Below are positions 1-64,000 of a stretch of 64,000 nt of DNA, in pieces; positions within the stretch are counted from its first letter, which is position 1, and each line of letters opens with the position of its first letter. Position numbers and translations under genes: made by a program. The notes under the pieces are model-generated. The model saw nothing but the letters and a program-made list of their open reading frames with translations. It was not told where the DNA came from and did no database searches. This stretch comes from Desulfatiglandales bacterium (lineage in GTDB: Bacteria > Desulfobacterota > DSM-4660 > Desulfatiglandales > Desulfatiglandaceae): the NCBI GenBank assembly GCA_963662465.1, contig OY759599.1, forward strand, positions 1,984,001-2,048,000. The letters are read 5' to 3'.

Positions 1-178
1 AATCCTGATCTTTCAGGTCCGCCGGCGTATAAAGATCATTGATAACCCGATCTGAAACCGTGGAAAACCGGCTTAACCGCTCCGGTTTGACGGCAAAAAC
101 CCGGGTCAGTTTTTGTTTCCACGCGGCATACTTTTCTTCGATATCTTGAAAAATCTTGGGATTAAAGGTCAAAGCCAT
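1..178 (-). CDS. Acyl-CoA mutase (methylmalonyl-CoA mutase family) large subunit, N-terminal part; runs off the window
   Basis: ATG at 178 with AGGAGG RBS (185-190). Reads MALTFNPKIFQDIEEKYAAWKQKL...RFSTVSDRVINDLYTPADL, resembling the mutase N-terminal F.T.S......LYTP.D motif. Follows acyl-CoA genes. Confidence 0.65.
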   Translation of the reverse strand, partial: MALTFNPKIFQDIEEKYAAWKQKLTRVFAVKPERLSRFSTVSDRVINDLYTPADLKDQD

Positions 179-193
179 GGCCCACCTCCTGTC

Positions 194-273
194 TGATTGT
201 TGATTGTTGATTGTTGATTGTCGATTGTTGATTTAAGGCCAATCACCAATCAACAATCGCAAATCATCAATCC
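194..273. repeat. Tandem heptamer (TGATTGT)n followed by degenerate complementary heptamers; long hairpin
   Basis: About 5.5 copies of TGATTGT at 194-233, then CCAATCA-CCAATCA-ACAATCG-CAAATCA-TCAATCC at 239-273. Confidence 0.85.
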
Positions 274-1412
274 CTAATGAGGTTTTTTGCCACCACCAGA
301 CGCATAATCTCGTTGGTGCCCTCATAAATCTGGCATATTTTCGCGTCCCGCATGTGACGTTCCATGGGATATTCCTTGCAGTACCCGTATCCTCCCAGGA
401 TCTGCACCCCTTCGACGGAGGCTCTCATCGCCGCGTCCGAGGCGAACATCTTGGCCATGGCCGCTTCCTTCTCATAAGGTTTATGGTGACTTTCCAGCCA
501 GGCGGCCCGAAGGGTCAGCAATTCCGCCGCATCCAGTTCCGTAGCCATATCCGCCAGTTTCCACTGGATGGCCTGAAAGCTGGTAATGGGTTTTCCGAAC
601 TGCTCCCGGGTCTTGGCATATTTAACGGCATCTTCCAGTACCGACCGACCAATGCCGATAGCCTGGGCCGCAATGCCGATGCGCCCCCCGTCCAGGGTAC
701 TCAGCATCTGCCTGAACCCATCGCCTTCATTTCCCAGAAGGCCGTCGGCGGGGAGCCTGGCATCCTCAAAAATCAGTTCCGAAGTTCCCGAGGCCAGGAT
801 GCCCATTTTTTCTTCCAACCGCCCCACCTTGAACCCAGGGGTATTTTCCAGATCTACCACAAAGGAGCTGATCCCCTTGTAGCCTTTCCCTTTCTCGGTG
901 ACGGCGGCGATCACAGCGTAGCGGGCCACATTGCCATTGGTAATGAATTTCTTTTCCCCATTGATGACCCATTCATCCCCATCTCTAACAGCCGTGGTCC
1001 GCAAGCCTGCGGGATCGGACCCGGCGCCGGCCTCGGTAAGGCCATAGCAGCCCAGATATTCTCCCGCGGCACAGGGATAAAGGTATTTCTTCTTCTGAGC
1101 CTCCGTACCATACGCATAAACCGGAAAACAGTAGAGGGAATTGTTGACGCTCATGATGACCCCTGTGGAGGCGCAAGCCTTGGACACCTCGATCAAAGCC
1201 AGCGCGTAGCTAACATAATCCATGCCGCCGCCGCCGTATTCCTCAGGCACGGCAATGCCCAGCATTTTCAACTCTCCCAGTTGTTTGACGATCTCCGCCG
1301 GATGGGCATGGGTCTCATCCAGCAGGGCAGCCTTGGGCCGAATCTCCGCCTCAGCAAAGCGGGCCGCCATCTCTTGCACCATCTGCTGTTCTTCGGTTAA
1401 TGCGAAGTCCAT
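267..1412 (-). CDS. Acyl-CoA dehydrogenase (butyryl-CoA dehydrogenase-like)
   Basis: LTEAGAGSD, INGEKKFITNG, REQFGKPI and QIYEGTNEIMR motifs; 381 aa. Confidence 0.95.
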   Translation of the reverse strand: MDFALTEEQQMVQEMAARFAEAEIRPKAALLDETHAHPAEIVKQLGELKMLGIAVPEEYGGGGMDYVSYALALIEVSKACASTGVIMSVNNSLYCFPVYAYGTEAQKKKYLYPCAAGEYLGCYGLTEAGAGSDPAGLRTTAVRDGDEWVINGEKKFITNGNVARYAVIAAVTEKGKGYKGISSFVVDLENTPGFKVGRLEEKMGILASGTSELIFEDARLPADGLLGNEGDGFRQMLSTLDGGRIGIAAQAIGIGRSVLEDAVKYAKTREQFGKPITSFQAIQWKLADMATELDAAELLTLRAAWLESHHKPYEKEAAMAKMFASDAAMRASVEGVQILGGYGYCKEYPMERHMRDAKICQIYEGTNEIMRLVVAKNLIRD

Positions 1413-1417
1413 GGTTG

Positions 1418-2206
1418 TTACGCGAGCTCCCCTTTAAAATCGGGTTTTCGTTTCTCCAGGAATGCCGTCATCCCTTCCTTTCCATCCGGGCTGGACATGC
1501 ACAGGCCAAAGGCGTCCGCCTCCATGAAGTTGCCCGTGCGAAGATCCACGTCAAAGCCACGATCAATGGTATTCTTGATGGCCCGCATGGACACTTTTCC
1601 CTTGCCTGCAATGACCTTCGCGGTCTTTATTGTCGCTTCCCACAGTTCATCCGCAGAAAACACCTTGTTGGCAAGGCCGATCTCTTTTGCTTCCTGAGCG
1701 CCGATGATGGCGCCCGTCATGCAGAGTTCCTTGGCCATTGCTTTCCCCACAAGCCGGGACAGCCGCTGGGTTCCCCCAAATCCAGGCATAATGCCGAGAT
1801 TGATCTCAGGTTGACCGAACTTGGCCTTTTCAGAGGCATAGATAAAATCACATGCCATGGCCATCTCGGTTCCGCCTCCGAGAGCAAACCCGTTGACACA
1901 GGCAATCACCGGTATTGGAAGACTTTCAAGCCGAAAAAACAGGTTCTGACCTTCCAGGGAAAACTGCCGACCCTGAAGGGGTGAAAAGGTGGACATGTGA
2001 CCGATGTCGGCGCCGGCAATAAACGCTTTTTCGCCTTCGCCGGTCAGCACCAGCACCTTGATATTCGCATCCGCCTCAATCGTGTCCAGGGCTTCACCCA
2101 TTTCAGCCAGTACGCCCGGGTTGATGGCATTTAACGCCTTAGGCCGGTTGAACTTAATAATGGCTATATTTCCATCTACTTCAAAAATAATGTTTTCAAA
2201 TGACAT
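1418..2206 (-). CDS. Enoyl-CoA hydratase (crotonase)
   Basis: NRPKALNA, FIAGADI, NGFALGGGTE and FGQPEINLGIMPGFGGTQRL. Start placed at MSFENIIFE (2206). Confidence 0.95.
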   Translation of the reverse strand: MSFENIIFEVDGNIAIIKFNRPKALNAINPGVLAEMGEALDTIEADANIKVLVLTGEGEKAFIAGADIGHMSTFSPLQGRQFSLEGQNLFFRLESLPIPVIACVNGFALGGGTEMAMACDFIYASEKAKFGQPEINLGIMPGFGGTQRLSRLVGKAMAKELCMTGAIIGAQEAKEIGLANKVFSADELWEATIKTAKVIAGKGKVSMRAIKNTIDRGFDVDLRTGNFMEADAFGLCMSSPDGKEGMTAFLEKRKPDFKGELA

Positions 2207-2245
2207 GATATATTTCCCCCATCCGGTTGAGATATCAAAAAAACA

Positions 2246-2305
2246 TTTGCCGGTTTCCGGTTCACCGGTGACGGTCTTTAAAACCAAAAACCGGAAACCG
2301 GAAAC
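2246..2305. repeat. Heptamer inverted-repeat hairpin (TTTCCGG / AAACCGG-type units)
   Basis: TTTGCCGG-TTTCCGG-TTCACCGG ... AAACCAA-AAACCGG-AAACCGG-AAAC between thiolase and crotonase. Confidence 0.7.
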
Positions 2306-2315
2306 TTTCAGATGA

Positions 2316-3599
2316 TTAACAAGCCTCCAGAATCATGGCCATACCCTGGCCCCCGCCGATGCAGAGGGATGCCAGACCCAATGCCACATTCTTGCGCATC
2401 ATTTCACTCATTAGGGTCAACGTAATGCGGGCGCCCGAGCAGCCGACGGGATGTCCGATGGAAATACCGCTGCCCAGCACATTGGTTTTTTCCATGTCGC
2501 ATTTCAGTTCCCGCACACAGGCGATGGCCTGGGAGGCAAAGGCCTCGTTCAGCTCAATGGACCCAAAATCATCGATGGTCAAATTTTCGCTCTTCAACAG
2601 TTTTCGAACCGCCGGAATGGGTCCCAGACCCATGTAGGCCGGATCAATCCCCGCACTTGCATAGGCACGGATTTTCACCAGAGGCTTCAACCCCAGGTTT
2701 TTTGCTTTTTCCGCCGACATAAGCAGAAGGGCCGCCGCTGCATCGTTGATCCCGGAGGCGTTTCCCGCCGTCACGGTCCCGTCTTTCTTAAAGGCGGGCC
2801 TGAGCTTGGCCATCTTTTCCAAGCTGGTCGCCATGGGACGCTCATCCGTATCAAAAATCAGGGGATCTTTTTTTCGCTGGGGAATGATCACCGGCGCAAT
2901 CTCGTCCTTGAAAAGACCGTCGGCGATGGCTTTCATGGCTCGCTGGTGACTCAAGGCGCCCAGTTCATCCTGCTCCAGCCTTGAAATGCCGTATTTTTCC
3001 GCGATGTTTTCGGCGGTAAGCCCCATATGGTATCCATAGAAAATCTCAAACAGGCCGTCCATGATCATCAGATCCACCATTTCCGCATTGTTCATTCTGG
3101 CGCCCCAGCGGGCCGCGGGCAGGGCATAGGGAATGAGGCTCATGTTTTCCATGCCGCCCGCCAGAATCACATCCGCCTCGCCGGCGGCAATGGACTGGGC
3201 AGCCAGGGCAATAGCTTTCATGCCGGAAGCACAAACCTTGTTCAGACTGAAAGCACTGGTTTCCTTTGCAATGCCGGCCTTGATCATGGCCTGGCGCGCC
3301 ACGTTCTGCCCCTGGGCCGCGCCCACCACATTTCCCATGATCACTTCATCGATTTCAACGGGCTGAAAACCGTCATCGTAATCATAAGCCTTTTTTTCAA
3401 GATCAATCATTCCCAGGCCCTTGAGGGAATCGGGATCAAATTGAGACAAATTATCCGTGACCACCGGTTTTAACTGTACATTTTTGAGGGTTTCTTTCAA
3501 TACCAGTGACCCCAACTGTACCACGGGCGTTGATTTCAACGTCTTGCCGAATGTACCTACAGGTGTTCTTTTTCCAGAAACAACCACCACATCTCTCAT
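2316..3599 (-). CDS. Acetyl-CoA C-acetyltransferase (thiolase)
   Basis: NKVCASG, NEAFA, GHPVGCSG and CIGGG. Has a ~30 aa N-terminal insertion relative to its neighbour. Confidence 0.95.
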   Translation of the reverse strand: MRDVVVVSGKRTPVGTFGKTLKSTPVVQLGSLVLKETLKNVQLKPVVTDNLSQFDPDSLKGLGMIDLEKKAYDYDDGFQPVEIDEVIMGNVVGAAQGQNVARQAMIKAGIAKETSAFSLNKVCASGMKAIALAAQSIAAGEADVILAGGMENMSLIPYALPAARWGARMNNAEMVDLMIMDGLFEIFYGYHMGLTAENIAEKYGISRLEQDELGALSHQRAMKAIADGLFKDEIAPVIIPQRKKDPLIFDTDERPMATSLEKMAKLRPAFKKDGTVTAGNASGINDAAAALLLMSAEKAKNLGLKPLVKIRAYASAGIDPAYMGLGPIPAVRKLLKSENLTIDDFGSIELNEAFASQAIACVRELKCDMEKTNVLGSGISIGHPVGCSGARITLTLMSEMMRKNVALGLASLCIGGGQGMAMILEAC

Positions 3600-3626
3600 T
3601 CTTTTCTCTCCTAATATTTAAGATAT

Positions 3627-4817
3627 TTAAGCTTCGTTATAAACCACCAACGTCACGGCTTCGCCGCCCCCCAGACAAAGGGAGGCCTCGCCGATTTCAG
3701 CGCCGCGGTCCTTCATGGCATAAATCAGCGTGGTCAACACCCTGGCGCCACTGGCCCCGATAGGGTGTCCGATGGCCACGGAGCCGCCATGGATATTCAC
3801 CCGCGACGGATCAATGCCCAGCTCCCGGTTGATGGCCACGGATGACGTGCTGAACGCCTCATTGATCTCATGCAGATCGATATCCCCCACCTTGAGGCCA
3901 TCCTTTGCCAGAACTTTCGGTATGGACAACATCGGCGCTACCAGCACATACTTCATATCCAGTCCCGAGGCGCCCTGTGCCCCCACACGCACCAGGGGCT
4001 TGCACCCAAGCGCGTCGGCCTTTTCCCGGCTCATCACCACCAGGGCCGATGCCCCGTCCGCGATTTTGGAGGCATTCCCGGCGGTCACAAGACCATCCTT
4101 TTTAAACGCCGGGCGCAGCCTTTTGAGACCTTCTACGGAGGTCAGGGGTTTTCGGTTTGGAATTTCATCCATATCGAAAATCACCGGGTCGCCCTTTCGG
4201 CTTGGAATTTCCACGGGAACGATTTCACCGCTGAATTTTCCCTGCTCCTGAGCCTTCCATGATTTTTCATAGGAATCAAGGGCAAATGCATCAGAATCTT
4301 CACGATTTACTTTATATTTTTCAGACACCAGTTCCGCACTGATCCCCATGTGAAAATCGTTCACATGATCCCAGAGCCCGTCATGCACCATGCCGTCGAC
4401 CATCTTGCCGTTGTTCATGCGATACCCTGTCCTGGCCTGTTTCAACATGTAGGGGCAAAGGTTCATGTTTTCCTGTCCCCCCGCCACCACCACATCCGCA
4501 TCGCCGCACATGATGGCCTGGGCCGCCAGCATCACCGCCTTCAGACCTGAACCGCACACTTTATTGATGGTAATAGCACCCACATCCCAGGGCAACCCCG
4601 CGCGAACCATGGTCTGTCGGGCGGGATTCTGTCCCAGCCCATGGGGCAGCACGTTGCCCATGATCACCTCGTCCACATCCTTGTTCTCAACGCCTGCCCG
4701 CTTCAGGGCCTCCTTGATCACCAATGCCCCGAGATCCGTGGCGGAAACAGTACTCAAGAACCCCGCGAAATCGCCGACAGGGGTCCTGCAGGCACTGACA
4801 ATAACAACTTCTCTCAT
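3627..4817 (-). CDS. Acetyl-CoA C-acetyltransferase (thiolase)
   Basis: NKVCGSG, NEAFS, GHPIGASG and CLGGG. Start at MREVVIVSACRTP (4817). Confidence 0.95.
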   Translation of the reverse strand: MREVVIVSACRTPVGDFAGFLSTVSATDLGALVIKEALKRAGVENKDVDEVIMGNVLPHGLGQNPARQTMVRAGLPWDVGAITINKVCGSGLKAVMLAAQAIMCGDADVVVAGGQENMNLCPYMLKQARTGYRMNNGKMVDGMVHDGLWDHVNDFHMGISAELVSEKYKVNREDSDAFALDSYEKSWKAQEQGKFSGEIVPVEIPSRKGDPVIFDMDEIPNRKPLTSVEGLKRLRPAFKKDGLVTAGNASKIADGASALVVMSREKADALGCKPLVRVGAQGASGLDMKYVLVAPMLSIPKVLAKDGLKVGDIDLHEINEAFSTSSVAINRELGIDPSRVNIHGGSVAIGHPIGASGARVLTTLIYAMKDRGAEIGEASLCLGGGEAVTLVVYNEA

Positions 4818-4972
4818 TAAATTTCCCCTTTCAAAAAACCGATCCGCTATATCCACAAAATTTTCCCTAAAAACAGATTATCAGTATATAATAAAGGACC
4901 TCTTTTCAAGTCAAGACAATTCACGACATGCAAATATTCGCGGTTAGCGAATAGAGAAAAGGAGAAAAGCGC

Positions 4973-6307
4973 ATGAGCAACTTGCGACAAACCGTTTTTT
5001 TCAACCAGCACCTGGCCCTGGGCGCAAAGATGGTGGAATTCGGCGGCTGGGAAATGCCCATCATGTATCCGGAGGGCATCATCCGGGAACATCTTGAAAC
5101 CCGCCGGGGAGCGGGATTATTTGACGTAAGCCACATGGGCCGCTTCGTAATCAGGGGAAAGGAAGCGTTACCATTCCTTCAGCATGTCCTCACCAACAAC
5201 GCTGCGGCACTCGATATTAAAACCATTGGCGCTCAGTATACCCTTATTCCCACCGAAACCGGCGGCGCCGTGGATGATGCTTATCTTTATCGCTTTCAAA
5301 CGGATGAATATCTGCTGGTGGTCAATGCCGCCAATCGGGATAAGGACAGGCGACATCTAAAGTGTTTTACGGAGGCTTACCCTGAAATCCAGATCCTCGA
5401 CCGCACCAGGGAAATGGCCATGCTCTCCCTTCAGGGACCGGCATCCAGAAGCATCCTGCAAAGGATCATGCCGGGTGAAAATCTTCCGGAACCCAGACGG
5501 AACTCAGTTTGCACCGTTTCAATTTCAGGGGTCCAGGTGCTTGTTGCCCGCACCGGTTATACCGGTGAACCGCTCTGCTTTGAACTCTTTGTGGATGGAA
5601 ACCATGCCCCCCTGTTGTGGGATCATTTGCTGGCCGAAGGGGCTGCGCCGGTGGGGCTGGGTGCAAGGGATACGCTCCGCCTGGAAGCGGGACTTCCCCT
5701 TTATGGGCACGAACTGGGCACGGATCCGGAAGGACGGGAAATCCCCATCCTGGCCTGCCCCATCACAAAGTCCGCTGTCAGTTTTTCACCACTGAAAGGG
5801 GATTTTGTGGGAAGAGAAGCGCTGATAAAACAATTTGAAGCCTTTAAGCGCATCATTTCCCATGATGCCCCTCATCCAACCAACCTCCCTCGAATGATCC
5901 GGCCCATAGCGCTCACTGAAAGGGGGGTTGCCCGGCCGGGATCAAAGGTCTTCAAAGGGGACCGTCACGTGGGCGTCATCACCAGCGGCACCATGGTCCC
6001 CTATTGGGTTGTGAAGGGCGAAGGATTAAAATCGGAATTGACCGATGAACACCGACTTCGCGCCATCTGTCTGGGCTATGTGGACAGCGGCCTCAACGTG
6101 GATGATCCCCTCGTTGTTGAAATCCGAGGTAAATCGGTTAAGGCCGTGGTCGCGCCCTTTCACATGAGATCCGATGCGCCCCCCTATGCCCGACCGATTC
6201 TTCAAGGTGGAACGTCTGCTGGAAGCGGAATTACAGGCCTACCTGGGTTGCCGGGAGGTGGAAACCCGTCTAATCAGCGGACAGATGGCCAATATGGCCG
6301 TGTATAG
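4973..6307 (+). CDS. gcvT: Aminomethyltransferase (glycine cleavage T protein); N-terminal half of a GcvT-SHMT fusion
   Basis: FGGWEMP, LFDVSHMG, RTGYTGE and GLGARDTLRLEAG. The last ~35 aa look like out-of-frame read-through. Confidence 0.9.
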   Translation: MSNLRQTVFFNQHLALGAKMVEFGGWEMPIMYPEGIIREHLETRRGAGLFDVSHMGRFVIRGKEALPFLQHVLTNNAAALDIKTIGAQYTLIPTETGGAVDDAYLYRFQTDEYLLVVNAANRDKDRRHLKCFTEAYPEIQILDRTREMAMLSLQGPASRSILQRIMPGENLPEPRRNSVCTVSISGVQVLVARTGYTGEPLCFELFVDGNHAPLLWDHLLAEGAAPVGLGARDTLRLEAGLPLYGHELGTDPEGREIPILACPITKSAVSFSPLKGDFVGREALIKQFEAFKRIISHDAPHPTNLPRMIRPIALTERGVARPGSKVFKGDRHVGVITSGTMVPYWVVKGEGLKSELTDEHRLRAICLGYVDSGLNVDDPLVVEIRGKSVKAVVAPFHMRSDAPPYARPILQGGTSAGSGITGLPGLPGGGNPSNQRTDGQYGRV

Positions 6308-7037
6308 CGCCATGATGGACGACCTGAATCGCACCGACCGCAAACGAGAGGCGCAACGCATCCGGTGTGTCATGTGCCACCACATTGCCAAGGAGGGACA
6401 CCTCAGCAGTCAGCCCATGGGAGCCCTCAGGGATTTTGTGGCCCACAATTCCGCGACCGAGCGTCCCGCGGTGGTCAACTTTCCCGTATTGCCGCATAAT
6501 CCCTACCAAATGGATGTGCCCGCCGCCCTCAAACAAATCGAAATTTCGCGGCCCGAATTGATCATCCTGGGAAAAAGCATGGTGATCTACAACGACTATC
6601 AGCCGAAGGTCTTGGCCAACGCCAAAGCCTTTGCCCATGCACTTTCCGACCGCGGCCTTGAACCGGCGGGAGATCCAAAGACAGGCTACACTGAAACCCA
6701 CCAGGTGATACTGCCGGTGGGGTACGGGCGCGGTCAGGAGATGGCTGAAAGGCTCGAAGACAACAACATCATCTGCAATTATCAGGCGACTCCCGATGAG
6801 GAGGGCTTTACCGCATCAGGGGCGCTTCGACTGGGGGTTTCGGAAATGACGCGATTTGGCATGGAAGAGAAGGATTTCCAGGAACTCGCGCAATTGATGA
6901 GGGACGTGGTCGTCAAAAACGCCCATGTCAAAGCCAGGGTTGAAAAAATGCGGCAACGGTTTCAAGATCTAAAATTTTGTTTTTCCGAGCAGGATTTCGA
7001 AGGCCACTTGCAGGAACTTCACAGACTTCTGCTATAA
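6200..7037 (+). pseudogene. glyA: Serine hydroxymethyltransferase domain remnant with two deletions
   Basis: Retains SGQMANMAV, GHLS, YQPKVLANAKAFA, TETHQV and SGALRLGV. Lacks the N-terminal LI.SE/YxG segment and the DMAH...THKT PLP-lysine segment. Out of frame with gcvT. Confidence 0.8.
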
Positions 7038-7468
7038 AATATTGGGGTATGAGTCAGTACGTAATGCGCTATTTTCGATGTTTTTTGTTGTTTTTCAGGC
7101 GCCCAACAACGATGATTCAAAGGGTATGCCTTTCAGCTTTCGAACGGAAGAATAGAACCAGCATTCTTCATTTTTTGTTATACGAAAAATGGGCGTCAAA
7201 AACCCATTTTTCTGAGGCTTCCAAGAACACAGTGTAACAGAAAGGTAATATAGGAACCCTTCACTTTTGGATTAACAGTCTGAAAAGGGCGTGACCACAA
7301 GATGTAGTGGCATCTGAGAATGAGAGAAACGGCAAATTCAATTTTGCTCGGATGACATATTGAGCTCTTATGTAAGATCATAAGTTTTTTTCAGATATAT
7401 GAGAGATATCCCCATGGTGAACAAAGACCGCAATTGGTGATTATCTCTGAAAACAGACAGCTGTTAAC

Positions 7469-8220
7469 CTATCCACTTGTGTAAACGGCAGCAATGAGAT
7501 AACGCTTGTACGTCTTCCCATCGTGTTGGACCGTCTCTGTGACCTGCTCCCAGTCTAATGTCTTAATGACTTTTTCCAGGGTGTAGGAATGAAGCAGATC
7601 ATCATCCTGCATCTGACCGTATCCCGGAACAGATGATGTGGTGATATAGTCTCCTGCCTGGATTTTTCCGTTGATATCAGTTACCCAGACCCGACCTTCC
7701 CCCGGTGCATTGACCACCCCGAAACGTTCACCATCCTCAGCTTTATACCAGTGATCTTCAGGAAGAGGACCACCGTAAACAATAACACCGAATACAGCTT
7801 TATCCCTGGTCTTGGTGGATATTGTAACTGTTGGCAGAGTGAACGACAGAGGTATTACCCCGTTTTTATCCTTTCTTTCTGCGGTTCTACCGGTTACAGA
7901 AGAAATCATTCCCGGCACAATTTCTTCCGGCATATCCTGTGCGAATCTCACCTCATGGGCGCCCGTGAAGGGTACGTAATTACTGCCTTGGACCGCCTGC
8001 ATAAAAATCGTATTGGTTTCCATAGCCGTAAACGCCCCTAACGAAAGTACCGGCTGCTTCAAAATATCCGCCGTATGAATAATATCTGTCGGAATAAGTG
8101 TTCACACCGCCAATAATCGCTCCATTAGGACTGTCTGTAAAATTTCCAGTAGAAAAGCTGCCGCTCAGGTGAAGTGGAGCGCTGATGCCCCCACCTGATA
8201 AGGCTGTAGCCAGCAACCTC
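7469..8220 (-). pseudogene. Fragment of a surface/fibre-like protein with a C-terminal intramolecular-chaperone (peptidase G2-like) domain
   Basis: GRVWVTDINGKIQAGDYITTSSVPGYG motif. The upstream GGYFEAAG...GVYGYG...DFYAGGP segment is in another frame. No start codon or signal peptide. Confidence 0.55.
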
Positions 8221-8515
8221 AAGCAAAGCAGAGAGTTTATACTCAAAGGAATTAATCGGTTTGCCTTCCACAGAAGGGCTGCTCTTTTGAGAATTCACCC
8301 CATTCTGTTTGCATCCACCCACACTCTGTGGTAAATGGATCATAAAACCAGTTTGTATTTGAGTCGCGCTTTTTTCCGGTATAGGTTTTTCGTTGTCGTG
8401 AAACATCCTGCCCCAGAAGCCGTGGGCACTGGGACTGCTTTAGGGGTATACGCGGACAGTATCTGCCAAAAAGGGCACCCGGAAATTCGATATCGCCATG
8501 GGTGGGGATGTTTTA

Positions 8516-9898
8516 ATGGACCGCCGTTTCTTCAATAGCCTTCTCCTTTTTCTATTGTTTTCACTTATTGTAGCCCTTCCCGGCACTGCGCACACGGACA
8601 CGTTAATGGACGATCCGATCCCGGAGAGCGGAGGGATTGCTGCGAACCCCCAGACGGCCTATACCTTTTTGGGTTGGGATCAACTGGGTCGCGGCCTGGG
8701 CCTGAAAGATGAATGGGGAGTCCGTCTGGGCGGATTTTTGATCCTCGAACCAAACTGGATTGCCTCGGGCGGGGTCGAGCCAAACTCGAGCCACGCAAGT
8801 CTGGCCGTGGGCATCCACACATCAGTCGATCTGCGAAAGGCCGTTGGTATCCCCGGAGGAACGTTGGGGGTTGAATTCCTCGGGTTTACTGGGGATGCTA
8901 TCAATAACGCTGCCGGTTGCGTCCAGATGTTCAGCAACATGGATGGTGCTCCGCCCCGAAGTCGCATAGAGCTGATGCAGGCATGGTGGCATCAGCGCCT
9001 GTTCGACGACAAGCTCATCTTCCAAATCGGTAAGATGAACGTGGCCGGACACTTCGGCACGGTTACGAAACCGGTGTTTGTCAGCGAAGGCCATCTTCAG
9101 GATTCCGGTAGCGACATCAGCAGCCTGATTTGGGCGCCGGTGGGCCTCAATCCGACAGTGCTCTCCATATTCCCCGCCTATTACAATACCGCCTATGGGG
9201 CCACCGTCCACTTTGCCCCCACCCATAACCTGTATGCTTCCTACGGCCTTTTCGACGGGAATCTTGCCCGAGGCGTACAGACGGGTCTCAAGTGGGGGCC
9301 GCAGTTCAACGATTACAAGCTTCACATCGGGGAATTGGGATATGCCTGGCGCGTGGGAGAACACGGCAAGCCGGGGAGGCTCGGGGTGGGGGTCTGGAGA
9401 CAGACCGGGGACCTGAACGCACCCTCTCTCACTAGCGAGGATGGGGCAACGGGGTATTATTTATTTGCCAACCAGCGGCTCTGGTACCGAAAGCCGGACA
9501 TCAACAACTCCGGACTCATCGGCTATTTTCAATATGGGCACACCGGCGCCGATTCAGTGATGGTCAATGACTATGTCGGCACCGGGCTCAGCGGGGTCGG
9601 CCTGGTGCCCGGACGACCTTACGATACCATCAGTGTGGGTATGGCGTGGTCCAAGCTGAACGACCTGCCCGGCGCAGGCGCCTTCTTCTACCCCGATGTC
9701 AAGTCCGATTCAAAAGACCTCAGGGGAAACGAATTGATGTTCCAGGCCGCGTACCTGACGACCTTTGTTTTCAAGACGTTCAGCGCTTTCTGGACCCTCA
9801 CTCCGGAATTGGTCTACACCTATATCCCCACCCCGGGGCGACGTCCGGACCTTGATGCAGCCCATGTATTCACGGCACGCTTTATTGTATTGTTTTAA
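8516..9898 (+). CDS. Carbohydrate-selective porin (OprB family)
   Basis: Signal peptide, LGWDQLGRGL, AWWHQRLFDDKL..QIGK, GLVPGRPYD and a C-terminal Phe. Confidence 0.8.
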   Translation: MDRRFFNSLLLFLLFSLIVALPGTAHTDTLMDDPIPESGGIAANPQTAYTFLGWDQLGRGLGLKDEWGVRLGGFLILEPNWIASGGVEPNSSHASLAVGIHTSVDLRKAVGIPGGTLGVEFLGFTGDAINNAAGCVQMFSNMDGAPPRSRIELMQAWWHQRLFDDKLIFQIGKMNVAGHFGTVTKPVFVSEGHLQDSGSDISSLIWAPVGLNPTVLSIFPAYYNTAYGATVHFAPTHNLYASYGLFDGNLARGVQTGLKWGPQFNDYKLHIGELGYAWRVGEHGKPGRLGVGVWRQTGDLNAPSLTSEDGATGYYLFANQRLWYRKPDINNSGLIGYFQYGHTGADSVMVNDYVGTGLSGVGLVPGRPYDTISVGMAWSKLNDLPGAGAFFYPDVKSDSKDLRGNELMFQAAYLTTFVFKTFSAFWTLTPELVYTYIPTPGRRPDLDAAHVFTARFIVLF

Positions 9899-9903
9899 CA
9901 CTC

Positions 9904-10716
9904 TCAATATTCCATCGTTCCTTTACGCCTTTTCTCGGCGACGCTCAGCAAATAATCGTCTAGCGCTTTCATATATTCCGGATTTTTGGCCTGTGCACCC
10001 ATTGATTCCAGACCCGACCGATCGTCATCGGTCGTGATGACGAGTCTCTGATTTTCCGCGATGCCTGCGAGGATGCGCTCTGCCGAAACCTTTGGGGTGA
10101 TGGCGAAGTCAGGTGCCTGTCCCTGCCAAATAGCGGTCGCAACGGTCCCCGGAATAACAACTGAAAAACGAACGTTATCCTGCCAATATTCGGCACGCAA
10201 CGATAACGTAAAACTCACCAAAGCGGATTTTGTTGCTGCATACATGCTCTGGGCCGGGAACGGAGAAAACGCAATTCCGGACGCAGTATTGGCTATATGC
10301 CCGCCTCCCTGCGCGATCATTATCGGCAGTGCGGCGCGGACGCCGTAAAGAGGGCCATAGAAATTGACATCGAAGGCGAACTTCCAATCTTCGTTTGTCG
10401 TTTCACCAAACCATTTGGCTAGCCCGGCCCCCGCATTGTTAAAAAGCAGGTCAAGGTGCCCGCCGCCGATCTCAGCCGCACGCGCGACCATTGCTTGCAC
10501 GCTCTCTTCTTTTGTAACATCCGTCTTCACGGAAAAGACCTTGCCGGGATATGTACCTTTCAGACGTGCAATTTCCCTTTCTAAATTCTCCTCGTTGACG
10601 TCAGCCAGCACGACCGCCTTAGCATCCATGGCCAGCATTCCTTCGCACATCGCCAGTCCGATTCCCGACGCACCGCCCGTAACGGCCGCAACTTTATCTT
10701 TATAATATTCTTTCAT
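9904..10716 (-). CDS. SDR family oxidoreductase
   Basis: TGGASGIG, NNAG and YAATK. Confidence 0.92.
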   Translation of the reverse strand: MKEYYKDKVAAVTGGASGIGLAMCEGMLAMDAKAVVLADVNEENLEREIARLKGTYPGKVFSVKTDVTKEESVQAMVARAAEIGGGHLDLLFNNAGAGLAKWFGETTNEDWKFAFDVNFYGPLYGVRAALPIMIAQGGGHIANTASGIAFSPFPAQSMYAATKSALVSFTLSLRAEYWQDNVRFSVVIPGTVATAIWQGQAPDFAITPKVSAERILAGIAENQRLVITTDDDRSGLESMGAQAKNPEYMKALDDYLLSVAEKRRKGTMEY

Positions 10717-10784
10717 CCTCTTTGTCTCCTTTTCCCGTAAAGGACTTCGTCGATCTCCCATAGAATCCTGAAATGCAATTTTTC

Positions 10785-10813
10785 TTGACGTCCAGGTATG
10801 CCGACACTATATT
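10785..10813 (+). promoter_or_regulatory. Sigma70-like promoter
   Basis: TTGACG-17 nt-TATATT upstream of the 10872 ORF. Confidence 0.55.
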
Positions 10814-10871
10814 CTTTTACGCAAAAAAATAATTTCTATCAATTACTTTAAGCTCTTAACATTGAAATCAG

Positions 10872-12041
10872 GTGACAAAAAACAAACTTTTCAAAGAGGC
10901 TGACCTTTCACTCGAAGTCGTCATGCTCCTGTTTGCGGGAATGGTGATGCTCGTCCTCGGCCTGCTGCTGTTTCCTGTTTATGCAGGCATTCTCTCCTAC
11001 TATGAAAACGGTCTCTTCGGCCTTATGCTGGTCGTTTATGCCCTTCAGATCATATCCATGGGGAAGACACCATTTGGCGATATACGAAGATCCCGGACAG
11101 TCATTCTATTCGGCGTAATCATCGCCGCGGTAGGGATTGTCGCTTGTTTTATCCCGGACATCTTCGGAAACGTTCCTCGCATTCTTCTCATTATCTTCTT
11201 CGGGGCCGGCGGCCTCGTCCTTTTCCTCCAAATGCTCTTTGGTCAAAACAAATATCGGCTCTGGCGAGAATACGGAGGTATCTTCAATCACCTAATCCTT
11301 GCGTGTGGCGTGGTCTATCTCGTCCAGATATTGATTGCATTTTTGATTTTTGATCCAAACTTCCTTAGAGGCGCGCAGGTGGCAACCGCGGCTCTCCTTT
11401 ACGGGCTTGCACTTTTTTATCTCGCTTGTGTTTTGCAAAGAATCACATGGCGTTATCCTCCCACACAACAAAAACCGCCATCTGATGGCAGCCTCTCCAT
11501 GGACAACATTATTCTCCTGCTGATGGGTGTTTTCATGGTCCTTCTGGGTCTCCTGCTGCTTCCCGTAAACCTTGGTCTCCTCCCATTCTCGGGAAGCGCC
11601 CAGCTCGGGCTTCTGATGGTCATATTTGCCATCCAGATGCTGGCGCTCGGAAGCACCCCCATCGGGGCCTTTCCCAGGTCCTGGCTCATCGTTCTGCTCG
11701 GCTTTATCTTTGGGGCTCTTGGTGTTATATCATGCATCATTCCTGACATTCTCGTCATGCCGCTCACCCTCCTCGTCGGTCTCCTCAATATAGTTGCGGG
11801 TATCATTGGGATTGTAAAGGTCACCCTGAAAGCGAGGAAAACTGCTGAGCCAATTCCAACAACTCTTTTGAAGATCAATTCCGCCCTACTTGTCACAAAC
11901 ATTCTGACCATTCTTTTTGGAATGACAATGCTTTTCGCCGGTCTGATTCCAGGATTCATCATTGGAACGGTTCTTGCGGCAAACGGAGGCGTCCTGCTTT
12001 ACCTGCTCCATCAACTGGTATCTTTGGAAAAAACACAATGA
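10872..12041 (+). CDS. Polytopic membrane protein with an internal duplication, function unknown
   Basis: About 12 hydrophobic segments. Both halves share LS....LL..G..M..LGLLL.PV..G.L...GL....A.Q....G.TP.G...RS...C.IPDI. Confidence 0.8.
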   Translation: MTKNKLFKEADLSLEVVMLLFAGMVMLVLGLLLFPVYAGILSYYENGLFGLMLVVYALQIISMGKTPFGDIRRSRTVILFGVIIAAVGIVACFIPDIFGNVPRILLIIFFGAGGLVLFLQMLFGQNKYRLWREYGGIFNHLILACGVVYLVQILIAFLIFDPNFLRGAQVATAALLYGLALFYLACVLQRITWRYPPTQQKPPSDGSLSMDNIILLLMGVFMVLLGLLLLPVNLGLLPFSGSAQLGLLMVIFAIQMLALGSTPIGAFPRSWLIVLLGFIFGALGVISCIIPDILVMPLTLLVGLLNIVAGIIGIVKVTLKARKTAEPIPTTLLKINSALLVTNILTILFGMTMLFAGLIPGFIIGTVLAANGGVLLYLLHQLVSLEKTQ

Positions 12042-12163
12042 CGGAACATCATAGATGTTTTTTCGGTGGTCTCATTTTTTGGTTATTGTTGATTAAATTG
12101 AAGTACAGCTTACCTGCCCTACCCTGTCAATAAGGTGCATAGGGAGGCAAAAGGAGAACGGAT

Positions 12164-13018
12164 ATGGAAAATGATAGTCGGCATGACAACGATTTTTTTA
12201 AAGACAAAGTGGCGATAATCACGGGGGCGTCTACCGGCATAGGACTTGGTTTGAGTCGCGGCCTGCTCGAGCGGGGCGCGGAGGTGTATATGAGCAGCAG
12301 GACGCCAAAAAACATCGCCGCAGCTGCCGAATCTCTTCGGAAACACGGGGGGCGCGTCCATGCCCAGGTTGTGGATGTACGTGACGAAGATGCGGTTGAT
12401 AATTATATCGAATTCGTAGGGAGCAGGGGCCCAATCCACTACATCTTTTGCAATGCGGGCGTGGGCTTCGGCCAAGCGTTTACCACAACGAAAAGAGAGG
12501 ACTGGAATACGGTTTTCGACGTCAACCTGTTCGGCGTAGTAAACTGCGTGCATGCGGTCGTACCCATCATGATGAGACAGGGATACGGACATATTGTGAA
12601 CACCGCTTCCGTGTGCGGAATCGTGCCACTCCCTTATCAGACCGTTTATGCGGCCTCGAAGTATGCCGTCGTGGGCTTCGGGGAGGATTTGCGCTACGAG
12701 ATGTCCTTCCACAATATCAAGGTAACGACGGTCTGTCCCGGCGCGGTGGATACGATGATTTTCTACCGCTCTCTGGACTATAAGCTCCACATGGAACTGC
12801 CGAAGCCACCGGAAGCGATCAGCATCGATCAGGCTGCCGACGAAATTCTCACAGGTGTGGAGGCGGGACGAAATATCGTGCCCGTCGAGGACTTTGCGAG
12901 AAAGATGTACCATGCCATCGGCACGAACCCGTCGGAGGTCGAAGAGACGATGTGCCATTTAGCAAAATTGAGGCACGATGATCCGCAATATGCAATGGGC
13001 GATCCAACCATGGAATAA
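12164..13018 (+). CDS. SDR family oxidoreductase
   Basis: TGASTGIG, CNAG and YAASK; AGGAG RBS. Confidence 0.92.
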   Translation: MENDSRHDNDFFKDKVAIITGASTGIGLGLSRGLLERGAEVYMSSRTPKNIAAAAESLRKHGGRVHAQVVDVRDEDAVDNYIEFVGSRGPIHYIFCNAGVGFGQAFTTTKREDWNTVFDVNLFGVVNCVHAVVPIMMRQGYGHIVNTASVCGIVPLPYQTVYAASKYAVVGFGEDLRYEMSFHNIKVTTVCPGAVDTMIFYRSLDYKLHMELPKPPEAISIDQAADEILTGVEAGRNIVPVEDFARKMYHAIGTNPSEVEETMCHLAKLRHDDPQYAMGDPTME

Positions 13019-13561
13019 CCCTCTTTTCATGCTGACGGTACGGGTCAAAAGAAAACAAACCACCAAATGTGCGGCGAGCGCCCCTGATAGCTGAAGTTCA
13101 AGAATGCAGGCGGAATTTCATTGCCCCAATAGTGTGTGTTATCTTGACAATATCAAATTTATTTTGTGGGTTCAAAACCTGGCAATATGCTTTAGCTATC
13201 CATAAATGTGTTCAGGCATTGGAAGTTACATCGAAGAACCTTACGGCCACAACATATGGGGGTCGGTTGCTTTGTTGCGCACCCCGATCGCACGAAAGGG
13301 GTGTGTACATTAACCCAGCATGGCACATCCGCCAATTTCCTGCAAGGCTGGACAGCAATTCTAATTATGGTTTTTGAGATAGGCTGCGGTTTGTTTTTTT
13401 CGTTGCCATTCACGGACGGCGCATTCCCCTTGTTCCCATATTCTGCCCGGGAATAAGGGAAAAAACATTGATATCATTGATAATTATTTTTTTTACGGAC
13501 ATTTTTTTCATATAATGATAATAGATCCTGAACAAGAATACCTCATATTATTGGAAACAAA

Positions 13562-14015
13562 ATGTCCTCTGAAAAACAATCAAAGAAGAAATCTCAGCAG
13601 CTCAGTTTCGATAGTATGGTCAAATGCCTTCGATCCACGATGGCTGGTTTTCCTGATATACGAACAGGGTCCAACTGCCACTACAGCATTGAGGACGCAG
13701 CCTTGGGTGCATTTTCTATTTTTTTTACTCAAAGCCCTTCTTTCCTGGCATTTCAAAGCGATATGCAGAAAAATAAAGGAATAAGCAATGCCCAAACCCT
13801 GTTTAACATGGATGAAATTCCTTCTGATAACCACATTCGAAATTTGATGGATGAAGTTCCACCCTCCGAAGCATATCCGATGTTCCATTATGTATTTGAT
13901 GGAATAAAGGTTATTTCATTGCCCCCCGAGTTTATAACGCCTCAAGATGGACACCAAAAACAGGACTGTGAAAATGCTGCCGCGAAACGTTGGATAAAGC
14001 AGTATGCACCATTAT
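13562..14015 (+). pseudogene. Truncated, internally deleted transposase (ISNCY-like)
   Basis: FPDIRTGSN..YSIEDAALGAFSIFFTQSPSFL, PSDNHIR and PEFITPQDGHQKQDCE..AAKRW. The IDG-containing region and C-terminus are missing. Possible left end CAGCAATTCTAATT at ~13353. Confidence 0.75.
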
Positions 14016-14454
14016 ACTGTCGTCCAAAAAACTGTCAGTTCCATGCATCTCTCAAGCCTCAGTCCAACCCCTTCCCAACGATGATATCACAACCCTTCGG
14101 CTGCGGGAAATCGGTTGAGATACCATTTCGGCCAGAATAGTGGGATTGGCCTGATGAGACACAAAAATCAGTTTGAGCGATAATTCAGAGATGTGCACTC
14201 ATCACCGAGAAACGGTAGAATGATTTGCTTTATGATTTCAAATGGCATCACCTAATACAGAATTGAGGCGTCATATGGTTTGCGATAGAATTGTAGGGTG
14301 AATCCATATTGTGTGCTGTTGTTGAAGACGCAACCATAGGCATGCTGAGATCCGTACTGATGGTATAGAGTACGAACCCGTTCCATTGGTCAGTGTTGGT
14401 ATAACCGGTTTCCAGTAAGAATCAGAGCATACCAACACATCAATGCCTTCCAGA

Positions 14455-15630
14455 TTAGTGTGCCAGGTGTACCGTCAGCGTACAGCGATTTCCAGTCTGA
14501 GCATCAGGGTCAAACGGCGCTCGCGGAAGCGATGTAATGATCAGGGTTCTGGTTCCATCCGGGCCAAATGGAATGCGGGCATTGCCCCCTTTTAGGTCGA
14601 CGAAGTTCCCATCTGAATCCTTCGAAATCCCCGGCACCACCTGTACAATCCAGTCCACCGTTTGATCCAATGGTTCCACCAGCGAAAGTTCGAAAGATTT
14701 TTGTGAGGTATCCGTTTGTTCAATCTCCAAATACACACTGCCGAGCACCATCGGGGCCGGTTCTATCGGATATGAACCAGAAATGGCTTGAAGGGAGTTC
14801 ACACTTACACCTGACTCGGGCAGGAATGGAAGCTGCAACCACTCTGTCGGCAAGTGACGGAAATGCTTTCCGTCATCCCTCGGGCCGGTGTAATAACGCC
14901 ATCGTGCAAACGCAATCACCGAATCCATGAATGACTCACCCAACGGCGCAAGGATGGTATTCAGGCCATCAACCAGATTGGGACTATTGACCAAGAGATC
15001 GGGATGATTTCGAACTTTGAGCCACAGATCAGGCAAAAAGCCCTCGCTGCTCTCAAAATACCGGTCACGAATAAAACAAAAATAAAGAGCCGAACCATAC
15101 ATGTACCAGGTGCTGTAATCGTCATCCCAAAGCAGGCTCCAGTCCGGTCTGGATTGGAAATCCTCAATGCAGTAACTGCAGGCCGGGCCAAAAAATTGCT
15201 CAATATAGACGGACGTCATTTCAAAGGAGATGGCGATTTCATGCCAATCATTAGCAGCCTGTGTGGCATGGTTGAATTCATGCGCGATGGTTTGGCCCAG
15301 AATGTCTCCGCCATAGGGTCCCCAGGGATCCAGCAGCATAAAACTGGCGCGCCCGCCCCAGGGGGTAACGATATCCTCCGAAACGATATTCACCCAACAC
15401 TTCCGATGGCCTTCCCAGATAAAAACGTCGAAAGCGCCGTCAGGACCGCACAGACGTTCGTCGGAAGGCGGAGGTACATACCCCCATTCATCCACTTAAA
15501 CCTCCCAGGCGACTTCAAGATACGCTATAACTTCCCGCGCCATGGCCTCCTCGTTCGCGGTGCGATAGTGAACCATAAAGGGATACTTCTCTGACACAAG
15601 CGAAAACGGCCAATATTCAGGATGTTCACA
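14455..15630 (-). pseudogene. Inverted paralog of the 33986-35380 HExxH protein, 5'-truncated and carrying a nonsense mutation
   Basis: Near-identical protein from CEHPEYW to the end. GAA>TAA at 15496-15498 (WEV*VDEW vs WEVEVNEW). Confidence 0.9.
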
Positions 15631-15827
15631 TTCTCCTCCGTTTTGCACTCCATGAAAGAGGGACGTTATGAACCCTCTTTTTCTGGAAATGCCCCCTTGT
15701 TCCACTGGTTGCAGGTACACGCATTAGTACGGAAAATAAGAAAACCGAATACAATTTTGCGCCTGGTTTCCCTCCTCGGATTGAAAGATGATTTATTTTT
15801 AGAACTTTTCTTTAAAACAGCAGCCCA

Positions 15828-16760
15828 TTAAACAAAGGCAGTCTTTCGCCTGCGAATTGTTTTGACGGCTATTCCTGCTATAATCAGAGACAGAATAAAA
15901 ATACCCCACTCGCTCAAAGTGGGAACAGGAGTTGGTGCATCTGCCGTTACTGCCAATCCAATTGGGTTATTGCATCCTGCTATCCAGTTTTGGTCGACGT
16001 CTGAACCATCCAAATTGGCTCGACCTATGGTGCCATTATTGGTATTTGACCAGTATACATGTTTTGAATCGACGGCCAGTCCCTTTGGATTATTGCATCC
16101 CGATACCCAATTTTGGTTGGGACTGGAACCATCCAGATTGGCTCGACCTATCGCGCCATGGCTGTTTGACCAATATACATGTTTCGAATCGACAGCCAGC
16201 CCCTTTGGGGAAATGCACCCTGGTATCCAGTTTTGGTTGATGTTTGAGCCATCCAGGTTGGCTCGGCCTATCGTACCGGAAACACTATTGGCCCAGTAAA
16301 CATAATTTGAATCGACGGCAACCGCTTGTGGCTGACCTCCAAATATCCAGATCTGGTTGGGACTGGAACCATCCAGATTTGCGCGGCCTATACCATCAAC
16401 ATTTGCCCAGTATACATAATTTGAGTCAAGCGCCAAATCCGCTGGATAATTACACCCCGATATCCAGTTCTGGTTGGGGCTAGAGCCATCCAGGTTTGCG
16501 CGGCCTACACCGCCAGGACTATAAGTCCAGTAGACATAATTTGGATCGACCGCCACACCCCATGGTGTAAACCCCGACATCCAATTCTGGTTCGGACTGG
16601 AACCATCATGGTTCGCTCTACCTATGGCATCGCCGTATTCATTTGCCCAGTATACATAGGCCGAACACTTATCAGCAAGAACGGGTATAAACAACACCAG
16701 TGCCAAAAGGATTGTCAAACACAACGAAAAAAATCTTTTCTGAAAAGTCTCCACGATCAA
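15828..16760 (-). CDS. Secreted YWTD/LDL-receptor-class-B-like beta-propeller protein with IPTL-CTERM sorting tail
   Basis: Signal peptide; six ~41-aa repeats YVYW...IGRANLDGS..NQNW..GC..P..LAVD; C-terminal VPTLSEWG + transmembrane helix + RRRK. Confidence 0.85.
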   Translation of the reverse strand: MIVETFQKRFFSLCLTILLALVLFIPVLADKCSAYVYWANEYGDAIGRANHDGSSPNQNWMSGFTPWGVAVDPNYVYWTYSPGGVGRANLDGSSPNQNWISGCNYPADLALDSNYVYWANVDGIGRANLDGSSPNQIWIFGGQPQAVAVDSNYVYWANSVSGTIGRANLDGSNINQNWIPGCISPKGLAVDSKHVYWSNSHGAIGRANLDGSSPNQNWVSGCNNPKGLAVDSKHVYWSNTNNGTIGRANLDGSDVDQNWIAGCNNPIGLAVTADAPTPVPTLSEWGIFILSLIIAGIAVKTIRRRKTAFV

Positions 16761-17071
16761 TTCCTCCTCTACTGTCCCATTGCGAAATATTGCCTGAAAG
16801 AGACCTGGAAAATGGCAATATCACCCTAACAAACCAATACTACGTAGATGCCGGCCTGTCGCGTTTATGATATCCCCCACCACCATCCGCCCTCCGTTCA
16901 GAATTAAAGACTTTGGAAAAAATGAGTGCTCTGGGGAAGGCGGCCCCCTATGAGTTTCACCCAAGAAGCTGTAGATCCCGCAGGTACGCATTTTTATTCA
17001 CCCTCCATAGCAACATGAGCGCAGTCCACAAGTTGGACATCCCCTGAAAACAATAAGTTACGTCAGGAATA

Positions 17072-17300
17072 GCGGCCACTCGAATGCCTCGCACAGGAAC
17101 GTCGGAGCGAAAAGAAATTTTTCTGAAATTTTTCGTGGAAATCCCTCCGCTATCCATGGTTCCCGGCAGCACCTAGGTTTTTGTCCCATGGTGCGGCAAA
17201 AGCATGGATAAGCCTTGGCGGAGGCGGGCATCAGAGTGGCTGGTGGTCAGGCCCCCGTCAGGTTTTCTTTGGATGAAATCCTGTCGGTAACGCCGATTAG
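17072..17300. ncRNA. Candidate structured non-coding RNA or leader, family not recognised
   Basis: Nested complementary segments GCCACTC/GAGTGGC, ATGCC/GGCAT, CCTCCGC/GCGGAGG, TATCCATG/CATGGATA and GCACC/GGTGC, plus side hairpins. Confidence 0.5.
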
Positions 17301-17308
17301 TTAAAAAA

Positions 17309-17337
17309 TGTATATTTTACGCTTTCCGTTATGTCAA
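17309..17337 (-). promoter_or_regulatory. Sigma70-like promoter facing the structured region and the IPTL-CTERM gene
   Basis: TTGACA-17 nt-TATACA on the minus strand. Confidence 0.45.
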
Positions 17338-17595
17338 GGAAAAAAAGATACTGGTGTCTAAGGAGGTTCAGGCAATTTCGGGAAATGGCCCGACCTCTCA
17401 AATCCATGGCGCTTTCATCGGCCGGATAGTTGAGATAGAATCCAGAAATTCAACTATCCTGTGCCGTCAAAGCCAAGTAATATGCCTTACGTTCTTTGAG
17501 AAGGGTATTATCGCAGATTTGAAAATATTTCAGCCGCACTTTGACTCATCTCTTATGCCAAAAACCAAAATATCGTAAAGCTCAAAAAAGTTGTT

Positions 17596-17919
17596 TTATA
17601 ATGAAGAAAATTTCATTTCTCCATCCATGTCCGTAATCCATATATCCACCAAAAACCAGTTCGGAAGGACCTCTTTGGGAAAAATTCCGGCGGTATAAGT
17701 ATTTCCCGAATGGGTCGGCGAAAACAGCCGGCGCAAGCCGAAACGCACGGGAAAACCCACCAATCCAGCGTAACGCTGTCCCCAAACACAGGCGCTTTGA
17801 AACGCCGCATCCAAGGGAAAGAGCGAGCCCAGAGACCCTGAGAGATCGCCCAACGGCGCCGCGTAAACTGTGGCGACTTTCCCGGAAATGGCGACCCCGT
17901 CTTTCAGGTCAAAAAACAC
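17596..17919 (-). pseudogene. Fragment of a PKS-dehydratase-like (hot-dog) domain
   Basis: PLDAAFQSACVW...FPVRF...DIWITD pattern. No credible start; orphan fragment. Confidence 0.5.
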
Positions 17920-17946
17920 CTTAGCCCCAGCAGATGTGGGTTGAGA

Positions 17947-19647
17947 CTATTGACCTACTTTAAAATCCGCCCCTGCCTTCACTGTAACGCCTGTTTTAAA
18001 AGTAACCTTTAGGGCTTTTAATCTCACTCTGGCGCCACCCTCAACCGTTACATTCGAACCGAACGTGATGCTTGAAACGGCGCTGCATTCACAGTCAGCG
18101 CCCGGTTGATAGATGTAGTTGTCAATAAAGACATCACTCCCGACGCATGGCGGGCAGTCAGCAACAAGGGACTTGCTCGCCTCTCCGGTATTACCATAGC
18201 GCCCCATATTCACTCTGTTGCCGTTGGGCACGGGCTCATCGACAAAGGCGGATTGAGGATTTCCTTTGTCGATACAGGGACTCTGGTTCTGATCCAACAC
18301 CCATCCCCCCGCACCGCCGCCGGCCGCCGGATCCCATCGCCCCGTTGTGGATTGCAGGTGGTAGTCTTTGTTCGCCGAATTGGCGAAAAGGGGATTGGAA
18401 GAGAGGTTGCCCGTCCCTACAAGCGTTTCCGCTGAGTCCGTGTAGGTTACTGTAATTTTAGAGGTCGCATCTGCGTAGAAATCATCTCCGCCATTTCCCC
18501 AGAATATGGAATTCTGAACCGTGACAACGGAATAGTATTCCACCAGCAGGCCCTTGCCCCCGAATTGACCACATTCAGAACACAGGTTGTCTGCAATGGT
18601 GCAATGGCTCAGGGTGCAGGTCGATCCCATTTCGTCCCAAGCCCCATCGACATAAACGCCCGCGCCACCTCTTTCCTCGCATTCGTTGTTCTCGATCAAT
18701 TCGTGTTCCAGTATTGCACCGGCGCCATCGTCTATGAATACACCGCCCCCGGCGGAGGGGGCGTAATTTCCGCTGAAACGATTGTAGGAAAGCGCAGCAG
18801 ATGTTTCCTCACCAAAAACAACTACCCCACCGCCCCAGCCGTAGCCCAAACTCCGGCCCACTTCATTGTTCAGAAAGTCGTTGTGGGATATAACCACCGA
18901 GTTGCCCGAAATATACAATCCGCCGCCATGGTCTTCCACCGCCGTGTTCCCCTGAATGGTGTTGTTCCGAACAACAGCATCACCACCAGCAACGGCGATG
19001 CCGGCCCCGCGGCCGGCAAAATTATTTCTCACCAGGTTTCCGATAATCCGCACATTCGATGATTCCGACGCAATACCCCCTCCACGATCATCGAGACCCG
19101 TGTGCCGCGTGTCATTGCCTTCGATGGTGTTTCTGGAGAGGATCGGGGAACCGCCTGACACATACACTCCGCCACCCAGAGCACTCCATTCATCTGTAAA
19201 CCCGGTTCCACCCGTGATGCTAAATCCGTCAACAGTACTTGAGCCGGAATCTAAAAGTATAACCACCGCATTGGTCCCATCCCCCCGGATTCGGGTCACC
19301 TGGTTACCCGGATCCTGGGTATCAAAAATACCGCCGGTTCCGGCAGCATAATCGGCGGGAGTTCCACCGGTAAATCCTCCCAGAAGATGAACTATCACGG
19401 TATTTATGACGATATTCCCAGGGTAGTCGCCTTGCGCGACCCGGACCGTGTACTCGCTACCGCCTGTTGCCACGGCAATGGCATCCTGGATTGTGTTGTA
19501 AGGGTGTTTGGATGAGCCATCCTCAGTACCGGTGGTGTTATTTTTATCCACGAAAAATTCCCCGGCATTCACCAGGGCAGGCATGAACAAGAAAAACCCC
19601 AAAAGAGACAATCGCCACAGAACATAACACTTTCCATATCTAACCAT
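17947..19647 (-). CDS. Secreted right-handed parallel beta-helix protein with a choice-of-anchor-Q-like motif and a small Cys-containing C-terminal domain
   Basis: Signal peptide ending ALVNA; N.A...GGG repeats; NPLFA...DYHLQS...SPCIDKG...RVNMGRYG; RBS GGAGG before ATG 19647. Confidence 0.8.
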   Translation of the reverse strand: MVRYGKCYVLWRLSLLGFFLFMPALVNAGEFFVDKNNTTGTEDGSSKHPYNTIQDAIAVATGGSEYTVRVAQGDYPGNIVINTVIVHLLGGFTGGTPADYAAGTGGIFDTQDPGNQVTRIRGDGTNAVVILLDSGSSTVDGFSITGGTGFTDEWSALGGGVYVSGGSPILSRNTIEGNDTRHTGLDDRGGGIASESSNVRIIGNLVRNNFAGRGAGIAVAGGDAVVRNNTIQGNTAVEDHGGGLYISGNSVVISHNDFLNNEVGRSLGYGWGGGVVVFGEETSAALSYNRFSGNYAPSAGGGVFIDDGAGAILEHELIENNECEERGGAGVYVDGAWDEMGSTCTLSHCTIADNLCSECGQFGGKGLLVEYYSVVTVQNSIFWGNGGDDFYADATSKITVTYTDSAETLVGTGNLSSNPLFANSANKDYHLQSTTGRWDPAAGGGAGGWVLDQNQSPCIDKGNPQSAFVDEPVPNGNRVNMGRYGNTGEASKSLVADCPPCVGSDVFIDNYIYQPGADCECSAVSSITFGSNVTVEGGARVRLKALKVTFKTGVTVKAGADFKVGQ

Positions 19648-19670
19648 TTTTTTTGCCCTCCTTCTGTAAA

Positions 19671-22600
19671 TTAAGGCCTTATGGTTACCATTTGCAGCGT
19701 AAGCGACCCCTGGTTCACTTTTGGCGCTTTCATGAAGGTTGAGTTGGGTGTTTGAGAGGTAAACGTGGTGTTCCATCCGCCCTGAACGGTTAGTGATTTA
19801 GAGGCGTTAAGGGTAATCGACGAGGCGTAATCTCCCTGAACAACTCTAATGGTGGCGCCGGTAACCGCGGCGTTGACGGCGTCCTGGATCGAGGTATAGC
19901 AGGGGGCAAGGCTATTGCAATGACCGGCAATATCCACGTAGAATATGGTCAATGAATCCATGAAGAGCAACACGCCTTGATCGTTCACAACATGCGTGCC
20001 GCTATTTTCAGGGAGAAACGTCACACTATTTTGCCCACCCGCCAACTGACTGGAAAGGGCGTAGTGGGCTCCGGGCGTCAGATCAAACAGGACGTTCAGC
20101 GTCTGTCCGCTCCGCTGATAGCTATAGGTGATGTTTCCGGTCGGAGGGCTTCCATCATTGGCGGATGAGAAAAGGACCACGCGATTAAGGGCGGGGTCTG
20201 AGATATGAGCGCCGGCCATTCCTGTCGCGGTAATGAGAACGGTTTCAGGCATGGCGCCATTGCCGGCTTCGGCAGGGTAAAGCACTGTCAGGAAATTATG
20301 ATCCAGTGCTGTATCAGCAGGCTCCAGTTCAAGCCGCCACTCCCCGTAGGGAATATCTTCAAAGTCATTCGTCGGTCGAGGCTGGGATTCGCCTGGATCC
20401 CACACTGCCAGTCATAGTTGGCATCAAATACCCAGAAGGCCTTGATGCCGCGACCGCCCACTTTACGCACACACCTCTGGTCAGGCAAAAGAAATTTCAT
20501 GAACAGTTTTCCATTCCCCGAAACGGCCGTGGCAAGGTCTGCGCCGGTATAGAGCGTCTCTCCCGGGGAGATGCCGGCAGCCGTGCCATTGACAACGGGC
20601 TCGTTCATGGTGTGAAATAAAAGTTTCGTATTCTTCCCACTGAAGGAGGCTTGGGTAACCCCGACCCGATCAAAGATCACCAAGAAATCATTGGCGCCGG
20701 AGGATTGAGGACGCAGGTACACAAATTCCCTTTGAAACCGGGTCACCTTGGCCACATTTCCATCGAGACCCGTGTCCATCGCCTGATTGTATGTGGGGTT
20801 GTTGTAGGCATTGGTTGCATCCCCGAGGGCATAGGTAAAATAGCTGTCATCCTTGAAACGAAGCATGCGACCGGTATCGTATTGGGTGATGTGTTGCTGG
20901 AAATATTCAAGGGTGCTCGGGGAGCGGCTGGCCGGATACATGCTCCGCTGTCCGCCGTCATTGGAGGAGGCATCGGGTCGTGCAGATGAGAAATCCTCTA
21001 AGGGGTTATAGACCACCAGGGTGTTGTGGGCAATGGTGCGAACATAGTAGTTGACGTCATGATTGGAAAGTCCCTCACCGCTGTAAACGCCGCTATCCAG
21101 GGCCAGGTCGGTATATTTGAACAGGGTGAAGCTGTTCTGGTCGTAATGTTGATGGTAGGTAAAATGGTCTCCGCACTGAAAGGTAGTATAGGTAGGCGTG
21201 AGAATCGTATCGACTGCGCCGTCCGGCCAGTCAGAGCGCATGAAAAGAGTGCCGGTTGAAGGGGCATAATGGGTCAGGAGCGCAGGGGTTTTTGATCCCA
21301 AATTCGGGTTAAACCATAGAAACTCTTCATGGCACATAAAATCCATGGAGCTATTCGCCGGTGGAGCGGCCAAGTAGGCTTGGAGTTCTGCAGCCAGGGG
21401 GTCATCGGGATAGCGCCCCACAAGGATCAGGGCCATGATTCTGCCATAGTTGGCCATGCTGCCCCTGTTTCGCTCACCGTCTCCGGTTGAGAGATAGGGG
21501 CGATAGGATTCACCCCATTGGTCCGCCTGACCAGGCCAGTGGTGAAGGAGCAGATAGCCGAGGCGATCTTGAAACCATCCCGTACTTTCAAAAAGATCCT
21601 CGCCCGTGCCGGTTCGCCATGCTTCTACGGCCTTAACCCTGGGCCAGTTGGCAACCCAATCATAGACCATCCCTTCGGGCCAGGCCCCTCCCTCTGCAAT
21701 ATGCTTGAGCAACAACAGATCATTATCCCGGTAGCGCCTTTGCCTGTATTCATCCAGCCACTCCCCGGCGCGAGGATTATCCCCATGGGATGCCAGACCG
21801 ATGAGGCTATATGAGTAGCCATAACGCGGCCAGTAATTTCCCCACCCCGGAACATCTTCCCCCTTCGGAACGTCATCGCCCCAGGCATTGAAATAGGCTA
21901 CAAATTGGGCAATCTGTTGGACTGACAGGCAGTCGTGGCACCAGTCAAAGACAAGGGCGATGTCGCCTGCTTTGGTGGACCAGTCGTTGGGGTCGGCGAT
22001 TTCCGCCAGGGCGAGTGAGACCGCCTGATTACAGTAGGCGATATTGCCCGTGATCTGCCATACAAGGGCTTTGGCCTGCATTTGTCCATTCGCCTGGTCC
22101 GCTTCCGCTTTCAATTGCGCCCAACGGGGATTGGAAGGCAGGGCGCGCGCTTTTAAGGCCATCAGTTTGGCAGGCGTCAGATAGATGCGTGGGTGGCTGG
22201 ATGGTATGCTGAGAAGGCGCAGGTAAACGGTGTCCGCGGCGGTTTCCCCTAACTCATTGGTGACGGTCAGCTCAATCTCCCACTCCCCTGCCTTGTCCGG
22301 GGTAAAGTTCGTTAAAGCCGTTGTGCCAGGGAGCGCACCACTCATGCTGGAGCCATAGGCCGCCTGAACGATCCGCCACGCGTAGGTGAGCATAGCATCA
22401 TTTCCGCTCGGCCTGTCATGGCTTCCGGAGCCGTCCAGGGTCACAACGCCGCCATCCCACTGGAAGGTTTCCCGGTCAGGACCTGCGTCGGCAAAGGGAA
22501 CATCAGGATTATAAACAATCGTGAGTTTCGGTCGCAGAGTGGCATCACCAGCCTGACTGGATGCAAATTCGCGATCATCACGGTTCCCTTCCTGGTAACC

Positions 22601-23245
22601 GGTGGCGTCGCGCAATACCACGCCAAAGTTGGATTGTTCTCCTCTAATCCACGCTCGAGCCGGGGCTGCCACATCCCACGTGTACCATCCCTCGTTCACC
22701 ACGTCCGCATAACTCTCAGGATTTTCAGCGTAATCCTGGCCCGCAGCCATACCCCGCTCTCCCCAGGGCACATGGGTTCCCTCCCCTGAATAGTATTCAA
22801 AGGCATTATAACCGGTGGCGCCATGGGCCCCGATAGCATTGATCGGAGAATCCACCAGGTTCCCTTCATCCCAGTCAACGAGTACCCCATAGAGACGTAC
22901 GCGCCGGGTATAGTCCTGGCCGCCGGAACCGGAATGGGTCCGGTTGTACAGGGATAGGGCAGCGGAAACCACCTTGCTGTTGGCAGGGATACTGCTCAGT
23001 TCAAAGCGAAGGAGAGGGTTGTTTCCATCATTACGCTCCACCGAAAGGATATCGTTTTGCCCGTAATTGCGCGTATCCTGAGGGGGTGACGCCCAGTCGT
23101 TGGTGCTGATCCACGTATCCTTCACCCCCTCGTATCCTTCTGTGCCCTGCTGAAGGACCAGGGTTCGCTCTACGGCATATAAAGGCGGGAAGGCCAAAAG
23201 GCTCAAACTCAGACATACAAATGTGAACAGGATGATTTTCCTCAT
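19671..23245 (-). pseudogene. Large secreted protein (DNRLRE/CBM96-like, PKD-like and heparinase II/III-like domains) split by a frameshift
   Basis: MRKIILF signal; LQQG..GYEG..DT, FASS...RPKL, ADAGPD, H.HYDQNSF and RTIAHNT. Removing one TG from CAGTGTGGGAT (~20397-20407) fuses NYDWQ-WDPGESQP. Confidence 0.75.
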
Positions 23246-23271
23246 GGCGCACACCTCCGTTAGGGCTAGAG

Positions 23272-24081
23272 TCATTCCCTGGAAACATCTTTAATATCCA
23301 GACGTGGAGACGCCATAGTGATGCCCTCTTCGTCAAACCGGGCCTTGATCTTTGCATTCAGGCCCCAGCGGCCGGTCAGGGCATGCTTTCTAAGCACCCA
23401 GAACCTGGCTTTCATCTCCATATACCCCGGGGTGAATCTATCCACCACCACCCGGGGCGCCGGTTTTTCCAGCACAATTTCAGAGTCTTTCAGGATATCC
23501 CCCACCACGCCTTTCACCTTGTCCACATCCTCGTCGTAGGGAATGAAAAAATCGATATCCAAACGGCGGTTGGGTCTCTCACTGGAGTTTGCCACCTGAT
23601 CGTTCAACACCTTGTGGTTGGGAATATAAACCATCTTGCCGTCAAAGGTTCGAAGGCGCGTATGCATGACCGTGATGAGGTCCACCTTGCCCACGGCCCC
23701 CGAGACATAGATGATGTCCCCCTTTTTGAAAGGTAACTTGGGGATGTAGGGTTTGGCGATGACGAAAACCGCGACCCCTACCAGAACGATGACCATGATC
23801 ACCCGAAACAGAAGGGCGGCGGGAAAGCCGATAAAATTCAGAACAACCAAAGCACTTATCAGCAGCACAAGGATATGCAGCCCGGTAACCAAATAGGCGG
23901 TTCTTCGCTCCGGCATTCCGGCTTTGATCAAGAGGGAGGATACAAACTTCCCCAGATATTTCACCAGAATCAACACAATAACCAAGAGGATCATGCCCTT
24001 GAGCACCATGGGACCCAATTCTTCGCTGACTCGGCTGATCTGGTCCACATAATTGTTTAAGCCTGAAGAAACGCCATTCAT
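23272..24081 (-). CDS. mscS: Small-conductance mechanosensitive channel (MscS family)
   Basis: N-terminal TM helices, PFKKGD, TRLRTFDGKMVYIPN and RRLDIDF.IPYDED. Confidence 0.85.
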   Translation of the reverse strand: MNGVSSGLNNYVDQISRVSEELGPMVLKGMILLVIVLILVKYLGKFVSSLLIKAGMPERRTAYLVTGLHILVLLISALVVLNFIGFPAALLFRVIMVIVLVGVAVFVIAKPYIPKLPFKKGDIIYVSGAVGKVDLITVMHTRLRTFDGKMVYIPNHKVLNDQVANSSERPNRRLDIDFFIPYDEDVDKVKGVVGDILKDSEIVLEKPAPRVVVDRFTPGYMEMKARFWVLRKHALTGRWGLNAKIKARFDEEGITMASPRLDIKDVSRE

Positions 24082-24107
24082 CACAAGCCTCCTTTTCTAT
24101 GCCCTGG

Positions 24108-26354
24108 TTACAGAATCTTTTTCCGGGATAAACGCAAGCTGTTGCTCACCACCGTAATGCTGCTCATGGCCATGGCCATGGCCGCCAGGATGGGGTGCAA
24201 TTCCCGCAGAAACCCGGGCAACAAATGAAAGGGATACAGGGCGCCGGCTGCAACGGGAATGAGAATGATATTATAGATAAATGCACTGAACAGATTCTGA
24301 CGGATGGTGGCCATGGTGGCCCGGCTGATGCGGATGGCCCAGAGTACACCTTTGAGATTGCCGCTCTGTAAGATGATGTCCCCGGTTTCGATGGCCACAT
24401 CCGTTCCAGTCCCGATGGCCAGTCCCACGTCGGCTCGGGCCAGGGCCGGCGCGTCGTTGATGCCGTCCCCCACCATGCCCACCCGCGCCCCCTGGGCTTG
24501 AAATTCCCTGATTTTTCCTTCCTTTTCATCGGGCAGGACATCCGCCGCCACGATATCGATCCCGGCCTCCCCAGCGATCACTTGAGCGGCCCGGGCGTTG
24601 TCTCCCGTGAGCATGACCACCTTCAGCCCTTCCCGGTGGAGTTCTCCCACAACCGCTGCCGACTCCGGCTTCAGGGTGTCGGACAGACTGATGATTCCCG
24701 CGAACCGGTCGTTTTCCGCCACCACCATGAGGGTTTTCCCCTGGCCTTCCAAGGCTATGATCTGATTTTCCGCATCTTGCGTAAAAACCACGCCCGTTTC
24801 CCGAAGCCAGGCGGGTTTTCCCACCCGAATCAGACCCTGACCATCGATCCGGGCCGTCACCCCATGCCCGCGCAGGGCCTTGAATGCCGTCGTCTCCACC
24901 AGTTCAATCTTTCGATCAAGCGCTTCCTTCACAATGGCCCGCCCCAGGGGATGTTCCGAGCCCCTTTCAACGGAAGCCGCCATTTTCAGGAGGTCGTTTT
25001 CATCTCCCATAAACCCTTCGGCCAGGACATCCACCACCGAAGGCCTGCCCACGGTCAAGGTGCCGGTCTTGTCCAGCACCAGGATTTTAAGATGCGCCGC
25101 CATTTCCAGGGCTTCGCTGTTTTTAAACAACACGCCCTTTTCAGCCCCCTTCCCGGTCCCGGCCATAATGGCGGTAGGCGTCGCCAACCCCAGGGCGCAG
25201 GGACACGCAATGACCAGCACGGCCACCATCCGGATCATGGCAGGCACAAATTGGCCGCCGACAGTCCACCAGAGAATAAAAGTCAGCAGCGCAATGCCAA
25301 TAACGCCCGGCACGAAAAAAGCGGCCACGCGATCGGCGACGGCCTGAATGGGGGCCTTGCTCCCCTGGGCTTCCTGCACCAGCCGGATAATCTGGGCCAG
25401 GGCCGTGTCTTTCCCCACCTTTGCGGCCTCGAACTTGATAAGACCCTCGCCGTTCACCGCGCCTGCGATCACCTTATCTTCAGGCCCCTTGTCCACCGGA
25501 ATGGGCTCACCGGTGAGCATGGATTCATCCACGCTGGATTCCCCTTCCACCACCACCCCGTCCACGGGAATGCGTTCTCCGGGCCTCACCAGTACCAGAT
25601 CCCCCACCTTGACGGCGGCCAGGGGAATCACCTGCTCTTTCCCGTCCACCAGAACAGCGGCCGTTTTGGGCCGCAAGCCCATAAGCTTCCGGATCGCGCC
25701 CCCGGTGCGGCCCTTGGTTCTGGACTCCAGCATTTTTCCCAGCTTGATGAGGGTAATGATCACGGCGGCGGTTTCAAAATAGACATGTTGGCCCAGCACC
25801 GGATAAACCAGCAGGGCCAGGGAATAAAAATAAGCCACGGAAGACCCCATGGCCACCAGCACATCCATGTTGGCGCTGCCGTTTTTGAGGCTTTTGAAGC
25901 CGCCCACATAATAATCCCATCCCGTGTAAAACTGGACGGGGGTGGCCAGGGCCAGAAAAAGCCGGTTGACCCATACCTCATGACTCCAGGCTCCCAGAAA
26001 ACTGAAATCCCTGCCCATACTGAGAAGAAAAAGGGGCGCCGCAAAAACAACCCCCACCAGAAATTTTTGGGTCTGGTCTTTGATTTCAGCGTTCCGGGCC
26101 AATAGTTCTGCGTCTTCACCGCCGGCATCATCCTGCCTCACCGCACCAAACCCGGCCGCTTCAATGGCCGCGATCATCTCCTCGGGGCCGGTCACGGACG
26201 GGAGATAGGACACGACGACCCGTTCCGCCGCGAAATTCACCGCGGCATTCAACACGCCCGGAACCTTTTTCTTCAAGGTCCTTTCGATGGTCATGGCGCA
26301 GTTGACGCAACTCATACCGGTGACCGGGAACGTAACCTGGGTTTGATCCGCCAT
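24108..26354 (-). CDS. copA: Cu(I)-translocating P1B-1 ATPase
   Basis: [29 protein letters not shown] and MxxSS. Confidence 0.95.
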
Positions 26355-26361
26355 GGCGTCC

Positions 26362-26568
26362 TTAGTCCGCCGCCGGGTAGTTGATCTCTTTCAGCACTGA
26401 TTTGAGCTTTTCCTCCGTGGCCGGGGCTTCCCAGGACACTGAAATCTCCTTTTTACCGGGGTCTCCCTCAACGAAGGATACCCCCGCCAACTCATTCAGT
26501 TCATTTTGAATGGCCTTGACGCAATGACCGCAATTGATGTTGGGAATTGAAAATCGGGTTGTTTCCAT
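26362..26568 (-). CDS. copZ: Copper chaperone (HMA domain)
   Basis: INCGHC; 68 aa from METTRF; AGGAGG RBS; directly upstream of copA. Confidence 0.9.
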
Positions 26569-26688
26569 TTGGCAACGCCTCCTTGTTTGAGTTAACATGG
26601 TGATTCTATTCCTTAGATTCACAATCGTAAAAATGGTTACAAGATGGCTGTTTTTCGTCCATACCGCCCCGGAAAAATGACTGAACAT

Positions 26689-28314
26689 TTACAGAACACG
26701 ATACACGGTAATCGGCTTGCTGTACCCCTTCACCCGACACGGCGACTGTCGTTCCATTTTGACGGAAGTCGTCAGCTGTTTTACGGTCTCCTCGCTCACC
26801 AGAATGTCGCACTTGATATCCCGGGTCAATCCCTGAATCCGCGCCGCCACATTGACCGTGCTGCCGATCAGACTGTAGGCGGATTGTTCTTCGCTCCCGG
26901 AGTTTCCCGCCAGAATGTTCCCGGAGTGAATGCCGATCCCATGGGCAAACATCTCTTTTCCCTGGGCGGACCGTTCCCGATTGAGCGCTTCCAAAGCCTT
27001 CCGCATCGCAAGAGCCGCCGCCACCGCCGCATCCCCATGACCTTCAAAATAGACAGGCACGCCGAAAACCGCCTCGATTTCATCGCCCGCAAACTGAATA
27101 ACGAGTCCTCTGTGAAGTCGAATGGCCTGTTGCATCCGCGTAAAATAGGTCCGCATGGACCGCATGGCCTCTTCCGGAGGATTGTTTTCCACAAAAGGGG
27201 TGAAGTTTTCCAGGTCTGCGAACATCACCGTACCTTCACGCCGCTCCCCGTCCAGAGGGATGCGACCCGAGAGAATTTCATCCCGAATCTCGGGCGTCAC
27301 ATATCGCCCGAAAGCGGATCGAAGTTTTTCACGTTCCCCCAGACCTCTGATCATGGCATTGCCCGAATCCCCCAGGACGCCGATTTCGTCATTGCCCACC
27401 ACCTTGATGCGAGCGCCATAATCCCCATTTTGAATCCGGGTGTTCACAGCCAGCATGTTTTCAAGGGGTTCGACAATGGACCGAATCACCAGCCGGTTCA
27501 GGACCCCGGCGATCGCCAGAAAAATACCGGAAAGAACCACCGTAAACAGAATAATCCTGAAACCGTACTCTTTGGCGGACATGGCGTCCGGCGCCATCTC
27601 CCACTGCACGGTCACCAGCGTCACCAGCAGGATCGCTAGGGGAAGCACCGTTCCCATGCGATAGAAAAATCGAATGCGCCGTCCGATGACAAGCCGGGCC
27701 GCGCCGTACAGCCCCGCCAGATTCCCCTCGGGGAAAAACAGGGGAATCAACCCCTTCCGGCAATAGTCTTCGATCATATAAAAGGCCACGGATGACGTGA
27801 TAAATCCTACCATGCTGGCCCGGATGGAAAAAACCACGGCAGTGCGCAACTCCATCCAGTGCGTCAGGTAGGCCAGAAGGAAAATCAAGGCCGGCAGCAG
27901 CAGCCAAAGGCCCACATGAATGGCGACGAAGATAAACGGCAGGTTGATGATCCGACGTCTGGCTTGTTCAATTTTGACAGGTTCCGCCTCCCGGCCTCTC
28001 TTCATGTACTCCAGACAATATGAAACCGGTCCCAGGAGTTTATGCATGATCAACAGCGAAAGCGCGCCAATGGCCACGATCAGCAACAGTAATACCGAAA
28101 ACAGCCTGGCGACCGCCAGCCAATAGGAAAATCCTATCTCCGCTTTCAGGTCAGCGAATCGCTCAAGCATAAAATCCGTGGGCGTAGCCAGGTTGAGTGC
28201 GAACACAATGGCCACGCCGATGGCCATGGCCTTGACGCTGATGACGTAAAGACCGGTCAGGAAGAGGCCGTCGGCGGATATTTCAGTTTCTCCAGTTTGT
28301 TTGCCGTTTTTCAT
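26689..28314 (-). CDS. Membrane-bound class III adenylate/guanylate cyclase with HAMP domain
   Basis: TM region, NDEIGVL, FGRYV, VMFADL..FT, QFAGD, GIGIHSG and IGSTVNVAARI. Confidence 0.9.
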   Translation of the reverse strand: MKNGKQTGETEISADGLFLTGLYVISVKAMAIGVAIVFALNLATPTDFMLERFADLKAEIGFSYWLAVARLFSVLLLLIVAIGALSLLIMHKLLGPVSYCLEYMKRGREAEPVKIEQARRRIINLPFIFVAIHVGLWLLLPALIFLLAYLTHWMELRTAVVFSIRASMVGFITSSVAFYMIEDYCRKGLIPLFFPEGNLAGLYGAARLVIGRRIRFFYRMGTVLPLAILLVTLVTVQWEMAPDAMSAKEYGFRIILFTVVLSGIFLAIAGVLNRLVIRSIVEPLENMLAVNTRIQNGDYGARIKVVGNDEIGVLGDSGNAMIRGLGEREKLRSAFGRYVTPEIRDEILSGRIPLDGERREGTVMFADLENFTPFVENNPPEEAMRSMRTYFTRMQQAIRLHRGLVIQFAGDEIEAVFGVPVYFEGHGDAAVAAALAMRKALEALNRERSAQGKEMFAHGIGIHSGNILAGNSGSEEQSAYSLIGSTVNVAARIQGLTRDIKCDILVSEETVKQLTTSVKMERQSPCRVKGYSKPITVYRVL

Positions 28315-28519
28315 ATTCCCCCATTGTCTGAGCATAACCGCATTTTGGCTATTATGCCATTATCCAATGGGGAAGCAAACGGAAAAAGGTTTGCATGCGC
28401 TGATTTGGATGGGAAGAACAACAATCGCCAAGGGTATCTTCATTTTTTGCCATTGAATTTTTTATGAACAGGCAGTATCTTAAAGAATATTATTTTGAAG
28501 AAAGTGAATACACAAAAAA

Positions 28520-30529
28520 ATGTTAAACGAAAAAAATACCCATAAGTCCAATCCTCTTCCAAGCCCCCTTGAGGAAAGAATTCAGCAATTGAAGCAAGGC
28601 GAGCATCTTTTCGGCGCCCTTGCGGAAAAATTGGGGGACATTTTGTGGTATATGGACCTGGATTTGCGGACTCGCTACATAAGTCCCACCATTTACGGCA
28701 CGCTGGGCTTTACGCCGGCGGAGTGGATGGCCCGACCACTGCAAACGCATATGACCCCGGCATCCTTCAACCACGCATTGGAAATCTTTCAAACGGAGCT
28801 GGAACGGGAGCAAACGGCGGCGACGGACCCAGACAGGGCCGTTCAACTGGAGACGGAATATCTTCACCGAAACGGGAGTACCCTCTGGTTTCAAAATACG
28901 GTGGTGGGGATAAGGGACAAAACGGGGCATATGGTGGGTCTTCACGGCATTTCCCGAGAGATCACCAAACAGAAGCACGCCGAGGAAGAATCCGCCCGGA
29001 AATCCATGGAAAGACGACTCCTGCTGGATACCATTCCCATCCAAATCTGGTACTTGACCGACCCTGTGACCTACGGCGCCGTCAACAAAGCCCATGCGGA
29101 TTTCCTGGGCGTCAACCCGAAGGATCTGGCCTATGGTCGGATTGAGAATTTCCGACCTCCGGAAATAGTTCAGATGTGCAAAGCGGGCAACAGGGAAGTA
29201 TTCCAAACGGGGAAACCCATTCATACCAAAGAGTGGATGAAAGATTCCCGGGGAGAGGCGCGGCTCATCGCCGTCGCCAAGACCCCCAGGCTGAATGAAA
29301 CAGGAGAAGTGCAGTACGTGGTGTGCGCCGGCACGGATATCACGGAGGAAACCAGACGTCATGAAATAGCGCTGCGGCTCAATCAGCTTGAAAAAACCGA
29401 CAGCCTGGGTCGCATGGCCGGGGCCATTGCCCACCATTTCAACAACCAGCTCAGCGTAGTATTGGGCAACCTAGAACTGGCCATGGATCAGATGCCGTCT
29501 GATGCGATTTCCCGGGATAATATGGTTGAGGCCCAACGGGCCGCCAGGCGGGGAGCGGACCTGAGCAGCCGGATGCTCACCTACCTGGGCCAGACCCCCG
29601 CCAGGCAGGAACCCCTGGAACTTTGCGAAACCTGTCGTCGCATTCTGCCCATGCTTCAGGTAGCCTTACCACTTCATGTACAACTGGAAACCGATTTTCC
29701 CTCTCCTGGACCGGTCATCCAAGGCAATGCCAACCAGGTCCAGCAGGTTCTAACGAATCTCCTCACCAATGCCTGGGAAGCGATGGGCGAAACCCCCGGC
29801 ACGATCTTTTTGACCATCAAAATTATGCCGGCCAGGGACCTTCCAGCAACACACTTCCCCATCGACTGGAAACCGGCCCTTTCCGCCTACGCCTGTCTGG
29901 AAGTCAGGGATACCGGCTGCGGAATGGCCATTGATACCATTGACCGGGTTTTTGACCCGTTTTATACGGACAAATTCACCGGCAGGGGATTGGGGTTGCC
30001 CGTGGTTCTGGGATTGGTCAAGGCCTCTAACGGCGCCATCAGCGTGGAAAGCGCACCCAATGAAGGGAGCATTTTCCGGGTGTTCTGGCCCTTATCCATG
30101 GAAAAATCCATTCGTCCATCCGAAACCCTGAGGGACATCCAGGAGATTGAAGGGGGTGGAACGGTACTCCTGGTAGACGACGAGGCCATGTTGCGGAAGA
30201 TGGGTCGTCTCATGCTGGAGCACCTGGGTTTTACGGCACTGACGGCGCCCACCGGCGAGGAAGCCCTGGATGTTTTCCGAGAACATCCTCACGACATTCG
30301 ATGCGTCATCACCGATCTGAGCATGCCTGGCCTGAATGGCTGGGAAACCCTGGCGGCCCTCCGGAAGATAGCACCGGATTTGCCCGTGATTCTCGCCAGC
30401 GGCTACGACGAAGCCACCGTCATGGGAGAAGACCATGCTGAACGTCCCCAGGCTTTTCTGAGCAAACCCTATTCCCTGAAAGACCTGAAAGCAGCCCTGG
30501 GACGGACCCTCCTGAAAACAATATCCTGA
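28520..30529 (+). CDS. PAS-PAS hybrid sensor histidine kinase/receiver
   Basis: AGAIAHHFNNQL H-box, NLLTNA, DTGCGM, FDPFYTDK, GRGLGL and REC domain VDDE...TDLSMP. Confidence 0.92.
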   Translation: MLNEKNTHKSNPLPSPLEERIQQLKQGEHLFGALAEKLGDILWYMDLDLRTRYISPTIYGTLGFTPAEWMARPLQTHMTPASFNHALEIFQTELEREQTAATDPDRAVQLETEYLHRNGSTLWFQNTVVGIRDKTGHMVGLHGISREITKQKHAEEESARKSMERRLLLDTIPIQIWYLTDPVTYGAVNKAHADFLGVNPKDLAYGRIENFRPPEIVQMCKAGNREVFQTGKPIHTKEWMKDSRGEARLIAVAKTPRLNETGEVQYVVCAGTDITEETRRHEIALRLNQLEKTDSLGRMAGAIAHHFNNQLSVVLGNLELAMDQMPSDAISRDNMVEAQRAARRGADLSSRMLTYLGQTPARQEPLELCETCRRILPMLQVALPLHVQLETDFPSPGPVIQGNANQVQQVLTNLLTNAWEAMGETPGTIFLTIKIMPARDLPATHFPIDWKPALSAYACLEVRDTGCGMAIDTIDRVFDPFYTDKFTGRGLGLPVVLGLVKASNGAISVESAPNEGSIFRVFWPLSMEKSIRPSETLRDIQEIEGGGTVLLVDDEAMLRKMGRLMLEHLGFTALTAPTGEEALDVFREHPHDIRCVITDLSMPGLNGWETLAALRKIAPDLPVILASGYDEATVMGEDHAERPQAFLSKPYSLKDLKAALGRTLLKTIS

Positions 30530-30612
30530 GGGGTCACAACCATGATGCCATCCGGTATCCAACTTGATCTGAAAATCATTTTAATGGTTCCAAAACATGA
30601 GGAGAAACCGCC

Positions 30613-31605
30613 TTGCCGGCAATGATTCGCACCCATAGGGTTATAGCGTTAACCGCCATGATCGTCCTCTCGGCGATCTTTTTTCAGGCCCGGGGGATCC
30701 CCGAAACCCTCGCCATTGAACGGGATAAGGACCTCTCCTGCTGGCAGGGCACAGTCCGAAATACATTGTTGGATTATATTGATGATGTTTCAACGCCCGG
30801 ATCAAAAAAATTCATCCCCGCAAAAGACCGTATTGCCGTCTTTGATATGGACGGCACGCTCATGAGCGAAAGGCCCTTGGCTTTTGTCTTTGAAGCGACC
30901 CTGTGCTACCTGGCGCGACACAAAGCGGCATTATCCGCAAAAGGCCCCCGGTTTGAAGCCCTCTGTGAAGCCGCCGAAAAGCTGGATATCAAGTATCTGC
31001 GCAAAAACCTGGACCAAACCTTCGTTCTTCCGTTTGAAGGAAAAACCTTTGCCTTTTACAAAAGCTGGTGCCTGAACCTGTTTGAAACGGAAACTAATCC
31101 CCTCAAAAACCGACCGCAAAAAGATTTGATATACAAACCCATGATAGAACTCATCGATCTGCTCCACAAGCACGGTTTTCAGGTCTATGTGGTGTCGGGT
31201 TCCATGCAATTTGCCATCATGGCCATTTCTGAAAAATACCTGCATGTGGATGAAAGCCGGTGCATCGGAAGCATGGCGCAGGCCACGGCAAAAAAAGACG
31301 GGGATCGGATCGTTTTTCTTCGCGGGAAAATTCAACCACCCCCCAATGTCAGAAGTGGAAAGGCCGTCCGCATCATGATGAGAACCGGACAAGCGCCGGT
31401 ACTCGCCTTCGGCAACTCACCCGGGGATACCTGGATGCTGAACTTTACCGCTTCATCCCCCTACCACCACATGGCCTTTGTGCTGGACCACGATGATCCT
31501 CGGGAATTCGTCTACCGAAAACCCGAATTTCTGAAAACGGCACGCGATGAAAACTGGGTTATCATCAGCATGAAGGAAAACTTCAAGACCGTTTACGGCG
31601 AGTAA
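30613..31605 (+). CDS. Exported HAD-family hydrolase (phosphatase-like)
   Basis: Signal-like N-terminus, RIAVFDMDGTL, VVSG and AFGNSPGD. Confidence 0.85.
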   Translation: MPAMIRTHRVIALTAMIVLSAIFFQARGIPETLAIERDKDLSCWQGTVRNTLLDYIDDVSTPGSKKFIPAKDRIAVFDMDGTLMSERPLAFVFEATLCYLARHKAALSAKGPRFEALCEAAEKLDIKYLRKNLDQTFVLPFEGKTFAFYKSWCLNLFETETNPLKNRPQKDLIYKPMIELIDLLHKHGFQVYVVSGSMQFAIMAISEKYLHVDESRCIGSMAQATAKKDGDRIVFLRGKIQPPPNVRSGKAVRIMMRTGQAPVLAFGNSPGDTWMLNFTASSPYHHMAFVLDHDDPREFVYRKPEFLKTARDENWVIISMKENFKTVYGE

Positions 31606-31692
31606 GGACAAAAGAAAAGAAGAGGCAAAAACAAGAAAATCGAGTCTCTTAAAACAGCCGCCGAAATATTCCTATGGGGGACCAAAACGTCA

Positions 31693-33858
31693 ATGTCGGC
31701 CAGTCTACCGGATGGCACGGCCTTTTACGTTGCCATCCAAGCTTATAACGACGTCGGCAAAAGCGGATATTCCAATATCGAGTATTTTGTTATTACTTCG
31801 ACTGACTTCACAATAATGACAAACCCGACAGACAGCGAAATTCTATCGGCTACAGGAAGTGACGGGACTACCATCCACTACTACGGCGACCGCGACGACG
31901 ATGGCATACCAACGAACATTGACCGCTTCGACGTGGTGGATACCGACGGAACGTCGACTATGATTCAGTTGGACTCGGAAAGCCGTCCCAAGAGAATGCG
32001 CACCTCAGACGGTTTTGTTTTCGAACTTGACTATATCGGCAACAACCAGGCCGCTGTGCAAGTGCTCTCCCCCGACGGATCGGCACAGATCAACACAAGT
32101 TTTGTGATCGGGACTGACACTGACGGCGCCTTGAATGTCGACCCGATGGCTGGAATTCATGCGACCGGAAAATTTTCGGACTGTTACATTAACGTCGAAC
32201 ACTGCGGCGCTGCGATTACCGACGCAGACGTCCGGGTTAAAATTACCCAAGCAGGGAATTTGACTCCTTCTTGGTTCGGGCCAGCGGCACATGTTACGGG
32301 TGGCACTTACTATATTTCATTGCCAACGTCACTACCGGAGTCACTGAATGGCGAATCTCTCCGAAAGGCAGCAGAGGCCATTGCCGCCAAACTTGGCAAT
32401 ATCTGCACAGTACTGTCGGCAAAAGGAAACCCAGAACACTATTTAACGTTGATGTGCCCGGCCATCGGCATGGCGTTGACAACATTTACAGGCCCTATCG
32501 CCATCATGGTTGGTGCGGCCTGCGCCAAAGTCACTGCTGCCGTCACGGTTTACTGCGCTCTCCTTGGCAATGGGGGCCTCCCCGGAAATTCTAGTCTTGC
32601 GGAACAGATACTTAAAGGGTTGCAGGATCCGAGCGTCTTAACCGGTGAAATAACTATCGAGGCAAGCGCTATAGAACCCGGAGCTATTGCCTCTTCTCTT
32701 CAAAAGGTGTCGACTACGGTTACAGCTTCCCCCGCCGGCCCTTTTCCGACGATCAATATCTCGGGTGCCGTTAACTCCCGCATCGGAGGTTTCACGATCT
32801 CCCCGGCAAGCCCATTAGCGTTAAAACCCTACGAGATCACCACTCAGATCGTTTGTCCTAATCCAGGGGATTCGCTGGCAATCGATGTTGCTAGATTCGA
32901 CGATAGGGGAGACCCCTCAGTCGAATATCAATTGGTTGGCATGACACTTCTTGGCGGGACTATAAGTATCACGGGTAAGGTTCCCGGGGGAGGGGGCTTC
33001 GGGGCCGCTATGGACATCGTGACTGCGACGATCACCGACAGTTACGGGGATATTATTGATTCTGGGAGTGCCATAATCACGATCCCCAAGGCGGAGCCCA
33101 TTATTGACGGCATCTCACCAAAGGCGGGCTTGGTGGATACCATGGTTACAATCACGGGCACTAACTTCGGCAAGGAGCCGGGAAGGTTTTATTTTTACAA
33201 TAATATTTCGGCCACAGTGATTTCATGGACTGCCATAGAAATTAAGACAAGAGTTCCGGCAGGCGCTATATCAGGGGATGTAAAAGTATATGACCGCTAT
33301 GGCATTGCTTCAAATGGTGTATATTTTGAGGTAAAATCTTCTACCCCCGGGTGGGATGGCGGGTGCAGCAAAACCCCATGCTCTTCATTATATTTCAAGA
33401 GACCGACAAGTAAAGGCGGACCTCATGGTGATTATTCGTGCCCATATCAGGCTGTGATCAACGCGGAATGCTGGGCGGACATCAACCCATCATCTTCACC
33501 CCGTTCTCTGGATGAGATCTACAAAACATTGCAGGATGACAGCCATAAGCTTACTTCTATTGAAAAAATTCAGATTGGGATTCTCACGGGATGGTTCGGT
33601 GAAAGTGAGTTAACTTATAACAAAGGTTATTATGACGGGGGCTACGTCTCCAGCGGTATATCTTCATATGGCCGCGGCTGGGTAATTAATGAAGAAGGGG
33701 ATTTTGCCGTGCGCCTGATATACAATGTTGGTGGCTACGGTTGTTTCAACAATACCCAGAAAGATTTTATGGAAACTGAGGGCAAAGCTGCAAAAACCGA
33801 GGCCCAGGCCATAATGAAAAGTATCAGGCTATTAGAGAATGGAGATCTTGGCTTTTGA
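31693..33858 (+). CDS. IPT/TIG-domain surface protein, probably 5'-truncated
   Basis: Begins mid FN3-like strand (FYVAIQAYN..GKSGYSN). IPT motif ISPKAG..DTMVTITGTNFG...SW....I..RVP.GA. No signal peptide. Confidence 0.65.
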   Translation: MSASLPDGTAFYVAIQAYNDVGKSGYSNIEYFVITSTDFTIMTNPTDSEILSATGSDGTTIHYYGDRDDDGIPTNIDRFDVVDTDGTSTMIQLDSESRPKRMRTSDGFVFELDYIGNNQAAVQVLSPDGSAQINTSFVIGTDTDGALNVDPMAGIHATGKFSDCYINVEHCGAAITDADVRVKITQAGNLTPSWFGPAAHVTGGTYYISLPTSLPESLNGESLRKAAEAIAAKLGNICTVLSAKGNPEHYLTLMCPAIGMALTTFTGPIAIMVGAACAKVTAAVTVYCALLGNGGLPGNSSLAEQILKGLQDPSVLTGEITIEASAIEPGAIASSLQKVSTTVTASPAGPFPTINISGAVNSRIGGFTISPASPLALKPYEITTQIVCPNPGDSLAIDVARFDDRGDPSVEYQLVGMTLLGGTISITGKVPGGGGFGAAMDIVTATITDSYGDIIDSGSAIITIPKAEPIIDGISPKAGLVDTMVTITGTNFGKEPGRFYFYNNISATVISWTAIEIKTRVPAGAISGDVKVYDRYGIASNGVYFEVKSSTPGWDGGCSKTPCSSLYFKRPTSKGGPHGDYSCPYQAVINAECWADINPSSSPRSLDEIYKTLQDDSHKLTSIEKIQIGILTGWFGESELTYNKGYYDGGYVSSGISSYGRGWVINEEGDFAVRLIYNVGGYGCFNNTQKDFMETEGKAAKTEAQAIMKSIRLLENGDLGF

Positions 33859-33891
33859 TTCAGACCTCGTGCGGACGCGGCCGCTTTGTAT

Positions 33892-33920
33892 TTGACATGC
33901 CGGTTGATGTCGCCTATGTT
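33892..33920 (+). promoter_or_regulatory. Sigma70-like promoter
   Basis: TTGACA-17 nt-TATGTT upstream of 33986. Confidence 0.55.
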
Positions 33921-33985
33921 TTGACTCTAGAAAAGGGAGTTATTACCATGTCACTCTTTCATCCAGCGTAAGACGGAGGAGAAAA

Positions 33986-35380
33986 ATGAACAGAAGCGAA
34001 ACCCCAGTCCATAAGTTCCACCTGGTCCATACGGGAAAAATAAGATTTAATGGCGATGGTTTCGCATCGATTCGGTGCTGCCTTCATTGGTTACTGATCC
34101 TCATTTTGATGATTGCACTTGCGGCAGGTTGTGATGGAAATGATGGCAGTAACAGCGACGCTACACGTTCGCCCAAACAAAGAATCCCGGACGGCACCAA
34201 ACCTTGTGAACATCCTGAGTATTGGCTATTTTCGCTTGTGTCGGAGAAGTATCCTTTTATGGTTCACTATTGTGACCCAAACGAGGAGGGTATGGCGCGG
34301 GAAGTTATAGCGCATCTTGAGGCCGCCTGGGAGGTTGAAGTGAATGAATGGCAGTATGTTCCCCCGCCTTCCGACGAAGGTCTATGCGGCCCTGACGGCG
34401 CTTTCGACGTTTTTATCTGGGAAGGCCACCGTGCCTGCTGGGTGAATATCGTTTCCGAAGATATCGTTACCCCTTGGGGAGGGCGCGCCAGTTTTATGCT
34501 GCTGGATCCCTGGGGACCCTATGGTGGAGAAATCCTGGGACAGACTGTCGCACATGAATTCAACCATGCCACACAAGCTGCTAATGATTGGCATGAAACC
34601 GCCATCTCCTTCGAAATGACGTCCGTCTATATTGAGCAGTTTTTTGGCCCGGCATGCAGTGACTGCATTGTGGATTTTCAATCCAGACCGGACTGGAGCC
34701 TACTTTGGGATGACAATTACAACACCTGGTACATGTACGGTTCGGCGCTTTATTTTCATTTTATTCGGGACCGCTATTTTGAGAGCAGGGAAGACTTCTT
34801 GCCTCATCTGTGGCTCGAAGTTCGAAATTATCCCGATCTTTGGGTCAATAGTCCCAATCTGGTTGATGGTCTGAACACCATACTTGCGCCTTTGGGTGAA
34901 TCATTCATGGATTCGGTGATTGAATTCGCACGCTGGCGTTATTACACAGGGCCAAGGGATGACGGAAAACATTTCCGTCGTTTGCCAACAGAGTGGTCTC
35001 AGCTTCCATTTTTACCCGAGTCAGGTGTAAGTATGACGTCCCTGCAAGCCATTCCTGGTTTATATAAGATAGAGCCGGCCCCGATGGTTCTTGGCAGTGT
35101 GTATTTGGAGATTGGGCAAACTGATGCCTCACAAACCTCTTTCGAACTTTCGCTGGTGGAACCATTGGATCAGACTGTGGACTGGATTGTACAGGCGGTA
35201 CCGGGGATTTCGGAGGATACAGATGGGAACTTCGTCGACCTCAAAGGGGGGAGTGCCCGCGTTCCCTTTGGCCCGGATGGAACCAGAACCCTGATCATTA
35301 CGTCGCTGCCGCGAGTGCCGTTTGACCCTGATGCTCAGACTGGAAATCGCTGTACGCTGACGGTGCGCCTAGCACACTAA
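33986..35380 (+). CDS. Putative lipoprotein zinc metallopeptidase (HExxH)
   Basis: Lipobox LAAGC after a hydrophobic stretch; TVAHEFNHATQ with a downstream Glu; GGAGG RBS. Confidence 0.75.
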   Translation: MNRSETPVHKFHLVHTGKIRFNGDGFASIRCCLHWLLILILMIALAAGCDGNDGSNSDATRSPKQRIPDGTKPCEHPEYWLFSLVSEKYPFMVHYCDPNEEGMAREVIAHLEAAWEVEVNEWQYVPPPSDEGLCGPDGAFDVFIWEGHRACWVNIVSEDIVTPWGGRASFMLLDPWGPYGGEILGQTVAHEFNHATQAANDWHETAISFEMTSVYIEQFFGPACSDCIVDFQSRPDWSLLWDDNYNTWYMYGSALYFHFIRDRYFESREDFLPHLWLEVRNYPDLWVNSPNLVDGLNTILAPLGESFMDSVIEFARWRYYTGPRDDGKHFRRLPTEWSQLPFLPESGVSMTSLQAIPGLYKIEPAPMVLGSVYLEIGQTDASQTSFELSLVEPLDQTVDWIVQAVPGISEDTDGNFVDLKGGSARVPFGPDGTRTLIITSLPRVPFDPDAQTGNRCTLTVRLAH

Positions 35381-35475
35381 TCCGGGAGGCATCGATGCGT
35401 TGGGATGCTCTGCTTTCTACTGGAAACTGGTCATGCCTACACTAGTTTTATTTATCAAAATAAAAGGTGCATGCT

Positions 35476-37176
35476 CTATTTCCCTTGCCGGGCCTCATCC
35501 AGCGCTTTAAGGCCCAGCCCCATGGGCTTCAGTATGGCCGCCAGATTGACGACCAGCGCTCCCAGGAAAGACAATGCCATGTAAATCCATTCCACGGAGG
35601 ATATGGGGCGGCCTTTCATTTCAGACATGAACAGAAGGTACACCGGCCCTGCCTCCAGCACCACAACAACGCCGATAAACAGGGCACTCACCATCATGTA
35701 CAACAAACCGCCTAATCCGGTTGCTACCTGTCCGATATTTTCATGGTCAAACTTGGGGTACATGGCCCCGAAACCGATGCCGAGGGACACGATCCCAAAT
35801 ACCATCAAAACAATGGTCCCCGAAGAGAGCAGCATCATGAACCGGGTGGCATCCAGAAAATAATTGGTCACCACGATCAACACGAGTCCCAGAAACAGCA
35901 TGGGGACCAGAAAGAAAAAATATTTGCCCCACAAGTACCGTTTAAGTTTCATGGGGGAGGACCGAATGATCCAGAACGCCTGGCCCTCGGCGCTCACCGC
36001 CGTGTAAACAAAACGGACCCCCACCGCCGCCAGAACAAAACCCGCCAGTCCCATGTTCAAAAACGCCAGTCCATTTTGAAGAAAGTCCAGCGGCAGAGGA
36101 CTTTTATGCAGGGGAAGCACCTTGAAATTGTAAACATAGACCACCACCAGGGCGAAAAGGAGCAGCAACTGGGACCATTGGGTATTATCCCTGAAAAAAA
36201 CCCGGATATCCTTGGCCATCATCATGGACAAATCGGCACGAAACGGTTTTGTAATCCCTCGGATCAACAGGTCAAGCATCCGCCTTCCGCCCATGAGCCT
36301 TTTTTTGGCCTCCTGGGCCTTGGAAAATCCGTCAAAGTAAATAAAACGAGCCGTCCAAATATTAACGACCACCAGGGCCATGGCCATAGACCAGGTGAGG
36401 AATACATGGAAAAGTTCCCCCTCCCCTCCCCGCAATCGCCCCCACAGAATTTCCGTGATCCAATGGGTGGGAAGATAGGGGGAATCCGGGGCTTTGAGGG
36501 CCGACACATACTGCATCACCGATAGCGCGGTTTCCGGATCCACCAGCCTTTCCGGCCTTAGGAATCGAAATAAGAGGTAAAGGCCCACCACCATGAGAAT
36601 AGACAAAAGCAGAATCACATCCCTGGTTCTCTGGGCCGGAAAAATGTGAACCAGGACCATGGTCGCCAAAATCCCCAGACCCGAGGCGATCAGCCCCAGG
36701 GCGGCCATCAGGTGCAGAAGGGAAACGTAGAATCCTGGGCCAGGCGCATACACATAACCATAGGCCCCAAAAATCGGTACGGCAAAAATCAACGCCATCC
36801 AGGAACTGTTCAAAAAAGTGGTAAAGGCCCGTGATACAAAAAGCGTCTCAATGCTCACCGGCGCCGAATGGCAGAATTCCAGGTCCTTGGACAGATAAAG
36901 GGTGGAAAGGGCGGTGATGACATTACTGAAAATGAGCAAGGAGAAAAAAGTCAAAAACACCATGCTGAGGAGTTCTTTCGCCAGAAGATCACCGATCATT
37001 TCAACGGATTGAAAATAGACCAGTACACGGGCGGAAAGTACAAACAGAGTAAGGCCGAAGCCAAGCCCCAGCCCTCCCATAAAAAGCGGTTTTTTGAGCC
37101 CTGCCCCATGGGTCCGGCCGAGCCGGTTCTTAAGACCCAGGAGGCCGGGACTCAACAGAAGAATAAGATGGCGCAT
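35476..37176 (-). CDS. ABC transporter permease
   Basis: Many TM segments, SAEGQAFWIIRSSP; adjacent to the ABC ATPase. Confidence 0.85.
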   Translation of the reverse strand: MRHLILLLSPGLLGLKNRLGRTHGAGLKKPLFMGGLGLGFGLTLFVLSARVLVYFQSVEMIGDLLAKELLSMVFLTFFSLLIFSNVITALSTLYLSKDLEFCHSAPVSIETLFVSRAFTTFLNSSWMALIFAVPIFGAYGYVYAPGPGFYVSLLHLMAALGLIASGLGILATMVLVHIFPAQRTRDVILLLSILMVVGLYLLFRFLRPERLVDPETALSVMQYVSALKAPDSPYLPTHWITEILWGRLRGGEGELFHVFLTWSMAMALVVVNIWTARFIYFDGFSKAQEAKKRLMGGRRMLDLLIRGITKPFRADLSMMMAKDIRVFFRDNTQWSQLLLLFALVVVYVYNFKVLPLHKSPLPLDFLQNGLAFLNMGLAGFVLAAVGVRFVYTAVSAEGQAFWIIRSSPMKLKRYLWGKYFFFLVPMLFLGLVLIVVTNYFLDATRFMMLLSSGTIVLMVFGIVSLGIGFGAMYPKFDHENIGQVATGLGGLLYMMVSALFIGVVVVLEAGPVYLLFMSEMKGRPISSVEWIYMALSFLGALVVNLAAILKPMGLGLKALDEARQGK

Positions 37177-37909
37177 GCAACCCTTCTTTCGCTTCGGTCA
37201 ACCTCAAAAAAATCTCTTCCAGATTACCATCCACGCCGGCCTGTTGACGGAGATTTTCAGGGGCGCCTCGGGCAATCAAACGACCCCCCTGAATGATGGC
37301 GATTTCATCGCAGATCTCCTGAGCCACATTCAGGGAATGGGTGGACATGAACAGCGTGGCGCCGTTTGCAACCTGATCCTTGAAAACATTCTTAACCAAC
37401 CTGGCGCCCCGGGGGTCCAACCCCACCATGGGCTCATCCACAATGAGTACTTTCGGTCGATGCACCAAGGCCGCGCACATGACCAGACGTTGTTTCATCC
37501 CGTGGGAATACCCCTCAATCAACTCTTCTCCCCACCGACCCAGGCCGAACAATTCCAGCAATTCTCCGATGCGACGCTCCGGACCGGTTTTGCCCCCAAG
37601 ACCGTAAAGTCCCGCCACAAACCGCAGAAATTCAAGGCCCGTGAGCTTTTCATAGAGAAACGGCCGATCAGGGATAAACCCCACACATTGTTTGGCGGCA
37701 ACGGGGTCTTTGGCCATATCATAGCCGTTGATGATGATCCGGCCGGTCGTGGGCATCAGAACCCCCGCCATCATCTTGATGGTCGTGGTCTTTCCCGCGC
37801 CGTTGGGCCCGAGGAACCCAAAACGGGCCCCCTCTTCTATTGCCAGGTTAATCCCGTCAACGGCGCACAGGGACTTGTATCTCTTGGTCAGATTGATCAA
37901 CTGAATCAT
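37130..37909 (-). CDS. ABC transporter ATP-binding protein
   Basis: GPNGAGKTT, YSHGMKQRL and VDEP. Confidence 0.95.
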   Translation of the reverse strand: MIQLINLTKRYKSLCAVDGINLAIEEGARFGFLGPNGAGKTTTIKMMAGVLMPTTGRIIINGYDMAKDPVAAKQCVGFIPDRPFLYEKLTGLEFLRFVAGLYGLGGKTGPERRIGELLELFGLGRWGEELIEGYSHGMKQRLVMCAALVHRPKVLIVDEPMVGLDPRGARLVKNVFKDQVANGATLFMSTHSLNVAQEICDEIAIIQGGRLIARGAPENLRQQAGVDGNLEEIFLRLTEAKEGLHAPSYSSVESRPPGS

Positions 37910-39416
37910 AAGCATAATCCACAATATCCAATTGCAGTTTTCCCATCAGGGCCATCAGTTCAGCCTGTTTATCCAATCCCCCATGGACCAGTTTGATATG
38001 CGTCGCATCGGTGGGCATCTGGTTGAGGGTCGCATCCATGGAAATCCAGCGCCCGAGATATGCTTCGGTCCAGGCATGATAAAAGAATCGATGGTCCGTG
38101 TAAACAACCCCCACGCACTCACGGGCGGGAATGCCTTCAGCCCGAAGCAGGGCCGTCAACAACACGGCATGCTCATTGCAGTCGCCCACCCCTGTCTTCA
38201 GGACCGCCAAGGCATCGGGAACGCTGAGAACAGGGCGTTTTTCCACATTTTCGTACACCCAGGCCATGAGCTTCCGAGCGGTCTGCGGCAAATCTTTCCG
38301 GTCCTCCCCTGCAATTTGCCGCGCTTTTTCCATCAGGGCCTTGTCATCGCTTTGAATGTTGATCCCGGGCAAAAGAAAGGGTTTCACATCTTGGGGCATG
38401 CCCGCTTTCGAGGCTTCTGAAAAGGAATCATCAAGACCTTTTTCTTGAGAAACCTCTAACATATCTTGTCTCAACCGTTGCCGCCCTTCGTTCAACACCG
38501 TCTCGTCAAAACCGGTTCCCTGAAACCCCATCACCTTGAGTTTCAAATAGGCGATTTCCCGGGGGCACAAAAGATTTTGCGTTACGGGGATGGCGGCCAT
38601 GGCATAAAAATCAGCCCCTCCGGACCCGTCCACGTTTAATGGCGCACGCTCCCCATCGGAACGGAGAAGGGTCAACCCCATAAAGCCCTCTTCCTTCATC
38701 AGGGCGCCCCCCTCATCCAGCCAGAAGACCAGCGTCTGCCCCCAAACCTTTGTTTCCAGACGGAAAACGGAACATTCCCGGTCGTTTATGGGAATAACCG
38801 TCTTGACGACAACCTGAGTCGCCATTTCCTTGTGGGAGAGCGTGGAGGGGTCAAATATCGTGAAGCGAAACACATCGCCTATGGCAAGAGAACGCCCCTT
38901 GAAGAATTCCGGGATACTTGAACCGATGACCAGTGGACCGGCAAGGGGAATCACATGCGTCCTTTTCCGGTCGCCTTCGCCCACTGCCACCTCCAACCGG
39001 TTTTCTTCCACCTTTCCCGATACGCGAAAATCAACCACGCCGGAACGGATTTTGACCCGAAATTCCTTCAGTGCAAATCCCTTATCCACAACCGCCCGGG
39101 ATGCCATATACATCACACTTGGCTGCCCCATCAGGTTCAACACCAAGACCATTTTTTCCTCAATGAGGCGGTCTTTGCCGAGCGGGCTGACCCGGGTCTC
39201 GGAAAATCCCACTTTTTTCCCCTTGAGATAGATCTCCATCCAATCATGCTGGGAACCTTCCGCGGGTTTTAGTCCCACTGAAACCGGGATGTCCGTGGCC
39301 AGATCATTTTCATGAAAATGCGTCTTACGAATCAACAAAACCACCATCACAATCCAGAATACAACAACACTTGCACCCAGGAAATAAAATAGGTTTCTTT
39401 TGTTGATCAGGGTCAT
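37857..39416 (-). CDS. Membrane-anchored transglutaminase-like domain protein
   Basis: N-terminal TM helix; Cys-His-Asp triad GDCNEH / YHAWTE / MDAT. Confidence 0.88.
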   Translation of the reverse strand: MTLINKRNLFYFLGASVVVFWIVMVVLLIRKTHFHENDLATDIPVSVGLKPAEGSQHDWMEIYLKGKKVGFSETRVSPLGKDRLIEEKMVLVLNLMGQPSVMYMASRAVVDKGFALKEFRVKIRSGVVDFRVSGKVEENRLEVAVGEGDRKRTHVIPLAGPLVIGSSIPEFFKGRSLAIGDVFRFTIFDPSTLSHKEMATQVVVKTVIPINDRECSVFRLETKVWGQTLVFWLDEGGALMKEEGFMGLTLLRSDGERAPLNVDGSGGADFYAMAAIPVTQNLLCPREIAYLKLKVMGFQGTGFDETVLNEGRQRLRQDMLEVSQEKGLDDSFSEASKAGMPQDVKPFLLPGINIQSDDKALMEKARQIAGEDRKDLPQTARKLMAWVYENVEKRPVLSVPDALAVLKTGVGDCNEHAVLLTALLRAEGIPARECVGVVYTDHRFFYHAWTEAYLGRWISMDATLNQMPTDATHIKLVHGGLDKQAELMALMGKLQLDIVDYAYDSVDQSDQEIQVPVRR

Positions 39417-39454
39417 GGATCGGGGTATAAAGCGACGTTCGGGGTTGGGTAACC

Positions 39455-39553
39455 GTTCACGGGGTACAGGAGACAGGGAACAGTTGTCAGGGGGCAGGAT
39501 AAAATTAAGAATCGAACCTGATTTTTCCGCACCCTGACAACTGCACCCTTCCT
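39455..39553. repeat. Degenerate heptamer inverted-repeat hairpin
   Basis: GTACAGG-AGACAGG-GAACAG..TTGTCAGGG ... CCCTGACAA-CTGCACC between DUF151 and the transglutaminase. Confidence 0.5.
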
Positions 39554-40049
39554 ACATCTTGTATTTTCCAAAATCATCAGGATCGAGATTCTCAAGGATT
39601 TTCTGCCACCTTTTTCCTCTTTCAGTCTTATCCTGGGCCTCGGCTTTCAAATCAATCTGGGTAGACCGATTAATAACGTCTTCCGAGACAAAAATGGGCG
39701 CATCCAATCTGAGTGAAAGAGCGATGGCATCACTGGGCCGTGCGTCGATAGACATTTCCTTGCCGTTGAACACGAAATTAATGCGGGCATAATATGTATT
39801 GTCTTTAAGATCGCAGACCTCAATCTTACTGACCTTGATGTCTACCAGATCCATCATATTTTTCAGCAGGTCATGGGTCATGGGTCTGGAAAACTTAATG
39901 CCTTCCAGTTCACTGGCAATGGCAGTGGCCTCCAGCAATCCGATCCATATGGGAAGCGTTCCGTTCCCATCGATTTCTCTTAGGATAACGATCGGGCTAT
40001 TGGTGATGGGATCAACAGTTAACCCGGATATGACCATAGGCGTATACAT
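39552..40049 (-). CDS. Bifunctional nuclease family protein (DUF151)
   Basis: LPIWIG..EA..IA, RPMTHDL, YYARI and IDARPSDAIAL. Confidence 0.92.
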   Translation of the reverse strand: MYTPMVISGLTVDPITNSPIVILREIDGNGTLPIWIGLLEATAIASELEGIKFSRPMTHDLLKNMMDLVDIKVSKIEVCDLKDNTYYARINFVFNGKEMSIDARPSDAIALSLRLDAPIFVSEDVINRSTQIDLKAEAQDKTERGKRWQKILENLDPDDFGKYKM

Positions 40050-40147
40050 GATTTCCCCCAGGAATTCTCAGCTTCAGTACAATGGCATCTTTGAGGGCTA
40101 TTTTTAACCATACAATTGCTTTTGTCAACAACCACTGTCCATAATCC

Positions 40148-42068
40148 CACGGTAAATTTGTTCTAACAGGTATCACGCTTGGGGCACTGAATTTTTGGTC
40201 ATCTTGAGATAGTCGAAGACACCCCTTACGTTCTGCGTGAGCTGGCGCATTTTCTGGGCTACACTGCGAACGCCTTTCGCCTTAATGACGCCCACCGCGA
40301 ATCTACGCAGCCTGGTCATGTTTTCAGGACCATTGCCGGTTCTTATTCGGCTTCGATCTTCGTCGTAGTTCCAGTCGATGATGTAATGGCACTCGTTTTC
40401 AATGCTCCAGTGACCGCGATTGATAGAAAGTACACGTTCGGGATTCGCCTGATCAGGTGATTGACTCGTTATGCCGTAAGCAACCTCAACTGTGCATTTA
40501 CCGGTTTTCTTGTTTGTAACTTCTCTCTGGATCATAAAAGCCTGGCCGACATACGGGAAATCCAGGTATAGGTTAAGTTCGGTAGTCGTCCATATTTTGC
40601 GCACTTCGATGCGACCATGATCGGGAGCATCGTGTTGTATGAAATCAGGATCGTTGCAGCCCTCAAAATACAGGGAAATGTCTTGAAGTAATGTGGGCTG
40701 GTTGTTTTTGGCGATGAAATGGTAATGGGCGTTGCGTTGCTCGACCAAATATTTAGCAAAAGTCCTTTGGGTTAGCAGTGCGTCAGCTGAAATGACTTTG
40801 CCTTCGATATCGATCGCGTCCAGTAAAGGGGCAGCCGTTTTGATTTCATTGGTTCGCTTGAGTTCGTCTTTGCCTTCTACAGGGAGAGAACCGACTTTTT
40901 TTGGGTGTAACAGGTCTTAGTTTGATGGCCGACAGCACTCATGATGTGAGTCTGATAACCTTGTTCATCGATGGCATTACACATGGTTTTTCCATCGATG
41001 GCCAAGCTTTCGTCCTGTTCACCGTAAAGCAGATTCCAACGCTGGAGAGCTTTGTCGAGTTCTGTGGGGTCAACGCGAACCAGAACATCACGGATAGTAG
41101 ACTGACTGGGAGCTACATAGCGCTTATTTTCATATCGGCAACGGAAACGCTCAAGGGCTTTTTGTCCAAGACCATTTACCCAATCGGATATCGCCAGATA
41201 ACCGCGCATTCCGCACAGTGTTGCGGCGGTGGCAATGGCCAGAACAGTGGAGAGCCTGTGACGTCGTCCCTGGGATCGACGCGGGTCGGGAATTTGAGCA
41301 AAAAAGTCGGGTAGAGATTTCATATGTTCCGCACTGAGCATGATTTTGTAACCTCCTGTAAGATATGGTTTTTTGAGAACAGGTCGGGATAACAGTGCTT
41401 GAACATTGGAAACCAATGGTTTAAGAAAAACCATTTTCGGTGAATCCGCTTTATCGCTGTAGCCTTGGCGAGTTCGATGAAAACCCTTTGTTTTACCAAC
41501 ATATATCCAATTAGACGCTCGATATACGGTTCCGTGGAATTGCTTTGGGTCCACAAAGGTTTCCAGGAGTACAACCGGATGCCCGAAACGCTCCTGCCAA
41601 TCAGCCTGCATTCGCTTCCGACATAATGAAAGGATACGGGATGCGAGATTCGGAATATGCCATTCGGGCAAAATTAGAAAACGACTGTTATTGGTTACCA
41701 GTTTCAGTCGATCGTATTGATGGCGAAAATTCCATCCGATCCAGCTGTCCCTTGGTGTACATTTCAAAGCGGGAGCAGAAAAACTGACAAGCGCAATCCA
41801 CTCACTATTTAGTCTAGCTGTATACCAGAGGGTTTCGCTGATCTTGGGAAGAGCGCCCAAATAATGATGCGACTGCATCAGATGCTGAAAGCGTTGTTCT
41901 TCAAGCGGGCGGACTATTTGAATGCGGACTTGCTTAACGTTCAAGAATTTAAACCCCGAATTGGTTTGGTGCCTGTCACAGTATATACACCATCCGAGGG
42001 TTTCTGTCCATAATGTAGCGCAACTTTTATATTTTATTTGGATAATTCGGAAGAATAAATTCACCCTG
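40148..42068 (-). mobile_element. Complete ISAs1-family insertion sequence
   Basis: IRs CACGGTAAATTTGTTCT / CAGGGTGAATTTATTCT (14/17). 10-bp target duplication TCCATAATCC at 40138-40147 and 42069-42078. Confidence 0.9.
40173..41944 (-). CDS. DUF4338-fused ISAs1 transposase requiring a -1 frameshift
   Basis: DUF4338-like HHYLG...NNSRFLILP...NLASRIL...ETFVD..F.GTVYRASNW; then PDPR..QGRRH and AIDGK. A7G run at 40895-40902; the -1 frame gives NEI...ADALLTQ...RGHWSIEN. Confidence 0.85.
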
Positions 42069-42261
42069 TCCATAATCCAGCCAGGGTTACGGAATCCATT
42101 CCAAATAAAATGTAAACCCTCGTCCCCACCCCTTCAAAAATACCATTTGTTACTTGCCAGAACCTTTCATGAAATGTAGGATCAACCGTTTTAAAATTCT
42201 CCACATGTTCCCCGGTTTCAGGGAACACTGAACCTGTTGACGAATTGTTTAAGGAAACATC

Positions 42262-44814
42262 ATGACGGACAAAAAACCATACTTTCCCTTTGTTGTCGAT
42301 TATAAACCGAGATTCCTTCTAAACTGGATTCTTTTCAAACTGTTCAAACGCGTTCGGTACAATGAGAGCATGGCCCAGAAGTTAAAAACAATGCACCGGG
42401 AAGGAACCGTGGTGTACGCCGTCAAATATCGGGGACGACTGGACTATCTTCTCTATCACTACCGTTATCTCACCAGCCGCCTGCCCTACCCTAAAATCGC
42501 CTTTAATCTGAATATGGCCCTTGTCCTTCCCTTGCCCCAGCTCTTCAAGGTCTTCAAATTCTACCTGTCCGGACTTCTCAGAGAAGGCCGTTTCCCGAGT
42601 CCCTTCAAAACGGGCTTTTATGAAAAAGCCATTCAAGAAGGGACCACCTCGCTGGTCTGTCTGGTGGATCCCGTTGGATTTACCCGGCATTTCATCTATG
42701 CTGAAAAGGACCCTCTGACCTTCCTGCTGGAAACCCAGAAAAAGATGACCCGTCCCATCTTTGTGGTTCCCCAGTTGATCCTGTACAAAATGACCCCTGA
42801 AAAGAGCACCCATAGCCTGTTGGACATTCTCTTCGGATTTAAAGACAGAATCGGTTTCCCCCGAAAAATCATCCTCTTTTTCAGACACAACCGTCGCGCA
42901 TTTATCGATTTTGGGGAACCCCTCAACCTGCAACAGGTCCTGGCGGACAAAACCTGCGACCTCCCGCCGGAAGAGATAACGGCACAGGTCAGAAAAACAC
43001 TTCTGGAAAGCATTGATCAGCAAAAACGGGTCATCCTGGGGCCGGTCCTGAAATCCAGGCAGCAATTCAGAGAAACCGTTCTCAGCGACCGGAAAGTTAT
43101 CGAGGCCATCGAGAAAAATGCCTCCGAAAAGGCATCCGGTCTGCAACAGAGCAAGAAAAAGGCGGCGGCCTATTTTAATGAAATCGCCGCGGATTTCAAC
43201 ATTCCCGTCATACAATTTGCATCTATCGTATTGACCTGGGTTTTTAAAAAAATGTTCCAGGGCATCGATTTGAAACCGGAAGAACTGTCCAAAGTCAGGG
43301 AATGGTCCCGAAAAGGACCGGTAATTTATGTCCCTTCACACAAGAGTCATATTGACTATCTCCTTCTCAATTATACGCTCTACGTAAACCACCTGCACAT
43401 TCCAAGAACGGCAGCGGGCAAAAATCTCGCCTTCTGGCCCCTGGGCAATTTTTTCAGGAAAACGGGCGCCTTCTTCATTCGCAGGACTTTCAAGGGCGCC
43501 AAGCTCTATTCAACGGTTTTTTCACGTTACATCAAGGCGCTCCTTCAGGAGAACACCCCTCTGGAGTTCTTTATCGAGGGCGGCAGAAGCCGCAGCGGAA
43601 AACTGATTCTTCCGAAAATCGGCTTCCTCTCCATCCTGGTCGACGCCTACCGGGAACACTATTGCGAAGACCTTGTTTTTGTCCCATTATCCATTGTTTA
43701 TGATCGCATTCTGGAGGAACAGGCCTATCTGAGTGAATTGGGCGGGGGCAAAAAGAAAACGGAAAACCTGCACCAGGTTATGGGCGCCAGACGATTCCTG
43801 AAAAAAAAATATGGAAAAGTCTATATTCGCTTTGGCGACCCCATTTCCTTCAAGCAATATCTGACTGAAAAGCCGCACCGGAACGATAAAAGACATAAAC
43901 ACCTGGCCTTTCACATCATCAGATCCATCAATAAAACGACCCTGGCGACGCCCATGGCCATCATGGCATCCGCTATTCTCGCCAAACACCGCAAAGGCTT
44001 TCAAATGGAAGAGATATTGGAAACCGCCGAGGGATTCCTGGAATTTATAAAAACACGCGGGACGCCCATTGCTGATTCCCTTCAACAGTGTGAAAAGGCC
44101 ATGACGGAAACCCTTGGCGTTCTGTTGAAGAGCCGTGTGCTTGAAGCCATCAAGGATGTGGATGCGTCTGAAATGTTTTACTACGTGAAAGAAGAAAAAA
44201 AGCCGGAATTGGAGTACTATAAAAACAGCATTATACACTGTTTTATCCCCCAGGCCTTTGTGGCCCTTTCCCTGCTGACCGGAAACCGGGAGATCTCTTC
44301 CCGTGAAAAGGTGGCCGTGGATTACGCATTTCTCAAAAAAGTTTTCAGGTATGAATTTATTTTTGACGAAGAAATGGAAACGCCTGAAACAGAAGTCAAT
44401 ACCATTCTGACGGATTTCTTCCGAACCTCACTCTTGGTCAAATCCGATGTCAAAGCCGGCTACAGCCTCACCAGGCCAGGTCTTGAACAAATGACGGTCT
44501 GGGCCAACCTGGCCAAAACATTTATCGAGTCCTACTGGATCGCGGCGCGCGCCATTATCGAACGACAGAAAAACGGTAAAAAACGTTCGGACATGCTGAA
44601 AAGCATGACCTATCTGGGACAGCGCTATCACAGGCTTGGACTCATAGACCACCTTGAGGCGGTTTCACAGATCAATTTCAAAAACGCAATCCGCATGATC
44701 GAAAAAGACTTTTCATTGTCCGCGGGCCAATCTGAAGAAGAACTCCGGGAAGCCCGTGAACGCCTGACCTTGTTCAGCAAGCGATTGCATGAATTTTCAC
44801 AATATCATAAGTAA
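42262..44814 (+). CDS. plsB: Glycerol-3-phosphate O-acyltransferase
   Basis: PSHKSHIDY, GAFFIRR and FFIEGGRSRSG; 850 aa. Confidence 0.88.
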   Translation: MTDKKPYFPFVVDYKPRFLLNWILFKLFKRVRYNESMAQKLKTMHREGTVVYAVKYRGRLDYLLYHYRYLTSRLPYPKIAFNLNMALVLPLPQLFKVFKFYLSGLLREGRFPSPFKTGFYEKAIQEGTTSLVCLVDPVGFTRHFIYAEKDPLTFLLETQKKMTRPIFVVPQLILYKMTPEKSTHSLLDILFGFKDRIGFPRKIILFFRHNRRAFIDFGEPLNLQQVLADKTCDLPPEEITAQVRKTLLESIDQQKRVILGPVLKSRQQFRETVLSDRKVIEAIEKNASEKASGLQQSKKKAAAYFNEIAADFNIPVIQFASIVLTWVFKKMFQGIDLKPEELSKVREWSRKGPVIYVPSHKSHIDYLLLNYTLYVNHLHIPRTAAGKNLAFWPLGNFFRKTGAFFIRRTFKGAKLYSTVFSRYIKALLQENTPLEFFIEGGRSRSGKLILPKIGFLSILVDAYREHYCEDLVFVPLSIVYDRILEEQAYLSELGGGKKKTENLHQVMGARRFLKKKYGKVYIRFGDPISFKQYLTEKPHRNDKRHKHLAFHIIRSINKTTLATPMAIMASAILAKHRKGFQMEEILETAEGFLEFIKTRGTPIADSLQQCEKAMTETLGVLLKSRVLEAIKDVDASEMFYYVKEEKKPELEYYKNSIIHCFIPQAFVALSLLTGNREISSREKVAVDYAFLKKVFRYEFIFDEEMETPETEVNTILTDFFRTSLLVKSDVKAGYSLTRPGLEQMTVWANLAKTFIESYWIAARAIIERQKNGKKRSDMLKSMTYLGQRYHRLGLIDHLEAVSQINFKNAIRMIEKDFSLSAGQSEEELREARERLTLFSKRLHEFSQYHK

Positions 44815-44824
44815 CCCATATACC

Positions 44825-46147
44825 ATGACGACGAACGCAATTCCACAACCGGTCCTATTTTTGATTGAAAAGCTAAAAAATGCCCATCATCAGGCGTTTA
44901 TCGTGGGCGGCGCCGTGCGGGATCTCTGCCTGAACAGATCGATAACCGATTGGGACCTGGCCACCTCGGCGCCGGTTCCGGTGATTCAACGTCTCTTCAA
45001 GGACAATACACAGTTTACCCTGGGACACGGCACGGCAACCATTATGGTTGCGGGACGTTCATATGAGATCACCACATTCAGGGGTGAAACAAATACGTTG
45101 GATGAAGACCTTGCCCTCCGGGATTTGACCATCAACGCCATGGCCCTGGACCCCGGCGCCGGTCAGGTCATTGATCCCTGCCAGGGGTTAAAGGATCTGC
45201 GGGATAAATGGGTTCGCGCCGTGGGAAACCCGAGCGATCGCTTTCGGGAGGACCCTTTAAGACTTCTGAGAGCCGTAAGGGTTGGCGCCCAACTGGATTT
45301 CAAAATCCACCCTAAAACCCTTTCCGCAATTTCCGCCCTGGCGCCCCTGTTGTCCGGGACCGCACCGGAACGCATTCGGGAAGAACTCCTGAAAATCCTC
45401 ATGGTTCCCATCCCATCGCGAGCCTTCAATATCCTGGCGAGAATCGGACTTCTCAAGGAATTTTTACCGGAGCTTCTTGAGGGGCGTCTCAAGCGGCAAA
45501 ACCACTATCATCGCTATACGATCTTCAAACATATCATGGAAACCGTAGATCATGTAACCCCCGACCCTGTTCTACGCATCACCGCCCTCCTTCACGACAT
45601 CGCAAAACCACGGGTCAGAACTAAGGTGGATGGCGTCTGGCGATTCCACGGTCACGAAAAAGAGAGTGCGGTACTGGCCGAAAAAATTATGAACCGATTA
45701 AAATTCAGTAAAGCGCTGACCCGGAAAGTGACCCACCTCATCAAACACCATCTGATCGGGTATAACGCCGACTGGAGCGACGCGGCCGTCCGGAGACTCA
45801 TTAAAAGGGTGGGCACAGGCCCTATCGGGGACCTTCTGACCTTTCGAAAGGCTGACATTTTTGCACACGGAAAGAATAATAAAAACCAGGAACTGCTCTT
45901 TCAGCTGGATACGAGGATTCAGGGGCAACTGCTTTTACACCCTCCTCTTCACGTGACGGACCTGGCCATGAACGGACGGAAAATCATGGCCATTACAGGC
46001 ATTGAACCCGGCCCCGAAGTGGGAAAGATACTGAAAGAATTGAGTCAAAAAGTACTGGAAGATCCCCAATTAAACCAAGCGGAAAAACTTGAGGAAATTC
46101 TGAAAGGATTGAAAATCCAACGACGAAAAATCGATTTCTTCTCTTGA
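44825..46147 (+). CDS. Class II tRNA nucleotidyltransferase with HD domain (probably CC-adding)
   Basis: GGAVRD..DWDLAT, RDLTINAMA, EDPLRLLRA and LLHDIAK. Very short loop between TTFR and EDL. Confidence 0.88.
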   Translation: MTTNAIPQPVLFLIEKLKNAHHQAFIVGGAVRDLCLNRSITDWDLATSAPVPVIQRLFKDNTQFTLGHGTATIMVAGRSYEITTFRGETNTLDEDLALRDLTINAMALDPGAGQVIDPCQGLKDLRDKWVRAVGNPSDRFREDPLRLLRAVRVGAQLDFKIHPKTLSAISALAPLLSGTAPERIREELLKILMVPIPSRAFNILARIGLLKEFLPELLEGRLKRQNHYHRYTIFKHIMETVDHVTPDPVLRITALLHDIAKPRVRTKVDGVWRFHGHEKESAVLAEKIMNRLKFSKALTRKVTHLIKHHLIGYNADWSDAAVRRLIKRVGTGPIGDLLTFRKADIFAHGKNNKNQELLFQLDTRIQGQLLLHPPLHVTDLAMNGRKIMAITGIEPGPEVGKILKELSQKVLEDPQLNQAEKLEEILKGLKIQRRKIDFFS

Positions 46148-46225
46148 CCATCCACAGCGCATTCTTTATACTCCGATTTGTTAACACTAAACAACACGCT
46201 ATCCTTTTCAAGCTAATGGAGAAAA

Positions 46226-48148
46226 ATGCGATTTAATTCAAAAAAAATCAATATCTGGCTATGGACGATTTTTTCTTCGATCCTGTTGTTTGGAGGTTGC
46301 ACCACCGATAGCCTTCAACAAAAAACCGCATCCAACCCTTTGTCAGGCAATGCCCCTTCCGCCGGGATGACCCTCCCAAACCCATCCGCCGCGCATGAAC
46401 CGGCCGCGAGTCAGCCGGCCGTTTACGGCAGCCCGGAAGATACCGCTCGTCATTTTCCGGAAATGGACGCCAGGAATGAAGCGCCTATTCCCAATGAAAA
46501 CGGCGAGAACATAAGGTCATTTCCCAATTCAAACACAGAGCAGAAGTCCGACCAGGAACTGCTGGATTCAGCAATGGAATTCTGTAATGCTTCCAATGAT
46601 TTCTGGGAGGAGGGAGACCTTGAAAATGCCATCGATGCCTTAGACCAGTCCTATACCATTATATTGAAAATAGACCCCAACAAATCTTCGGAAATGGTAC
46701 AACAGATAGATGATTTGCGGTTCACCATTTCCCAGCGAATCCTGCAAATCTATTCATCCCGGTTTACCGTGGTCAACGGCTATCACAAGGCCATTCCCCT
46801 AGACATGAATCCCCATGTGGAAAAGGCTCTGAATATGTATAAGGGGCGTTACAGGGATGCCTTTTTGGCCGCCTACCGTCGATCCGGACAATACCGCCCC
46901 TTTATTGTGAAACGCCTTAAAGAAGCCGGTCTTCCCGAAGAACTTTCCTGGTTGCCCCTCATTGAAAGCGGCTTTAAAGTCAGAGCGCTTTCACGGGCGC
47001 GGGCACTGGGGATGTGGCAATTTATCGCCTCCACCGGTTACAAATATGGTCTGAATCGGGGCCGCTGGGTCGATGAAAGAATGGACCCGGAAAAATCCAC
47101 CGAAGCTGCCATCGGCTATCTGAAAGAACTGCATCAGATTTTCGGCGACTGGGAAACGGTCCTTGCCGCTTACAACTGCGGGGAAGGTCGGGTACTCAGG
47201 ATTATTAACTCACAAAAAATCAACTATCTGGACCATTTTTGGGATCTTTACGCAAGGCTTCCCTCCGAGACGGCTTTTTATGTACCCAAGTTCCTTGCAG
47301 TGCTGCACATCATCAATGATCCAAAAGCACACGGTTTTGTACTTCCACCCGTGGACATGCCTCAACAGGAAACGGAAATCGTCACCATCGATAAACAAAT
47401 CTCCCTCAAATCCATAGCGGAGGGCGTTGTCGTTTCAACTGAAGTTTTGCACCAGCTGAATCCATCTCTCAAACGCCGCACGACCCCTCCCCGCCCCTAC
47501 GATTTGAGGGTTCCCAAAGGCAAAGGGGAAATGCTTCTGGCCAATCTGAATCAGATGCCGGAGTGGTGTCCTCCGCCGGTTCAGACCGCATATACGGACA
47601 GCACACTTAAACATAGAGTCAAAAAAGGTGAAACGCTCTCAACCATCGGTCGCAGATACGGCGCCGGCGTGAAGTCGATCATGCGTGCCAACCATTTGAA
47701 AAGCAGTCGATACCTCAAAGTGGGATGGACCCTCAAAATTCCCGTCAAGAAAAGACATGCTTCCACCCGGAAACCGACGGCAACAACCATTTCGCCAAAA
47801 AATGGCAATCCGGCAACATGCCCACCCGTCCCCCGCACTTATGCGGTTCAGAAGGGGGATTCACTTTGGAATATCGCCAACCGCTTCAAGACTACCACCA
47901 AGGCTATCCAAACCGCAAACCGGATGTCCTCCCCCGCCTTGAATATCGGTCAGGTCCTTAAAATCCCCGGCGCTTCTACCACCAGCGGCAGCGTCAAAAC
48001 AGATCCCTACAGGGTCTTGAAAGGGGATTCCCCCTATATCATCGCTCAAAAACACCAGATGGATCTCTCTATCCTGCTGCGATTGAACCAGCTAACACCG
48101 AGAAGCACCATTTTCCCCGGACAGACACTTCTGGTTCAGGCGAAATAA
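46226..48148 (+). CDS. mltD: Membrane-bound lytic murein transglycosylase D-like lipoprotein with LysM repeats
   Basis: Lipobox LFGGC, IESG, GMWQF, AAYNCG and three clear C-terminal LysM domains. Confidence 0.9.
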   Translation: MRFNSKKINIWLWTIFSSILLFGGCTTDSLQQKTASNPLSGNAPSAGMTLPNPSAAHEPAASQPAVYGSPEDTARHFPEMDARNEAPIPNENGENIRSFPNSNTEQKSDQELLDSAMEFCNASNDFWEEGDLENAIDALDQSYTIILKIDPNKSSEMVQQIDDLRFTISQRILQIYSSRFTVVNGYHKAIPLDMNPHVEKALNMYKGRYRDAFLAAYRRSGQYRPFIVKRLKEAGLPEELSWLPLIESGFKVRALSRARALGMWQFIASTGYKYGLNRGRWVDERMDPEKSTEAAIGYLKELHQIFGDWETVLAAYNCGEGRVLRIINSQKINYLDHFWDLYARLPSETAFYVPKFLAVLHIINDPKAHGFVLPPVDMPQQETEIVTIDKQISLKSIAEGVVVSTEVLHQLNPSLKRRTTPPRPYDLRVPKGKGEMLLANLNQMPEWCPPPVQTAYTDSTLKHRVKKGETLSTIGRRYGAGVKSIMRANHLKSSRYLKVGWTLKIPVKKRHASTRKPTATTISPKNGNPATCPPVPRTYAVQKGDSLWNIANRFKTTTKAIQTANRMSSPALNIGQVLKIPGASTTSGSVKTDPYRVLKGDSPYIIAQKHQMDLSILLRLNQLTPRSTIFPGQTLLVQAK

Positions 48149-49407
48149 AGACCTTTCCACAGATCCCAGAACTCGGGGAAAGACTTGTTAACGCAGGCGC
48201 GATTCCGAATGCGGACGCCCGGAACTCTTAACCCCACCACCGCCAGGCTCATGGCCAGGCGATGATCGTCATGGGGGTCTACCTCGGCGTCGCAAAGCCT
48301 TTCACCGCCATGGACGACGAGATAATCCTCGAACTCTTCCACCCTGCCCCCCAATTTTCGCCACTCCCGGGTCACGGCATCCAATCTGTCGCTTTCCTTG
48401 AAACGGAGATGCCCCACATTTCGAATGGTGGTATTACCTTCGGCAAAAAGAGCCACTGCCGCCAGGGTAGGCACCATGTCCGGCATGCCCCCCATATCCA
48501 CATCAAGCCCTTTTAAGGAACCACCCGTAACCGATACCCGGTCCGGTTCCTTAACCACGGTGCATCCCATGGCCTCAAGGACCTCCAGCAATCGGATGTC
48601 CCCCTGCCGACCCTCGGGATGGATATTTCCGGTGGTCACCGTTCTCCCGGTAATGGCCGCGGCTGCCCAGAAGTAGGATGCGGACGATACGTCCCCTTGA
48701 ACCGTGTAGTCTCTCGACACATAGCTTTGTCCGGCGGGAACCCTGAATTTAGCGTAACCTTCCCGTTCCACCCTGACGCCGAAGGCCGCCATCACATCGA
48801 TGGTCACATCCACATAGGGCCGGGACACCAGCACCCCCTCTACCCTAATCTCCACATCTTTCCGGGCGTAAGGCCCTGACAGCAACAACGCCGAAAGAAA
48901 CTGACTGCTGGCATCCCCCGGCAAAACCACCGCACCCCCTGAAATGCCATCTGAAGCGATGCGAATGGGCGGGCAACCATTGTTTTCCATGCAGGAAACA
49001 TCGGCGCCCAGTTGACGGAGGGCATCCACCAGCGGCCCCATGGGCCGCTCCCGCATACGGGGGGTTCCGGTCATGAGATATGTTCCCTTTGCCAGGGCCA
49101 GAACGGGCACCAGAAGCCTAAAAGAAGTTCCGGAATTACCTAAATAAACCGCTTTTTCCCAAGGCTGGAAACTGACCTTTTCACCAATCCCCTCCATGAC
49201 CAAATGATTGCCATTGCGCTTCATTTGAACGCCCATGGCCTTCAAAGCCCGGGCCGTGTGACGGGTGTCATCGCATTGCAGATCATTTTTAAGGATGGTT
49301 TTTCCACCGGCCAGACCTCCGGCAATGAGCGCCCGATGGGTGATGCTTTTTGATCCTGGAATGGTCACTACATCATCATCCCCTGAAAAAATTTTTATTG
49401 TGTTCAT
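48136..49407 (-). CDS. aroA: 3-phosphoshikimate 1-carboxyvinyltransferase
   Basis: PGSKSITHR, GNSGTSFR, SSQF, RFKESDR and DHR. Confidence 0.96.
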   Translation of the reverse strand: MNTIKIFSGDDDVVTIPGSKSITHRALIAGGLAGGKTILKNDLQCDDTRHTARALKAMGVQMKRNGNHLVMEGIGEKVSFQPWEKAVYLGNSGTSFRLLVPVLALAKGTYLMTGTPRMRERPMGPLVDALRQLGADVSCMENNGCPPIRIASDGISGGAVVLPGDASSQFLSALLLSGPYARKDVEIRVEGVLVSRPYVDVTIDVMAAFGVRVEREGYAKFRVPAGQSYVSRDYTVQGDVSSASYFWAAAAITGRTVTTGNIHPEGRQGDIRLLEVLEAMGCTVVKEPDRVSVTGGSLKGLDVDMGGMPDMVPTLAAVALFAEGNTTIRNVGHLRFKESDRLDAVTREWRKLGGRVEEFEDYLVVHGGERLCDAEVDPHDDHRLAMSLAVVGLRVPGVRIRNRACVNKSFPEFWDLWKGLYFA

Positions 49408-49425
49408 TTCCGCTCCAGTTGTTTT

Positions 49426-50232
49426 TCAAAGGTACATTTTGACCGCGGCCCGCATGACATCCACGGGGGGATTCAAGTCGGTCCACAAGCGAAACTGTTC
49501 CGCCCCCTGATGGATAAACATTTCCAGTCCGTTGATGACGGTGCATCCGCGAGCGCGGGCGTTTTTCAGCAGGCGGGTTTCAAGGGGATTATAAATGGCA
49601 TCCATTACCACCATTGTCTCCTGAAACACATGGTCCGGCACAGGGGAGGCATTGGTATGGGGAAACATGCCCACCGGCGTTGTCTGAATCAATACATTCG
49701 CCGGTATCTCATGGATTCTCTCCAGGGGAATAAAAGGACATACCAAAAAATCCGCAAGGATCCGACCGCGATCCTCGGACCGGTTGGCAACCACCAGTTT
49801 CATCCCCCTTTCCCGGGCCATAAACCCGATGCCCCGGGCCGCGCCGCCGGCGCCCACCAGAACGCACCGTTTTCCCGCGAGATCGATTTTCGCTTCGAGA
49901 GCCTTCATGGCCCCCAGACCATCGGTATTGTATCCTTTCAACCGGCCTTCCACATTCACAATGGTGTTGACGGCGCCGATTTGTTCCGCTAGTGGGTCCA
50001 GCTCATCCAGATATTGAATGACCGACGTCTTGAAGGGAATGGTGACGCTCATGCCCTTGATGCCCAGTGCCCGCATACCGCGAATGCTCCCCTCGGGATC
50101 CGATGATTCAAAGGCCCCATAGAGCGCGTTAACCCCCGAAGCCTTGAATGCCGCGTTGTGCATAACCGGGCTGAGGGAATGGCCAATAGGATTTCCCAGC
50201 ACCCCGTAAATTTTCGCAAGCCGGATTTTCAT
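49426..50232 (-). CDS. aroE: Shikimate dehydrogenase
   Basis: HSLSP, VTIPFK, AVNT, NTDG and GAGGAAR. ATGA overlap with the aroD stop. Confidence 0.95.
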   Translation of the reverse strand: MKIRLAKIYGVLGNPIGHSLSPVMHNAAFKASGVNALYGAFESSDPEGSIRGMRALGIKGMSVTIPFKTSVIQYLDELDPLAEQIGAVNTIVNVEGRLKGYNTDGLGAMKALEAKIDLAGKRCVLVGAGGAARGIGFMARERGMKLVVANRSEDRGRILADFLVCPFIPLERIHEIPANVLIQTTPVGMFPHTNASPVPDHVFQETMVVMDAIYNPLETRLLKNARARGCTVINGLEMFIHQGAEQFRLWTDLNPPVDVMRAAVKMYL

Positions 50233-50897
50233 TGGGAAAAAACCTCCAGTATCATCTTCATCTCTTTCACCGTCATCTGGCCGGAAGCGGACTTCTGTTC
50301 TCTTGTGAGGGAAGCAAAGGTGAAAGCCCCACCCAGAAGAGGGCAGACGACCCGGCTGATGCGGCCCAGGGGACCCATGCACAGAGCAACAATCTCAACG
50401 CCCATCTTTTCAGCCAAAGGGATCAATCCCAACACGGTCAGGTTATCCGCCGGGGTCCGGGCGTGGGTAACGATCTTCACCACATCCGCTCCCGTATCGG
50501 CCATTTTTCGGAACAAATCAGACAGTGTCTCCTTTGAAGGGGTTCCATCGGGAAAGTGTTTTGACAGGATCAGCCTGGAATGATTCCGTTCCTCAAATAA
50601 CAGCCGTCGATGTTCCAGGGGAATGGCATATTCAATATCCACAAAATCCGCTCCCACTCTTACGGCTTCCCTGAGATAAGCCACGCAGGCGCCATGGGGA
50701 ACACAACCGCCCCCCCCCTCTTTTTTGGATCGATAGGTCATGATCACCGGTTTGGAAGCTGCCGTTATGATCTTATCCAAATTAAAGGCTTCCATAACAT
50801 CCAACCGGACTTCCATGAGGTCGCCGGAAATTGACGCTTCCGCCATTTTCCGAAGCGCATCGGACGTATCCCGGGCCATAATGGGGATACAAATCAT
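50229..50897 (-). CDS. aroD: Type I 3-dehydroquinate dehydratase
   Basis: EVRLD, TYR..EGG, SKH, VVKIV, MG..G.ISR and SASGQ. Confidence 0.92.
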   Translation of the reverse strand: MICIPIMARDTSDALRKMAEASISGDLMEVRLDVMEAFNLDKIITAASKPVIMTYRSKKEGGGGCVPHGACVAYLREAVRVGADFVDIEYAIPLEHRRLLFEERNHSRLILSKHFPDGTPSKETLSDLFRKMADTGADVVKIVTHARTPADNLTVLGLIPLAEKMGVEIVALCMGPLGRISRVVCPLLGGAFTFASLTREQKSASGQMTVKEMKMILEVFSQ

Positions 50898-52780
50898 GAT
50901 ATTACCTGAACGGAATCTTTTAATTCGTGAGAAAGGCGTTTCGAAAAGGACACATGAAAAGTGATGCCCCTTTCGGCGTCGGGACTCACCCATACACTGC
51001 CCTGATGCCGCTGTGCAATCTCTTTGACGATAGCCAACCCCAACCCTGTTCCCTGAATACCCTCGGCGTCCTTTCGACGCATGAACAGACCAAAAATTTT
51101 CTTGGCGTCTTCCGACCCTACCCCGATACCATTGTCCCTGACGGAAAGGATATGGTGTTCGTCCGTTTCTTCATATCCAATGTTAATTTCACTTAAGCCC
51201 TTCCCACCGTATTTTAAGGCATTATCCACGAGATTTCTGAACATCCGGACCAGACTTACCCTGTCCCCATGAATAAGGGGTACGCGTTTGGGTTCGCGCC
51301 AGCTTATCTTCCGCCGACCCAAAACATCGGAAAACTCCCGGCGGATACTCTGAAGAACCATTTTCACGTCGATGGGTTGAATGTTTAAAGGGGATTCCTT
51401 GGCCGAGATGTAAACATTGATATCGTCGAGGAGCGCCACCATCTGCTCGCAGGCCCCAGCAATATATCGGCAGTACCGTCGGCCTCTTTCATCGAGTACA
51501 TCCCCATAGTTTTCCTGAAGCCGTTTGGCAAAGCCGTAACTGCTGATGGCCGGGCTTTTAAGGTCGTGAGAGATCGAATAAGCAAACAGTTTGATTTTTT
51601 CCGAACTTTCGTTCACAGCCTCCTCCATCTGCTTGCGGTCCGTAATATCAAGAATCAGGGCTTGCTTGGACAGGGTCCCATCCTCATGATAAATGGGCGT
51701 GTTGACGATATAGTACCAGCGGGAATCCTTGGGACTCAGGACTTCCCACCGAACGGTCTCTCCCTTAAAAACGCGATCGTTGACGCACCAGGGGCATATG
51801 GTATCCAAATCATGAAGGGCCTTGTAACACAATTCTCCCGTTGCATCGCGACCGGTTCTCTCCATCAGACGCCGGTTCATGAATTCCACCCGGTAATCCT
51901 GGGAGCAAATATAGATGAGTCCGTCAAAAGCCTCCACCATGGCCCGATAATGGGCCTCCCGCTCCCGCAGGGCCTTCTCTGCCCTGTTTTGCTGAGTAAC
52001 ATCTCGAATAATGCCCTGATACCCTGAAATGCCGCTATGGCCATCCTCCCCCGCCGTTGCCGTCAGCAGGCACTGCATTTCGACGCCGTCTTTCTTTCGT
52101 AACGCAATTTCATAGTCTTTAACGGAATGAGTCCTCTCCATCCGTTCCAGAAGCAACTCCCGATCCCCGGGGTCAACATACATCTCCCGCACATTGACCT
52201 TGCCGACCATCTCGTCTTTGGTATACCCAAAAAGCGTTAACATGGCCGGGTTTGCATCCAGGCATTCGCCTTCGCGGCTTGTGATATAAATGGCATCTCC
52301 GGAATCGTTAAAAAGCCGGCGGTATCTCCCTTCACTTTTCAACAATGCATGTTCCGTCCGTTTCTGCGCGGTCACATCTTTTGCAACCCCTTGAATGGCA
52401 TAAGGTTGTTTTCCATTCCGGTAAATGACGGCGGCATCGGTCTCCACATCCACATACTGCCCGTCTTTTCTCCTCAGCCGGTATGTGGAAAGCTTGGATG
52501 AACCCGTTTCCAGAAGGTGTTCCACGGCCTTAAAGGCACAAGGAAGTTGATCTTCGCTCAACAGGGCTGTGAAATTCAAGGAGCTGAGCTCATCCCTTTG
52601 ATATCCCAACAGTTTCAAGGCTGCATCATTGGCGTCCAGAAACCAGCCTTCCAGGTCATGAAGATATACGCAATAGGTGGAACGATTAAAAAGAGCTGCA
52701 TACCGTGCTTCTATATCATGGATTCCACTTTCCATTCGTTTGCGCTCCAATTTAGGATCTATTTTGTTAGCTGTCGGCAA
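50894..52780 (-). CDS. Cytoplasmic multi-PAS sensor histidine kinase
   Basis: Three PAS/PAC domains, SISHDLKSP, NLVDNALKY, DNGIG and GTGLGL. No TM helix. Confidence 0.92.
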   Translation of the reverse strand: MPTANKIDPKLERKRMESGIHDIEARYAALFNRSTYCVYLHDLEGWFLDANDAALKLLGYQRDELSSLNFTALLSEDQLPCAFKAVEHLLETGSSKLSTYRLRRKDGQYVDVETDAAVIYRNGKQPYAIQGVAKDVTAQKRTEHALLKSEGRYRRLFNDSGDAIYITSREGECLDANPAMLTLFGYTKDEMVGKVNVREMYVDPGDRELLLERMERTHSVKDYEIALRKKDGVEMQCLLTATAGEDGHSGISGYQGIIRDVTQQNRAEKALREREAHYRAMVEAFDGLIYICSQDYRVEFMNRRLMERTGRDATGELCYKALHDLDTICPWCVNDRVFKGETVRWEVLSPKDSRWYYIVNTPIYHEDGTLSKQALILDITDRKQMEEAVNESSEKIKLFAYSISHDLKSPAISSYGFAKRLQENYGDVLDERGRRYCRYIAGACEQMVALLDDINVYISAKESPLNIQPIDVKMVLQSIRREFSDVLGRRKISWREPKRVPLIHGDRVSLVRMFRNLVDNALKYGGKGLSEINIGYEETDEHHILSVRDNGIGVGSEDAKKIFGLFMRRKDAEGIQGTGLGLAIVKEIAQRHQGSVWVSPDAERGITFHVSFSKRLSHELKDSVQVIS

Positions 52781-52802
52781 TGCGCCTTACGCTGCTTGAT
52801 CT

Positions 52803-53942
52803 TCATGATATATCACCTGATGGATAAGATCCCAACCATTTTATAAACACGCACAGATCTTTCATCTCAGCCAGGGCATCGGCCAGGGTAGGATCATTGC
52901 GGTGTCCTTCAAGATCCACAAAAAACAGGTATTCCCAGGAGCGCATACGCATGGGTCTGGATTCGATGCGGCAAACGTTAATGTCTCTTTTTGCCATGGC
53001 TGACAGCACCTCGGCCAAAGCGCCCGGACGATGGCCCAGAAAAAATAACAGGGTGGTTTTGTCGCATCCGGTGGGTTGGGGCTCACTGTTTCCCAACACC
53101 AGGAAACGGGTCACATTATGGGGCTCGTCTTCGATATCTTCACTGAGAAGCTGGAGCCCCAGGGTTTCCGCCAGAAAACGGCTGCCCAGAGCAGCGCCAT
53201 TCGGATCATCGGATGCCATTTTGCCCGCAAGGGACGTGCTTTCCACCGACTCAAAGGGAACCTCCGGCAGATGGCTTTTGAGCCATGAACGGCACTGGGC
53301 CAACGGCATGGGATGGGAATAAAGTCTTCTGATGTGTTTCAGGTCTTTATTCCGGGCCATCAAACTGAGCCTGATCCGGTGGTAATACTCTCCACATATT
53401 TTCAGATCAAATTTGTTAAACAGATCCCAGATCCCGGAAACTGAGCCTTCCAGAGAATTTTCCACCGGAATCACACCCTGATGACAGTGCCCCTTTTCCA
53501 CGGACCCGAAAACATCTTCAAAGGTCCGGGACGGACAGAATTCAGCGGAACTGCCGAAAATGGAAATGGCGGCCTGGTGCGAAAAAGTTGCCTCGGGACC
53601 CAGGAAACCGACCTTCAACGGCCCTTGAACCGCCCGACCGGCGGAAATGATCCGGCCAAAAATATCCCGGATCGCATCCGGCGTAAGACGTCCGCGGTTA
53701 TTTGCAGCCATCCGGTCAAGGATCTCTTTTTCGCGCACGGGATCAAAAACCGCCATCCCCAGTTTTTCCTTGATCCGTCCGATGGCGGCGGCCGCGTCAA
53801 GCCGCTCCCCCAAAAGCGACAGTATTCCGGCGTCAATCGAGTCGATATCCCGACGCCGACAGCCCAGCTCCCGCCAATCGGCATTTTCATCCTTTTCGGA
53901 CGGCATTCCTGTTGTTTCTTCTGTTTTCATGTCCATATCCAC
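52803..53942 (-). CDS. pheA: Chorismate mutase/prephenate dehydratase
   Basis: RRDIDSID chorismate mutase domain, LGPEATFS, ENSLEG, TRF and IESRP (ACT domain). Confidence 0.95.
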   Translation of the reverse strand: MDMDMKTEETTGMPSEKDENADWRELGCRRRDIDSIDAGILSLLGERLDAAAAIGRIKEKLGMAVFDPVREKEILDRMAANNRGRLTPDAIRDIFGRIISAGRAVQGPLKVGFLGPEATFSHQAAISIFGSSAEFCPSRTFEDVFGSVEKGHCHQGVIPVENSLEGSVSGIWDLFNKFDLKICGEYYHRIRLSLMARNKDLKHIRRLYSHPMPLAQCRSWLKSHLPEVPFESVESTSLAGKMASDDPNGAALGSRFLAETLGLQLLSEDIEDEPHNVTRFLVLGNSEPQPTGCDKTTLLFFLGHRPGALAEVLSAMAKRDINVCRIESRPMRMRSWEYLFFVDLEGHRNDPTLADALAEMKDLCVFIKWLGSYPSGDIS

Positions 53943-53980
53943 CCTTTAATTCACGCAAACCCTTGACGCCCCACTTCCTC

Positions 53981-55048
53981 TCAAATCCCCAGATCCTGCC
54001 CACCGGCTCTGGCCCGCAAATAATGATCCGCCAGAACCAGCGCCACCATAGCTTCAACCACCGGCACAATGCGGGCAACCGCCGTCACGTCAAATCTGCC
54101 GGTCAATTCCAGGGTCGCGTCCCGACCCTGCCGATCAATGGTTTCCTGGGGCTTCATGATGGAAGGAATGGGTTTCACCGCTACCCGAAGCACCAGTTCA
54201 TCGCCGTTGGAGATACCCCCAAGGATGCCGCCGGACCTGTTGGAAGCAAAACCCGTGGAACGGATGGGGTCATTGTTTTCAGAACCCTTGAGACGGGCCG
54301 CCTCAAACCCCGCGCCCACCTCAACCCCTTTTACGGCGCCAATAGACATGAGAGCTTTAGCCAGCTCCGCATCCAGCTTGTCGAACACGGGTTCCCCCAA
54401 TCCGGCGGGACAACCGGATACGCAGACTTCCACCACACCACCGAGACTGTCTCCGTCTTCCCTGGCCCTTTCGAGTGCCGCCAACATGGGTTCCACCGCA
54501 TCCGGGTCGGCACAATAGAGAGGATTCCGGGAAATAACGCCCGGGTCCATCCGTTCAGCTCGAATCCCCCCCAACGCCAGGGTATAGGCAAGAATGCGCA
54601 TATGGAAGGGCGCCAACACTTTCCGTGCCACCACCCCGCAGGCCACCCGAGCGGCGGTTTCCCGGGCGGAAGCCCGACCCCCTCCCCGGTAATCCAGATG
54701 ACCAAATTTCTTGAAGTAGGTGTAATCCGCATGCCCCGGCCTGAACAGGTCCTTCAGTACCCCGTAAGGTTTGCTTTTGACGTCATGGTTTCCCACCAGC
54801 AGGGTTAACGAGGTTCCGGTAGTGCGCCCTTCAAAAACGCCGGACATGATTTCCACCCGGTCTTCTTCCGCCCTGGGCGTCTCAAAAGAAGACCGCCCCG
54901 GCCTGCGCCGTTCCATCTCCCCTATGAAGTCAGCGTCCGTAAGGCGAATCCCTGAAGGACACCCGTCGATAATGGCCCCCAGGGCTTTTCCGTGGGATTC
55001 GCCAAATGTGGTGATTTTAAATGCCTGTCCAAATGAATTTCCGGCCAT
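53981..55048 (-). CDS. aroC: Chorismate synthase
   Basis: GESHG, RPGHAD, RASARET and GGILGGISNG. Confidence 0.97.
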   Translation of the reverse strand: MAGNSFGQAFKITTFGESHGKALGAIIDGCPSGIRLTDADFIGEMERRRPGRSSFETPRAEEDRVEIMSGVFEGRTTGTSLTLLVGNHDVKSKPYGVLKDLFRPGHADYTYFKKFGHLDYRGGGRASARETAARVACGVVARKVLAPFHMRILAYTLALGGIRAERMDPGVISRNPLYCADPDAVEPMLAALERAREDGDSLGGVVEVCVSGCPAGLGEPVFDKLDAELAKALMSIGAVKGVEVGAGFEAARLKGSENNDPIRSTGFASNRSGGILGGISNGDELVLRVAVKPIPSIMKPQETIDRQGRDATLELTGRFDVTAVARIVPVVEAMVALVLADHYLRARAGGQDLGI

Positions 55049-55062
55049 GAGATCCTCTCCGG

Positions 55063-55644
55063 TTATGAGTTTAATGCCGCCGTGCTGACAGTCCCCTGTG
55101 GTTGTCCGCTATCCCGTATGGGCATAACCGGCTCAGGCATGGATTGTATGATTTCGTATGCCACCGCCTCGGGGGATTGCTCATCCGTATTCACAACATA
55201 ATGGCAGGCCCGTTCATAAAGGGGGGCTCTCTCACTCAGGAGCTGTCCGATCTCAGCCATCGGGTTTTCCCCGACCAATCCCGGTCGAATTCTGCCCGAG
55301 TTCTCATCTTGGGTCATCCGATCCCGAATGGTCGATATGCTCGTCCGCAACCAAACGAGCCAGCCCGTTTTTTTTAAATTCCGCACATTTTCCCAATCCA
55401 GCACCGCACCGCCACCGGTGGAAATAACCCGTTGATCATCATTTGAAATGGATCGAATGATAATTTTCTCCAGCATTCGAAAGGCATCCCAGCCGTTTTC
55501 GGCCACATAATGGGGAATGGTGGACCCAACTCGCCTCTCCAAAAGCTGATCCGTATCCACCAGTTCCAACCCCAGATGATTCGCCAGGGTTTTCCCCACC
55601 ACACTTTTTCCGCTGCACCGATACCCGATTAAAACAATATTCAT
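55063..55644 (-). CDS. aroK: Shikimate kinase
   Basis: GYRCSGKS, DTD, FR..E, STGGG and RP.L. Confidence 0.93.
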   Translation of the reverse strand: MNIVLIGYRCSGKSVVGKTLANHLGLELVDTDQLLERRVGSTIPHYVAENGWDAFRMLEKIIIRSISNDDQRVISTGGGAVLDWENVRNLKKTGWLVWLRTSISTIRDRMTQDENSGRIRPGLVGENPMAEIGQLLSERAPLYERACHYVVNTDEQSPEAVAYEIIQSMPEPVMPIRDSGQPQGTVSTAALNS

Positions 55645-55666
55645 GTCAACACCCGAAACATTTCAC

Positions 55667-55707
55667 AAAAAAAAGCCGCGGAAGCTTTTGAAGGCATCCA
55701 CGGCTTT
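55667..55707 (-). terminator. Intrinsic terminator of the aro leader (attenuator)
   Basis: Minus strand AAAGCCGTGGATGC-loop-GCTTCCGCGGC-T8, ending 22 nt before the aroK ATG. Confidence 0.85.
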
Positions 55708-55730
55708 GAAAAATGACAAAAAACAGCATC

Positions 55731-55796
55731 TCAGACCATGGATGGACCTCCAAAATAATAATAATAAAAGCCCTGCCACGATCGATTCGTAAACAT
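55731..55796 (-). CDS. Aromatic amino acid attenuator leader peptide MFTNRSWQGFYYYYFGGPSMV
   Basis: 21-codon ORF containing TTT-TAT-TAT-TAT-TAT-TTT, AAGGA upstream and a terminator directly downstream. Confidence 0.85.
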   Translation of the reverse strand: MFTNRSWQGFYYYYFGGPSMV

Positions 55797-55839
55797 TATT
55801 TCGCTGTTTCCTTTTGTCCAAGTTAAAGAATGAGAAGCA

Positions 55840-56462
55840 GTCAATGACCACCACCAAAGGTGGTGGCTTGAATTAATGCACCTGGAAGGTGCATGGTACC
55901 TATTCTATTTGAACAATTTACCTTGCGTCACATCGGCATCTTTATCTTTACTATGCTGCCATTTTACATACTTTTTGATCCGCTCTTCATTTAAGCCTAC
56001 CGTACTCACACAATAGCCTCTCGACCACACATGTTGTCCCCAGTATTTTTTTCGTAGTTGAGGAAAACGGTCAAATAGTTGTAGAGCCAGTTTCCCCTTC
56101 AAGAACCCCATGAACTGCGATATGGCGTATTTCGGAGGGATTGATACGACCAGGCGAACATGGTCAATTTGCACATTACCTTCCACCACTTCTACGTCAT
56201 CTTTTTGATTACATAACCGATATATCTGTTGCATCACATATTTTGCCACTTCTTCCTGCAATATTTTGTAGCGATATTTCGGGCAAAACACCACATGGTA
56301 CTTACACTCATACAAAGAATGTGCTAATTTCTTGAATTGACGTTGACGAGTCATTATATGCCTCCTGTTAGTTTCGCACCTTCCAGGAAGACATATAATA
56401 CTCGTCATATTCAATACACCGGTAGAACCTTTTTTTATTCCACTACCAGAGGTAGTGGTTTA
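55840..56462 (-). mobile_element. IS200/IS605-family element (tnpA only)
   Basis: Subterminal hairpins ACCACCACC-AAA-GGTGGTGG and CCACTACC-AGA-GGTAGTGG flanking tnpA. Ends are approximate. Confidence 0.85.
55905..56354 (-). CDS. tnpA: IS200 Y1 transposase with an altered HUH motif
   Basis: CKYHVVFCPKYR, DHVRLVVSIPP, LKGK, WSRGY and YV..Q. Confidence 0.9.
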   Translation of the reverse strand: MTRQRQFKKLAHSLYECKYHVVFCPKYRYKILQEEVAKYVMQQIYRLCNQKDDVEVVEGNVQIDHVRLVVSIPPKYAISQFMGFLKGKLALQLFDRFPQLRKKYWGQHVWSRGYCVSTVGLNEERIKKYVKWQHSKDKDADVTQGKLFK

Positions 56463-56468
56463 CTTTTT

Positions 56469-56497
56469 AATAAAAATCATTTGGGATCTTTTGTCAA
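56469..56497 (-). promoter_or_regulatory. Probable native sigma70 promoter of the aro leader
   Basis: TTGACA at 56497-56492 followed by an AT-rich -10-like region, wedged between IS200 and ISL3. Confidence 0.4.
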
Positions 56498-56614
56498 GAA
56501 GAAAAGGCTCAACGCGGATTAACGTGAAAAAATGTTTCGCCTGTCATTTTTTTGAGAACTTTCTCCCCCAATAGGTATAAATAGGATGGAAAAAGCTCAT
56601 TAGGAGGATTTTCC

Positions 56615-57924
56615 ATGAAACTGCTACCCCGTTTTACATCCTATATAAAGGATGCTGCGAAGTCCGTGAAGCGAATTACCCTGCAAGAATTCAAAGAAGT
56701 TGCGGATGAAACTCTGACCGAATTGTTGGGCATTGCAAGCATCGGGGTAAAGATGTTTGCACTTCGTCGCGAAGGAGAACACGAAGTTCTGCACTTTGGT
56801 GTACCCATCGCGAGGAGGTTGCCTTGTGTCCACATTGCGGCTCACTTTCAACGAAAATTCATCAAGAAGAAACTCGATCTATTCGTCATTTGGATGTGTG
56901 GGGCAAAAAGACTGTCCTACATTTTCTTTCTCGCCGTTTCAAATGCGAAGATTGTGGTCGGACTTTTGTAGAAGAATTGCCCTTCGTAGATTCCCACCGC
57001 AGGCAATCCATAACCTTCGAACAGCATATTTATCAGGCCTGTCTTACAAGCACCCGCAAGGCTGTTGCAGTTCATGAAGGGCTAAGCCACTCTACAGTAA
57101 AAGATATCTTCAACTTTTGGGCGGCAATGAAACGGATATCTACGGCCACCTATCCTGTCAGGGGCTTAGGAATTGATGAGCTTTCCATCAAAAAGCGTCA
57201 CAAGCAATTCGTACTCGTGATCTCTGATATTGATAGGAAATGCATACTCGCTATCCTGCCTGACAGGGAGAAAAAAACCCTGGAAAATTGGATAGAAGCC
57301 TTGAGTCCTATGGAGAAAAAATCTATCCGTTTTGTTTCCATTGACATGTGGGCGCCCTATGATCAAGCAGCCCGCAGCAAGCTGCCCCATGCGAAGGTGG
57401 TAGTTGACCGATTCCATGTCATGAAACAATTGAATACGCGCCTGACCCAGCTGCGCACAAAATATCAGAAAGAAAGCTCTGATGAAATGAAAAAACTACT
57501 CAAAGGCAGCCGCTGGATACTTGTACGCAATCGGGCTGAACTGTCACCAAAGGAGACGGAACATCTGGATAACATACTGAAAACATGCCCTGATCTTCGC
57601 GCCTTGTACCTGCTTAAAGAAGAATTCCGCACCATATTCGAGAAAATCCATTGCAGAGAAAAAGCAGCCCGTTTTTTGGACGCATGGGTTCTAAAAGCAA
57701 AACGAACAGGCAACAAATACCTGCTCAAATTTGTTGCTACATTCAAAAACTGGAGAAAGGAGATCCTCAATTATTTTACCGAACGAATCACAAATGGTTT
57801 TGTCGAGGGGCTCAATAATGGACTGAGGACGATGATACGCTCGGCTTACGGTTACAGGAATTTTGCAAACTTCAGGCTTCGGGCGCTCGCACAATTCGCG
57901 GGTTTTCGCGTTACTCCGCGATAA
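56615..57924 (+). pseudogene. ISL3 transposase with a frameshift near 56795
   Basis: AGGAGG + ATG at 56615. The frame switches before CPHCG...RRFKC..C, GIDE, IDMW, DRFH and TNGFVEG.N. Confidence 0.85.
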
Positions 57925-58132
57925 GTCAAAAAAGTCAACAGTTTAAAAGAGCTCATAATAACAAGCGCCTAAGTAAATCAAGTCAACAAGGTAAGCGCCT
58001 GAACCTTGATGATGCCGGCAGCATGAATAAAAAATCAAGTCATCAAGTCAATCAAGGTTCATACAAATGAGAAACTGTCCTGCCTTGCGTCGGTAGCCAT
58101 CTTGTATTAGCTCTTCATTGCCTTATCCCAGT

Positions 58133-58178
58133 GGACGCAGAGCGTCCAAAGCGCATTCTCACGCAGAGTGTAGGAATA
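58133..58178. repeat. REP-like double palindrome inside the ISL3 3' region
   Basis: GGACGC-AGA-GCGTCC ... GCATTCTCACGCAGAGTGTAGGAAT. Confidence 0.55.
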
Positions 58179-58281
58179 CGCGGAGCTTTTGACATCTGAC
58201 ATCTTTGGTTCGAAATATCGATTTTTCACGTTAATCCGCGATGAGCCGAAGAAAATTGAATTCTCTCATGAAAAGGAATGA

Positions 58282-59694
58282 TCAGGGAACCCACATTCTG
58301 AAAACCAGATCCGGCAGGATGCCGAACAGGATGATCAAACCCGCCAGAAAAAGCCCCCCGGACAGGCTGAAAACCGGGCTATAGCCTTTTGTTTTATCAA
58401 TGACTTCGATTATCTCCGGACTTTCCTTCGCATAGGCATGCCACACCAGATTCAAATAGTAAAAGAGACCGATGGCCACATTGGCGGCGGCAATCACCAC
58501 CAGGTAGTTGCAGCCCCGGTTCCAGGCGGCGGAGAGCAGAAAAAACTTGCCCATGAACCCGGCCGTGGGGGGAAGGCCCACCAGGGCCATGGCGGCAACG
58601 GCCAGAACCAGGGCAAGACCGGGCGCCCGTTTGGAGAGACCGTTTAAGTCTTCCAGTTTCAAATTTCTACCGTCAACAGACTCGCGACAGACCACCCAGA
58701 AACAGGCAAAATTCATGAGGACGTAGGCGAAAGCGTAGTAAGCCGCGGCCGTCACCCCCATGGGCGTTCCCGCCACCACCCCTACCATAAGATAGCCCGC
58801 ATGGGCAACGGCCGAATACCCCAAAATTCGTTTGATATCTTTCTGCACCAGGGCCGCAAGGTTGCCGTAGGTCATGGAAACGGCGGCCAGCACCGCCAGG
58901 ATGGTGGTGATCTCAAGCCCCGGTTTCAGCAGAGGGGTAAAACGGAGCAGCACCACCACTGCGCCCACCTTGGGAAGCGTTGCAATGTAGGCGGCGGTTT
59001 CATTGCCGGCCCCTTCATAGACGTCAGGCGCCCAGAAGTGAAACGGGAAAAAAGCCAGTTTAAACAGCAACCCCGAAAGAAACAGGGTCAACCCCATCAC
59101 CGCCATGGGACTGTCAGACCAAGCCCAGGACATCTCCGTGAGTTGATTGAGATAGGTGGTATGCCGGGCCGCAAGGATATATGAAAACCCGAACAGACCG
59201 ATGACGGTGGCCACCCCGCCAAAAAAAACATACTTAATGGCGGCTTCAGCGGCGTTTCGGCTTTTTGCTCGAAGCGATACCAGGGGAAAAAGGCTGAAAG
59301 AGGCCAGCTCCAGGGACAGGGTGATGCTGATCAGTTCTACTGAGGAGCAAAGGAGCATCAACCCCCAGGCGGATAGCGCCAGGAGCAGAAAGTAATCGCA
59401 CCGTTTGTCTTTTTCCAGCATGGGCTGGCCGGCGCCGTTTATGACGGTCAGGAAAAAACCCAAAGCGACGGTCATTTTGAAAAATTGACTCAGCCGGTCC
59501 ACTTGGTAGCATTGGCCGAACAGCAACCCGTTTTGCCCCAATGACAGGAGCGCCACCAGGACGCCTAATCCGGAAATCCAGGATAACCACTTTTCCACCT
59601 GTACAATCCGATCTCCGCAAATGACGCTCCGCACAAATAGGATTGCCACAATCAAAAGCTGAAAGAGTTCCGGAAAGATCAGGTGGAAGCTCAT
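58282..59694 (-). CDS. nuoN: NADH-quinone oxidoreductase subunit N-like antiporter subunit
   Basis: AEAAIKY, FKLAFFPFHFWAPDVYEGA, KRILGYS and GLPPTAGF.GKF. Confidence 0.85.
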   Translation of the reverse strand: MSFHLIFPELFQLLIVAILFVRSVICGDRIVQVEKWLSWISGLGVLVALLSLGQNGLLFGQCYQVDRLSQFFKMTVALGFFLTVINGAGQPMLEKDKRCDYFLLLALSAWGLMLLCSSVELISITLSLELASFSLFPLVSLRAKSRNAAEAAIKYVFFGGVATVIGLFGFSYILAARHTTYLNQLTEMSWAWSDSPMAVMGLTLFLSGLLFKLAFFPFHFWAPDVYEGAGNETAAYIATLPKVGAVVVLLRFTPLLKPGLEITTILAVLAAVSMTYGNLAALVQKDIKRILGYSAVAHAGYLMVGVVAGTPMGVTAAAYYAFAYVLMNFACFWVVCRESVDGRNLKLEDLNGLSKRAPGLALVLAVAAMALVGLPPTAGFMGKFFLLSAAWNRGCNYLVVIAAANVAIGLFYYLNLVWHAYAKESPEIIEVIDKTKGYSPVFSLSGGLFLAGLIILFGILPDLVFRMWVP

Positions 59695-61244
59695 GGCTGG
59701 AATCCTCCCGTGGGCTTTCTGTCAAGGCCGAGCTGTTTTTTTGCAGGTGAAAAAAGGTGTTTATCCATCGAAAGAGTGACCGGCGCCCGGGAGTGAAATA
59801 CTCCCACCAGGTGATTCAGGGTGGGGTTCATGACTTTCAGGCAAAGGGTGGGCATAAGCCCCAGGTAGAGTACCAAAAATGCCAGGGGGAGGAGACATGC
59901 CCATTCCCGGACATTCATATCCCGCCATGCTCCAGCCTTTGACGGCTCTCCCCATGCCATTTGCTGGGTGGGACGAAGCATGTAGGCCGCCGCCAACAGG
60001 GCGCCCGGAACCGCGGCGGCCCCCAGCCACAGGTTCCTTTCAAAGGCCCCTGCCAGGATCAAAAATTCTCCCACAAAATTATTGGTGCCGGGAAAAGCAA
60101 AGCCCGCAAAGGCAAACAGGCCCCAGAACCCCATAAAAGCGGGCACGAATTTTCCCAACCCCAGGTTTTGGGATAAATCATTACTTCGGCTGCGCTCATA
60201 AAGGATCCCCGCCATGGCAAACAGGGCGCCCGTGGTAATGCCATGATTGACCATCTGGATCAATGCCCCCTGGGCCCCATTGAGATTAAAGAGAAAAATT
60301 CCTAACGTCACAAACCCCATATGCCCCAGTGAAGAATAGGCAATGATTTTTTTGAGGTTTGATTGGGCGAAGGCCAGAAGACCTCCGTAAAGGATGGAGC
60401 AAACCGACATGCCGATGATCAAAGGCGCAAAGAAGTGGGCCGCATCGGGGGTCAGCGGCAGGGCCAGGCGCAGAAATCCGTAAGCCCCCATTTTGGACAA
60501 AACGGTGGAGAGAAGAATGCTGCCGGCTGTGGGGGCCTGCACGTATGCCGCCGGCAACCAGGTGTGAAAGGGAAACAGGGGCACTTTCACCGCAAAGGCC
60601 AGGGCCAGGATCAGGAAGGTCCATCGCTGAAAATTAATGGAAAAGGGATGCGCCATAAGCGCGGGAATGGAAAAACTGTTCCCCTCCATGCGAAAAGCGA
60701 TGACCGCCACCAGGAGAAGGGCGCTCCCGGCCAGGGTGTACAAGATAAACTTCAGGGCAGCACGGTCTTTTTGAGGGCCTCCCCAGAGGGCAATGATCAA
60801 ATAGGTGGGGATCAGAATAGCCTCCCAGAACAGGTAGAAGAGAACCAGATCCAATGCTGAAAAAACCCCGATCAAAACCGATATGAGTACAAAAAGACAG
60901 ACGTGAAATTCTTTGACCCGGGTCGTGATGGAAGCCCGGGAACAGACAACGCAAAGGGGGAAGATTATCAGCGTCAATGCCACCATGAACACACTGATGC
61001 CGTCCAACCCCAGGCAATACCACAGCCCCCAGCTGGAAACCCATGGAACGGATTCCACAAACTGAAAGTCCGCCGTTCCCATCCGGAATTGAAGCAAAGG
61101 CAACGCCAGCAGGATTTCCCCAAGAGACACTCCGAGGGCCCAGCACCGGATGGGCTTAGGATTCTTAAAAAAAAGCAATCCCAGACAGCCCAGGAGCGGC
61201 AGCACAATCAAGCAGGTGAGAACGGGAAACTGAGCTTCAATCAT
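59691..61244 (-). CDS. nuoM: NADH-quinone oxidoreductase subunit M-like antiporter subunit
   Basis: GLDGIS, FWE, AVKVPLFPFHTWLP, KMGAYG, QMVNHG and PGTNNFVGE. Confidence 0.88.
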   Translation of the reverse strand: MIEAQFPVLTCLIVLPLLGCLGLLFFKNPKPIRCWALGVSLGEILLALPLLQFRMGTADFQFVESVPWVSSWGLWYCLGLDGISVFMVALTLIIFPLCVVCSRASITTRVKEFHVCLFVLISVLIGVFSALDLVLFYLFWEAILIPTYLIIALWGGPQKDRAALKFILYTLAGSALLLVAVIAFRMEGNSFSIPALMAHPFSINFQRWTFLILALAFAVKVPLFPFHTWLPAAYVQAPTAGSILLSTVLSKMGAYGFLRLALPLTPDAAHFFAPLIIGMSVCSILYGGLLAFAQSNLKKIIAYSSLGHMGFVTLGIFLFNLNGAQGALIQMVNHGITTGALFAMAGILYERSRSNDLSQNLGLGKFVPAFMGFWGLFAFAGFAFPGTNNFVGEFLILAGAFERNLWLGAAAVPGALLAAAYMLRPTQQMAWGEPSKAGAWRDMNVREWACLLPLAFLVLYLGLMPTLCLKVMNPTLNHLVGVFHSRAPVTLSMDKHLFSPAKKQLGLDRKPTGGFQP

Positions 61245-61251
61245 AAATTTT

Positions 61252-63039
61252 TTACCAAAACCAGATGAGGGCGAAAATGCCCAGGGCCAGCAGCATCATC
61301 CATGCCAGTTGATCCTGGAGACGACCGCTTTGAAGCCGGGCGGATGCTTTCCCCAAAAACATGACCGAAAAGGCCGTTTGGTCCACCACTCGATCTATTC
61401 CATTCCTGTCGAACCGATCGCTGATCCGGGCCAGAAAATTAAAGGCCCAAAGAAAGAGGGTGCGGTAAATCTCAGACCAGATGCCGTCTATCCACGAAAG
61501 GGGTTTTGAAAAGAGCGTCATGACGCTGCGGCCCACCAGCATGTACAGACGTTCGAAATCAGACAAATCTTCCGCCCCCGGTCTCAAGATCGGCCGCAGA
61601 AAGATAAACAAAAAGATAGTGGCCGCCAAAAAACCAAACCCGATCCCCACATTAAGAAAGGTGAAGGGGCGCCCTTCCATCAGGGATGGCAGGCGACGAT
61701 CAACGATACCGGGAAAAATCCCCTGAACCAGGCAAAAGGCCGCAGCCATGCCCATGGCCGCCACCATATTTTTGGGCAGGGGCAGCAGCGCTTTTCGGTT
61801 GAAAATGGCTTTAGACCAGAAGGTAAAATAGGGCAGGCGCAATCCCCCGGCCAGAATCATCAGCAGCATGGCCAAGCCCAGGCACAGACAAAGGATCGGA
61901 CCGGGTATGGGGCCTTGAAGTTTAAAGGCTTCCTCAAAGATCAGATAAGTTCCCGTAAACCCGCTGAAAAAAGGCATGGCGCAAAGGGCCATAACCCCAA
62001 TGGGGGTAACGGCGGCCACAAAGGGAAGTTTCCGGGCCAGCATCCCCAAACGTGCCAGGACTTCATCATGGGTGGCGTAAATGATGGACCCAAATGCCAT
62101 AAAGAGGATCGCGTTATAAAAGGTATGGGCATAGGCCAGGGAGATGGCGCCATCCAGGGCCATTTTTGAGTCCATGCCGATCCCCGTGATCATAAGCCCC
62201 ACCTGTGCGACCATGAGATAGGCGAGGATTCTTCTGACATTGTTGGAAAAAATAGCATAGAAAGCCCCATAAAGGGCCATGATCGCACCCAGGACAATGA
62301 GAAGATCGAGACCCACAAAACAACGCGCCATAGCATAAACAGCCGTTTTAATGCCGAATACGGATAAAAACACCGCGCCGGGAATGGTGGCTTGAGGGAT
62401 CCCCTGGGTCATCCAGGCATGAAGCGGTACGACGGCTGCGTTGATGGCAAAGGCCGTCAGAATCAAGTAGTCATAATGCCACATGAGATCGGCATCCGCG
62501 GGACCGAAAATGAAGGCGCCCGTCACCCGCTCCCGCAGGAGAATGCCCGCCAAAAGCAGAACGGAACTCAACAGCAGGACTAACATGTACAAAAAGCCCG
62601 TTTTCGAGGCCTCGGGCTTGCGGTTCAACCAGATGAGAAATGACGAAGACACGGTCATCCCCTGCCAGAACATGTAAAGGGTCCAGTAATCCCCCGCCAA
62701 AACACTGCCGAAGGCCCCGGCCATGAAAAAGAGAGCGGCCACATGCTGGGCCTTATCCCGCACATGAAAGGAAAAGGTGGTGCAGATCAGGGTCATAAAA
62801 GCAAAAAGAACGATGAAGGGGAGTGATAGCGCATCCACCCGGCCAAGTACCAGGGCCTGGCCCACATAATCCACCTCCCAGTAACGACCCACCCGCAGTT
62901 GCAGGGCCAGAAAAATGGCGATGACGGGCGGTATAAAGAGCAGCACGCGCCAGAATCTTCCCCGAAGAAACGGAAGGATGCACCCCAAAAGGACAAAGGG
63001 CGTGGCCGGGTGCAAAAAGCTGCCTTCGATGAAGTTCAT
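61252..63039 (-). CDS. MrpD/NuoL-like proton-conducting membrane subunit
   Basis: INAAVVPLHAW, GAVFLS...KTAVY and RRILAY; many TM helices. Confidence 0.8.
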   Translation of the reverse strand: MNFIEGSFLHPATPFVLLGCILPFLRGRFWRVLLFIPPVIAIFLALQLRVGRYWEVDYVGQALVLGRVDALSLPFIVLFAFMTLICTTFSFHVRDKAQHVAALFFMAGAFGSVLAGDYWTLYMFWQGMTVSSSFLIWLNRKPEASKTGFLYMLVLLLSSVLLLAGILLRERVTGAFIFGPADADLMWHYDYLILTAFAINAAVVPLHAWMTQGIPQATIPGAVFLSVFGIKTAVYAMARCFVGLDLLIVLGAIMALYGAFYAIFSNNVRRILAYLMVAQVGLMITGIGMDSKMALDGAISLAYAHTFYNAILFMAFGSIIYATHDEVLARLGMLARKLPFVAAVTPIGVMALCAMPFFSGFTGTYLIFEEAFKLQGPIPGPILCLCLGLAMLLMILAGGLRLPYFTFWSKAIFNRKALLPLPKNMVAAMGMAAAFCLVQGIFPGIVDRRLPSLMEGRPFTFLNVGIGFGFLAATIFLFIFLRPILRPGAEDLSDFERLYMLVGRSVMTLFSKPLSWIDGIWSEIYRTLFLWAFNFLARISDRFDRNGIDRVVDQTAFSVMFLGKASARLQSGRLQDQLAWMMLLALGIFALIWFW

Positions 63040-63045
63040 GCTCTT

Positions 63046-64000
63046 TTATCTCCAGAATCTTCCATAAACATCCACAAAATCCACAAACGTCTGAGGGTAA
63101 AACCCGATGAGGATCGAAATAATGGCGATCATGAACATGGGAACCACCATGGTTTTCGGCGCTTCCGCATATTGATCCATGTCCACGCCTTTGACGGGGG
63201 GCATGAAAAAGCCTCTGATCACGATGGGGCCGAAGTAGGCCATATTCAAGAGGACGCTTGCCAGGATCACCAGCATGAGTATTGTTTGCCCCGCATCCGT
63301 GGCCCCGGTAATCAAATAGAATTTGCTCAAAAAGCCGCTGGCCGGCGCCAGCCCGATAAAGGAAAGCGTTGCCAGGGCGAAGGCCCCGAAGGTCCAGGGC
63401 ATGCGGCGACCCAGACCGTTCATAAGACTGATTTTTTTGGAACCGGTCACCACCATAATGCACCCGGCGGCGAAAAACAGGGTAATTTTGGGAAAGGCAT
63501 CGTGGGCAATGGCCGAGACGCCCCCTTCCACCCCCCCTTCCGTCAACATGGCCACACCCATGACGATATAGGAAAGGTGGCTCACCGTGCTGTAGGCGAT
63601 CCGTGCCTTGATGTCATCCTTGGTGAGGGCAATTAAGGCGGCCGCGATGATGGTAAATCCCGCCACATAGGCAGTGGGCATGCCGAGACCCAGATCATGC
63701 AAAGAATCCAGTCCGAAACAGGAGAGCATGATCCTGCATACGGAAAAGGCGCCGGCTTTGACCACGGCCACCGCGTGCAGGAGGCCCGAGACCGGCGTGG
63801 GCGCCACCATGGCGGAGGGCAGCCAGCTGTGCAGCGGCATCATGGCCGTTTTAGTGAGACCCGCCAAAAACAGGATGTAGACCACAATCAGCAATACGGG
63901 GTTTGCATTGGTGGGAAAAATCCCCTTGTGGATATCCCCCAGTTGAAAGTCCAGGGTTCCGCACAGCACATAGGTGATGATCATGGCCGGCAGAAAAAAA
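63046..64000 (-). CDS. MrpD/NuoL-like proton-conducting membrane subunit; 5' end outside the window
   Basis: KTAMMPLHSWLPSAMVAPTPVSGLLHAVAVVKAG and KARIAYST. Confidence 0.85.
   Translation of the reverse strand, partial: FFLPAMIITYVLCGTLDFQLGDIHKGIFPTNANPVLLIVVYILFLAGLTKTAMMPLHSWLPSAMVAPTPVSGLLHAVAVVKAGAFSVCRIMLSCFGLDSLHDLGLGMPTAYVAGFTIIAAALIALTKDDIKARIAYSTVSHLSYIVMGVAMLTEGGVEGGVSAIAHDAFPKITLFFAAGCIMVVTGSKKISLMNGLGRRMPWTFGAFALATLSFIGLAPASGFLSKFYLITGATDAGQTILMLVILASVLLNMAYFGPIVIRGFFMPPVKGVDMDQYAEAPKTMVVPMFMIAIISILIGFYPQTFVDFVDVYGRFWR

Follow-up and report, generated by a model that had tools for sequence, protein, structure and literature searches.

A leader of an uncatalogued family, very probably an attenuator of textbook kind, in front of the aroK operon of a Desulfatiglandales bacterium, with an insertion sequence between it and its predicted promoter

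The window analyzed here is a 64,000-nucleotide stretch of DNA from a Desulfatiglandales bacterium, whose 8.16 Mb genome is called the source genome below. The minus strand of the window carries an operon with genes of aromatic amino acid synthesis, listed here from aroK downstream together with the basis of each assignment.

55063..55644, minus strand: aroK, shikimate kinase (best NCBIfam matches are shikimate kinases, E 4e-40, under the curated cut-offs)
53981..55048, minus strand: aroC, chorismate synthase (profile match over the cut-off)
52803..53942, minus strand: pheA, chorismate mutase/prephenate dehydratase (profile match)
50894..52780, minus strand: PAS-domain histidine kinase, not a conserved operon member (profile match and comparison of relatives)
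50229..50993, minus strand: aroD, type I dehydroquinase (TIGR01093 over the cut-off)
49426..50382, minus strand: aroE, shikimate dehydrogenase (profile match)
48136..49407, minus strand: aroA, EPSP synthase (profile match)

Previously these genes were described as a whole shikimate operon, which overstates their content: DAHP synthase, aroB and tyrA are encoded elsewhere in the genome, and the operon is not the entire pathway because the missing steps sit behind their own copies of the attenuator analyzed below. A histidine kinase gene is found within the aro operon in only one of the stretches from 13 relatives, that of the closest relative (some contigs end early), and was on this count rejected as a conserved operon partner. 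Five of the 13 relatives have a second terminator of the same type 3' of aroC, followed by an aldolase gene in the four where the contig continues, and in G003 and G010 this gene is an ADH synthase. Close relatives carry the internal attenuator, ADH synthase and DHQ synthase II in the operon, and the source genome has a separate aroF-aroB operon instead; its aroC-pheA gap is only 39 bp (window 53942-53981), without internal attenuator or ADH synthase there, and a search of the source genome for DHQ synthase II gave no match. In G010 (L044 9350-9600) the leader of the internal attenuator between aroC and ADH synthase, as read by eye, runs into the terminator without an in-frame stop codon, possibly the result of a slip in the T run.

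The element in front of aroK consists of the following parts.

55809..55813, minus strand: candidate Shine-Dalgarno sequence AAGGA, 12 nt 5' of the leader ATG (assigned from sequence, putative function)
55731..55796, minus strand: leader ORF MFTNRSWQGFYYYYFGGPSMV (reading frame conserved)
55752..55778, minus strand: predicted control codons W7 to F15 (WQGFYYYYF), at which stalling of the ribosome is predicted to leave region 2 free
55765..55782, minus strand: region 1, 5' arm of the candidate 1:2 protector or pause helix (fold)
55735..55752, minus strand: region 2, partner of region 1 or region 3 (fold, covariation)
55689..55707, minus strand: region 3, which forms the terminator's 5' arm and loop side and also the 3' arm of the antiterminator (fold, covariation)
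55672..55682, minus strand: region 4, 3' arm of the terminator (10 unbroken pairs in 26 homologues)
55667..55674, minus strand: U8 tract of the predicted intrinsic terminator (sequence)

Most of this had been read correctly in a preliminary description. The 21-codon ORF (55796-55731) translates exactly as claimed, with eight aromatic residues out of 21; the hairpin (55707-55672) is followed by a T8 tract (55674-55667), which ends 22 nt before the ATG of aroK (55644); and CATCCATGG (55744-55736) can indeed pair with CCGTGGATG (55703-55695). The calculated energy of the 3:4 terminator hairpin is -20.2 kcal/mol, and the complete 2:3 antiterminator fold extends beyond the CATCCATGG/CCGTGGATG pairing and reaches -24.7 kcal/mol. 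Overlooked at that stage was a candidate 1:2 protector helix, where 55782-55765 pairs with 55752-55735 at -18.0 kcal/mol. The 12-nt spacing of the candidate Shine-Dalgarno sequence is long, which we count against the attenuator reading. The hairpin was absent from the output of a generic terminator scan of the window, probably because of the stem and loop limits of the scan. When the genome was searched with a loose filter (a short ORF with at least 5 F/Y/W in 10 codons, a hairpin of -12 kcal/mol or lower, and T6), 16 places passed, only three of which had at least seven aromatic residues, namely the aroK leader and the leaders of both DAHP synthases. An aromatic leader with hairpin and T-run before aroK exceeds chance.

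For quantification of how well the element is kept, the upstream regions of aroK were compared among relatives, as the preliminary description had proposed. An aroK match was present in 40 of 61 genomes, and at 28 of the 38 loci examined from these 40 genomes both an aromatic-rich leader and a terminator were found 5' of the gene. The leader was absent at nine loci, three of which come from family f4 and have another gene abutting aroK, one offers just 650 bp of flank, and four are weak, possibly paralogous aroK matches. At one of the 38 loci (L021, genome G018) the RNA is kept and a single aromatic codon is left. Together with L178 (G100) from the same genus it retains the RNA helices with the aromatic codons almost lost, and a strong leader is found before the aldolase gene elsewhere.

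A pattern of leader plus terminator, which fixes the aromatic codons and carries no gene information, was found 31 times among 185,579 genomes, under titles such as Desulfatiglandales, Desulfobacteraceae and Deltaproteobacteria; 30 of these places lie directly 5' of aroK, and the remaining one stops at a contig edge. A covariance model built from 26 leaders matched in 80 of 101 genomes of the order (E<=0.01) and in 44 of 151 genomes of the phylum (E<=0.001), with the caveat that homologous leaders are kin and not independent observations. In the window all Rfam families stayed below their gathering scores, and the aroK leader gave no Rfam hit even at E<=5. All hits at that level were sub-threshold, the source genome's copy before trpE scoring 23.3 against Rfam Trp_leader with its gathering score of 41. 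A T-box or riboswitch was rejected, as there was no Rfam match. Judged from these comparisons, the leaders appear to form an uncatalogued, multi-copy family that spans the phylum.

Covariation was analyzed in the 26 homologues. None of the 10 terminator pairs is broken and four of them show two-sided changes; RNAalifold alone gave just the terminator. The antiterminator has 85.6% of its cells paired and five of 12 pairs changed on both sides, a level of covariation reached by none of 500 shuffles, and controls with a slid partner were 30-47% paired. This bears out the mutually exclusive antiterminator that had been proposed from the single sequence. Because a single shift in genus g1 accounts for a large part of this two-sided change, a duplex test was made on a wider set of 143 leaders (116 distinct region-3 sequences, 23 from outside the order). 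The mean duplex energy of region 3 was -17.05 kcal/mol with its own partner, compared with -14.29 kcal/mol for region 2 of another leader and -9.26 kcal/mol for shuffled sequence, and the own region 2 was better than the median in 89 of 116 cases. The candidate 1:2 protector is 81.6% paired, and its covariation was equalled in 53 of 500 shuffles, i.e. it does not rise above them; the helix is a weakly supported candidate.

The position of the ribosome was then considered in two folding models. When the nascent RNA is cut before region 4, 2:3 forms with a ribosome upstream in all 26 homologues and is blocked once the ribosome has come within five to seven codons of the stop codon. In this model 172 of 177 aromatic codons lie inside the permissive zone, a figure that is partly built in because the zone is everything upstream of region 2. 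For the leader in the window, the predicted outcome is antitermination as long as the A site is at codons 5-11 (footprint of about 12 nt) or 6-13 (footprint of 6 nt), and termination further on. In the full-length equilibrium model the antiterminator wins at the best codon in at most 14 of the 26 homologues (the frames of three rows being mis-set), and at no codon in the closest relative, L002. This equilibrium result speaks against the model, as does the protector helix, which outcompetes 2:3 in just nine of 26 homologues when the nascent RNA is untranslated; we thus infer that the switch is kinetic, i.e. co-transcriptional. The alternative structures expected by the preliminary description are recovered in the nascent RNA and only partly at equilibrium.

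The element has a short ORF whose codon run specifies end products of the pathway, an intrinsic terminator between leader and first gene (from sequence, fold and covariation), and a mutually exclusive antiterminator that overlaps the 3' end of the ORF; in the models, stalling at the control codons frees region 2 and finishing the leader covers it. As far as sequence and models can tell, it thereby shows these defining features of an attenuator. We consider it highly probable that the conserved leader ORF and the competing helices before aroK-aroC-pheA-aroD-aroE-aroA act as a ribosome-mediated transcription attenuator that answers a shortage of charged Phe-tRNA, Tyr-tRNA and probably Trp-tRNA. 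The ribosome-mediated logic had been proposed before, and the conserved leader and the covarying antiterminator support it. With plentiful charged tRNAs the ribosome would pass codon 16 or so onto region 2, and with region 2 covered the 3:4 terminator would form and transcription would stop at the U8 tract near 55667. A ribosome stalled at W7-Y14 would instead let 2:3 pair ahead of the synthesis of region 4, so that the polymerase would enter aroK.

Whether the switch is still connected in this particular strain depends on a region that escaped the preliminary description.

56492..56497, minus strand: predicted -35 box TTGACA of the operon's native promoter, beyond the insertion sequence as seen from the leader (the flank aligns with the uninterrupted promoter region of L002)
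56469..56474, minus strand: predicted -10 box TTTATT after a 17-nt spacer (T at the first base of the box in 29 of 31 loci; putative assignment)
55839..56468, minus strand: IS200/IS605-type element, about 630 bp long with an ambiguity of one T at its ends (three other full-length copies, about 99% identity)
55905..56414, minus strand: tnpA of this element, on the operon's strand (NCBIfam NF033573, 139.5 bits against a cut-off of 55)

At 28 of 31 homologous loci TTGACA occurs 78-94 nt 5' of the WQ motif, with a T-rich -10-like box 17 nt further on, which places a putative promoter directly upstream of the leader; in the source genome the insertion sequence lies between the two. It sits directly behind the predicted -10 box and is absent there in L002, and all four full copies in the source genome sit after TTTTATT. 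A contig of run X4, which may stem from the source sample, reaches from aroK 27 bases into the end of the element. No contig of the RNA runs X1 and X2 covers the leader, a result without bearing on its expression. An empty-site allele was not seen, as no contig of X1, X2, X4 or X6 joins across the element (contigs drop rare variants). An ISL3 element (window approximately 56506-58200), with its transposase split in the window, ends about 9 bp 5' of the -35 box; at 56793 the contigs of X1, X2, X4 and X6 have one extra base in it, reflecting another copy or an assembly slip.

Because the insertion sequence lies between the -10 box and the leader, the switch may malfunction here, and transcription would now have to start upstream of or inside the element. 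That the switch is genuine in the lineage and has been disconnected or retuned in this strain, the native start site having been removed by the insertion, is a real possibility towards which we do not lean, and it is compatible with an attenuator origin. The position of the insertion behind the -10 box speaks for it, as do the ISL3 end so close to the -35 box and the right end of the element, which offers TTGACT without a good -10 behind it; a hybrid promoter from this end was rejected, there being no -10 at a usable spacing. On the other side, both native boxes are intact and would read through tnpA on the same strand, the left hairpin of the element resembles a terminator on the opposite strand only, and the leader, the Shine-Dalgarno sequence and the helices are undamaged. 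A promoter-like site with nine of 12 matches lies inside the element (55931-55902), such sites being at chance level (two found, 2.7 expected). Read-through from the native promoter across tnpA appears plausible from the sequence, and that the switch still works in this strain we hold to be somewhat probable. The insertion is a natural experiment on whether attenuation persists when the 5' end is 630 nt longer.

With regard to the amino acid that the attenuator senses, 121 hits of the covariance model in the order (a subset, plus those of the source genome) were classed by downstream gene; 115 were anchored for counting and six dropped. In a fixed window of the aroK class (49 leaders), 266 of 441 codons were F/Y/W, compared with 97 in each other frame and 96.8 +- 7.1 in base shuffles, a contrast that is inflated by choosing the most aromatic of the three frames. 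Start and stop codons are present in 48 of 50 aroK leaders, and the synonymous codons TTC and TAC occur among their aromatic codons. On average the run holds 2.52 Phe, 2.10 Tyr and 0.80 Trp. There is more Phe than Tyr in 24 of the 50 leaders and more Tyr than Phe in 19.

The preliminary description held that the element senses mainly Tyr-tRNA, a reading we find doubtful and which the family does not support. It is true that the leader in the window has four consecutive Tyr codons, three or four of which fall within the predicted antitermination zone at the 6-nt footprint; at the 12-nt footprint, however, Y11 alone does so. YYYY occurs in one of 50 aroK leaders, the one in the window, and several have no Tyr at all (FFFFFF). 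Moreover, tyrA lies outside the aroK operon, and a Phe-Tyr-Phe leader in C. glutamicum answers Phe, not Tyr, limitation, as outlined in PMC11802643. Since the closest relative reads FYFYYF and the averages are mixed, "mainly Tyr" fits at most this strain, where Tyr may weigh most, the run being Tyr-heavy. By their codons, the aroK leaders as a family appear to be mixed Phe/Tyr/Trp sensors and not Tyr-specific.

In TnaC the nascent peptide arrests the ribosome in response to a free amino acid. A comparable arrest here, on a free aromatic amino acid or a pathway metabolite and not via uncharged tRNA, would agree with the WQ and the G(L/P)PM tail that recur in many leaders. These codons double, however, as RNA regions 1 and 2; in L012 and L030 region 2 is read in a different frame and the tail differs, with the RNA helix retained; and it is the codon run, not the tail, that changes with the regulated gene. 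We regard such an arrest as very improbable. A constitutive terminator of an upstream transcript next to a chance T/A-rich ORF can practically be dismissed, for although (TAT)4 is a simple repeat and the equilibrium fold is the terminator in 25 of 26 untranslated RNAs, the promoter, frame, start and stop are conserved, the antiterminator covaries and all but one of the 31 pattern hits lie before aroK.

An attenuator answering aromatic tRNAs has well-known counterparts. In the account of PMC11802643, with the mechanism treated in PMC1183508, attenuators are described for pheL-pheA, trpL-trpEDCBA and the pheST leader of E. coli, and the latter source presents classical attenuation as a kinetic switch. 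As far as these accounts go, the E. coli leaders share the four-region logic of control codons, antiterminator and intrinsic terminator with the element studied here, but have single-amino-acid runs on terminal branches. Nor is a leader in control of the common pathway new, going by the published descriptions: the aroR-aroF system of C. glutamicum (Neshat et al. 2014, as reported in PMC11802643), the one mentioned above, has a Phe/Tyr leader before common shikimate genes with read-through on stalling, and the uORFC-13-1 motif upstream of aroF in Acholeplasma (PMC8632094, 24 representatives) is a predicted uORF with Phe codons and a terminator ahead of the shikimate pathway. The former, as there described, is actinobacterial and has Phe-Tyr-Phe only, before aroF, whereas here a longer W/F/Y run precedes aroK and several copies occur per genome; it is the sister copies, not the aroK copy, that precede DAHP synthases. 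The Acholeplasma motif, by its description, comes from a different phylum and has Phe only. In PMC2659441, aroF of Shewanella carries the label "Attenuator sensing tyr-tRNA", with reference to an E. coli paper of 1980. The principle is a textbook one with precedent on the common pathway, and the switch in the window is very probably a textbook kind from an uncatalogued family, with an insertion sequence between it and its predicted promoter.

No publication on such a leader family in Desulfobacterota or deltaproteobacteria was found among the papers searched; a large attenuation survey (Lopatovskaya et al. 2010, cited in PMC4833913) reportedly covers deltaproteobacteria and may contain an earlier prediction.

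The covariance model gave six hits in the source genome, corresponding to five loci, as one hit is the reverse strand of a hairpin.

Window, minus strand: aroK leader, run WQGFYYYYF
C1:3650932-3651078 (L082, L196): before a protein of 854 aa with MBL fold, run FFYFRF
C1:3252198-3252349: before aroF-aroB-aminotransferase-tyrA, Tyr-rich run FLYYWYYFY
C1:4299460-4299620: before the second DAHP synthase, Trp-rich run FWWWRWF
C1:1624752-1624907: before trpE, Trp run WWW

A second GC hairpin follows each of the last three attenuators. In the order and phylum the leader also precedes aroC, pheA, ADH synthase, trpE and trpD-like genes, as well as an aminotransferase, ABC binding proteins and a dehydratase subunit, and 19 of the 121 classified hits in the order precede the MBL-fold gene. 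The codon run follows the gene, with Trp before trpE and trpD-like genes, Phe-rich runs before pheA and Tyr-rich runs before the aroF-aroB-tyrA operon. A search for TrpR gave no match in the source genome. These runs would fit a single RNA chassis (region 2 and the GCCGTGG terminator) that has been duplicated across the phylum and re-coded with other Phe/Tyr/Trp runs into an entire regulon for aromatic amino acids that does without TrpR and in which RNA-level control of separate DAHP synthases is tuned to Trp and to Tyr, with the codon run labelling orphan genes; we see the chances of this proposal as even. If it is true, a link to the supply of aromatic amino acids follows for the 854-aa MBL-fold protein, a class I/II aminotransferase, a 2-hydroxyacyl-CoA dehydratase subunit and ABC binding proteins. 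The leaders would provide a testable account of how anaerobic bacteria of the Desulfobacterota type tune aromatic amino acid synthesis where, as in the source genome, TrpR is not found; their alignment is an Rfam-ready family, and the control codons point to uncharacterised genes of aromatic supply.

Two minor observations concern the wider set of leaders. Pure Tyr runs occur in L146, L147 and L207, before a 2-hydroxyacyl-CoA dehydratase-like gene (G049, G121) and another gene (G123). Tandem pairs of attenuators, 150-500 bp apart before a single gene, are present in L122, L148, L175, L182, L207 and L209.
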